NCBI GenBank assembly: GCA_022614955.1
Contig: JAKEHP010000046.1
Location: 1-42,175, forward strand
Length of the DNA: 42,175 nucleotides
Origin: Candidatus Methylomirabilota bacterium
GTDB taxonomy: Bacteria; Methylomirabilota; Methylomirabilia; Methylomirabilales; JACPAU01
Direction: 5' to 3'
Below are positions 1 to 42,175 of the stretch, piece by piece. The position numbers and the translations under genes were made by a program. Below the pieces are notes generated by a model. That model did not search any database and was not told where the DNA came from. It saw only the letters and a program-made list of their open reading frames with translations. Every line of letters starts with the position of its first letter. Position 1 is the first letter of the stretch.

Positions 1-664
1 CGATGACCTCCAGCCCCTTGTTCATCAGGGTGGCCGAGTCCACGGTGATCTTCTTCCCCATGTTCCAGCGGGGGTGCTGCAGTGCCTCCCGCGGGGTGAC
101 CGCCGCCAGCTCCCCCTTCGGGCGGGTCCGGAACGGCCCGCCCGAGCCGGTGAGGATGACGGACCGGAGGCACGCGCCCCCGCCCCGCTCCAGGCACTGG
201 AAGATGGCCGAGTGCTCACTGTCCACGGGCAGGAGCCGGGCGTTCCGGCGGGCCGCCTCGGCCGTGATCAGCTCCCCGGCGGTCACCAGGGCCTCCTTGT
301 TGGCCAGGGCGACCGTCTTGCCGGCGCGGACCGCGGCAAACGTGGGGAGGAGCCCGGCCGCCCCCACGACCGCCGAGAGGACCACGTCGGCGTCCGGGTC
401 GGTGGCGATCCGGAGAAGCCCGGCCTCGCCCCAGGCCACCTCCGCCCCTGCCCCGTCCAGGCGGCCCCGGAGGGCCGCGGCCCCCTCCGCCGTCCCCACC
501 GACACCACGCGCGGCCGGAACGCGCGCACCTGCTCCGCGAGAAGGTCCAGGTTGTCCCGGGCGGCTAATCCGACGATCCGGAACAAGCCGGGGTGTCGGG
601 CGGCCAGAGCCAGGGCCTGGGTCCCGATGGACCCGGTGGAGCCCAGAATGGCGATCCGTTTCAC
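1..664 (-). CDS. dxr: 1-deoxy-D-xylulose 5-phosphate reductoisomerase, N-terminal ~221 codons (3' part runs off the left edge)
   Basis: The minus-strand frame is open from GTG at 664 to the window edge. Translation begins VKRIAILGSTGSIGTQALALAARHP (the GSTGSIG NADPH loop). It continues with LANKEALV, LLPVDSEHSAIFQCL and HPRWNMGKKITVDSATLMNKGLEVI, all Dxr hallmarks. The gene is not in the ORF track because no stop lies inside the window. Its start overlaps the upstream stop as GTGA. Confidence 0.9.
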   Translation of the reverse strand, partial: MKRIAILGSTGSIGTQALALAARHPGLFRIVGLAARDNLDLLAEQVRAFRPRVVSVGTAEGAAALRGRLDGAGAEVAWGEAGLLRIATDPDADVVLSAVVGAAGLLPTFAAVRAGKTVALANKEALVTAGELITAEAARRNARLLPVDSEHSAIFQCLERGGGACLRSVILTGSGGPFRTRPKGELAAVTPREALQHPRWNMGKKITVDSATLMNKGLEVI

Positions 665-1557
665 GGGAGATCTTTCACGCCCACCCCGTCCCGGGACGTG
701 GACTTGATGAGATACATCGCCTGGTCGGCGTGGCGGAGGAGCTGGTCCGTGTTGATGCCGTCCTGGGGGAAGGTCGCAAGGCCGAAGGACGCGGTCAGCT
801 GGACCGCCGCCCCCTCGCTCACCAGGAAGCTGTGGACCTTGACGGCCTCCCGGAGGCGGTTCGCAACCTTCAGGGCGCCCCGCCTGTCCGTCTCCGGCAG
901 CGTGACCACAAACTCGTCCCCGCCGAAGCGGAAGATCTTGTCGCTCCGGCGCAGGTGCTGCAGGACCAGGGCGGCCACCTCCATCAGCACTTTGCTGCCG
1001 CAGAGGTGGCCGTAGGCTTCGTTGACAGTCTTCAGGCGGTCCAGGTCCATGAAGAGGACGGAGAAGGGGCGCTCGTAGCGGCGGGCCCGCTCCAGCTCCT
1101 CCTCCATGTGGCGTTCCATGTACCGACGGTTGTACGCGTCGGTGAGGTCATCGCGGAACGCCTCCTGCCGAAGGAGGGTGTTGGTCTGGAGCAGATGGGC
1201 CCGCTCGGCGCCGTTGCGGAGGACCCACTCCAGCTCCGCCGCCGCAACCGGCTCCGCCAGGACCTGGTAGGCCCCCCGCTTGAGGGCGCCGGCCCGGAAC
1301 TCGGGGTCGGCGGCAAGAACCACGACCGCCTGTTCCGGGCGGACCTGTAGGAGGCGATCCAGCAAGTCGAGAGGCCTCGCCGGGACGCCCCCCGCCAGGA
1401 GGAAGACCAGCGTGTAGGAAGTATTCTCGACCCCGGCGGTTCCCGCAGCCGGGTCTGCCACCACTTCCGCCGAGTGCCCCGCTTCGGACACCGCACGGGC
1501 CAGCGTCTGCCGGGCCTCCTCGGTGCCCCCTAGAATCAGAAACCGCTCCTCAGGCAC
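661..1557 (-). CDS. Diguanylate cyclase (GGDEF) with N-terminal degenerate receiver-like domain
   Basis: 298-aa ORF. The C-terminal half has NEAYGHLCGSKVL...RFGGDEFVV (intact GGDEF) and an RRSD I-site five residues upstream. The N-terminal ~120 aa has a receiver-like alternating pattern but lacks the acidic pocket. GTG start at 1557 is preceded by GGGGGA. Confidence 0.85.
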   Translation of the reverse strand: MPEERFLILGGTEEARQTLARAVSEAGHSAEVVADPAAGTAGVENTSYTLVFLLAGGVPARPLDLLDRLLQVRPEQAVVVLAADPEFRAGALKRGAYQVLAEPVAAAELEWVLRNGAERAHLLQTNTLLRQEAFRDDLTDAYNRRYMERHMEEELERARRYERPFSVLFMDLDRLKTVNEAYGHLCGSKVLMEVAALVLQHLRRSDKIFRFGGDEFVVTLPETDRRGALKVANRLREAVKVHSFLVSEGAAVQLTASFGLATFPQDGINTDQLLRHADQAMYLIKSTSRDGVGVKDLP

Positions 1558-1699
1558 GCGTCCGGTTCCCCCTTGGAGGGCCGCTCCCCGTTCCCCCGGC
1601 CCGCCGCGACCGCCCGCCGGGTGCCAAAAATCGCCTTAGTTTAAAGGAGTGCGAGCAGTGCCGCAAGCCCTTTTCCCTCGCCGCGCCCCGCCCGCCCGC

Positions 1700-2067
1700 C
1701 TACCGGCTCCCCGGAGAATCGGCCGCGGCGGCGGGAGATTCTGCGGGGGCAGCGAAGCGATAGACCACCTCCCCGGGCCGGACAAGCCCGAGCTTCCGTC
1801 GCGCGATCTCCTCGAGGCGCGTCTCGTCCTGTTGGAAGGCCTCCACCTCACGGCGGAGGCGGGCGTTCTCCGCCTGGAGCCGCTCGATGTCCTGGACGAG
1901 GTCGGCCCGCTGCCGGCTGAGGCGGTAGAGGCGGATGAGGGACCCGTCGCCGGAGAGGGAGGCCAGGAGGAGCCCGAGGAGGAGCCCGCCCACCAGCAGG
2001 AGCCGCCAGCGTCGGCGCCCGCCACCCCCGGGATTCCCCCCCGCCTCCCCATCGCCCGTCCGCGCCA

Positions 2068-2068
<1 letters not shown>
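1700..2068 (-). CDS. ftsB: Septum formation initiator, FtsB/DivIC family
   Basis: 122 aa. One N-terminal TM helix (WRLLLVGGLLLGLLLASL) is followed by a coiled coil (LIRLYRLSRQRADLVQDIERLQAENARLRREVEAFQ) and LGLVRPGEVVYRF. It lies immediately downstream of eno, a common arrangement, and its start overlaps the eno stop (TAATG). Confidence 0.75.
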
Positions 2069-4784
<2,716 letters not shown>

Positions 4785-4888
4785 GGTGCGCCTCCCACGT
4801 CCGGGCCCGCCCTGCGCCCCCACCACGAGCCCACGAACCTCAAGAAATTCCGGAAGTTGGCCGAGAATACCGAGCTGTACCGGGCTTG

Positions 4889-6145
4889 TCAAGGTGCCCG
4901 CCGCCGGTGGGCACGCCGGGGGAGCGGCCGGGGGCGGCCCCCTTGCCTCGGGGGCATTCGGGGCGTCGTGGGCTCCAGGGCCCCCGTCTCCTCCCCGCCC
5001 ACGTACAGGCGCGGGACGCGGGGGCTGATCCCGCAGAGGACCTCGTAGGAGATGGTATCCGCCAGGACGGCCCAAGCGTCTACGGAGATCGCCTCCGTCC
5101 CCTGGGGGCCGAGGAGGACGACCGGATCCCCCTCGGTCACCTCCGGGATTCCGGCCACGTCCACCATGGCCATGTCCATGCAGACCCGGCCCACCACGGG
5201 GGCCCGCTGACCGCGGAGAAGGACCACACCCCGGTTGCTGAGGGCGCGGGGGAAGCCGTCCCCGTACCCGACGGGCAGGGTGGCGATCCGCATCCGCGTC
5301 GGGGCGACGAAGGTGCATCCGTAGGAGACGGTGGTGCCGGCCGGGACCCAGCGCACCTGGGCCACCCGCGTTTCCAGGCTGAGGACCGGGCGGAGCGGGA
5401 CCGGGGGTGGGGCGTCGGGGGACGGGGGACAGCCGTAGAGGGCGATGCCGGCCCGGACCATGTCCAGGCGGGCCTCCGGCAAGGCAAAGGTGGCGGCGCT
5501 GTTGGCGGCGTGGCGGAGGAGGGACGGAACTCGGAACTCGGGGGAGGCCAGAGCCTGGTGAAAGTGCCGGAGCTGCTCCCGGGCATGGGCGGGGTCCGGC
5601 GCGTCGGCCGCGGCAAAGTGGGTCATCACTCCTCTCAGGCGGACCCCGGGGAGCCGGCCGATGGCACTCGCCAGGGCACTCGCCTCCTCCACCGGGACAC
5701 CGACACGCCCCATCCCGGTGTCTACCTTGAGGTGGACGCCGACACGGCGGCGAGCCATCCCGGCCGCTCGGGAGAGGGCCTCGGCGAGCGGAACCGAGTG
5801 GACCATCTGGTCGAGGCCCCCTGCTACGACCTCCTCGGCTTGGGCAGGAGGCGTGGGTCCAAGGACGAGAATCGGGCCCCTGATCCCGGCTGCCCTGAGC
5901 GCCGTCCCCTCCTCCGGCAGCGCTACCCCGAGCCACTCGGCACCGGCCGCGAGGGCCGCCCGCGCGACGGGGACCGCCCCATGGCCGTATGCGTCCGCCT
6001 TGACGACCGCCATGATCCGCACCCCAGGTCCGACGAGGGCCTTGATACTCCGAATATTGTGAGCGACAGCACCGAGATCCACGATTGCCCTGGTGGGCCT
6101 GGTCTGGCGATCTGCAGGCTTGACTGGGTGGAATCTCTTGGTCAT
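4889..6145 (-). CDS. alr: Alanine racemase
   Basis: Track ORF trimmed to ATG 6145 (MTKRFHPV...). Motifs: PLP-lysine AVVKADAYGHG, VSYG and the C-terminal ISPRVPRLY. About 35 extra Pro/Arg-rich residues follow before the first stop. Confidence 0.9.
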   Translation of the reverse strand: MTKRFHPVKPADRQTRPTRAIVDLGAVAHNIRSIKALVGPGVRIMAVVKADAYGHGAVPVARAALAAGAEWLGVALPEEGTALRAAGIRGPILVLGPTPPAQAEEVVAGGLDQMVHSVPLAEALSRAAGMARRRVGVHLKVDTGMGRVGVPVEEASALASAIGRLPGVRLRGVMTHFAAADAPDPAHAREQLRHFHQALASPEFRVPSLLRHAANSAATFALPEARLDMVRAGIALYGCPPSPDAPPPVPLRPVLSLETRVAQVRWVPAGTTVSYGCTFVAPTRMRIATLPVGYGDGFPRALSNRGVVLLRGQRAPVVGRVCMDMAMVDVAGIPEVTEGDPVVLLGPQGTEAISVDAWAVLADTISYEVLCGISPRVPRLYVGGEETGALEPTTPRMPPRQGGRPRPLPRRAHRRRAP

Positions 6146-6255
6146 TCTCGATAGATTTCGAGAGAAAAAATTAGAAAAACGGAGAAAAACCCAGTTCTGA
6201 TGGAATGCCTGCCAACTCATCCTCCACGATTACGGCCTGTAAAAGTTTTTTTCCC

Positions 6256-6284
6256 TTGCTTTCTAGACGGGCTACCGGTAGTTT
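6256..6284 (+). promoter_or_regulatory. Candidate sigma70-type groESL promoter (TTGCTT-N17-TAGTTT)
   Basis: The hexamers have 17-nt spacing and a T-rich stretch lies just upstream. CIRCE starts about 9 nt downstream of the -10, the usual position. The implied leader to groES is long (~220 nt), so a second promoter cannot be excluded. Confidence 0.4.
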
Positions 6285-6292
6285 TGCGGACA

Positions 6293-6319
6293 CTAGCACT
6301 CACCATTGGAGAGTGCCAA
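6293..6319 (+). promoter_or_regulatory. CIRCE operator (HrcA binding site)
   Basis: CTAGCACTC-ACCATTGGA-GAGTGCCAA matches the consensus TTAGCACTC-N9-GAGTGCTAA with one mismatch per arm. It lies upstream of groES-groEL. Confidence 0.85.
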
Positions 6320-6511
6320 CAACGAGGTCGGGGCCATTCCTCCAAGGCGGTCCTGATTGCTCGCATCCTAGCACGAAGGTTGGAATCGCCAAAATCAGAG
6401 AGGAGGTGACACCGGCACGGAGTGGTTCGCCGGCAGGCCCGGAGTCACGCGAGCCGCCGGGAGGTGGAACGGGACAGGCTAGATCCTCTGGCGAAAGGAG
6501 GGGGCGGCACT

Positions 6512-8534
<2,023 letters not shown>

Positions 8535-8598
8535 TTAGGACCCGCGTGCGACAGGGGGTACCTCAGCGGCCGTCCGCAGAGCCCCCTGCGGCAATACC

Positions 8599-8645
8599 CT
8601 GGAGCCCCCAGCCGCGGCCGCGGCTGGGGGCTCCAGCCTTTCTGC
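8599..8645 (+). terminator. Probable intrinsic terminator after groEL
   Basis: A perfect 38-nt palindrome, CTGGAGCCCCCAGCCGCGGCCGCGGCTGGGGGCTCCAG (8599-8636), is followed by CCTTTCTG. A shorter hairpin (CCGCAG-N6-CTGCGG) lies just upstream. The U-tract is weak. Confidence 0.55.
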
Positions 8646-8702
8646 GCCCCCCTTTCATCTCCTCCTTCTCTGGACCCGGGCTCCCCTCCCCCCCAGAAGC
8701 AG

Positions 8703-8730
8703 CGCGCCCCGGCCCGCGGGCCGGGGCGCG
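8703..8730 (-). terminator. GC-rich hairpin downstream of the 8759..9250 gene (possible terminator)
   Basis: CGCGCCCCGGCCC / GGGCCGGGGCGCG forms a 13-bp stem around a very small loop. It sits between two convergent genes. There is no clear U-tract on the minus strand. Confidence 0.35.
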
Positions 8731-8758
8731 GCGAAAGGTCAGCGGCGCGGGTGATGAC

Positions 8759-9250
8759 TCACATGGTCTCGCGGCTCGTGGCCGAGGCGTAGCCCGCCTC
8801 CAGCAGGCCGGTCAAATCGTTCATGGTCGCCCCCTCCACCGCAACGAAAGCTCCGGACGGCGTCCCCTGGGTGACGAATCCCTCGTCCACGAAGGTCTCC
8901 GGACTCTCCTCCCCCTGCTTTCCCACGGTCACCAGGATCATCGGGTCCTCGAGGAGGGACCAGGACGTCTTCCCGTTCCTGGCGTCCAGCACAATGAGAA
9001 CGAAGAGGGGATCCGTGGTCTCGATGCCGCGGATCAGGAGAATGGGAAAGTCGGGGTTACCCCAGAGGCGCCCCTGGGCGACAGGGGTGAAGCGGGCCAA
9101 GGTCTCGGCGTCGGTAAAGTCGGGAACGCGCGGCGGGAGGTGCCGGGCGGGCGCTCCCCGCTCCACGAGCGACGACTCACCGGCGACCGCCGCAGGAAGC
9201 CCTGCGACGGCTGCGGCGAGGAGCAGCGTCAGGGCAGCGACGGTCTTCAT
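8759..9250 (-). CDS. Hypothetical secreted protein (no family recognised)
   Basis: 163-aa ORF with a clear Sec signal peptide (MKTVAALTLLLAAAVAGLPAAVA/GE). A strong SD (AGGAGGAAAGGC) lies directly before the ATG at 9250. No motif I can assign. Confidence 0.7.
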   Translation of the reverse strand: MKTVAALTLLLAAAVAGLPAAVAGESSLVERGAPARHLPPRVPDFTDAETLARFTPVAQGRLWGNPDFPILLIRGIETTDPLFVLIVLDARNGKTSWSLLEDPMILVTVGKQGEESPETFVDEGFVTQGTPSGAFVAVEGATMNDLTGLLEAGYASATSRETM

Positions 9251-9318
9251 GGCCTTTCCTCCTGGGTCCCTGCACGGCCTTTTGGGAGCTCCGGCTGGAA
9301 CCTCGACCCATACCTAGA

Positions 9319-9333
9319 GCAAATTGTGTGCCA
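9319..9333 (-). promoter_or_regulatory. Candidate sigma54 (-24/-12) promoter
   Basis: The minus strand reads C-TGGCAC-ACAAT-TTGC-T. This matches the TGGCAC-N5-TTGC core of the RpoN consensus exactly. It is correctly oriented about 69-83 nt upstream of the ATG at 9250. Confidence 0.55.
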
Positions 9334-9540
9334 GGAACTACACGGAATCGGCAAGGCGGGGGATGTGGACCGGAACTCTATGTAAAGTCGGGTGTTCTGC
9401 CGAGCGGCCCCTACCCCCTGGTGCGGCCGGGGTGGGCGCTCCCTTCCGGGAAACGTCCTGGAGGGATGAGAATTCGCCAGGGGACGTGGGCACAGAATGA
9501 ACAGGGAGTCGAACCGGGGGGATGGGGGGATTCCGGACGC

Positions 9541-10248
9541 TCAGAAGAAGGGGGCTGCCCGCTCGAGGGCCTCGGCGAGCACACCGGCCAGAACCAGGCC
9601 CGGGAGCATGTTTGCGACCCGGAGGGTGGCCAGGCGCCAGATGTTGACCGCGAGGCACGCGATCATGAGCCCGCCGGCGGCCGTCACCGCCTGCACGACC
9701 GGAGGCGTCATCAGGTCCCGGACGCCGGCTGCCGCCAGGGTCAGGGCCCCCTGGTAGAGGAGAACCGTCCCGGCCGCGAAGTAGGTCCCGAACCCGAGGC
9801 TGGCAGCGAGAGCTGTGGAAGCGATCCCGTCCAGGACCGCCTTAGTGAAGAGCAGCGTGGCGTCCCCCTGGAGCCCGTCCTGGATGGAGCCCAGGATCGT
9901 CATGGGCCCCACACAGAAGAGGAGGCTCGCCGTGACGAAGGCCCGGGCGAACTGGTCGTCCCCTGCACGCGCGAAGCGGCGCTCGAGGCGCTGGCCGAGC
10001 CGGTCCAGGGCTCCCTGGATGTCCAGGGCCTCCCCCAGGACGGCTCCCCCAGCCAGGCTGAGGAGGACGACGATGATCTTGCGCCCGGAGTCAGCCGCCA
10101 GGCCCATCTGCAGGCCGATGAGGAGCGTGACCGCCCCCACGGCCTGCATGGCCACCTCCTGGACGCGGGGCGGGAAGCGCCGCTTGAGGAGGACCCCCAC
10201 CGTACTCCCCACGAGGACCGTCCCGGTGTTAACGAGCGTCCCCAGCAT
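9541..10248 (-). CDS. DUF554 family membrane protein (YqgA-like)
   Basis: 235-aa polytopic membrane protein. MLGTLVNTGTVLVGSTVGVLLKRRFP...LLFCVGPMTILGSIQDGLQGD...ANMLPGLVLAGVL aligns by eye along its length with E. coli YqgA. Confidence 0.8.
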   Translation of the reverse strand: MLGTLVNTGTVLVGSTVGVLLKRRFPPRVQEVAMQAVGAVTLLIGLQMGLAADSGRKIIVVLLSLAGGAVLGEALDIQGALDRLGQRLERRFARAGDDQFARAFVTASLLFCVGPMTILGSIQDGLQGDATLLFTKAVLDGIASTALAASLGFGTYFAAGTVLLYQGALTLAAAGVRDLMTPPVVQAVTAAGGLMIACLAVNIWRLATLRVANMLPGLVLAGVLAEALERAAPFF

Positions 10249-10551
10249 CCCAACTCCCGGTGAAGCGCGAGGCGGCCGCGCCCGCCGCTCCCCGCGGGGC
10301 GACCAACCGCGCCGTCGTTCTCGTTGATTCGGGAGCCCTTGTCAAGGGGATTCGGCCGCAAAATACGCGCGGCCAGGGCGGCCAACACAAGCATCCCACG
10401 CCCGCTCGAGCTCCGTAGGCGGGGTCCACCTAGGCCTTTTCCCGCAAGTCAGCTCACCCCTGCCCCGGCCAGGGGTTCTGAGCCGCGATCCGTAACCGTC
10501 CGCCAGTGGGGCTAACTCCACGCCGCGCTTGCCCCACGGCAATTTTTCCGC

Positions 10552-10580
10552 TTGACTGCCCTCCCCTATGGCGCTACGGT
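10552..10580 (+). promoter_or_regulatory. Weak candidate promoter for the lipoprotein operon (TTGACT-N17-TACGGT)
   Basis: Good -35, poor -10. It would give a ~190-nt leader. Purely a sequence match. Confidence 0.2.
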
Positions 10581-10768
10581 CTCCTCGATCGCGCCGGAAG
10601 GCGAGAAGGTTTTACGGCATGACGGCAGCCAAGTCCTCCGTCCTGTTCTCAAATCCCTCCAAGGTTGCTGCGACCCCCGATCGCAAGTCAAACTTGATCA
10701 ACCTCATCCAGCGATCCCAGGACACACTCCGCGAGCCGAAGGCTGCCGCCCATTCGGCTGGAGAGATC

Positions 10769-11797
10769 ATGTGGGAAGGCAAGAAGTTCTCGACAAAGAC
10801 GTCATGGGTCGCCAGCGCCGGCTTGAGACAGACTGCCCTGGCCCTCTCAATCCTCTTCGTGCTCGCATCTTGTGCCAGTTACGACAAACGGGAAGTCGTC
10901 AGAACTCTCCCCGACTCACCGAGCCCCGCAACTCAGACCCCGAAAGCCCCGCCCGGATCCGCTGATGTTGGCTCCTCGGCCCGCGCGCTGAAACGCAAAG
11001 TGGCGATCGCTCGCTTCACCAACGAAACAAAGTACGGGGCAGGCCTCTTCACCGACCCGAGCTCCGACCGCATAGGGAAGCAGGCCTCGGACATTCTGGC
11101 ATCCGACCTGACCAAATCCGGCAAGTTCATCGTGCTGGAACGGACGGACCTTCACAAGCTCAAAGCCGAAAGCGAGTTGATGGGAATGACCCCCGAGGAG
11201 TTCAAGAAGAACCTCGTCGGGGTAGATGCCCTTATCCTGGGGTCGGTGGTTGAGTTCGGCCGGAAGGACACCGGCGAGGTGCTCCTCTTCACCCGCTCGA
11301 GGAAGCAGGTTGCCCACGCCCGTGTCAGCATTCGGTTAGTCGACCCCAGAACGGGCCAAGTGTTTTTCAGTGAAAGTGGCGGCGGTGAGGCCGCACTCGA
11401 GACGCAGACCATCCTGGGACTCGGCGACCGAGCCGTCTTCGATTCCACCCTGAACGACATGGCCCTGTCTGCCGCGATTGCCAACCTGCTGGACAAGGTG
11501 CTGAATAAGCTGTCCGACAAGCCCTGGACAAGCGGCATCCTTGCGGTAGACGGGACGAACGTCCTGATTGCAGGAGGACAACGCCAAGGCCTCAGGATCG
11601 GCGACCGCCTCAAAGTGATGGTTCCAGGCAAACTGATCAAGAGTCCCCAAACCGGTTTTAACATTCAGACTCCGCATGCCCAGGTTGGCGAACTGGAAGT
11701 CGTAAGCTTCTTTGGAGACGCGGAGACGACCGAAGGCTCGATCTGCCGTGTGGTCAGCGGCGTCACGCCGCGGACGGATCACATCGTTCAATTCTGA
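10769..11797 (+). CDS. CsgG-family lipoprotein with extra C-terminal beta-rich domain
   Basis: Track ORF 10568..11797 trimmed to ATG 10769 (GGAGA 5 nt upstream), so that the signal peptide plus lipobox (LSILFVLAS/C) is N-terminal. The core aligns by eye with E. coli CsgG: VAIARFTNETKYG, KFIVLERTDLHKLKAE, DALILGSVVEFG, VSIRLVDPRTGQVF. About 95 additional C-terminal residues follow. Confidence 0.8.
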   Translation: MWEGKKFSTKTSWVASAGLRQTALALSILFVLASCASYDKREVVRTLPDSPSPATQTPKAPPGSADVGSSARALKRKVAIARFTNETKYGAGLFTDPSSDRIGKQASDILASDLTKSGKFIVLERTDLHKLKAESELMGMTPEEFKKNLVGVDALILGSVVEFGRKDTGEVLLFTRSRKQVAHARVSIRLVDPRTGQVFFSESGGGEAALETQTILGLGDRAVFDSTLNDMALSAAIANLLDKVLNKLSDKPWTSGILAVDGTNVLIAGGQRQGLRIGDRLKVMVPGKLIKSPQTGFNIQTPHAQVGELEVVSFFGDAETTEGSICRVVSGVTPRTDHIVQF

Positions 11798-11810
11798 ACC
11801 GGGGAGGGCA

Positions 11811-12155
11811 ATGGTCTACACCACATCGCGGCGAGTCCTGGCAGTTGCGTGCCTCTTCCTTCTTTCGGGTTGCGGTTTCCTCGCTCCTGTTTTGGGCCCA
11901 GTCTATGAGACATCAACCAGTACGGTGGATCAAACGAAGGACGAAGGATACATCCAGTTCACGAACACGACCAGCGACCACCAGATCTTTCTCGACGGGA
12001 AGCCAATTGGCACCGGCACCGATTATTCATCCGGCAAACTGCTGGCAGTTCCGCCAGGTCCACACCTGGTGGAAATCACCCAAGGCGGCGCCATCGTCTT
12101 GCACCAGAAGGTATTCATCGGGGTAGGCTCAACCCGTGCCATAGACCTCAAATGA
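11811..12155 (+). CDS. PEGA-domain lipoprotein
   Basis: ATG 11811 follows GGGGAGGG. Signal peptide with lipobox LFLLSG/C. The remainder has a PEGA-like pattern (IFLDGKPIGTGT...LLAVPPGPHLVEI...VFIGVGSTRAI). It starts 13 nt after the CsgG-like stop. Confidence 0.7.
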   Translation: MVYTTSRRVLAVACLFLLSGCGFLAPVLGPVYETSTSTVDQTKDEGYIQFTNTTSDHQIFLDGKPIGTGTDYSSGKLLAVPPGPHLVEITQGGAIVLHQKVFIGVGSTRAIDLK

Positions 12156-12514
12156 TGCATGATCCCCCTCGATCGCTTGCCCTGCTCATGTTGCTCGGCT
12201 TAGCCGCGTGCGCCGCTCCTCCCCTTTTTTATTGGGGACAATACGAGGAGAGCCTGTACAAACGACACACGGATCCCAGCGACCAGGGGCAGGGCGAAGC
12301 CTTCAAGATGCTGGAACTGACCATTCAAGAAGCTGAAGCAAAGAACTCCCGAGTTCCGCCAGGTGTCTATGCGGACTACGGCTATCTATTATTCAAGCAA
12401 GGGAAAGTTGACGACGCAGTCGTATTTTTCCGGAAGGAAGCGGAGACGTACAAGGAATCCAAGTACCTGATGGATTCTGTCATCTCCCGAATCGAGAGGA
12501 AGAAAGCTCCATGA
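12152..12514 (+). CDS. DUF4810-like lipoprotein
   Basis: ATGA overlap with the preceding gene. Lipobox LLGLAA/C. A small helical protein (LFYWGQYEESLYK...PPGVYADYGYLLFKQGKVDDAVVFFRKEAETYKES) resembling the DUF4810 family that accompanies DUF799. Family name is from memory. Confidence 0.6.
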   Translation: MMHDPPRSLALLMLLGLAACAAPPLFYWGQYEESLYKRHTDPSDQGQGEAFKMLELTIQEAEAKNSRVPPGVYADYGYLLFKQGKVDDAVVFFRKEAETYKESKYLMDSVISRIERKKAP

Positions 12515-13173
12515 AGATCCTGCGCCCGCTCATGGCCGGAGTGTTCCTGCTCTCCGTGGGGGCCTGCGCAACGGCACCGAAACCAGACTACTCCAGGTTC
12601 TTCGAGCACCACCCCCGGTCCCTAGTAATCGTCCCGGCAATCAATAAGACAACGGCAGTGGAAGCCCCGATCGTTTTCAATACAACGGCGACCAAACCCT
12701 TCGCCGAAAGAGGCTATTATGTCTATCCCGTCTTCCTCACGCGTGACATTCTGAATGATCTCGGCCTTTCGGACGAGGGGCTCATCGCCCAAGCCCAACC
12801 CCAGCGCTTCAGGGAGATCTTCGGCGCCGACGCCGTGCTGTTCGTAACGGTGAACACCTGGGCGACGACCTATGTCGTGCTGGCTTCCTCAGTGACAGTA
12901 GAAGCCAATTATAAGCTCGTGGATAGCGATTCAGGCGAAGTGATCTGGGAACGGACGGAGCGGGTAGTGGAGACGAGTGGAGGTGGTGGGGGTGGTGGTC
13001 TCGGTGGTCTCGTAGCGAGGGCGATTAGTGCCGCCCTCACCGCAATTCTCGTGGACTACCGTCCCCTAGCACGCAAGATGAATACCCTTGCAGTTGACAA
13101 GCCCGGGCAAGGACTCCCGGCAGGTCCCTACCGAAGCGAATACAAGCAAGATTACCCCAACTACCGCCACTAG
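12511..13173 (+). CDS. DUF799 / GNA1162-like lipoprotein
   Basis: ATGA overlap with the preceding gene. Lipobox LLSVGA/C. SLVIVPAINKT...AERGYYVYPV...FGADAVLFVTVNTW...YKLVDSDSGEVIWE, then a poly-Gly segment and a C-terminal helix. This pattern resembles the Neisseria GNA1162 family. Confidence 0.65.
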   Translation: MKILRPLMAGVFLLSVGACATAPKPDYSRFFEHHPRSLVIVPAINKTTAVEAPIVFNTTATKPFAERGYYVYPVFLTRDILNDLGLSDEGLIAQAQPQRFREIFGADAVLFVTVNTWATTYVVLASSVTVEANYKLVDSDSGEVIWERTERVVETSGGGGGGGLGGLVARAISAALTAILVDYRPLARKMNTLAVDKPGQGLPAGPYRSEYKQDYPNYRH

Positions 13174-13376
13174 CCCCCCGCCCCAGTAGGCCGGCAGAAC
13201 TCCCGGACCGTCAGCCCCGAGCCCCCGGTCCACCCCCTCAAGCCACCCTGCGCCGCCTGGACGTCTCTAGGGCGACCAGGAGACGCATCGTCAGCGCAGC
13301 GCGATGGCGCCTGCCAGATTTAGGAAACGGCGGCCCTCTACATGCGCCCCCGGCGGGCATGGTCGGCCGCCTGGCC

Positions 13377-15092
13377 CTACCCGAAAACCCCCCCGAGGCG
13401 GGCCCCGGCGACCCGGTTGACCAGGGCGAGGCTCAGGGCGGCGACGATGATCAGAATGAAGGAGAGGGCGGCGGCCTCGTTCGCGGAGCCGGCGATGTAG
13501 AACGTGAAGATCCCCACGGGAATCGTCTCCCATCCGCCCAGGTTCAGGAAGATCGTCGCGGAGGCCTCCTGGAGGGAGGTCATGAAGGAAAAGAGGGAGC
13601 CCACCAGGATCCCCCTCCAGATCATGGGGAGGGTGATGTCCTTGAAGGTGCGAACCTTGCTTGCCCCCACGCTCCCCGCCGCCTCTTCCAGAGAGCGGTG
13701 GACGAGGAGCAGGGAGGCGAAAGAGCCCCGCACCGTGTAGGGAAGCCGCCGCACCGCTAACACCAGCGGCATGACGATCCAGAGGCTCGTGAGACCGACT
13801 TGCAGCCCGGGCAGCGGCGCGTGGAAGGCCCGGATGTAGGCGATGCCGATGGCCGTTCCCGGGATGGCCAGGATGAGGGTGTTCAGGGCGTCCAGCAGGC
13901 CCCTCCCGGGGGCCTTGGTCCGGGCCAGGATCCAGGCGATAGGGACGCCGACACCGATGCAGATGGCCACCGCCAGGCCGGAGTACAGGAAAGAGTTCAA
14001 AATGTACTTCGGGGTCTCCGCCGTCACGCGGGCGAAGTAGGCGAACGTGTACTGGAGGGGGAAGGGGGTCAGGGACCAGGCCCTGCCGAAGGCGGCTAAC
14101 GTCACCCCCAGGAAGGGGAGAAAGGCCAGGAACAGCAGCAGGCTCAGGAACGTGACCGCCAGGGCCTGCTTCCCCGGGGAGAGGCGGCGGCGCTGCACCC
14201 GGGAGTAGGCCAGGGAGGAGTAGTCCTTGATGGCCACGTACTGCTTGGCCGCCACCAGGAAAACAACCGCCAGCGCCACCATCAGGACGGAGATGACGAT
14301 CCCCATCCGGAAGAGGCGTCGGTCCACGAACTGGACAATGTTGAGATAGGCCTGGGAGGCCAAAAGTTCGTGGACCCCCACCACGAGCGGGGTGGCGAAG
14401 TCGGCGAAGGTCCAGATGAAGACGAGGAGCGCCCCGGCCACATAGCCGGGGGTCGTGAGGGGGAGGGTGATCGTCCAGAATTTGCGCCAGCCCCGGGAGC
14501 CGACCGACTCCGCAGCTTCCTCGAGGCTCGGGTCAATCTTCGCCAGCGCGTCCAGGACGTTCAGGGTGATCATGGGGAAGAGGTGCAGGGTCTCGACCAG
14601 CAGGACCCCGTGGACCCCGTACATGAAATTGATCGGCTGCCGCAGGCCGAGGTAGTCCATCAGGAGGACGTTCACCGTCCCGGCCCGCCCCAGGATGAAC
14701 ACGAACCCGAGCACCCCCACCAGCGGCGGCGAGATAATCGGCAGCAGGGTGAGGTAGGAGAAGAGGCCCCGCCCGGCAAACTCGTAGCGGACCAGCAGGA
14801 CGGCGACCGCGATCCCCACCACCGACGTGGTGAGCACGGTCCCGAACCCGAGGAGGAGGGAGTTCACCAGGGAGCGGAGGTAAAAGGCGTCTGTAAAGAA
14901 CTCCCGGAAGTTCTCCAGGGTGAGGGCGCCGGCGTCATTGGAGAAGGCGTCGTAGAAGAGGCGCAGCAGCGGGTAGAAGAGGGTCAGGAGGAGGAAGCCC
15001 CAGATGGCGGCGAACCCGGCCACTGCGGCGAGGCGGGTCCGGGTGCGCGCCGCGGCTGCCGGGACGGCGGGGAGGGCGACAGGATCGGCCAT
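13377..15092 (-). CDS. ABC transporter permease, fused two-domain (FbpB/ThiP type)
   Basis: 571 aa and about 12 TM segments, with two internal repeats each carrying the EAA-type loop (LEEAAESVGS..., LEEAAGSVGASK). Lies downstream of an ATPase and a binding-protein gene. Confidence 0.85.
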   Translation of the reverse strand: MADPVALPAVPAAAARTRTRLAAVAGFAAIWGFLLLTLFYPLLRLFYDAFSNDAGALTLENFREFFTDAFYLRSLVNSLLLGFGTVLTTSVVGIAVAVLLVRYEFAGRGLFSYLTLLPIISPPLVGVLGFVFILGRAGTVNVLLMDYLGLRQPINFMYGVHGVLLVETLHLFPMITLNVLDALAKIDPSLEEAAESVGSRGWRKFWTITLPLTTPGYVAGALLVFIWTFADFATPLVVGVHELLASQAYLNIVQFVDRRLFRMGIVISVLMVALAVVFLVAAKQYVAIKDYSSLAYSRVQRRRLSPGKQALAVTFLSLLLFLAFLPFLGVTLAAFGRAWSLTPFPLQYTFAYFARVTAETPKYILNSFLYSGLAVAICIGVGVPIAWILARTKAPGRGLLDALNTLILAIPGTAIGIAYIRAFHAPLPGLQVGLTSLWIVMPLVLAVRRLPYTVRGSFASLLLVHRSLEEAAGSVGASKVRTFKDITLPMIWRGILVGSLFSFMTSLQEASATIFLNLGGWETIPVGIFTFYIAGSANEAAALSFILIIVAALSLALVNRVAGARLGGVFG

Positions 15093-15114
15093 GCGGCCTC
15101 CGCCTGGGGTGCCC

Positions 15115-16188
15115 CTAAGCGGGGATGGGGAGGGTGCTCCCAGCCGGGAAGAGGACGGTGACCGACGCCCCCACCTCCAGCCGCTCGTGGTGCCAGGGGT
15201 CCCGGATGTCCACCTTCAGGAGGGTCCCGCCCGCCGCCTCCACGTCGTAGCGGAGGGTATTCCCCAGATAGGAGGCGAAGACGATCTTCCCGGGGATCCG
15301 GTTCTCCCCCGGGCCCTCCCCCCCCACCGGCGCCAGGGAGGTGTTTTCGGGGCGGACGGACAGCAGGCACCGGTCGCCCGGGCTCAGGCCAGGCCGCCTC
15401 AGGGCCCGGAGCTCCCCCAGAGCCGTCTGGACCCGGAGCAGGCCCGCCGCCTCCCCCGCGACGGTCCCCGGGATCAGGTTGTTCACCCCGATGAAGTCGG
15501 CCACGAACGGGGTGGCGGGCTGCTCGTACAGTTCCCTGGGGATCCCTACCTGGAAGACCTTCCCCTGGTTCAGGACGGCGATCCGGTCCGAGAGGGAGAG
15601 CGCCTCCTCCTGATCGTGGGTCACGTAGACGGTGGTGATCCCCAGTTCCTTCTGGAGCTTCCGGATCTCGCTGCGGACCGCCACCCGGATCTTGGCGTCA
15701 AGGTTGCTCAGCGGCTCATCCAGCAGCAGGAGGTCGGGGTTCAGGACGAGCGCCCGGGCCAGCGCCACCCGCTGCTGCTGCCCGCCGGAGAGCTGGCCAG
15801 GATAGCGCTCCTCGAGCCCCGTCAGGTTGACCTTCCGCAGCCCCTCCGAAACCCGCCCCGGGAGCTCCTCGGCGGGGAGGCGCTTGATCTTCAGCCCGTA
15901 GGCCACGTTCTGCCAGACCGTCATGTGGGGCCAGAGGGCGTAGTTCTGGAACACCATGCCGATGTTCCGCTGGGAGGGGGGGATGGCGTTGACCAGACGG
16001 CCCTCGAAGAAGATCTCGCCCGCGTCGGGGAGGTAGAAGCCCCCGATGAGGCGCAGAAGCGTGCTCTTCCCGCACCCGGAGGGCCCCAGGAGGGTGAAGA
16101 GCTCCCCGTCCCGGATCTGGAGGGAAACGCGGCTGACCGCCTCGAGCCGACCGAAGCGCTTTGTCAGGTCGGTGATCCGGATCTGCAT
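15115..16188 (-). CDS. ABC transporter ATP-binding protein (FbpC/PotA-like, C-terminal TOBE-like domain)
   Basis: Walker A GPSGCGKST, Q-loop, signature LSGGQQQRVALARAL, Walker B LLLLDEP and H-loop VTHDQ. 357 aa. Confidence 0.92.
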   Translation of the reverse strand: MQIRITDLTKRFGRLEAVSRVSLQIRDGELFTLLGPSGCGKSTLLRLIGGFYLPDAGEIFFEGRLVNAIPPSQRNIGMVFQNYALWPHMTVWQNVAYGLKIKRLPAEELPGRVSEGLRKVNLTGLEERYPGQLSGGQQQRVALARALVLNPDLLLLDEPLSNLDAKIRVAVRSEIRKLQKELGITTVYVTHDQEEALSLSDRIAVLNQGKVFQVGIPRELYEQPATPFVADFIGVNNLIPGTVAGEAAGLLRVQTALGELRALRRPGLSPGDRCLLSVRPENTSLAPVGGEGPGENRIPGKIVFASYLGNTLRYDVEAAGGTLLKVDIRDPWHHERLEVGASVTVLFPAGSTLPIPA

Positions 16189-16210
16189 GGCCGATCAGGG
16201 GGCGTGACCC

Positions 16211-17344
16211 CTACCGCGCCTTCTTCAGCTCATCCCACTTGGCCTCGATCTCGGCCCGATACTTGGTCTTCAGGCCCTCCGACCGCTTGCTGGCGATGGC
16301 ATCGTCGTACACGTTGCTCACATCGCCCTCGAAGTAGGACCGGACGCCCCCGGTGAACTCCACCGCCTTCTCGGCATCCGAGCCCGGAGGCCCCTGGACC
16401 CTGTACTTGGGGGTGATAGGGAAGAGGCCCCGCTCCATGAAGACCCGCTGGCCCCGCTCGGTGAGGAGGAACTCGATGAAGGCGGCAGCCGCCTTCGGGT
16501 GCTTGGCCCCCGCCAGAATGGCCATGGGCTCGGGGGTGACGTAGGCATTCTTCGGAGCCACGAACATGATGTCGAAGCCGGCCAGCCGCTCCTCGAAGGC
16601 CATGTAGGAGGGCACGGCGAAGCCGGCGGCGAACTCCCCCTTCGCCACTACGGAGGGCACGTCACGGCTTCGGGCGGTGAAGATGCCGGAGTTCCCGGCG
16701 AGTTTCTTGAGCCAGTCCCAGCCCTTCTCCTCCCCGAGGCTCTGGAGGATCACCTCGTAGGTGGCGTTGCTGCTGCTGCTCCGGGTGGGAGCGCACTGGG
16801 CCACGTTGCCCTTCAGGCGGGGGTCCAGCAGGTCGTCCCATGACTTGATCGCGGGGACGCCCAGCCGCTGCAGGACGCGGGGGTGGTAGACCAGGCCGTA
16901 GGGCTCGAGGGCGGTGCCGACCCAGTAGCCGCGGGGGTCCTTCAGCGGGATCGGGTTGGGCTTGCCGATGGCAGCCGGAATGGCATCCCAGGCAGCCCTC
17001 GACAGCTCCAGCTTGCTCAGGAGCTTCTGGTCCGTGAGCTTGTCGAAGAGGGCGCTCTCGCCGCCCCAGAAGATGTCCACCTCCGGTCGCCCCTTCCACT
17101 CCACGATCCGCCCGTAGGCGACGGGGGTCCCGGCGACGAGGGCATTCACCTTCACCGTGACATTCCAGGTCTCCTTGGCGTACTGGGCGAAGGCCTTCAG
17201 CGCGGCGTCGTGGATGAACTTGGAGACGGGGGTGATGAGGACGAGCTCGTCCTCGATGGGCTGGGCGGGGACCACGCCCGGCACCAGGCCCAGGGCTAAA
17301 GTCAACACGAGTCCCCGCAACAGGGTACGTTGCACGCGTCTCAT
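16211..17344 (-). CDS. Periplasmic solute-binding protein, Fe3+/thiamine/polyamine-type family 1
   Basis: Track ORF trimmed to ATG 17344, preceded by GAAGGAGGGG. Signal peptide MRRVQRTLLRGLVLTLALGLVPGVVPA/QP. Mature protein of ~350 aa has the typical SBP pattern. The substrate cannot be read from the sequence. Confidence 0.8.
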   Translation of the reverse strand: MRRVQRTLLRGLVLTLALGLVPGVVPAQPIEDELVLITPVSKFIHDAALKAFAQYAKETWNVTVKVNALVAGTPVAYGRIVEWKGRPEVDIFWGGESALFDKLTDQKLLSKLELSRAAWDAIPAAIGKPNPIPLKDPRGYWVGTALEPYGLVYHPRVLQRLGVPAIKSWDDLLDPRLKGNVAQCAPTRSSSSNATYEVILQSLGEEKGWDWLKKLAGNSGIFTARSRDVPSVVAKGEFAAGFAVPSYMAFEERLAGFDIMFVAPKNAYVTPEPMAILAGAKHPKAAAAFIEFLLTERGQRVFMERGLFPITPKYRVQGPPGSDAEKAVEFTGGVRSYFEGDVSNVYDDAIASKRSEGLKTKYRAEIEAKWDELKKAR

Positions 17345-17577
17345 AGTCCCCTCCTTCATCGAAGATAGCAGGTTAGTTCGGGCCGCGGCCCGCGATGGCC
17401 CGCGTCGAGCCCCCCGGGGGGCGCGATGGATTCGGCGGGCTGGCCGGGCGTTGCTACCCGCACTATAGCACGCCCCAGCGCCAGCCTTCAACGCCGATCC
17501 ACACCCGTACCTGCCCGAAGTCGGTCTGAGCATGCCGCCCGGGAGCGGGCTCAAACCGAACCGTGGCCGCGGCGGGG

Positions 17578-18729
17578 TCAGTCGTCGTCGTCATCTTCCA
17601 GCGGGAGCTCCGCGGCGACGAACGCGTCGCGTGCCTTGACGCCGACATCGCTGTTGTCGGTGAAGAACCCGTCGATGCCGGCGTCGAGGAAGGCCCTGGT
17701 CTCCGCCTCCCCGTTGCCGCGCGCGTTCGGATCGGGCGACGAGCGGAGATTAAGCGGCAGGAACGTGTTCTCGACGCGGAAGGTGTAGGGGTGCACCAGG
17801 AGCCCGACGGCGTGGGCGTTCTCCACGAACTTGGTGGCGTTGGCCGGGTCAAGGATTCCCAAGACGAGCGGGATGACGTACGACTTCGCCGGTCCGACGC
17901 CGTCGGCGTAGGTGGCGATCTCCTCCAGGCCCGCCGGGGTCGCCATCTGGCCGTAGGTGAGGGTCCCGCCCGCGGCAAAGACATCGAACGGCTGACTCAG
18001 GGGGTTCCCGCCGAAGAGCTGTACGAGCGGGATCTTGGTCATGGTCCGGAGCTTCCTCAGGTTCGAGATCTCAAAGGACTGGATGAACACGCGGTCCCGG
18101 TTCCGCTTCCGCTCGTAGCCATTCTTGTGGAGGATCTCCACGAGCGGCTCCTCCAGCGACAGCCCGAGGCCGTCGAAGTAGGTCGGATGCTTGGTCTCCG
18201 GGTAGATCCCGATCTTGCGGCCGGTGAGCTTCTCCAGCGCCTTGGCCAGATCGATGACCTCCTGGAGCGTCGGCACCTCGAGCTGGCCGTCCAGGCGAGC
18301 GTTGCCGGGACGGATGCCCGGGATGCGCTCCTTGGCCCGCAGTGTCTTGATCTCGGCCAGCGTGAAGTCCTCGCTCCACCACGCATCATTGACCGTGACG
18401 CCATCCAGAACCTTCGTCGTTTTGCGGTTGGCGAACTCGGGGTGGTCGGCGACGTTCGTGGTCTCGTTAAGAATGTTCTCGTGGCGCGCGATCAGGTGCC
18501 CATCCTTCGTCGAGACGAGGTCGGGCTCGATGAAGTCGGCGCCCAGGTGGACGGCGAGCGCGTACGCCACGAGCGTGTGCTCCGGGACGTACCCGGACGC
18601 GCCGCGGTGGCCGATGACGATCGGCCGGTTGGACGGGGCGTCCGAATCGGCGACTGCGTGGCCGGTCGTGCCGGCGAGCGCGAGCAGCGCCGCGGTTGCC
18701 AGTAGGCGGAGAGACGTCGTGCGGATCAT
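17578..18729 (-). CDS. glpQ: Glycerophosphodiester phosphodiesterase, secreted
   Basis: Track ORF trimmed to ATG 18729. Signal peptide MIRTTSLRLLATAALLALAGTTGHAVA. GDPD motifs IVIGHRGASGYVPEHT and FIEPDLVSTKDGHLIARHE. Unusual C-terminal EDDDDD tail. Confidence 0.88.
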   Translation of the reverse strand: MIRTTSLRLLATAALLALAGTTGHAVADSDAPSNRPIVIGHRGASGYVPEHTLVAYALAVHLGADFIEPDLVSTKDGHLIARHENILNETTNVADHPEFANRKTTKVLDGVTVNDAWWSEDFTLAEIKTLRAKERIPGIRPGNARLDGQLEVPTLQEVIDLAKALEKLTGRKIGIYPETKHPTYFDGLGLSLEEPLVEILHKNGYERKRNRDRVFIQSFEISNLRKLRTMTKIPLVQLFGGNPLSQPFDVFAAGGTLTYGQMATPAGLEEIATYADGVGPAKSYVIPLVLGILDPANATKFVENAHAVGLLVHPYTFRVENTFLPLNLRSSPDPNARGNGEAETRAFLDAGIDGFFTDNSDVGVKARDAFVAAELPLEDDDDD

Positions 18730-18918
18730 GTCGACCCCCCTGTTTCGGTGGTTTCGGCGCGCACACACGGGGAGATGCCACGCTCCCCGGCCCGCTCACG
18801 ACCTTACGAAACCGGATAGGAAACTGGAAACCGGGCGCGGCCGGGCGTAGTCACCAAGTGGGGTGGACGACCGGGGGAACCCCCGAGCCAGGGATAGCAT
18901 AGCACACCAGGGAGGCCT

Positions 18919-20571
18919 TCAAGCCCTTTTTTCGCCGGCCGCCTCCGCCTCCCGGAAGCGCTGACCCAACGCGACCTCCTCCCAGAAGGCTGCCAGCTCC
19001 CGCTCCTGCCGGGCGCGGTCCCAGCCACAGAGGCCCGCCATTCGGGCCGCGATGCCCTCGGCGCAGTCCCTTCCCAGGCAGGAGCTGGTCCCGATGCCGG
19101 TCCGCCGCAGGAGCACATCGGTCAGGCTGACGGCCGCCTCTGCCTCGACCGCGTGCGCGAGCTGCGCGACGATGTCGGGGTTCGAGGGGCAGAGGCGAGC
19201 CTTCAGGTCGGGGCGCTGGAGTGTCCGGTCCAGCACCTCCCGGTAGCGGCGCCCGTACGTCTCCACCAGCGTCTCCAGCAGGGTCGGCTCCACCGCGTAC
19301 CGGGCGCCCTCCGCGGCGGCGTCCACGGGGATGCGGGCCTCGAGCAGGGCAATCTCCGTGTCCAGACCGTCCAGAGCGAGGCGGTGGGTCCGCACCGGTT
19401 CGCCCCGCTTCACCAGCGCGCTGATCCGGTCCACCGCCTCCTCGGCCTGCTGCCGGTAGCAGGTCAGTTTCACCCCGGTGAGGGAGAGGACATTCCCCCC
19501 CTCCCCCTCCACGATGACCTTGTGCGCCCGCGAGACCTGCCAGGAGCGTTTTCCCTCCTCGTAGGTGAGGGGCCGGACGCCGGCATAGGTATAGACGACG
19601 TCGGCGGGGCTGATCCGCGCGCGCGGGAAGACCCGCCGGGTCTCGGCCAGCAGGTATCCCACCTCTTCGGCGGTGGCGTGGAGGCGATCCAGGTCGCCGG
19701 TGAAGTCGGTGTCGGTGGTCCCCACCAGGGAGAAGGCACGCCAGGGGATGACGAAGAACATCCGGTCGTCCCGGGCCTGGACATAGACGGCGTGGCTGGT
19801 CAGGCGGGGCAGGAGGAGGTGGACCCCCTTGGTCGTCCGCACGATCCGCCGTCCGCCGTCGAGGCCCGCGAGCGCCCGGACATCGTCAATCCAGGGTCCG
19901 GTCGCATTGACCAGAACCTTGGCCCGGAGACGGGCAACCTCTCCCGTCAGGACATCCCTCACCGTCACGCCGGCGATGCGCGACCCGTCGCGGAGGAATT
20001 CCTCCACCCGGGCATAGTTATAGACCTCGGCCCCGTGGCGCCGGGCCGAGAGGACATTCTCCAGACACAGGCGCTCCGGATTCAGCAGGAGATCGTCGAA
20101 GTAGAACCCCGCCCCCTTCAGGTCGGTCCCATCCAGTCCCGGCTCCAGGGCCAGCGCCCGCTCCCGCGAGATGCCGCCGTAGCGGCCCCCCCGTCGACCC
20201 GGGGTCAATAAATCATAGAGGGTCAGCCCCACCCGGATCTGGATCATCCCCCGCTTGGCCCCCCGGTACACCGGGAGCAGAAACGGGAGGGGCCGGATGA
20301 GGTGGGGGGCCATCCGGCGCAGGCGCTCCCGCTCCCGCAGCGACTCGGCCACCAACCCGAAGTCGAACAGCTCCAGATACCGGAGCCCGCCGTGGATGAG
20401 CTTGGAGGAGCGGCTGGTCGTCCCGAAGGCGAAGTCTTGCTTCTCCACGAGGGCGACGCTGAGCCCGCGCAGGGCGGCGTCCCGGGCGATGCCGGCGCCC
20501 GCCATGCCCCCGCCGATCACGAGGACATCGAACTCCCGGTCGGCGATCCCGGCAAGTCGCTGCCGCCGCAC
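18919..20571 (-). CDS. glpD: FAD-dependent glycerol-3-phosphate dehydrogenase
   Basis: 550 aa with a GTG start. FAD fingerprint DVLVIGGGMAGAGIARDAALRG and FGTTSRSSKLIHGGLRYLE. Full GlpD-type length including the C-terminal helical domain. Confidence 0.9.
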   Translation of the reverse strand: MRRQRLAGIADREFDVLVIGGGMAGAGIARDAALRGLSVALVEKQDFAFGTTSRSSKLIHGGLRYLELFDFGLVAESLRERERLRRMAPHLIRPLPFLLPVYRGAKRGMIQIRVGLTLYDLLTPGRRGGRYGGISRERALALEPGLDGTDLKGAGFYFDDLLLNPERLCLENVLSARRHGAEVYNYARVEEFLRDGSRIAGVTVRDVLTGEVARLRAKVLVNATGPWIDDVRALAGLDGGRRIVRTTKGVHLLLPRLTSHAVYVQARDDRMFFVIPWRAFSLVGTTDTDFTGDLDRLHATAEEVGYLLAETRRVFPRARISPADVVYTYAGVRPLTYEEGKRSWQVSRAHKVIVEGEGGNVLSLTGVKLTCYRQQAEEAVDRISALVKRGEPVRTHRLALDGLDTEIALLEARIPVDAAAEGARYAVEPTLLETLVETYGRRYREVLDRTLQRPDLKARLCPSNPDIVAQLAHAVEAEAAVSLTDVLLRRTGIGTSSCLGRDCAEGIAARMAGLCGWDRARQERELAAFWEEVALGQRFREAEAAGEKRA

Positions 20572-20690
20572 CGCGCACCCCCTGAAGCCCAGGCCAGAAG
20601 GGCCCCTCAGGCCGGCTGAGAATAGAGGGCGCTGGGCCGGCTGTCAAGACAGGGAGGAGGCTCCAATGCCGCCAAAATCCCACATTTCGG

Positions 20691-20718
20691 TTGACATTGC
20701 GGTCCGGGGTGCTACTGT
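20691..20718 (+). promoter_or_regulatory. Candidate promoter TTGACA-N16-TACTGT immediately before mtnA
   Basis: Consensus -35. The -10 ends 7 nt before ATG 20726, implying a leaderless or near-leaderless transcript. No SD lies before 20726. Confidence 0.3.
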
Positions 20719-20725
20719 AATTTCC

Positions 20726-21778
20726 ATGATCCGGACCCTCGAATGGACAGGCGAGGGCGTGGTCCGGTTCCTGGATCAGACCCGGCTCCCCGAGGAAGAA
20801 GTCTACGTGGAGTGCAGGGACGCCGCGGCCGTGGCCGAGGCGATCCGCCGGATGCAGGTCCGGGGGGCCCCGGCCATCGGGATCGCGGGGGCCATGGGCC
20901 TCGCTCTCGGGGCCCGGCAGAGCCGCGCCGACGCCTTCGAACCCTTCTACGCCGAGCTCTGCCGTGTGGCCGGGGAGCTCGCCGCCACCCGCCCGACCGC
21001 CGTCAACCTCCCCTGGGCTCTAGAGCGGATGAAACGGGTGGCCCTCAAGCATCGCGATCTCCCGGTTCGGGCCATCAAGGCACGCCTCGAGCAGGAGGCC
21101 AAGGACCTCTGGGCCCAGGACCTGGAGGTGAACCGGGCCATCGGACGCCACGGGGAGCCGCTCCTGCCCCCGGGCGCCCGGGTTCTCACCCACTGTAACG
21201 CCGGCGCCCTGGCCACGGCGGGCTACGGGACGGCCCTGGGGGTGGTGCGGGCCGCCCACACCGCGGGGAAGGGAATCGCGGTCCTGGCCGGCGAGACGCG
21301 CCCCTTCCTGCAGGGGGCCCGCCTGACCGCGTGGGAACTCCACCGGGAGGGCATCCCGGTTACTCTGATCACGGACGGTATGCCGGCGGCCCTCATGGCG
21401 CGGGGTCAGGTGGACCTGGTCCTGGTGGGCGCAGACCGGATCGCCCGGAACGGGGATGTGGCCAACAAGATCGGGACCTACGGGCTGGCCCTCGCCTGCC
21501 GGGCCCACGGCCTTCCCTTCTACGTGGCCGCCCCCCTATCCACGCTCGATCCCACCCTCCAGAGCGGCGCCGCCATCCCCATCGAGGAGCGGAGCCCTGA
21601 GGAGGTCACCACCCTGGCCGGGCGGCGTATCGCCCCCGCCGGGGTCCCGGCGCTCCACCAGGCCTTCGACGTGACGCCGGCCGCCCTGGTCACGGCCATC
21701 ATCACGGAGCGGGGCGTGGCCCGGCCCCCCTACGCCGAGAGCCTGGCTGCCCTCCTGGGCGGCGGGCGGGAGCGGTAG
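20726..21778 (+). CDS. mtnA: S-methyl-5-thioribose-1-phosphate isomerase
   Basis: The last 350 codons of the 507-aa track ORF. MIRTLEWTGEGVVRFLDQTRLPEEEVYVEC...VRGAPAIGIAGAMGL...THCNAGALAT...GADRIARNGDVANKIGTY. An alternative start is ATG 20666, which has a strong SD but A/T-rich third positions. The upstream track residues are antisense of glpD. Confidence 0.85.
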   Translation: MIRTLEWTGEGVVRFLDQTRLPEEEVYVECRDAAAVAEAIRRMQVRGAPAIGIAGAMGLALGARQSRADAFEPFYAELCRVAGELAATRPTAVNLPWALERMKRVALKHRDLPVRAIKARLEQEAKDLWAQDLEVNRAIGRHGEPLLPPGARVLTHCNAGALATAGYGTALGVVRAAHTAGKGIAVLAGETRPFLQGARLTAWELHREGIPVTLITDGMPAALMARGQVDLVLVGADRIARNGDVANKIGTYGLALACRAHGLPFYVAAPLSTLDPTLQSGAAIPIEERSPEEVTTLAGRRIAPAGVPALHQAFDVTPAALVTAIITERGVARPPYAESLAALLGGGRER

Positions 21779-21780
21779 CC

Positions 21781-22734
21781 ATGGCGGGGGAGAAGGTCCT
21801 GGTGGTGGACGACGAGCCCCTCATCGCCCAGATGCTCACCGATCGGCTCCAGGAACTGTACGTGGATGTCATCCGGGCGAGTAACGGGGTGGAGGCGCTC
21901 GAGAGGGCCTGGGAGCACGTGCCAGACCTCATCCTCCTGGATGTCATGATGCCGAAGATTGACGGCTTCGAGGTGGCCAAGATCCTGAAAGAGAACCCGC
22001 GGACGGCCAGCATCCCCATTATCTTTCTCACGGCCCTCTCCCAGGTGAAGGACAAGGTGCGGGGGCTGCAGCTCGGCGCCGAGGATTACGTCACGAAGCC
22101 GTTCCACTTCGACGAGCTGCTGGTCCGGGTCAGGAAGGTGCTGCGCAAGTCGGAGGCCGAGAAGTCCGAAAAGGGCGGGGGGGGGCTTGCAGCCGTAAAG
22201 GGGAAGCTCCGCGACATGAGCCTGGTCAACCTCATCCAGTTCCTGGAGCTGGAGAAGAAAACCGGTGTCCTCAGCATCGTGTCGGAGAGTCGCTCTGGGC
22301 ACCTCTATTTCCAGGAGGGCAAGATCGTCAACGCCGTGCAGGGGACCTTGCGCGGCGAGGGGGCGGTCTACCGGCTCCTCAACTGGACGGACGGGGATTT
22401 CGAGCTGGAGTCGCTGGGGACCACCCCGCCGAGCGGTCCGGCGCGGATCACCATGGGCAACCAGACCCTCATCATGGAGGGGCTCCGCCGCCTGGACGAG
22501 ACGGCCCGGCTGGCCAAGAACCTGCCCCCGCTCAGTACGCGACTCAAGGTCAGCCCCCGGCTGCGCCAGGTCCTCGCGGACAAGAAGCTGGCCCCCGACC
22601 TGGAACGGTTCCTGCGACTGTTCGACGGGAATCGGGACATCCAAGCCGTCATCGAGGAAAGCGGCCTGGACGAGCTGAAGGCACTCGAGAACGTCCACAA
22701 GCTTTACAGCAAGGGGATGCTGGAGACGGCCTAG
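21781..22734 (+). CDS. Response regulator: CheY-like receiver + DUF4388 (PATAN-like) domain
   Basis: The receiver has an intact acidic pocket (VLVVDDEP), phospho-Asp (DLILLDVMMP), T (FLTA) and K (KPF). The C-terminal half, GKLRDMSLVNLIQFLELEKKTGVLSI...GHLYFQEGKIVNA...GEGAVYRLLNWTDGDFELE, is the DUF4388 signature. It starts 2 nt after the mtnA stop. Confidence 0.85.
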   Translation: MAGEKVLVVDDEPLIAQMLTDRLQELYVDVIRASNGVEALERAWEHVPDLILLDVMMPKIDGFEVAKILKENPRTASIPIIFLTALSQVKDKVRGLQLGAEDYVTKPFHFDELLVRVRKVLRKSEAEKSEKGGGGLAAVKGKLRDMSLVNLIQFLELEKKTGVLSIVSESRSGHLYFQEGKIVNAVQGTLRGEGAVYRLLNWTDGDFELESLGTTPPSGPARITMGNQTLIMEGLRRLDETARLAKNLPPLSTRLKVSPRLRQVLADKKLAPDLERFLRLFDGNRDIQAVIEESGLDELKALENVHKLYSKGMLETA

Positions 22735-22774
22735 GTGGGCCAGGGGGCCAGGGGGCCCGGCGGTCAGGAGGCGT

Positions 22775-24976
22775 ATGGCGAAGGGGACGGGGCGAGCCCG
22801 GCTGGGGCACGGCATCCTCTTGGCCCTGGGCTTCTTTCTCCTGGCTGCCTCCTCGTCGGACGACTTGCCCCCCTCCCCCGACCCCGCGGCGACCTTCGCC
22901 GACGCCCTGGAGGCCATGGCGGAGGGGGACTGCGCCGGCATCACCACCCAGCTCACCCCCCTGGCCGAGGTACCGCTCCCCGAACCCCTCGCCCGCCGGG
23001 TCAGCTTCCTCCTCGGGCTCTGCCAGCACCGCCTCGGCCGCTACGAGGAGGCTCTGCCCCATCTGCAGACCGCGGCCCGCGCCTCGCCGGAGGTGGCCGA
23101 CTACGCCCTGCTCGCCTGGGGTGACGCGGAGCAGCGCCGCGGCCTCCCCCAGGACGCCATCCCCCCCCTGAGCCGCCTCCTGGCCACCTACCCCGAAAGC
23201 CCCCTGGTCGAGCAAGCCCTCCTGCTGCTCGCGGAGAGCCAGGCGGCTGCCCTCGATCTGCCCGGCGCCACCTCGAGCCTCCGGGCCTACCTGGACCGGT
23301 TCGGCACTTCCGCCCGCGCCCCCACAGCCCGCCTCCTACTCGCCCGTGTCCGGCTCCGGGCGGGCGATCCCGCAGAGGGTCTCCCCCTGCTCCTGGACCT
23401 CTGGCGGGAGGAGCCGGCGAGCGGGTCGGCCGAAGAGGCCGCCGCCCTCCTGGAGGCCATCGGGGCCCCCGTGCCCGTGACGGCGGCCGACCTGTTCGCC
23501 CGCGGCCGGGCGCTCTACCGGAGCGAGGCCTTCGGCCAGGCGGTGGTAGCCCTGGCCCCTTTCGCCGGCGCCCCCGGCCCCTGGCAGGAGGAGGCCCAAT
23601 ACCTGCTGGGACAGAGCCACTTCCGCCTCCGGGAGTACCCCGAAGCCGCGCGGCAGTTGGCCAGGGGCTCCTCCCACGGAGGCCCATTCCAGGTACGGGC
23701 TCTCTTCTGGGCGGCCCGGGCCCGGACCCGCCATGGGGACGCCTCCGGAGCCAACGCCCTCTTCGAGCGGCTCCTGAAGCTGCAACCGACCCACCCCCTC
23801 GCCGATGACGCCCTGTTCCTGCTGGCGGAGAACCTGGAGGACCTGGGGCGGCGCCAGGAAGCCCTGGAGGCCTTCGCCCGCCTGGAGCGCACCTACCCCG
23901 ACGGGGAATACGCCGATGCGGCCCTCTGGCGGCGGGCCTGGATGCACATCCGGGGCGGTCAGATGCGGCAAGCCCGGCCGTTCCTCAAGATCCTCGCCGA
24001 GCGGCGCGCCTCCCCCTACGCCACCCAGGCCCTCTTCTGGGAGGGGCGCCTCCTGGAGGCCGCGGGGGACCGGGAAGGGGCGCTGCAACGCTTCCGGAGC
24101 GCGGCGCAGGCGACCGGGGGGGACTACTACGCGGCGCGCGCGCGGGATGTCCTCGCCTCTCTCGGCAGCCCGGCCCCGCCCGACCCCCCCCGGCCGGCCA
24201 CGCCCCCCGTGGAGCCCCCCGGGGACCACCCCCGCCTGGCCACCGCCCGGGAGCTGAGCGCGCTCCGCCTCTGGGAGGAGGCAACGGAGGAGTACTGGCA
24301 CCTCGTCCGTGCCCGTGCGAGTGACCGGGGGTTGCAGCAGGAAGCGGCCGAGGCCTTCCTGCGGGCACGCCGGTTCGACCGGGTCCTCTGGATCGCCCGG
24401 CGGATCCTCCTGACCACCTACCGCCAGAACCCGGCGGCCCTCCCGCTCCCAGCGTTCTGGGAGCTGCTCTACCCCCTCGCCTATTGGGACGCGGTCCAGG
24501 AGCTTTCCGCGGCCCGCGGCATTGACCCGTACCTGGTCGCGGCTGTCATGCGGGAGGAGAGCGCCTTTGGCCCCGCAGCCATCTCGCGGGCCGGGGCCCG
24601 GGGCCTGATGCAGCTCATGCCGGCCACCGCCCGGAAGGTCGCCCGCGCACTCGCCCTGCCGGATCCTTTGCCCGAGGGGCTGCACGCGCCCACGCTGAAC
24701 CTCACGCTGGGCACTGCCTACCTGGCGCAGGTCCTGGAGGAATTCGGGGGGAACATGCCGGCCGCGCTGGCCGCCTACAACGCCGGCCCCCAGGCCGTCC
24801 GGCGCTGGCTCCAGGAGATCCCGACCGCCGACCCGGACCGCTTCATCGAGGCCATCCCTTACGCCGAGACCCGGGAGTACGTGAAGCGGGTCCTGGCCAG
24901 CCACCGCCAGTACCACGCCCTGTACGCCGCGACTCCCCCACCGGCGGCTCCCGGGGCGCGCCCCACAGAGAACTGA
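22775..24976 (+). CDS. slt: Soluble lytic murein transglycosylase (Slt70-like: helical/TPR-like N-domain + SLT domain)
   Basis: 733 aa. Signal peptide GHGILLALGFFLLAASS, a long Ala/Leu-rich superhelical region and a C-terminal SLT motif set (AVMREESAF, GLMQLMPATA, AYNAGP). Confidence 0.85.
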   Translation: MAKGTGRARLGHGILLALGFFLLAASSSDDLPPSPDPAATFADALEAMAEGDCAGITTQLTPLAEVPLPEPLARRVSFLLGLCQHRLGRYEEALPHLQTAARASPEVADYALLAWGDAEQRRGLPQDAIPPLSRLLATYPESPLVEQALLLLAESQAAALDLPGATSSLRAYLDRFGTSARAPTARLLLARVRLRAGDPAEGLPLLLDLWREEPASGSAEEAAALLEAIGAPVPVTAADLFARGRALYRSEAFGQAVVALAPFAGAPGPWQEEAQYLLGQSHFRLREYPEAARQLARGSSHGGPFQVRALFWAARARTRHGDASGANALFERLLKLQPTHPLADDALFLLAENLEDLGRRQEALEAFARLERTYPDGEYADAALWRRAWMHIRGGQMRQARPFLKILAERRASPYATQALFWEGRLLEAAGDREGALQRFRSAAQATGGDYYAARARDVLASLGSPAPPDPPRPATPPVEPPGDHPRLATARELSALRLWEEATEEYWHLVRARASDRGLQQEAAEAFLRARRFDRVLWIARRILLTTYRQNPAALPLPAFWELLYPLAYWDAVQELSAARGIDPYLVAAVMREESAFGPAAISRAGARGLMQLMPATARKVARALALPDPLPEGLHAPTLNLTLGTAYLAQVLEEFGGNMPAALAAYNAGPQAVRRWLQEIPTADPDRFIEAIPYAETREYVKRVLASHRQYHALYAATPPPAAPGARPTEN

Positions 24977-25124
24977 CGGGCGGCGCCCGCCTCCCTGCCC
25001 GCTGAACGGGGCCGCTCCCCGGGAGCCCGCCGTCCGAGCGGTCACAGAACGGCGTGGCGCTTCCCCGGTGCGCTGCCGTATAATGCAACGGACCGGCACC
25101 TTCCCCGCGCTCGGAGGCGGATGC

Positions 25125-25934
25125 ATGCACAAGGCCCTGACCATCGCGGGCTCGGACTCGGGGGGTGGCGCCGGCATCCAGGCTGACCTCAAGACCTTCA
25201 CGGCCTTCCGGGTCTACGGGATGTCGGCGCTGACCGCCATCACTGCCCAGAACACCCTGGGGGTGCAGGGGGTCCATGTCCTCCCTGCGGAGTTCGTGGT
25301 CGCGCAGCTCCGGTCGGTCCTGGGGGACATCGGCGCGGACGCTGCGAAGACCGGGATGCTTGCCACGGCCAGGATCGTGGAGGTGGTGGCCCGGGAAGTT
25401 CGCGCCTTCGACCTGCGGGCGCTCGTTGTGGACCCGGTTATGGTGGCGGCGAGCGGGGATCCCCTCCTGGACCCGGGTGCCGTGGAGGCGGTGAAGATGG
25501 TCCTCCTCCCGTTGGCCCTGGTGGTGACACCTAACCTGGACGAGGCCGCCATCCTGGCGGGGGAGAAGATCCGGGACCTGGCGGGGATGAAGGAAGCGGC
25601 GCGGGCCATTCACACCTTGGGCCCACGCCACGTGCTGGTCAAGGGAGGGCACCTGCCGGGCCCGCAGGTCTTCGACGTCCTCTACGACGGGCGGGCGTTC
25701 ACCGTCCGGGAGGGGCCCCGGATCGAGACCACAAACAGCCACGGGACCGGGTGTACCCTCTCGGCGGGCATCGCCGCGGGACTCGCCCGCGGGCAGGCCG
25801 TCCCGACCGCGGTGGCCGCCGCCCAGGCCTACGTGGCCGAGGGTCTCAGGGCCGCGGTCGCCATCGGGAAGGGGGGGGGGCCCCTGAATCACCTGGTGGC
25901 GCCGAAGGGGGCTGGGATCGGGGAGTCCCGGTAG
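25125..25934 (+). CDS. thiD: Hydroxymethylpyrimidine/phosphomethylpyrimidine kinase
   Basis: Track ORF trimmed to ATG 25125 (GGAGG 8 nt upstream). MHKALTIAGSDSGGGAGIQADLKTF...TAQNT...VVDPVMVA...TPNLDEA...VKGGH...NSHGTGCTLS. Confidence 0.93.
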   Translation: MHKALTIAGSDSGGGAGIQADLKTFTAFRVYGMSALTAITAQNTLGVQGVHVLPAEFVVAQLRSVLGDIGADAAKTGMLATARIVEVVAREVRAFDLRALVVDPVMVAASGDPLLDPGAVEAVKMVLLPLALVVTPNLDEAAILAGEKIRDLAGMKEAARAIHTLGPRHVLVKGGHLPGPQVFDVLYDGRAFTVREGPRIETTNSHGTGCTLSAGIAAGLARGQAVPTAVAAAQAYVAEGLRAAVAIGKGGGPLNHLVAPKGAGIGESR

Positions 25935-25967
25935 ATCGGCCGGGACGCGCGGGAGCCGGGAGCGGGC

Positions 25968-27179
25968 ATGCTGACGGGGAAACGCATCCTCCTGGGGGTG
26001 ACGGGGAGCATCGCCGCCTACAAGGCGGCGGAGCTCCTCCGCGAACTGACGCGGCGAGGCGCCGAGGTCACCTGCGCCATGACCGAGAGCGCCAGCCGGT
26101 TCGTGGCCCCGCTGACCTTCCAGAGCCTCTCCCGCCGGCCCGTCCTCACCGACCTGTACGCGCAGGACTACGAGGGGCAGATCGCGCATATCGCTGCTGC
26201 TGGCGGGGCTGATCTCTTCGTGGTGGCCCCGGCCACCGCCCACACCCTGGCCAAATTCGCCCACGGACTGGCCGACGATTTCGTCACCAACCTCTTCCTG
26301 GCCGCCACCTGTCCGGTCCTCCTGGCCCCCGCGATGGATGCCGAGATGTGGCGGCATCCCGCCACACAGGCGAACGTGGCCACGCTGCGTCAGCGAGGGG
26401 TCCAGTTCGTCGGGCCGGCCAGCGGAGAGCTGGCCTCTGGCCTCACGGGTCCGGGGCGTCTCGCCGAGCCGGTCGAGATCGTGGGGGCGGTCGAGGCGCT
26501 GCTTGCCCGCACCCGCGACCTGGCGGGCCGGACCCTCCTGGTGACCGCGGGACCGACCTACGAGCCACTGGACCCCGTCCGCTTCGTCGGGAACCGCTCC
26601 TCCGGACGGATGGGATTCGCCCTGGCCGAGGCGGCGGCAGCCCGCGGGGCCCGGGTCATCCTGGTGACCGGGCCGACGCACCTCGCTCCCCCCGCAGGGG
26701 CGGAGTGCATCCGAGTAGAGACCACGCACGAGATGTACGAGGCGGTGCTGGCGCGCGCGGCGGGGGCGGACGCGGTCATCAAGGCGGCGGCCCCCGCCGA
26801 TTATCGGCCGGCCAGGGTGGCCCCGTCCAAGATCAAGAAGGGGCGGGAGGTCCTGACCCTGGAGCTGACCCCCACCCCGGACATCCTCGCCGAGCTTTCG
26901 CGGCGCCAGGGGGCATCGGTCCTGGTCGGCTTCGCCGCGGAGACCGAGGAGCTCGTGGCCAACGCCCGGGAGAAACTCCGGAAGAAGAACCTGGACCTGG
27001 TGGTGGCCAACGACGTCGGGGCGAAAGACGCCGGCTTCTCCGCCGAGACCAACCGAGTGACGCTGGTCGGCGCGGACGGCGAGGTGGAGACCCTTCCGCT
27101 GCTCAGCAAGCGGGAGGTGGCCCACCGGATCCTGGACCGGGTCGCCCGCCTGCTGGCGGCCCGACCGGCGCGCCCCTGA
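25968..27179 (+). CDS. coaBC: Bifunctional phosphopantothenoylcysteine decarboxylase / phosphopantothenate-cysteine ligase
   Basis: 403 aa. The N-terminal flavoprotein domain has KRILLGVTGSIAAYKAAELLR and PAMD..MW. The C-terminal ligase domain has VTAGPTYEPLDPVRFVGNRSSGRMG and AAAPADY. Confidence 0.93.
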   Translation: MLTGKRILLGVTGSIAAYKAAELLRELTRRGAEVTCAMTESASRFVAPLTFQSLSRRPVLTDLYAQDYEGQIAHIAAAGGADLFVVAPATAHTLAKFAHGLADDFVTNLFLAATCPVLLAPAMDAEMWRHPATQANVATLRQRGVQFVGPASGELASGLTGPGRLAEPVEIVGAVEALLARTRDLAGRTLLVTAGPTYEPLDPVRFVGNRSSGRMGFALAEAAAARGARVILVTGPTHLAPPAGAECIRVETTHEMYEAVLARAAGADAVIKAAAPADYRPARVAPSKIKKGREVLTLELTPTPDILAELSRRQGASVLVGFAAETEELVANAREKLRKKNLDLVVANDVGAKDAGFSAETNRVTLVGADGEVETLPLLSKREVAHRILDRVARLLAARPARP

Positions 27180-27195
27180 AGGCACCCCTCCAACC

Positions 27196-27891
27196 ATGGG
27201 CACCGACCCCCGGGACGACCTGCGGGAGCTCCTGCGCGCCACCCGGATCTATCTGGACGCGCAGCGGCAGCTCGGCCTCGAGTTCGTCCCCGCCGCCCCG
27301 GTAGCCGGGCCCGCCCCCGCAGGCCGACCCCTCACGCTCGCCGAAGTCCGCGAGGAGCTGGGGGAGTGCACCCGCTGCAAGCTCTGCCGGGGCCGGACCC
27401 AGATCGTCTTCGGGGTGGGCAACCCCCGGGCCGAGCTGGTGTTCGTGGGGGAGGCGCCGGGGGCCGAGGAGGACGCGCAGGGGGAGCCCTTCGTGGGGCG
27501 GGCCGGCCAGCTCCTGACCCGGATCATCCAGGCCATCGGCCTCAGGCGGGAGGACGTCTACATCTGCAACATCATCAAGTGCCGTCCCCCGGCCAACCGG
27601 AACCCGGAGGCGGATGAGATCGCCTCCTGCGAGCCCTTCCTGCTCAAGCAGCTCGAGGCGATCCGGCCTAAACTGATCTGCGCGCTCGGGGGACCCGCCT
27701 CGCAGACCCTGCTAAAAACAAAGGAGCCGATCTCGCGGCTGCGCGGCCGGCTCTTCGAGTTTCGGGGCATCCCCCTCCTCCCCACCTACCATCCCGCCTT
27801 CCTCCTCCGGAACCCCCACGAGAAGAAGACCGTCTGGCAGGACATGCAACTGCTCCAGCGGGAGCTCACCCGCCTCACCGGCCGCTCCTAA
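27196..27891 (+). CDS. Uracil-DNA glycosylase, family 4 (4Fe-4S type)
   Basis: CTRCKLC...[38 protein letters not shown]...[10 protein letters not shown]...YHPAFLLR. Cluster cysteines are present. A ~45-aa N-terminal extension is typical of this family. Confidence 0.9.
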
Positions 27892-28223
27892 AGGCGGAGC
27901 ATCCCGGGTTGTACACGGAACGCCAGCTGGTGAGCGGTCAGGCGGCCTTGGTGCGAACCGGGCGGGTCGGCGGGCGTTGCGGCAAGAGCTTGGCGAGGCG
28001 AGGCAGGCGGGTGCGGATAAAGCCAGGTGCGAACCGTGCTCTCAGCAGCTCCGAGAGCAGCGAGCGCCGGTGCCGCCGATCGGCAGAGCGGTAGCGGCGA
28101 TCCCCCTCGATCAACCCCACCCACAGGTCATGGACCACGTGGTCGTAGCGGAGGGTAAAACGCCGATTCCTCGTCTCTGACCCCATGCCGTGTCTGCCTC
28201 CAGCCGCGAGAGTACCGCAAGCG

Positions 28224-30713
28224 ATGGCGAAAGGTCAAAGCAATTCGGCGCCTCTCCCCGGTGCCAAGGGCCCGGGCCCCTACGCGGCGGTGGCGCTCCC
28301 CCTCCCCCTTCCGGCTCCCCTCACCTACTCCATCCCCCCGGAGCTGGCGCCGGGCCTCCAGGCAGGCGTGCGGGTCCGGGTGCCGCTCGGGCGGCGCGAG
28401 GTCACCGGGTACGTGGTCGGATTCCCGGCCGAAGCCCCCCCCCCGCAGCTCCGGCCGATCTTGGAGGTTTTGGATGAGACCCCCGTCCTGGACGGGCATC
28501 TCCTCCAGCTCACCCGCTGGACTGCCGACTACTACTTCGCCCCGTGGGGGGAGGTCATCCGGGCCGCCCTCCCCCCGGGGCTCACCGCCCTCGCACGGCA
28601 GGTCATCCGGTTGACCCCAGGGACCACCGCCGCCGCCCTCCTCGCCGCAGACCGCTCGCCGGCGACGCAGCACCTCGCCACGCTCCTGACGCGCCGACCC
28701 GCCGTCCCGGTCCAGGCGCTGGCGCGCCGCCTCGGGCGCTCCGCCGCGCGCGCGTGCCTCGCCCGCCTCGCCCGCCGCGGCCTCCTCGAGGTGGAGCCGC
28801 TCCTGCCCACGCCCCGGGACCAGCCCCGCACCCTCCGGTGCTACGCCCTGGCGGTCCCCCCGGAGGAGGCCCGGCGCCAGGCTGAGACGCTCCGGGGCCG
28901 CGCCCCCCGCCAGGCCGAGATTCTGGAGCGCCTTCTACAAGCGGGCGGCGAGCTCCCCGTGAGAGAGCTTCGGCGGCGCGGCGGGACGCCGGCCGCCGAG
29001 CTGGCCCTCCTCCGTCGCGGACTGCTCAGCCCGCAGGCTCGGGAGGTGCGCCGGGACCTGCTGGCCGACTACCCCGTGGGGGCAGGGGAGAGCCCCCTCC
29101 CCCCCACCCCGGCGCAGGCCGAGGCGCTGGCCGCCACGGCCGCGGCGCAGCGGTCGGGCCGCTTCGCGGTCTTCCTCCTCTTCGGCGTGACGGGGAGCGG
29201 GAAGACCGAGGTCTACCTCCAGGCAATCGCCGGCGCGCTCGCGGCGGGCCGGCAGGCACTGGTTCTGGTCCCCGAGATCGCCCTGACCCCCGCGGCCACC
29301 GCCCACTTCGCCTCCCGCTTCGGCCGGCGCGTTGCCCTTCTCCACAGCGGCCTCCGCCCGGGGGAGCGCTTCGACGAGTGGCGGCGGATCCGGGCCGGGG
29401 AGGCCGACATCGTGGTCGGCGCCCGCTCCGCTGTCTTTGCGCCGCTCCCCCGCCTCGGCCTCCTCATCGTGGACGAGGAACAGGACGGGGCCTACAAGCA
29501 GGAGGAGGTACCCCGCTACCACGCGCGGGACGTGGCGATCATGCGGGCGCGCCTCCTCGGCTGCCCGGTTATCCTGGGGTCCGCCACCCCCGCGCTGGAG
29601 TCCTACGCCAACGCGGAGCAGGGGCGCTACCACCTCCTCACCCTGCCGGGGCGCCTCGGGGAGGCCCGCCTTCCCACGGTCCACGTCGTGGACATGCGCC
29701 AGGAGCTGACCCAGGCGGGGCGTCGTCCCCTCCTCTCCGCCCTGCTCCGGGAGCGGATGGGGGCCCACCTGGGGCGCGGTGGGCAGGTCCTCCTCCTGTT
29801 GAACCGGCGGGGCTACGCCGCCGCCCTCCTCTGCCGGGACTGCGGCCTGATCCTGCGCTGCCCCCGGTGCAGTGTCAGCCTGATCTGGCACGCCACGGTG
29901 GCCCGCGCCCTCTGCCACCACTGCGGGTACGCCCGCAAGGTGCCGGAGACCTGCCCGGAGTGCGGCGGGAGCCGGCTGCGCCACTTCGGCGTCGGGACCC
30001 AGCAGCTCGAGCGGGGGGTCCTGGAAGCCTATCCCGGGGCTCGGGTCGCCCGGATGGACCGGGACACCACGGTCGGGCCCGCGGGACATCGAGCCATCCT
30101 CTCCCGCCTGGCCGCGGGGTCTCTGGATGTCCTGGTCGGGACCCAGATGATCGCCAAGGGGCACGATTTCCCCGGCGTCACGCTGGTGGGGGTGCTCGCC
30201 GCCGACCTGACGCTGAACCTGCCAGATTTCCGGGCGGGGGAGCGGACCTTCGCCCTCCTCACCCAGATGGTCGGGCGCTCGGGGCGGGGCCGCGACCCCG
30301 GGGAGGGGATCATCCAGACCTTCGCCCCGGAGCACTACGCCATCCGCGCGGCCCTGGCGCAGGATTACCCCGCCTTCTACCAGGAGGAAGCGCCGCTTCG
30401 GCGGGCCCGCCGCCTCCCGCCCTTCACCCGCGCCGTGCGCCTGCTCTGCACCGCGCCAGCCGAGGTGAATGCCCGGGCCGCGGCCGAGCGCCTGGCCGGG
30501 CTTTTGCACGGGGTCCCGTCCGTGGAGGTGGACGGTCCGGCCCCTGCCCCCCTCCTGCGCCTCCGGGGCGTGTACCGATGGCACCTCCTTGTGAAGGGAG
30601 GGATGAGCAGCACGCTTCACCGGGCGGTCCGGGCGGCCCTCGCGGGCGGCCCCTCTCCGGGTCGCGCCGGCCTCAGGATCGAGGTGGACACTGATCCCCT
30701 GGACCTCTGGTAA
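28224..30713 (+). CDS. priA: Primosomal protein N' (replication restart helicase PriA)
   Basis: VALPLPLPAPLTYSIP...GVRVRVPLGRREVTGYVV, Walker A GVTGSGKT, DExx LIVDEEQD, and the Cys4-Cys4 zinc module CRDCG..CPRCS...CHHCG...CPECG. Start is uncertain. I prefer ATG 28224 over the track start 28185 because codons 28185-28223 have A/T-rich third positions. Confidence 0.9.
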   Translation: MAKGQSNSAPLPGAKGPGPYAAVALPLPLPAPLTYSIPPELAPGLQAGVRVRVPLGRREVTGYVVGFPAEAPPPQLRPILEVLDETPVLDGHLLQLTRWTADYYFAPWGEVIRAALPPGLTALARQVIRLTPGTTAAALLAADRSPATQHLATLLTRRPAVPVQALARRLGRSAARACLARLARRGLLEVEPLLPTPRDQPRTLRCYALAVPPEEARRQAETLRGRAPRQAEILERLLQAGGELPVRELRRRGGTPAAELALLRRGLLSPQAREVRRDLLADYPVGAGESPLPPTPAQAEALAATAAAQRSGRFAVFLLFGVTGSGKTEVYLQAIAGALAAGRQALVLVPEIALTPAATAHFASRFGRRVALLHSGLRPGERFDEWRRIRAGEADIVVGARSAVFAPLPRLGLLIVDEEQDGAYKQEEVPRYHARDVAIMRARLLGCPVILGSATPALESYANAEQGRYHLLTLPGRLGEARLPTVHVVDMRQELTQAGRRPLLSALLRERMGAHLGRGGQVLLLLNRRGYAAALLCRDCGLILRCPRCSVSLIWHATVARALCHHCGYARKVPETCPECGGSRLRHFGVGTQQLERGVLEAYPGARVARMDRDTTVGPAGHRAILSRLAAGSLDVLVGTQMIAKGHDFPGVTLVGVLAADLTLNLPDFRAGERTFALLTQMVGRSGRGRDPGEGIIQTFAPEHYAIRAALAQDYPAFYQEEAPLRRARRLPPFTRAVRLLCTAPAEVNARAAAERLAGLLHGVPSVEVDGPAPAPLLRLRGVYRWHLLVKGGMSSTLHRAVRAALAGGPSPGRAGLRIEVDTDPLDLW

Positions 30714-30749
30714 GGCCGCGGGGATGAAGGGATCCTGGCCCAGGTCGTG

Positions 30750-30777
30750 TTGACATTTGCCTTCTGTTTGGTATGAT
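30750..30777 (+). promoter_or_regulatory. Near-consensus sigma70 promoter, TTGACA-N16-(TGg)TATGAT
   Basis: Perfect -35, 5/6 -10 and an extended -10 TG, in a locally A/T-rich patch 84 nt upstream of ATG 30861. It is the best promoter match in the window. Confidence 0.6.
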
Positions 30778-30860
30778 GAATCGAATCTTACCCTGGGTGG
30801 AATCCGCGTGGCCCCGAGCCGCCACCCCCGGCGGAAGGTCCCGCCGGATCGGCGTGAGGC

Positions 30861-32417
30861 ATGGATAAGGATCCCACGCACCGACATCCCGCTCCTGATT
30901 CCCCAGACGGCCGCTTCCTCAGGGACCTGGAGGAGGGGATGATCGGCGTCAAGAAGACCGCCCGAGACCTGGCCTTCTACCCTCCGAGCCATCCCTCCCT
31001 TGTCCAGTCCCTCGACCGCGCGTGCCAAGCGCTCCTCGGACTGCTCACCCGTGAATCTCCCCTGACCATCACGGTGAGCCGCGACAGCCTCCAGTACGGG
31101 AAGGCACCCCTGGGGAAGGATAACCCCGTCCTCCAGCAGCTCGCCGCCGACCTCCACACCCGCCAGATCCAGCGGATCCTCTTCGGCCCGGGGCTGGGGC
31201 CGGCGGATGTTCGGGGGTTCCTGGAGATGCTCGCGATGGACCCGAAGCGGCTGATGGAGGAGGGGGGGCCGGCCAGGGTGCTGCAGACGAAGGGGGTCGC
31301 GCAGCTGCAGATCACGGAGCTGGAGTTGCACTTCGAGGACGAGCCGGAGGCGGTGTCCCGTGTCGCAGAGCTCGAGCCCGAACCGCCGCCCCCCGAGGAG
31401 GCGCCGACGCTCGAGAGCCTCCTGAACCGCCTGGAAGAGGCCACCAGCATCGCGACCTACCAGCCGACGGCGGCCCGCCTCCTGGAGTGGGGCCAGACAG
31501 CCCGCACCGGCAACGACGTGGAGAGCTTCGTCCGGATCCTCTCCGCCTTCGTCTTCCACACCCACCCGCAGAGCGTGAAGCCGCCGTGGGTCCGGCCTGA
31601 GGCGGAGCAGGCCATCGCCACCCTGGGGGATCCCTCGGGCATCGCCTACATCATCGGGAAGCTCTGCGAGAAGGACTGCGCGCTCGACGACGATCTCATC
31701 TTCCTCCTGGTCTCGCTGGGGGATGCAGCCGTCCCGCCTCTCCTGGAGCGGCTCGCCGAGGAGGAGTCCCTCTCGGCTCGGCGCAAGCTGATGGGCACCC
31801 TCTCCCGCCTGGGCCCGGTCGCGCTGCCCCGCCTGGTGGCCGGGCTGAAGGACAGTCGCTGGTACGTGGTCCGAAACCTGGTTCTGGTCCTGGGGACGAT
31901 TGGCCTGCCAGAGGCCGTGCCACCGCTTCGCCCGGCCCTCGCTCACGCGGATCCCCGCGTCCGGAAGGAGGCGGTCAAGGCCCTAACTCGCATCGGAACT
32001 GCCGCCGCGGCCGACGCCCTCCTGCAGCGCTTGGGAGACCCCGACCTCGGCGTGCGGCAGAGCGTGATCGCCGCCCTGGGCACCCTCAAGGTCACCCGGG
32101 CCATCGGCCCGCTGGCCGAGGTGGCGCGCCAGTTCTCCGTCTTCGCCAAGGAAGTAAACACCCAGAAGGCCGCCATCATGGCCCTGGGTGCCATCGGGGA
32201 CCCCCAAGCGGTCCCGGTGCTCGTTGGGCTCCTCCGCCGGCGGACCTGGCTGAACCGGCGCCTGAACGAGGAGGTCCGGGTGGCCGCAGCCGCGGGGCTG
32301 GGGACGGTCGGGACCGAGCCGGCCACGGAAGCCCTCCTGGCGGAGGCCAAGCGGGGGGAGGGTGCCGTCCCCCACGCCTGCCAAGTAGCCCTGGAGCGTC
32401 TGATGGGGGCACGGTGA
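30861..32417 (+). CDS. HEAT-repeat protein with N-terminal module homologous to that of the downstream HD-GYP protein
   Basis: 518 aa. The C-terminal half consists of PBS-lyase-type HEAT repeats (DSRWYVVRNLVLVLGTIG, DPRVRKEAVKALTRIG, DPDLGVRQSVIAALGTL, ...). An alternative start is ATG 30939 (MIGVKK), directly after GGAGGAGGGG. Confidence 0.75.
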   Translation: MDKDPTHRHPAPDSPDGRFLRDLEEGMIGVKKTARDLAFYPPSHPSLVQSLDRACQALLGLLTRESPLTITVSRDSLQYGKAPLGKDNPVLQQLAADLHTRQIQRILFGPGLGPADVRGFLEMLAMDPKRLMEEGGPARVLQTKGVAQLQITELELHFEDEPEAVSRVAELEPEPPPPEEAPTLESLLNRLEEATSIATYQPTAARLLEWGQTARTGNDVESFVRILSAFVFHTHPQSVKPPWVRPEAEQAIATLGDPSGIAYIIGKLCEKDCALDDDLIFLLVSLGDAAVPPLLERLAEEESLSARRKLMGTLSRLGPVALPRLVAGLKDSRWYVVRNLVLVLGTIGLPEAVPPLRPALAHADPRVRKEAVKALTRIGTAAAADALLQRLGDPDLGVRQSVIAALGTLKVTRAIGPLAEVARQFSVFAKEVNTQKAAIMALGAIGDPQAVPVLVGLLRRRTWLNRRLNEEVRVAAAAGLGTVGTEPATEALLAEAKRGEGAVPHACQVALERLMGAR

Positions 32418-32424
32418 GGGTGGC

Positions 32425-33846
32425 GTGAGCCCGGGCTGGACGGAGCAGGTGGAGACCTTCGTGCGGAGCGTGAACGCCGCGCTTCGGGGCCTCGCCCTTT
32501 ACCCGGCCAGCCACCCAGCAGCGGGGAAGTTCTTCGAGAAAGTGGGGGAGGCCCTCGGCCCCCTCCTCAGCGACGCCGACCGCTTCACCGTGAGCGTCCT
32601 GGACGGCGACCTGGTGGTGAAGGGGGCGCCGATCCTGGGGGGCCCGGACGTGCACCGGGGGTTGGCGGAGCGCCTGGTGGCGCGGGGGGTCGGGTCCCTG
32701 ACGCTCCTCCGGGGCGTCACCGCGGCCGACCTCCAGCGCCTCCTCCAGTGCCTCACGCAGGATGTGGCCAGCCTGCAGCAGGCGGGGGGCATCGGGGCGG
32801 TCCTCGCGCGGGACGGGGTGACCCGGATCCAGGTGACGGGGCCGACTACGGTTCAGGAGCCGGGAGAGGAGTCGGAGGCCCTCGACCTCCTCCAGTCGCG
32901 CCTCATCTACAACAACGCCCGCAACGCCTCGCTGAAGGTCTTCGAGGAGGCGCGCCTGGGGCGGGTCCCCTCCAGCGGCGAGGTGAAGGCGACGGTCCAG
33001 GGGATGGTGGACGGGGTCCTGAAGTCCCGCCACTCCCTCCTGGCCCTCACGATGATGAAGTCCTACGACGAGTACCTCTTCAACCACTCCGTGAACGTCG
33101 GGATCCTCTCCATCGCCCTGGGCAGGCATCTGGGGTACAGCGGGGAGGTGCTCTACGATCTGGGGGTCGGGGCCTTCCTGCACGATCTGGGCAAGGTGAG
33201 CTGGCCGGATGCGATCTACAACAAGCCGCGCGACCTGTCCGAAGAGGAGTGGCGGATCGTCAAGAGCCACCCCGAGGAGGGGGTGAAGCTCACCTCCCGG
33301 ATGGAGGGGATCTCCCCGGTCTCCCTCCGGCCGGTCCTGGAGCACCACATGCGCCACGACCGGACCGGCTACCCCCTGCCAGCCCCGGACTACCAGATCC
33401 ACCCCTTCGGGATGATCGTGCAGACCGCCGACGTCTATGACGCCATTACCACAGCCCGCCCCTACCAGACTGCCATGGAGCCGACCCGGGCCATCGCCCG
33501 CATGAAGGAGCTCGCGGCGACGGTATTCGACCCGGCCGTGCTGGAGAAGTTCATCGAGATGCTGGGGATCTACCCGGCCGGCACCGTGGTCCGCCTGGAC
33601 ACGGGAGAGCTTGCGCTGGTCCTGCGCCCGAACCGGGAGGACTCCGCGCGGCCCGTGCTGCGGATCCTGCGGGATCCGGCGGGGAACGACGTCCCGGAGA
33701 AGCGCGAGGTGGACCTGCTGGAGAAGGACCCGGCCACCGGCGCCTACCGGCGCTCGATCCTGGTCGCCGTGGACCCGGCCAGCAAGGGGATCGACGTCTC
33801 CCAGTGGATGGTCGAGGAGTCGCAGGGGGGGAAGAAGGCAGGCTGA
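32425..33846 (+). CDS. HD-GYP domain c-di-GMP phosphodiesterase-type protein
   Basis: 473 aa with a GTG start 7 nt after the upstream stop. HD-GYP residues: NHSVNV, FLHDLGK, HPEEG, EHHMRHDRTGYP and ADVYDA. The N-terminal ~130 aa is paralogous to the preceding gene. Confidence 0.88.
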   Translation: MSPGWTEQVETFVRSVNAALRGLALYPASHPAAGKFFEKVGEALGPLLSDADRFTVSVLDGDLVVKGAPILGGPDVHRGLAERLVARGVGSLTLLRGVTAADLQRLLQCLTQDVASLQQAGGIGAVLARDGVTRIQVTGPTTVQEPGEESEALDLLQSRLIYNNARNASLKVFEEARLGRVPSSGEVKATVQGMVDGVLKSRHSLLALTMMKSYDEYLFNHSVNVGILSIALGRHLGYSGEVLYDLGVGAFLHDLGKVSWPDAIYNKPRDLSEEEWRIVKSHPEEGVKLTSRMEGISPVSLRPVLEHHMRHDRTGYPLPAPDYQIHPFGMIVQTADVYDAITTARPYQTAMEPTRAIARMKELAATVFDPAVLEKFIEMLGIYPAGTVVRLDTGELALVLRPNREDSARPVLRILRDPAGNDVPEKREVDLLEKDPATGAYRRSILVAVDPASKGIDVSQWMVEESQGGKKAG

Positions 33847-33894
33847 GGAGCGGCGCAGGGAACGCGCGGGGAGAGGAACGTCGGGAGGCGGCGC

Positions 33895-34485
33895 CTATCG
33901 AACGGTGTCTGCGGAGTGGAGGGCGATCTCGCCGATCGCCCAGGCCACCCGCCGCCGCACAAGCGCCTCGGGATCCAGCAAGCGGGCAACCAGGTCCGGC
34001 AGGACCTGCGGGTCGCCCAGCTTCCCCAGGGCCTCCGCGGCCGCCTCGCGGACATCGGCGGAGGACTCCTGCAACAGCGGCCGCAGGACCGCCAGCAGGC
34101 GGCCGTCGCGGAAGTCGCCCAGCGCCCGCACCGCCACCACCCGGACATCCAGATCGGGGTCGTCCAGGATCTCCGTGAGGGGACCGAGGAGGCGCGGGTC
34201 CCGGGCCGCCCTCAGGATCTTGACGGCGCCCGCCCGAACCTCCTTGAGAGGGGAGCGGAGGGCCGCCACGACGGCGGAGAGGGCCCGGGGCGCCCCCAGC
34301 TCCCCGAGGGCGTGCAGCGCCCCGAGCGCCTGGGGCGCGGTCCCGGCCTCGAGGGCCCGGGTCAGCCGCTCGAGACCCGCGAGGCTCTCGAGCCGCTCCA
34401 GCGCCTCGGCGGCGGCGCGGCGCACCTCGGCGTCGGCATCCTGCAGGGCCTCCGTCAGGGCCTGGCGAGCGGCAGGGACAGCCAT
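33895..34485 (-). CDS. HEAT-repeat protein (small)
   Basis: The C-terminal 196 codons of the 412-aa track ORF, from ATG 34485 (MAVPAARQALTEALQDADAEVRRAAAEALERL...). About five or six HEAT-like repeats (DPDLDVRVVAVRALG, SADVREAAAEALGKLG, DPEALVRRRVAWAIG). The upstream track residues are antisense of the methyltransferase gene. Confidence 0.7.
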   Translation of the reverse strand: MAVPAARQALTEALQDADAEVRRAAAEALERLESLAGLERLTRALEAGTAPQALGALHALGELGAPRALSAVVAALRSPLKEVRAGAVKILRAARDPRLLGPLTEILDDPDLDVRVVAVRALGDFRDGRLLAVLRPLLQESSADVREAAAEALGKLGDPQVLPDLVARLLDPEALVRRRVAWAIGEIALHSADTVR

Positions 34486-34533
34486 GGCGGCGCCAGCGTA
34501 CGGGAACCTCCCGGCGGGTGTCAAGGGGCGCGG

Positions 34534-35310
34534 ATGGTCGCGGGGAGCGCATCGGTCCAGGATGAGGAGACCACGACCCTCCTCGGGACCGGTCTGAAGA
34601 TCATCCAGGCCCGGCGCGGCTACCGGTACTCGGTGGACAGCATCCTGGTGGCGCACGCGGCCGACCCGAAGCCGGGAGAGCGGATCCTGGACCTGGGGGC
34701 GGGGACGGGGGCGGTCACCCTCCTCCTGGCGGCCAAGGCCCCCGCCTGCCGCATCGTCGGCCTGGAGGTTCAGGAGGCCATGGCCGATCGGGCCCGGCGG
34801 GCCATCCGCCTGAACGGCTGCGAGGGCTGGGTTGAGATCGTCACCGGCGACCTCCGCCGTCCCGCAGCCTCCCTCGCGCGCGGCGCTTTCGACCTGGTGG
34901 TGAGCGCCCCGCCCTACTGGCCCGCGGGCAGCGGTCTGATCAGTGCGGTGCATGAAGTTGCGGCGGCGAAGCATGAGATCCTCTGCACCCTGGAGGAGGT
35001 GGTGGGGACCGCCGCGTACGCCCTGGCCCCCCGGGGGCGCCTCTGGATCATCCACCATGCCGCCCGGCTGATGGACCTCACGGCGGCGCTGGAGACGCAC
35101 GGGCTCAGCCTCATCCAGCTCCGCCCGGTCCACTCCCGGGCCGAGGGCCCAGCCACCTTCATCCTGGCCCGGGCGGAGCGAGGGGGGAGGCCGCGGCTCA
35201 CCCTCCTCCCCCCCCTCACCCTCTACAGCGGGCCGGGGCGCACCTTCTCGCCCGCTTTGCAGGCCATCTACGCCGCCTTCGGGCGCCCGCCGCGGGAGGC
35301 GAGCGCATGA
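34534..35310 (+). CDS. Class I SAM-dependent methyltransferase, TrmN6/YfiC-like (N6-adenine type)
   Basis: The last 258 codons of the 464-aa track ORF. GYRYSVDSILVA, motif I ILDLGAGTGAVTLLLA and motif IV VVSAPPYW. ATG 34534 follows AAGGGG. The upstream track residues are antisense of the small HEAT gene. Confidence 0.75.
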   Translation: MVAGSASVQDEETTTLLGTGLKIIQARRGYRYSVDSILVAHAADPKPGERILDLGAGTGAVTLLLAAKAPACRIVGLEVQEAMADRARRAIRLNGCEGWVEIVTGDLRRPAASLARGAFDLVVSAPPYWPAGSGLISAVHEVAAAKHEILCTLEEVVGTAAYALAPRGRLWIIHHAARLMDLTAALETHGLSLIQLRPVHSRAEGPATFILARAERGGRPRLTLLPPLTLYSGPGRTFSPALQAIYAAFGRPPREASA

Positions 35311-36176
35311 CGGAGCGCATCTCCCTGGCCATCGCCCAGATGCAGCCCCACCTCGGGGACCTGGAGCGGAACATCGCCCTGCACGAGAAGCTCATCCAGG
35401 AGGCGGAGCGGGGCGGGGCGCGCCTCGTGCTCTTCCCGGAGCTGAGCCTGACCGGCTACTTTCTCAAGGACCTGGTCCCGGCGGTGGCGCTGCGGGTGAC
35501 CGACCGGCGCCTGGACTGGCTGCGGGCGAAGAGCCGCGACGTGGCTCTGGTGGTCGGCTTCGTCGAGGAGTCCCCCGACTTCCGCTACTACAATGCGGCC
35601 CTGTACCTTGAGGGAGGGGAGGTCCGCCACGTCCACCGGAAGGTGTACCTCCCCACCTACGGCATCTTCGACGAGCAGCGCTACTTCGCCCAGGGGGATC
35701 GGGTCGCCGCCTTCGACTCCGCCTTCGGCCGGATGGCGCTCCTCATCTGCGAGGACATGTGGCACCCCGCCCTCCCCTACCTGGCGGTCCTGGACGGGGC
35801 CCAGGTCCTCCTGGCCGTCTCCAACAGCCCCGGGCGGGGGCTCACCGCGGACGGCCGCTTCGCGAACGCCATCGGCTGGCACCACCTGAACCGGACCTAC
35901 GCCCAGCTCTTCACCTGCGCCGTAGCCTTTGCCCACCGGGTGGGCTACGAGGACGGGGCCTGCTTCTGGGGCTCCTCGGAGGTCCTGGGGCCGGACGGGA
36001 CGCCGCTCGCCCAGGCCCCGGCCCTGGAGGAGGCCCTCCTCTTCGCCACCATTGACCAGGATGCCATCCGCCGCGAGCGCCTGGCGAACCCGCTCCTGCG
36101 GGACGAGCGGCCCGAGCTGACGCTCCGGATCCTGAAGCGGATCCTGGGGGAGACGCCGGGGGAGGAGGCGCCGTGA
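35307..36176 (+). CDS. Carbon-nitrogen hydrolase family protein (probable glutaminase partner of NadE)
   Basis: 289 aa. Glu-Lys-Cys triad context: [19 protein letters not shown] and [15 protein letters not shown] overlap with the upstream gene and GTGA overlap with nadE downstream. Confidence 0.85.
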
Positions 36177-37006
36177 GCACCGGCATGCTCCCCCTCGCCC
36201 TGGATTACGCGGCCGCGGCCCAGGTCCTGACCGCCTTCGTCGAGGACGAGGTCCGCAAGTCCGGGTTCGGCCGGGTCGTGGTGGGCCTGTCGGGCGGGGT
36301 GGACTCCGCCACCGCTGCCGCCCTCGCGAGCAAGGCGCTCGGCCCCGGCAACGTCTGGGGGCTCCTGCTCCCCTACCGGGAGAGCAGCCAGGAGAGCCGG
36401 GAACACGCGGCGCTTGTCACCCGGTGGCTGGGGATCAACTCCGAAACCATCGAGATCACCCCGATGATTGACGCCTACTTCGCCCGGGGGCCGGAGGCGG
36501 ACCGGATGCGCCGGGGGAACAAGATGGCCCGGGAGCGGATGACCATCCTCTACGATTACTCGGCGAAGCTCCGGGCCCTCGTCCTCGGAACCAGCAACAA
36601 GACCGAACTGCTCCTGGGCTACGGGACCCTGTACGGAGATATGGCCTCCGCCCTGAACCCCCTCGGGGACCTCTACAAGACCCACGTCCGGGGCCTCGCC
36701 CGGCACCTGGGGGTCCCGGCCGCCATCGTGGAAAAGGCGCCCAGCGCCGACCTGTGGGCGGGGCAGACGGACGAGGCCGAGCTGGGCTTCACCTACGAGG
36801 AGGTGGATCGCCTCCTCTTCCATATGGTTGACCTCCGCTACGACACGGCCGCGCTCCTGGCGGCGGGGTTCGACGAGCGGTTCGTGCGGGCCGTGGCGGA
36901 GCGGGTACGCGCCTCCCAGTACAAGCGGCGGCTTCCGGTCATCGCCAAAATCTCGCGGCGGACCATTGACCGGGACTTCCGCTACCCACGCGACTGGGGA
37001 CTGTAG
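36173..37006 (+). CDS. nadE: NAD+ synthetase (synthetase domain only)
   Basis: 277 aa. PP-loop [16 protein letters not shown], plus [30 protein letters not shown] and PSADLW. Confidence 0.92.
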
Positions 37007-37058
37007 CCGCCCGGGCTGACGCCTGCACCGCCGGCTCCGGCCCGACGAACGTCACCCC

Positions 37059-37169
37059 ATGACCTGCCCCGGCTGCAACGGGACCGGCTCCTTCCAGATC
37101 CGCACCGGCAGCGGCACCTGGATAACGGTGAAGTGCATGCAGTGCCGCGGCACCGGGCGCGTCCCCTGA
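37059..37169 (+). CDS. Small ORF (36 aa): stand-alone DnaJ-type zinc-finger hairpin
   Basis: Not in the ORF track. The ATG..TGA ORF encodes MTCPGCNGTGSFQIRTGSGTWITVKCMQCRGTGRVP, which has two CxxCxGxG motifs 15 residues apart, as in the DnaJ Cys-rich domain. 35 of 36 codons end in G/C, like real genes here. No obvious SD. Confidence 0.5.
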   Translation: MTCPGCNGTGSFQIRTGSGTWITVKCMQCRGTGRVP

Positions 37170-37183
37170 GACTCTCTTCGCCC

Positions 37184-37212
37184 TTGCATTTTCCCGGTCC
37201 GGGCAGTACAAC
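37184..37212 (+). promoter_or_regulatory. Candidate promoter TTGCAT-N17-TACAAC before the RlmI-like gene
   Basis: The -10 ends 10 nt before ATG 37223 and no SD lies in between. This suggests a very short or absent leader. Confidence 0.3.
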
Positions 37213-37222
37213 TACGGCCGGC

Positions 37223-38398
37223 ATGGCCACCACCGCTGTCCTTCGGGTGAGCGGCCAGCGGCGCCTCCTGCGCGGGCACCCCTGGATCTATCGGAGCGAC
37301 ATCCAGGAGGTGCAGGGGTCCGCAGAGCCCGGGGAGGTGGTGGACATCACCGCCCCCAACCGCCAGTTCCTGGGGCGGGGAACCTACAACGCGCGCTCCC
37401 AGATCGCGCTGCGGGTCCTGACCACCGAGGCCGAGGCAATTGATGCCGCCTTCCTGCGACGGCGGATCGCAGCGGCAGCGGCGCGGCGCGAGACGCTGGC
37501 CGGCCCGGAGGCGGCCTACCGGGTCGTCTCCTCCGAAGGGGATCTGCTGCCGGGGCTCATCGTGGACCGCTACGGGTCCGTGGCGGTCGCCCAGCTCCTC
37601 ACGGCGGGGATGGACCGGCTCCGGGAGCCGACCCTGGAGGCGGTCGAGGGCCTCTTCCAGCCGCGCGGCATCTACCTGCGCAACGACGCCTCAGTCCGGA
37701 CGCTGGAGGGGCTGCCCCTCGAGCGGGGCTGGGCGCGGGGGGACGGCCCGGAGCAGGTGGAGATCCGCGAGGGGCCCTGTCGCTTCCGCGTGGACGTAGC
37801 GGGGGGGCAGAAGACCGGGTTCTTCCTGGACCAGCGGGAGAACCGGCTGGCGGCCCGCGAGCTGGCGGCCGGCCGGGAGATCCTCGACTGCTTCTGCTAT
37901 ACGGGGGCCTTCGCGGTGCACCTGGCAGAGGCCGGCGCGACGCTCGCGGAGGGGGTGGACATCTCCCCCGAGGCGGTGGCGGCCGCCGAGGCCAACGCGC
38001 GCCTCAACGGGGTCGAGGGGCGCTGCCGGTTCCGGACGGCCAACGCCTTCGACGAGCTGCGCCTCCTGGACAAGACCCGGCGCAAGTACGACTGCCTCGT
38101 CCTGGACCCCCCCGCCTTCACCAAGGGGAAGGAGGCGGTCGAGGCAGCGCTGCGGGGCTACAAGGAGATCAACCTCCGGGCCATGCGGCTCCTGCGGCCG
38201 GGGGGGATCCTGATTACCTGCTCCTGCTCCTACCACATTGACGAAGCGACTTTCCTGGCGATGCTGGAGGCGGCAGCAGCAGACGCCCACTGCCGGATGC
38301 GGGTCCTGGCGGTCCGGACGCAGGCAACCGACCACCCGATCCTCCTGGGGGTGCGGGAGACTCGCTACCTGAAGTGCGTCTTCCTGGAGCGGCTCTGA
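37223..38398 (+). CDS. PUA-domain class I SAM-dependent rRNA methyltransferase (RlmI/RlmK-like)
   Basis: Track ORF trimmed to ATG 37223. The N-terminal part (RLLRGHPWIYRSDI) is typical of RlmI. QKTGFFLDQRENR, ILDCFCYTGAFAV, LVLDPPAF and ITCSCS are also present. Confidence 0.85.
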   Translation: MATTAVLRVSGQRRLLRGHPWIYRSDIQEVQGSAEPGEVVDITAPNRQFLGRGTYNARSQIALRVLTTEAEAIDAAFLRRRIAAAAARRETLAGPEAAYRVVSSEGDLLPGLIVDRYGSVAVAQLLTAGMDRLREPTLEAVEGLFQPRGIYLRNDASVRTLEGLPLERGWARGDGPEQVEIREGPCRFRVDVAGGQKTGFFLDQRENRLAARELAAGREILDCFCYTGAFAVHLAEAGATLAEGVDISPEAVAAAEANARLNGVEGRCRFRTANAFDELRLLDKTRRKYDCLVLDPPAFTKGKEAVEAALRGYKEINLRAMRLLRPGGILITCSCSYHIDEATFLAMLEAAAADAHCRMRVLAVRTQATDHPILLGVRETRYLKCVFLERL

Positions 38399-38409
38399 GG
38401 GGCGGAGAC

Positions 38410-39297
38410 ATGGACACGGTGCAGCAGGGCCAGCCCGAGTTCGGCGAGCGGTACGGGGAGGCGGTCGGCTCCGCCTACGACCGGATGGCGGAGGAGTACG
38501 ACGTCTTTGACGCCGAAACGCCCTTCCTCATCAACGACTCCCGGGTGACGCGGGCCACGCTCGAGGCGCTCCGGCCCCGGTGGGAGGGAAAGGTGGTCCT
38601 GGATGTGGGGGCGGGTACGGGCCTCCAGACCGCCCAGTTCGCCCCCCGCGCCCGGCGCGTCCTGGCGCTGGATTTGGCCGCCGATCTCCTCCGCAAGGCG
38701 CGGGAGAAGGTGACCGGCCTCGGCTGCCGCAATGTCACCTTCCTCCACGGGGATGCTACGTTCCTACCGCTCCCCGATGGCAGCGTGGACTTCGTCTGCT
38801 GCTACGGGGACGTGATCGGCTTGATCCCGGACTACGCCACCGCCATCGCCGAGATGGCCCGGGTCTGCCGCCCCGGGGGCACGGTCACCATCGAGTACGA
38901 CAATAAGTGGCACGTGGGGCTGCTGTGGCGCCCCGACGAGCTGGCGCGGGCCTTGCGGGCGCGGGGGATGGGGGACAAGCGGATCTGGACCTACACCTAC
39001 CTTACCCGGGCCGAGCGGGTGGACTTCATCTATAAGACCTACACCGGGCGGGAGATGACCCGGCTGCTTACGGGGGCCGGGCTCCGGGTCGTCCGCCGCC
39101 TGGGCCTCCACATGGCCTCCTCGATCGTCCCCGAGCCGTACCAGACCGTCTACAAAGACGGCCAGCCCCTCTACGACACCTTCAAACGCATCATCCTGGC
39201 GCTAGGCCGGCTGGACGCCCTTCTCCAGGCCTCCCCGGGCATGAGTCGGGTCGGCTACGCCGCCATTCTGGTGGCGGAGAAACCGGATTCCCGCTAG
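38410..39297 (+). CDS. Class I SAM-dependent methyltransferase (Methyltransf_11-like)
   Basis: Track ORF trimmed to ATG 38410 (GGAG upstream). Motif I VLDVGAGTGLQTAQFA. DFVCCYGDVIG and RPGGTVTI are also present. The substrate is unknown. Confidence 0.75.
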   Translation: MDTVQQGQPEFGERYGEAVGSAYDRMAEEYDVFDAETPFLINDSRVTRATLEALRPRWEGKVVLDVGAGTGLQTAQFAPRARRVLALDLAADLLRKAREKVTGLGCRNVTFLHGDATFLPLPDGSVDFVCCYGDVIGLIPDYATAIAEMARVCRPGGTVTIEYDNKWHVGLLWRPDELARALRARGMGDKRIWTYTYLTRAERVDFIYKTYTGREMTRLLTGAGLRVVRRLGLHMASSIVPEPYQTVYKDGQPLYDTFKRIILALGRLDALLQASPGMSRVGYAAILVAEKPDSR

Positions 39298-39623
39298 TCC
39301 TTCTTCTTCTCGCCTTCCCAGCCCACCCGGGACGCCACGAAGCTGCGGCCCACCTCCACCTTCACGTTGTCCGCGATCCGCAGGGTGATCTTCTTTTCGT
39401 CAATGTCCACGATGGTCCCGAAGAGCCCCCCGCTAGTGATGACCTGGTCCCCCGTCTTGAGGTGCTGGAGCATCTCGCGGTGCTTCTTTTGCTTTTGCTG
39501 CTGCGGGCGGATCAGGATGAAGTAGAAGACGGCGAACATGAGGAGCAGGGGGACCATTGCCTGGAAGCCGCCGAAGCCGCCGTCGCCGGCGGCGCCCGCG
39601 TAGGCCAGGGTGGGTGCGAGCAC
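39294..39623 (-). CDS. yajC: Preprotein translocase subunit YajC
   Basis: 109 aa. GTG start follows AAGGAGG plus 6 nt. MVPLLLMFAVFYFILIRPQQQKQKKHREMLQHLKTGDQVITSGGLFGTIVDIDE. Lies downstream of tgt as in the canonical queA-tgt-yajC cluster. Confidence 0.9.
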   Translation of the reverse strand: MLAPTLAYAGAAGDGGFGGFQAMVPLLLMFAVFYFILIRPQQQKQKKHREMLQHLKTGDQVITSGGLFGTIVDIDEKKITLRIADNVKVEVGRSFVASRVGWEGEKKKD

Positions 39624-39638
39624 GCGCGTCCTCCTTCT

Positions 39639-40784
39639 TTACTCGGGGTTGGCGGGGGAGTCCGGCGCGCCCCGGAGGGCGGCCAGCCGGTCGTCCAGGT
39701 ACTTGGCGAAGGTCCCCTCGGCTAACGCCTCCCGGGCCTCTGCCATCAGGGTAAGGTAGTAGTGGAGATTGTGAAGGGTGTTGAGCCGCAACCCCAGCAT
39801 CTCGTCGGCCACGAACAGGTGCCGGAGGTAGGCGCGGCTGAAGGTCCGGCACGTATAGCAGGCGCACTCGGGATCCACCGGCCGCTCGTCGTGGGCGTAC
39901 GCCGCCGCCTTGATGCTCAGACGTCCCTGCCGCGTGAAGAGACTACCGGTGCGCCCGTGGCGGGTCGGCATCACGCAGTCGAACATGTCAATGCCGGCCG
40001 CCACCCCGAGGAGGAGATCCTCCGGGGTCCCGAGCCCCATGAGGTAGCGGGGGCGCTCAGCGGGGAGGCGAGGCGCCGTATGCCGGAGGACGGCCTGCAC
40101 CTGCCCCTTGCTCTCCCCGACGCCCAACCCCCCGATGGCGTAGCCGTCAAAGGGGAGCGCCGTGAGGCGCGCCGCCGCCTCCGCGCGCAGGTTCGGGTAG
40201 ACCGAGCCCTGGACGATGCCAAAGAGGGCCTGGTCCGAGCGGGTCCGGGCCTTGAGGCACCGCTCCGCCCAGCGGAGGGTGAGCTCCATCGAGGTCCGGG
40301 CCTGGTCGGGTGTCGCCGGGTAAGGGGTGCAGTCGTCGAAGGCCATGATGATGTCGGCGCCGAGCGCCTCCTGGATGGCGATGGCCCTCTCAGGGGTCAG
40401 GGCGTGGCTCGATCCATCCAGGTGGGAGCGGAAGGTGACGCCCTCCTCGGTGATCCGCCGGAGTTCGGCCATGCTGAAGACCTGGTAGCCGCCGCTGTCG
40501 GTGAGGAGCGGGCGCGACCAGGCCATGAACCGATGCAGGCCCCCCAGGGCGGCGATGGTCTCGGCCCCCGGCCGCAAGGAGAGGTGATAGGTGTTGCAGA
40601 GGACCAGCTCCACCCCCTCCTCCTCCAGGTCGCGGGGCGAGAGGGTCTTGACCGTCGCCTGCGTCCCGCACGGGATGAAGACCGGCGTCTCCACGGTCCC
40701 GTGGGGGGTGGAAAGGCGCCCCCGCCGCGCCCCCGTGTCGGGGTCTTTCGCCCGGACCTCGAAGCGGAACCCTGCGGCCCTCAT
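39639..40784 (-). CDS. tgt: Queuine tRNA-ribosyltransferase (tRNA-guanine transglycosylase)
   Basis: 381 aa. TPHGTVETPVFIPCGTQATVK, LLTDSGGYQVFS, and the zinc site CxCxxC...H (CACYTC...H). Confidence 0.95.
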   Translation of the reverse strand: MRAAGFRFEVRAKDPDTGARRGRLSTPHGTVETPVFIPCGTQATVKTLSPRDLEEEGVELVLCNTYHLSLRPGAETIAALGGLHRFMAWSRPLLTDSGGYQVFSMAELRRITEEGVTFRSHLDGSSHALTPERAIAIQEALGADIIMAFDDCTPYPATPDQARTSMELTLRWAERCLKARTRSDQALFGIVQGSVYPNLRAEAAARLTALPFDGYAIGGLGVGESKGQVQAVLRHTAPRLPAERPRYLMGLGTPEDLLLGVAAGIDMFDCVMPTRHGRTGSLFTRQGRLSIKAAAYAHDERPVDPECACYTCRTFSRAYLRHLFVADEMLGLRLNTLHNLHYYLTLMAEAREALAEGTFAKYLDDRLAALRGAPDSPANPE

Positions 40785-40808
40785 GAGGCCCCCGTCCCTG
40801 CTTGTTCC

Positions 40809-41873
40809 CTAGAGGATGAGCATGGCATCGCCGTAGGAGTAGAAGCGATAGCGGGCGGCCGTGGCTTCGCGGTAGGCCGCCAGGACCCGATCCCGCCCCG
40901 CGAAAGCGCTGACCAGCATCAGGAGGGTCGTGCAGGGCAGGTGGAAGTTGGTGAGGAGCGCGTCCACGACCCGGAAGCGGTATCCCGGCGTGATGAAGAG
41001 GGTGGCCTCCCCGGCCCCGGCCCGGGGCGCGCCCCCCTCATCCGCGGCGCTCTCGAGGGCCCGCACCGTCGTGGTCCCCACCGCCATCACCCGGCCCCCG
41101 CGCCCCCTGGCCTCCTTCACCGCCCGGGCCGTCCCCTCGGGGATGCGGAACCGCTCGGGATCCATCCGGTGCTGCTTGACCTCCACCACCCGGACCGGCT
41201 TGAACGTGCCGACGCCCACGTGAAGCGTCAGGAAGGCCACCGCAACCCCCCGGGCCCGAACCGCCTCTAGCATCGCCTCGGTGAAGTGAAGACCCGCCGT
41301 GGGCGCGGCGATGGCTCCATCCTCCCGGGCATAGACCGTCTGGTACCGCTCCCGGTCCCCCTCCCCGGCGCTCGCCCCCGGCGGACCCGACCGTCGGCCG
41401 TTCGGGGCCGCTCGCTTGATGTAGGGCGGGAGGGGCATCCGCCCGTACCGCTCCAGAATCTCCCGGACCGGCAGCGACCCGTCAAATTCAAGCAAGATCC
41501 GGCCCTCGGGCCCCCGCTCCAAGACCCGCGCGAGAAGATCGTCCGGCAGGGAGAAGGCGGCCCCCACCCGCGCCCGCCGGCCCGGCTTCAGCCACGCCCA
41601 CCAGGCCGTCGCCCCAGCTTCCTCCAGAAGGAGGATCTCGACTCGACCTCCCCGAGGTGTCATGCCGTACAGGCGCGCCGGCAGCACCCGGGTGTCATTC
41701 ATGACCAGCAGGTCTCCCGGGCGAAGCAAGACCGGGAGGTCCCGAAAGCTCCGGTGCGCCACGGTCCCCGTGCCCCGGTCGAGGAGCAGCAGGCGGGAGG
41801 CATCCCGCTCCGGCAGCGGGTGCTGGGCGATGAGCCCAGGGGGGAGCGCGTAGTGGAAGTCGCGGAGTTGCAT
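40809..41873 (-). CDS. queA: S-adenosylmethionine:tRNA ribosyltransferase-isomerase
   Basis: Track ORF trimmed to MQLRDFHYALPPGLIAQHPLPERDASRLL (ATG 41873; ATG 41879, MPMQL, is equally possible). TAGLHFT, LHVGVGTF, AVGTT and TNFHLP are present. The upstream track residues overlap the SpoIID-like gene out of frame. Confidence 0.9.
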   Translation of the reverse strand: MQLRDFHYALPPGLIAQHPLPERDASRLLLLDRGTGTVAHRSFRDLPVLLRPGDLLVMNDTRVLPARLYGMTPRGGRVEILLLEEAGATAWWAWLKPGRRARVGAAFSLPDDLLARVLERGPEGRILLEFDGSLPVREILERYGRMPLPPYIKRAAPNGRRSGPPGASAGEGDRERYQTVYAREDGAIAAPTAGLHFTEAMLEAVRARGVAVAFLTLHVGVGTFKPVRVVEVKQHRMDPERFRIPEGTARAVKEARGRGGRVMAVGTTTVRALESAADEGGAPRAGAGEATLFITPGYRFRVVDALLTNFHLPCTTLLMLVSAFAGRDRVLAAYREATAARYRFYSYGDAMLIL

Positions 41874-41890
41874 CGGCATTTGCCCCCCGC

Positions 41891-42175
41891 CTAGCGCTCG
41901 GGGAGGCGGTGCAGGGCGGTGAGGGGGAAATAGTACTGGAGGATCTCCTCGTAGCTGAAGGCCAGCTCCGCCATCCCCTTGGCGCCCCACTGGCTCATCC
42001 CGACCCCGTGCCCCCACCCCTTTCCGACGAAGGTGAATCCGGCCCCGTTCCGGAGGATGGTGAAGTTCGTGCTCCGGAGGACCTCCGCCCCCACCAGGCG
42101 CCGGAACACCTTCGCGTCCAGCGTGAGCAGACCAGCCCCGTGCCGAATCAGGAGGCGCTGGATACGGCCGGAGCG
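41891..42175 (-). CDS. SpoIID/LytB-domain protein, C-terminal 94 codons (5' part beyond the right edge)
   Basis: The frame is open to the window edge. ...FTFVGKGWGHGVGMSQWGAKGMAE...YEEILQYYFP is the conserved C-terminal SpoIID/LytB signature. Confidence 0.8.
   Translation of the reverse strand, partial: RSGRIQRLLIRHGAGLLTLDAKVFRRLVGAEVLRSTNFTILRNGAGFTFVGKGWGHGVGMSQWGAKGMAELAFSYEEILQYYFPLTALHRLPER

Follow-up and report, generated by a model that had tools for sequence, protein, structure and literature searches.

The 42,175-nucleotide stretch of DNA analyzed here (the window) contains a foreign operon that encodes four lipoproteins, the first of which belongs to the CsgG/HfaB family. The explanation that we favor, and consider reasonably probable, is that the operon was imported as a unit and that its products serve as a pore or funnel for the export or anchoring of a matrix polymer. 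Horizontal acquisition itself is strongly supported. The cassette belongs to the "long" variety (type A) of a kind that occurs widely and has already been catalogued; the copy in the window is a clean new example and not a new kind of system. The split of the cassette into two architectures, described below, is new here.

Table 1. Features of the inserted block and its landmarks (positions in the window).
Feature	Position	Strand	Size	Basis
DUF554 membrane protein gene, left landmark, native DNA	9541..10248	-		Pfam DUF554 1.4e-73, GC3 0.91
Inserted foreign block	10330..13358		~3.0 kb	Empty-site contigs and GC
Leader of the cassette	10400..10768	+		Sequence read directly
g1, CsgG/HfaB-family lipoprotein	10769..11797	+	342 aa	Pfam CsgG
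g1 lipobox Cys35 codon	10871-10873	+		Translation
g1 CsgG core, residues 73-251	10985-11521	+		Pfam CsgG
g1 FlgT_C-like beta domain, residues 253-342	11525-11794	+		AF2 model, sub-threshold FlgT_C matches
g2, small PEGA-like lipoprotein, Cys21	11811..12155	+	114 aa	Family profile and AF2
g3, DUF4810 lipoprotein, Cys20	12152..12514	+	120 aa	Pfam DUF4810
g4, GNA1162-like (DUF799) lipoprotein, Cys19	12511..13173	+	220 aa	Pfam PF05643
Non-coding tail of the insert	13174..13358			Missing from empty-site contigs
ABC permease gene, right landmark, native DNA	13377..15092	-		Pfam BPD_transp_1, GC3 0.92

The insert consists of a leader and one four-gene operon, with four ORFs only (Table 1). The starts and stops of these ORFs agree with the initial annotation, as do the lipobox in each, the spacing of the genes and the identity and orientation of the two flanking genes. 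Translation gives the lipoboxes LASC (g1), LSGC (g2), LAAC (g3) and VGAC (g4), each preceded by a basic n-region and then a hydrophobic core, a motif from which cleavage of all four proteins by SPase II is predicted. The lipobox is conserved among g1 homologues; a start of g1 at 10568, which gives the longest ORF, was rejected because it would bury this motif. A gap of 13 nt separates g1 from g2, whose ATG is preceded by GGAGG, and ATGA stop-start overlaps join g2 to g3 and g3 to g4. The four genes appear to form a single operon for lipoproteins of the outer membrane, and their translation may be coupled, since start and stop codons overlap. The leader matches no Rfam family; it contains a terminator-like hairpin (10529-10542) with a T-run, a GGAGAG 5 nt upstream of the g1 ATG and a weak sigma-70-like motif, TTGACT-N17-TACGGT (10552-10580), which falls below the scan threshold and is a putative promoter of the cassette.

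The foreign composition first read by eye is borne out by computed sliding G+C and GC3. The inserted block has a GC of 0.598, compared with 0.706 in the rest of the window, and the lowest-GC 3-kb stretch in a scan over all 42 kb begins at 10301. The cassette genes have a GC of 0.53-0.60 and a GC3 of 0.61-0.74, whereas the GC3 of the 27 other window genes is 0.904 ± 0.032 (minimum 0.82), which places the four genes at z-scores of -5.4 to -9.2. Codons ending in A or T are enriched, as had been claimed: GAA/(GAA+GAG) is 0.56 in the cassette and 0.09 elsewhere, and the share of TAT is 0.40 and 0.11, respectively.

The insertion is visible by comparison with related metagenome contigs. In L087, L090 and L091, the DUF554 gene directly adjoins the ABC permease gene without the cassette; their alignment to the window breaks off at 10326-10397 and picks up again at 13359-13376. 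The left edge of the insert is fuzzy (10327 by L091 and L087, ~10397 by L090), and the right edge lies at 13358/13375. The spacer that took the insert, between the DUF554 and ABC permease housekeeping genes, measures 110-155 nt and is intact in the empty sites, with no remnant of the cassette. Four other contigs (L001, L003, L086 and L097) carry the cassette, and flanks across the cassette-bearing and cassette-free contigs are 84-94% identical at the nucleotide level. Presence/absence polymorphism, deviant composition and phylogenetic incongruence, three marks of a genomic islet, were all found, and mobility signatures were not: the insert has no detectable target-site duplication, terminal inverted repeats, integrase or transposase, its flanking repeats are chance-level 15-nt GC-rich matches placed in native DNA, and the window has no tRNA genes.

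The origin of the cassette was placed with a neighbor-joining tree of g1, g3 and g4 (718 columns). The window cassette and that of a sister MAG group with 8 Nitrospirales, to the exclusion of 7 Nitrospira, in 188 of 200 bootstraps, and with all Nitrospirota in 200 of 200. Identity of g1 is 69-71% with Nitrospirales proteins and drops to 41-45% with those of all other phyla. The host was identified through near-identical contigs (identity of 93.9% over 9.3 kb at the nucleotide level) that carry the label Candidatus Methylomirabilales; the host labels derive from MAG binning. The empty-site contigs and the nesting of the cassette inside Nitrospirota show that the stretch is foreign DNA, as initially proposed. 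The donor was most likely a Nitrospira-type (Nitrospirales-type) bacterium and the recipient a high-GC Methylomirabilales lineage, which acquired a block of ~3.0 kb. An ancestral cassette at this site, lost from the "empty" relatives and not gained here, would account for the missing target-site duplication and integrase and for flank identities to the window that leave both kinds of contig equally distant (85.8-89.8% for L087, L090 and L091; 88.5-89.1% for the cassette-bearing L003 and L097). We consider it very improbable: the GC3 deviates by five to nine standard deviations, bootstrap support for a position inside Nitrospirota is 94-100%, a further Methylomirabilota MAG (L026) carries the alternative type of cassette, 49% identical, and the empty sites keep an intact short spacer. 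Even with later loss in some lineages, the origin of the cassette stays foreign. Estimates of dN/dS (0.17-0.28 for the cassette genes, 0.09-0.24 for the flank genes) show that the cassette is maintained under purifying selection in its new host.

The assignment of g1 to CsgG with an additional beta-rich C-terminal domain, originally made by eye, was upheld by profile and model. The protein matches Pfam CsgG (PF03783) with an E-value of 1.8e-26 and 93.2 bits (cut-off 20.8) over residues 73-251, and aligns with E. coli CsgG in hhalign at 95.5% probability (E 1.4e-8, identity ~22%). CsgG, matched at 4e-6, is the only match of the g1 family profile in the PDB. In the AF2 model (pLDDT 74), residues ~253-342 form a beta-rich domain that gives sub-threshold matches to Pfam FlgT_C (1e-4 to 0.14, 13-23 bits, cut-off 27). 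By Foldseek, the full-length model is closest to FlgT (3w1e, 2.4e-12) and the LPHT ring (8z5n, 8e-12), followed by CsgG (6l7a, 1.9e-9); PelC (5t0z, 1e-7), GNA1162, HpaA and CT253 are also matched. [quoted passage not shown] FlgT and the LPHT ring make no membrane pore (bioRxiv 10.64898/2025.12.02.691832).

The two hairpins that build the 36-strand barrel of CsgG differ in g1. Relative to E. coli CsgG, TM1 is short by 6 residues and TM2 by 8, and TM1 is highly charged in this lineage (RKDTGEVLLFTRSRKQ). Throughout the family, conserved basic residues (R165 and K/R178) enclose a hydrophobic tip that is just 2-3 residues long. Hairpin 2 keeps some of the alternating polar/apolar pattern, both hairpins keep G-F/L-G tips, and AF2 still gives long strands at 154-172, 175-191 and 198-215. 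The constriction loop of E. coli CsgG contains Tyr51, Asn55 and Phe56; hhalign aligns YGAGLF of g1 with YPASNF of CsgG, which keeps Tyr and Phe and replaces Asn with Leu, in a register that differs from that of MAFFT. The initial annotation called the complex an outer-membrane channel, which is not supported as stated, given the shortened hairpins and a best fold match to a non-pore ring; "channel" is an unproven assumption for g1.

The second gene is PEGA-like in a transitive sense. Direct comparison with Pfam gave no family match for g2, and PEGA (PF08308) was matched neither by g2 at E<=1 nor by four small homologues at E<=0.01. The PEGA-like assignment relies on a family profile (A1) that matches proteins of 2-11 PEGA repeats (P0265, P0272, P0274 and P0276, their PEGA identity confirmed by Pfam), P0265 with its 11 repeats at 1.6e-30. 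The predicted structure has one PEGA-like beta-sandwich at about residues 45-112 (pLDDT 77-93), which Foldseek relates weakly to transthyretin-like and carboxypeptidase-regulatory domains. Residues 21-46, directly after the lipid anchor, form a conserved, nearly invariant yet disordered peptide.

The initial names of the last two genes were recovered by Pfam. The g3 protein matches DUF4810 (PF16068) at 4.9e-24 and 85.1 bits (cut-off 34.7), covering 84 of the 85 profile positions, and is helical and TPR-like, with weak PDB matches to consensus TPR proteins (best 3.7e-4). The g4 protein matches PF05643 (DUF799) at 6.4e-40 and 137 bits (cut-off 25.9) and the solved structure of GNA1162 (PDB 4hrv) at 2.8e-25 over 149 residues (26-174). 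Beyond its globular domain, of an alpha/beta fold class common to g1 and LpoB, the chain has a run of Gly and a C-terminal tail that is conserved (residues ~156-220).

The trio of CsgG-like, DUF4810 and DUF799 proteins recurs widely in other genomes, as initially stated. The order g1 to g4 is the same in Nitrospira sp. M1 and 45 other loci, including the plasmids pLA5 and pPNAP04. Two architectures can be distinguished: a PEGA-like gene accompanies CsgG with the FlgT_C-like domain in 46/46 cassettes, always as a g2 homologue in slot 2, and accompanies short CsgG in 0/32, the type B ("short") cassette being without both the C-terminal domain and the PEGA-like gene. No conserved fifth gene or cargo was found within ±6 kb in 85 loci; beyond close relatives, the flank clusters that loci have in common comprise only generic ABC ATPases and response-regulator domains. 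The neighbors in the window encode enolase, Ala racemase, GroES/EL, DUF554, an ABC transporter, GDPD and G3P dehydrogenase. No curli (type VIII) substrate (csgA/B) or accessory gene (csgE/F) is linked to the window cassette, and the initial statement that curli subunits, CsgE/F and cargo are missing nearby thus holds at the window and the 85 related loci.

The nearest studied counterparts are csgG-Ab12600-Ab12605 of A. baumannii UPAB1, described as "curli-like", and NMB1124-1126 of N. meningitidis, which encode the same trio of CsgG/HfaB, DUF4810 and GNA1162-like proteins. Like the window cassette, both clusters have no curli subunit and an undefined function. When the three-gene version is deleted, A. 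baumannii reportedly loses PNAG, Cup pili and biofilm (bioRxiv 10.1101/2021.05.19.444899). GNA1162 has been studied as an antigen of meningococcal outer-membrane vesicles (OMVs; PMC6497663), and NMB1124 and NMB1126 are present in these vesicles (PMC6338130, PMC6497663). The A. baumannii cluster is repressed by H-NS, in line with DNA that is foreign or rich in A+T. The earlier claim of no assigned function is therefore right in that the literature searched gives no defined function, and too strong in view of the A. baumannii phenotypes and the known antigen, which make the cassette a recognized, if unexplained, cluster. The A. baumannii cluster resembles type B (32 loci), whereas the cassette in the window is of type A, whose four genes include one for a PEGA-like lipoprotein and whose CsgG bears a FlgT_C-like domain. 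The phylum of the host is different as well, and the gain event itself is visible in the window.

Other systems share parts of this arrangement. E. coli CsgG (4uv3, 6l7a; type VIII secretion) has the PF03783 domain, lipidated N-terminus and alpha/beta core of g1, and the same Tyr/Phe loop spacing in the hhalign register, but the window has no csgA, B, E or F, g1 carries an extra domain at its C-terminus, and its three lipoprotein partners are unrelated. In fold, the whole chain of g1 is most like Vibrio FlgT (3w1e, 8z5n), which has an alpha/beta domain and a beta domain. FlgT forms a ring in the periplasm, where it surrounds the LP ring and acts together with two small lipoproteins, FlgP and FlgO. 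In contrast, g1 is itself a lipoprotein whose sequence relation to FlgT is limited to sub-threshold FlgT_C, and the window has no LP-ring counterpart. HfaB, the Caulobacter holdfast anchor, is a CsgG-family lipoprotein outside curli linked to the anchoring of a GlcNAc-rich polymer, an analogy drawn by the A. baumannii authors (bioRxiv 10.1101/2021.05.19.444899); it is likened here by description, and its partners HfaA and HfaD are absent at the window. PelC, PqiC and LptE share the alpha/beta lipoprotein fold class and form outer-membrane-anchored oligomeric rings that aid transport via another protein, although they belong to other sequence families and have defined partner barrels or MCE tubes, none of which is linked to the cassette.

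In the favored explanation, the four lipoproteins would be lipid-anchored at the inner leaflet of the outer membrane, a location suggested by the absence of Asp at +2, a rule that may not hold in this phylum; the presence of the meningococcal homologues in OMVs also speaks for the outer membrane. The g1 protein would oligomerize into a ring whose center is lined by the conserved Tyr-x4-Phe loop; the PEGA-like protein may dock on the FlgT_C-like domain, as expected because the two always co-occur, and the DUF4810 and GNA1162-like proteins would be accessory subunits. As the cassette travels by itself and no neighboring gene is conserved, it would have to act on something that every host has or on its own subunits. 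A matrix polymer made elsewhere is the proposed client of this CsgG-like pore or funnel, because the A. baumannii deletion gives PNAG, pili and biofilm defects. That link comes from a single study, made in a distant species that has the short type of cassette, and the phenotypes it describes may have arisen indirectly.

A scaffold that forms no pore is also possible, though we hold it only tentatively. The four lipoproteins would build concentric periplasmic rings on lipid anchors, after the model of the flagellar H-ring (FlgT/FlgP/FlgO) or the PelC, PqiC or LptE rings, and would funnel or organize material toward a beta-barrel encoded elsewhere, or make the envelope stiffer, without crossing the membrane. 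The ranking of FlgT and the LPHT ring above CsgG in Foldseek argues for it, as do the matches to PelC, GNA1162, HpaA and CT253, the weak FlgT_C matches, the shortened and charged hairpins and the fold class that g4 shares with g1 and LpoB. Sequence nevertheless makes g1 a CsgG and not a FlgT, by Pfam and PDB profile alike; the Tyr and Phe loop positions (in the hhalign alignment), the polar/apolar alternation of hairpin 2 and the G-F/L-G tips are kept, no partner barrel is conserved near cassette loci, and a flagellar context is absent. Self-contained surface display, in which the CsgG-like ring moves the cassette's own GNA1162-like or PEGA-like lipoprotein, is unlikely and purely inferential. 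With its own lipoprotein as cargo, a separate cargo gene would not be needed, in keeping with transfer and persistence of the cassette without a conserved neighbor. The disordered peptide of g2 and the Gly-rich flexible tail of g4 are the kind of segment that threads pores, as the N-terminus of CsgF does into the CsgG pore. GNA1162 was reported to be surface-exposed by FACS (PMC6497663), but these data are weak and date from long ago (bactericidal titre 1/4), the chains that CsgG lets through are unfolded and not acylated folded lipoproteins, and g2 is missing from the short cassette type. An autonomous outer-membrane machine that does without a cargo gene, a CsgG-derived ring with shortened hairpins that exports its own GNA1162-like and/or PEGA-like partners, is likewise improbable. 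If true, it would be a previously unrecognized system for surface-lipoprotein export or display whose range takes in nitrifiers and methanotrophs as well as Neisseria and Acinetobacter, with the long and short forms as its two mechanical variants, and the clean cross-phylum transfer of only four genes would be a natural demonstration of sufficiency.

The four cassette genes g1 to g4 (CsgG-like, PEGA-like, DUF4810 and GNA1162-like, or DUF799) are well supported as a stand-alone lipoprotein operon of Nitrospirales-type origin that entered a Methylomirabilales genome by insertion and has been retained in it. A metagenome scan with the protein of the neighboring DUF554 gene returned 12 contigs. 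In contigs L087, L090 and L091, the DUF554 gene lies 110–155 nt from the ABC permease gene and the cassette is absent; it is present in contigs L097 and L086 and in the MAG contigs L001 and L003. Nucleotide identity of the flanks to the window is 85.8–89.8% for the empty contigs and 88.5–93.9% for the filled ones; these close relatives are polymorphic for the presence of the cassette. The alignment of the empty sites to the window ends at 10326 (L091, L087) or about 10397 (L090) and restarts at 13359–13376, and thus these edges delimit an insert of about 3.0 kb. The insert (GC 0.598 versus 0.706 for the rest of the window) holds a leader, the four genes and a 185-nt tail, and nothing more. No target-site duplication, terminal (inverted) repeats, recombinase or tRNA was found. 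In the cassette-bearing contig L086, about 89 nt of leader next to the left junction, on the island side, are missing (window 10378–10465).

The foreign composition described in the initial annotation is borne out by calculation. The GC content of the window is 69.8%, and the 3-kb stretch with the lowest GC in all 42 kb begins at 10301. GC3 is 0.735, 0.643, 0.612 and 0.674 for g1 to g4, respectively, versus 0.904 ± 0.032 (minimum 0.82) for the 27 other genes of the window (z = −5.4 to −9.2), and synonymous codons ending in A or T are several-fold enriched in the cassette genes. The closest relatives of the cassette proteins, 88–96% identical, are found in Methylomirabilales MAGs and metagenome contigs, and the second-closest group, 65–77% identical, belongs to Nitrospira/Nitrospirales; the four genes and their order are shared by Nitrospira sp. 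M1. In a neighbor-joining tree of concatenated g1, g3 and g4 (718 columns), the window and the related MAG contig L003 group with eight Nitrospirales to the exclusion of seven Nitrospira in 188/200 bootstraps and fall inside Nitrospirota in 200/200, whereas a Nitrospirota clade excluding the window is recovered in just 2/200. Cassettes of Nitrospirales have a GC content of 0.43–0.58, which agrees with the intermediate GC of the window cassette. The case for horizontal transfer is therefore stronger than when it was first made, through both the empty sites and the nesting within Nitrospirota. Between the window and L003, dN/dS is 0.17–0.28 for the four cassette genes and 0.09–0.24 for flank genes, and the cassette values indicate that the cassette is being kept in working order. 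In the same comparison (window 10769–13173), dS of the cassette genes (0.13–0.25) is lower than that of the flank genes (0.20–0.35), possibly owing to codon composition or to recombination that shared the cassette more recently.

A cassette GC always below that of the host is only mildly true as a general rule: across 70 loci, cassette minus host GC averages −0.021, is negative in 46 and is ≤ −0.10 in 5. Cassettes lie 10–15 GC points under their flanks in loci L006–L008 and L012 (Nitrospirales) and L067 (Brevundimonas), so that some low-GC cassettes belong to the putative donor order itself. The cassette may be a repeated traveler or may be intrinsically AT-biased; such a bias would agree with the repression by plasmid H-NS of a related cluster in Acinetobacter baumannii (bioRxiv 10.1101/2021.05.19.444899).

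The arrangement of the four open reading frames is as initially described (see table). A 13-nt gap separates g1 from g2, GGAGG precedes the g2 start, and ATGA overlaps join g2 to g3 and g3 to g4. All four products start with a basic n-region and a hydrophobic core followed by a lipobox (LASC, LSGC, LAAC and VGAC in gene order), as had been read in the translations; the residue after the lipobox Cys is A, G, A and A, and none has Asp at +2. The predicted lipoprotein cleavage sites are placed by this motif. The longest g1 reading frame begins at 10568, and public calls for near-identical homologs (proteins P0001–P0006) use upstream starts that give 392–414 aa. Such starts would shift the lipobox Cys to about residue 85–102 (85 for the 392-aa calls) and are probably start-codon mis-annotations. 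The start at 10769 is an ATG preceded by GGAGAG at a distance of 5 nt, and the same 342-aa call is made in L003; translation might instead begin at an in-frame TTG (codon 19), and the mature protein is identical under every choice. In the leader, there was no Rfam match at E ≤ 0.1, and a sigma-70 scan gave nothing above threshold.

Genes of the lipoprotein cassette (positions in the window)
Gene	Position	Strand	Length	Family
g1	10769-11797	+	342 aa	CsgG-like
g2	11811-12155	+	114 aa	PEGA-like
g3	12152-12514	+	120 aa	DUF4810
g4	12511-13173	+	220 aa	GNA1162-like

Three of the four family assignments hold by direct Pfam matches. The g3 product matches DUF4810 (4.9e-24), with weak TPR-like matches in PDB, and the g4 product matches GNA1162-like (6.4e-40) and the GNA1162 crystal structure 4hrv (2.8e-25). 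The g1 product matches CsgG (1.8e-26); as a single sequence it has no match among PDB sequences, but a profile of 28 homologs matches CsgG and nothing else there (4e-6) and aligns with E. coli CsgG at a probability of 95.5% (hhalign, E 1.4e-8). For g2, no Pfam match, PEGA included, was obtained even at E ≤ 1. A profile of 15 g2 homologs searched against 1.84 billion representative proteins gave 164 matches. Some are long proteins in which the profile aligns to as many as 11 stretches, and by Pfam these are PEGA-repeat proteins (P0265, where it counts 11 repeats, and also P0272, P0274 and P0276). "PEGA-like" is thus right for g2 as remote homology, below Pfam-threshold membership. The AF2 model of g2 has a beta-sandwich (residues 45–112, pLDDT 77–93), with only weak Foldseek matches, to transthyretin-like and carboxypeptidase-regulatory domains. 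The first 25 or so residues of mature g2 (g2 residues 21–46, window 11871–11948; CGFLAPVLGPVYETSTSTVDQTKDEG) are almost invariant in homologs yet predicted to be disordered (pLDDT 50–57), which suggests a docking peptide. NCBIfam returned nothing but noise for the four proteins. A defense system was rejected, as PADLOC matched none of the four, and so was an LpoB-like PBP activator for g4 (Pfam match only at E 0.19).

The AF2 model of the g1 product (pLDDT 74) has, besides the alpha/beta core, three long strands (154–172, 175–191 and 198–215), a long helix (227–250) and a separate all-beta domain at residues 253–342 that corresponds to the extra beta-rich C-terminal domain noticed earlier. Foldseek ranks FlgT (3w1e, 2.4e-12) and a Vibrio LPHT-ring chain (8z5n, 8e-12) above the CsgG entries (about 1e-9), with GNA1162, PelC, HpaA and CT253 below them, and on its own, the C-terminal domain reaches FlgT_C in Pfam only below threshold (1e-4 to 0.14), in 3/5 homologs. 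By sequence, g1 thus encodes a CsgG-family protein, and its modeled two-domain shape resembles FlgT.

Cassettes occur in two architectures. A scan of species-representative genomes with the g4 alignment gave 80 loci from Nitrospirota, Alpha-, Beta- and Gammaproteobacteria, Myxococcota, Gemmatimonadota, Binatia and Methylomirabilota, which were typed by HMM searches. Type A (46 loci) encodes a CsgG-like protein of about 320–340 aa with the C-terminal domain, followed by g2-like, DUF4810 and GNA1162-like proteins; in five loci, the g2 gene came up only when the gap was searched under relaxed criteria. Type B (32 loci) encodes a CsgG-like protein of about 225 aa and lacks both the C-terminal domain and g2. 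Even distant cassettes (about 45% identity) carry in the second slot an open reading frame of 97–98 aa that the g2 profile matches. The g2-like gene and the FlgT_C-like domain have been gained or lost together (46/46 with the long protein versus 0/32 with the short one), which predicts a specific contact between them. Two type A cassettes are on plasmids, with RefSeq names CsgG/HfaB family, hypothetical, DUF4810 and GNA1162 family: one on pLA5 of Novosphingobium pentaromativorans (L099; NZ_CP009295.1 27024–29433), adjoining glycosyltransferases, an outer-membrane beta-barrel gene and kdsA/kpsF/kdsB, and one on pPNAP04 of Polaromonas naphthalenivorans (L100; NC_008760.1 57275–59580), beside an IS5 transposase and Ter/VWA genes. 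The type B loci L019, L020, L024, L025, L026 and L031–L043 (L032 included) score very alike, and their hosts are ammonia oxidizers (Nitrosospira, Nitrosomonas), methanotrophs (Methylococcales) and one MAG each of Methylomirabilota, Nitrospirota and Geobacteraceae; the similarity suggests exchange among nitrifier and methanotroph communities.

The cassette belongs to a cluster that is already known and functionally unexplained, and the window locus is an ordinary, well-behaved example. In A. baumannii UPAB1, a CsgG homolog is encoded with two lipoproteins, one a GNA1162 homolog, and deletion mutants of csgG or of the middle gene have less PNAG, fewer Cup pili and less biofilm; the authors described the cluster as widespread and uninvestigated and proposed a role like that of the holdfast anchor HfaB (bioRxiv 10.1101/2021.05.19.444899). 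By gene count this three-gene cluster is type B, whereas the window cassette is a four-gene type A. GNA1162 is a meningococcal OMV lipoprotein, reported as surface-exposed by FACS, with a TolB/LptE-like fold and no known function (PMC6497663), and NMB1126 is listed in OMVs as a "CsgG family protein" (PMC6338130). Literature searches on DUF4810, DUF799 and CsgG homologs yielded no functional study besides the A. baumannii preprint. The CsgG-like/DUF4810/GNA1162 cluster is found in many Gram-negative phyla, pathogens included; among its members in pathogens, GNA1162 is a vaccine-candidate antigen, and another has an effect on the biofilm matrix in A. baumannii. The classification of the locus is unchanged by these findings.

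We infer that the four proteins form one outer-membrane complex around a CsgG-like ring, in which the PEGA-like subunit would bind the FlgT_C-like domain. Because of the A. baumannii phenotype, a pore or funnel assisting the export or anchoring of a surface polymer is favored by analogy. The initial reading of a horizontally acquired CsgG-type channel stands for the transfer, whereas the channel label is unproven: relative to E. coli CsgG, the aligned TM1- and TM2-hairpin segments of g1 are shorter by 6 and 8 residues. Among the CsgG-like proteins of 79 cassettes, R165 and Q180 are invariant and K/R178 is conserved in hairpin 1, around a hydrophobic tip of only 2–3 residues (in the lineage of the window, the hairpin reads RKDTGEVLLFTRSRKQ), and hairpin 2 keeps partial polar/apolar alternation and a G-F/L-G tip. 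The g1 protein plausibly retains a central loop; hhalign places its YGAGLF opposite the CsgG constriction YPASNF (Tyr and Phe kept), in a register that differs from that of MAFFT. Since the hairpins expected to build a pore are systematically shorter than those of curli CsgG, the default annotation "secretion channel" is only an assumption. These shortened hairpins, together with the fold matches to FlgT, PelC and LptE-like proteins, make a ring scaffold without a pore a credible and serious rival; in the Vibrio H-ring, FlgT, FlgP and FlgO form lipoprotein-anchored rings without a membrane pore (bioRxiv 10.64898/2025.12.02.691832). In a second, more speculative rival reading, the cassette would display its own lipoproteins on the surface.

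Being sufficient alone in unrelated hosts, the unit must have a generic or internal substrate. The four genes travel across phyla as a stand-alone 3-kb unit kept under selection, and thus a linked cargo gene is not required. In agreement with the absence of cargo reported for the window, clustering of all open reading frames within ±6 kb of the cassette in 85 loci revealed no fifth gene family common beyond close relatives, save generic ones. ABC ATPases (11 loci) and response-regulator/GGDEF-EAL domain proteins (6 loci) were rejected as partners, being generic and variable in position and strand. In the window, the neighbors are enolase, alanine racemase, GroES/GroEL, a 163-aa protein and DUF554 on one side and an ABC permease/ATPase/binding protein, GDPD and glycerol-3-phosphate dehydrogenase on the other. 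The low-GC (0.52) spacer upstream of groES/groEL contains a CIRCE-like inverted repeat (6293–6319, + strand; CTAGCACTC-N9-GAGTGCCAA) with 2 mismatches to the consensus and 0 expected in shuffles, presumably an HrcA operator.
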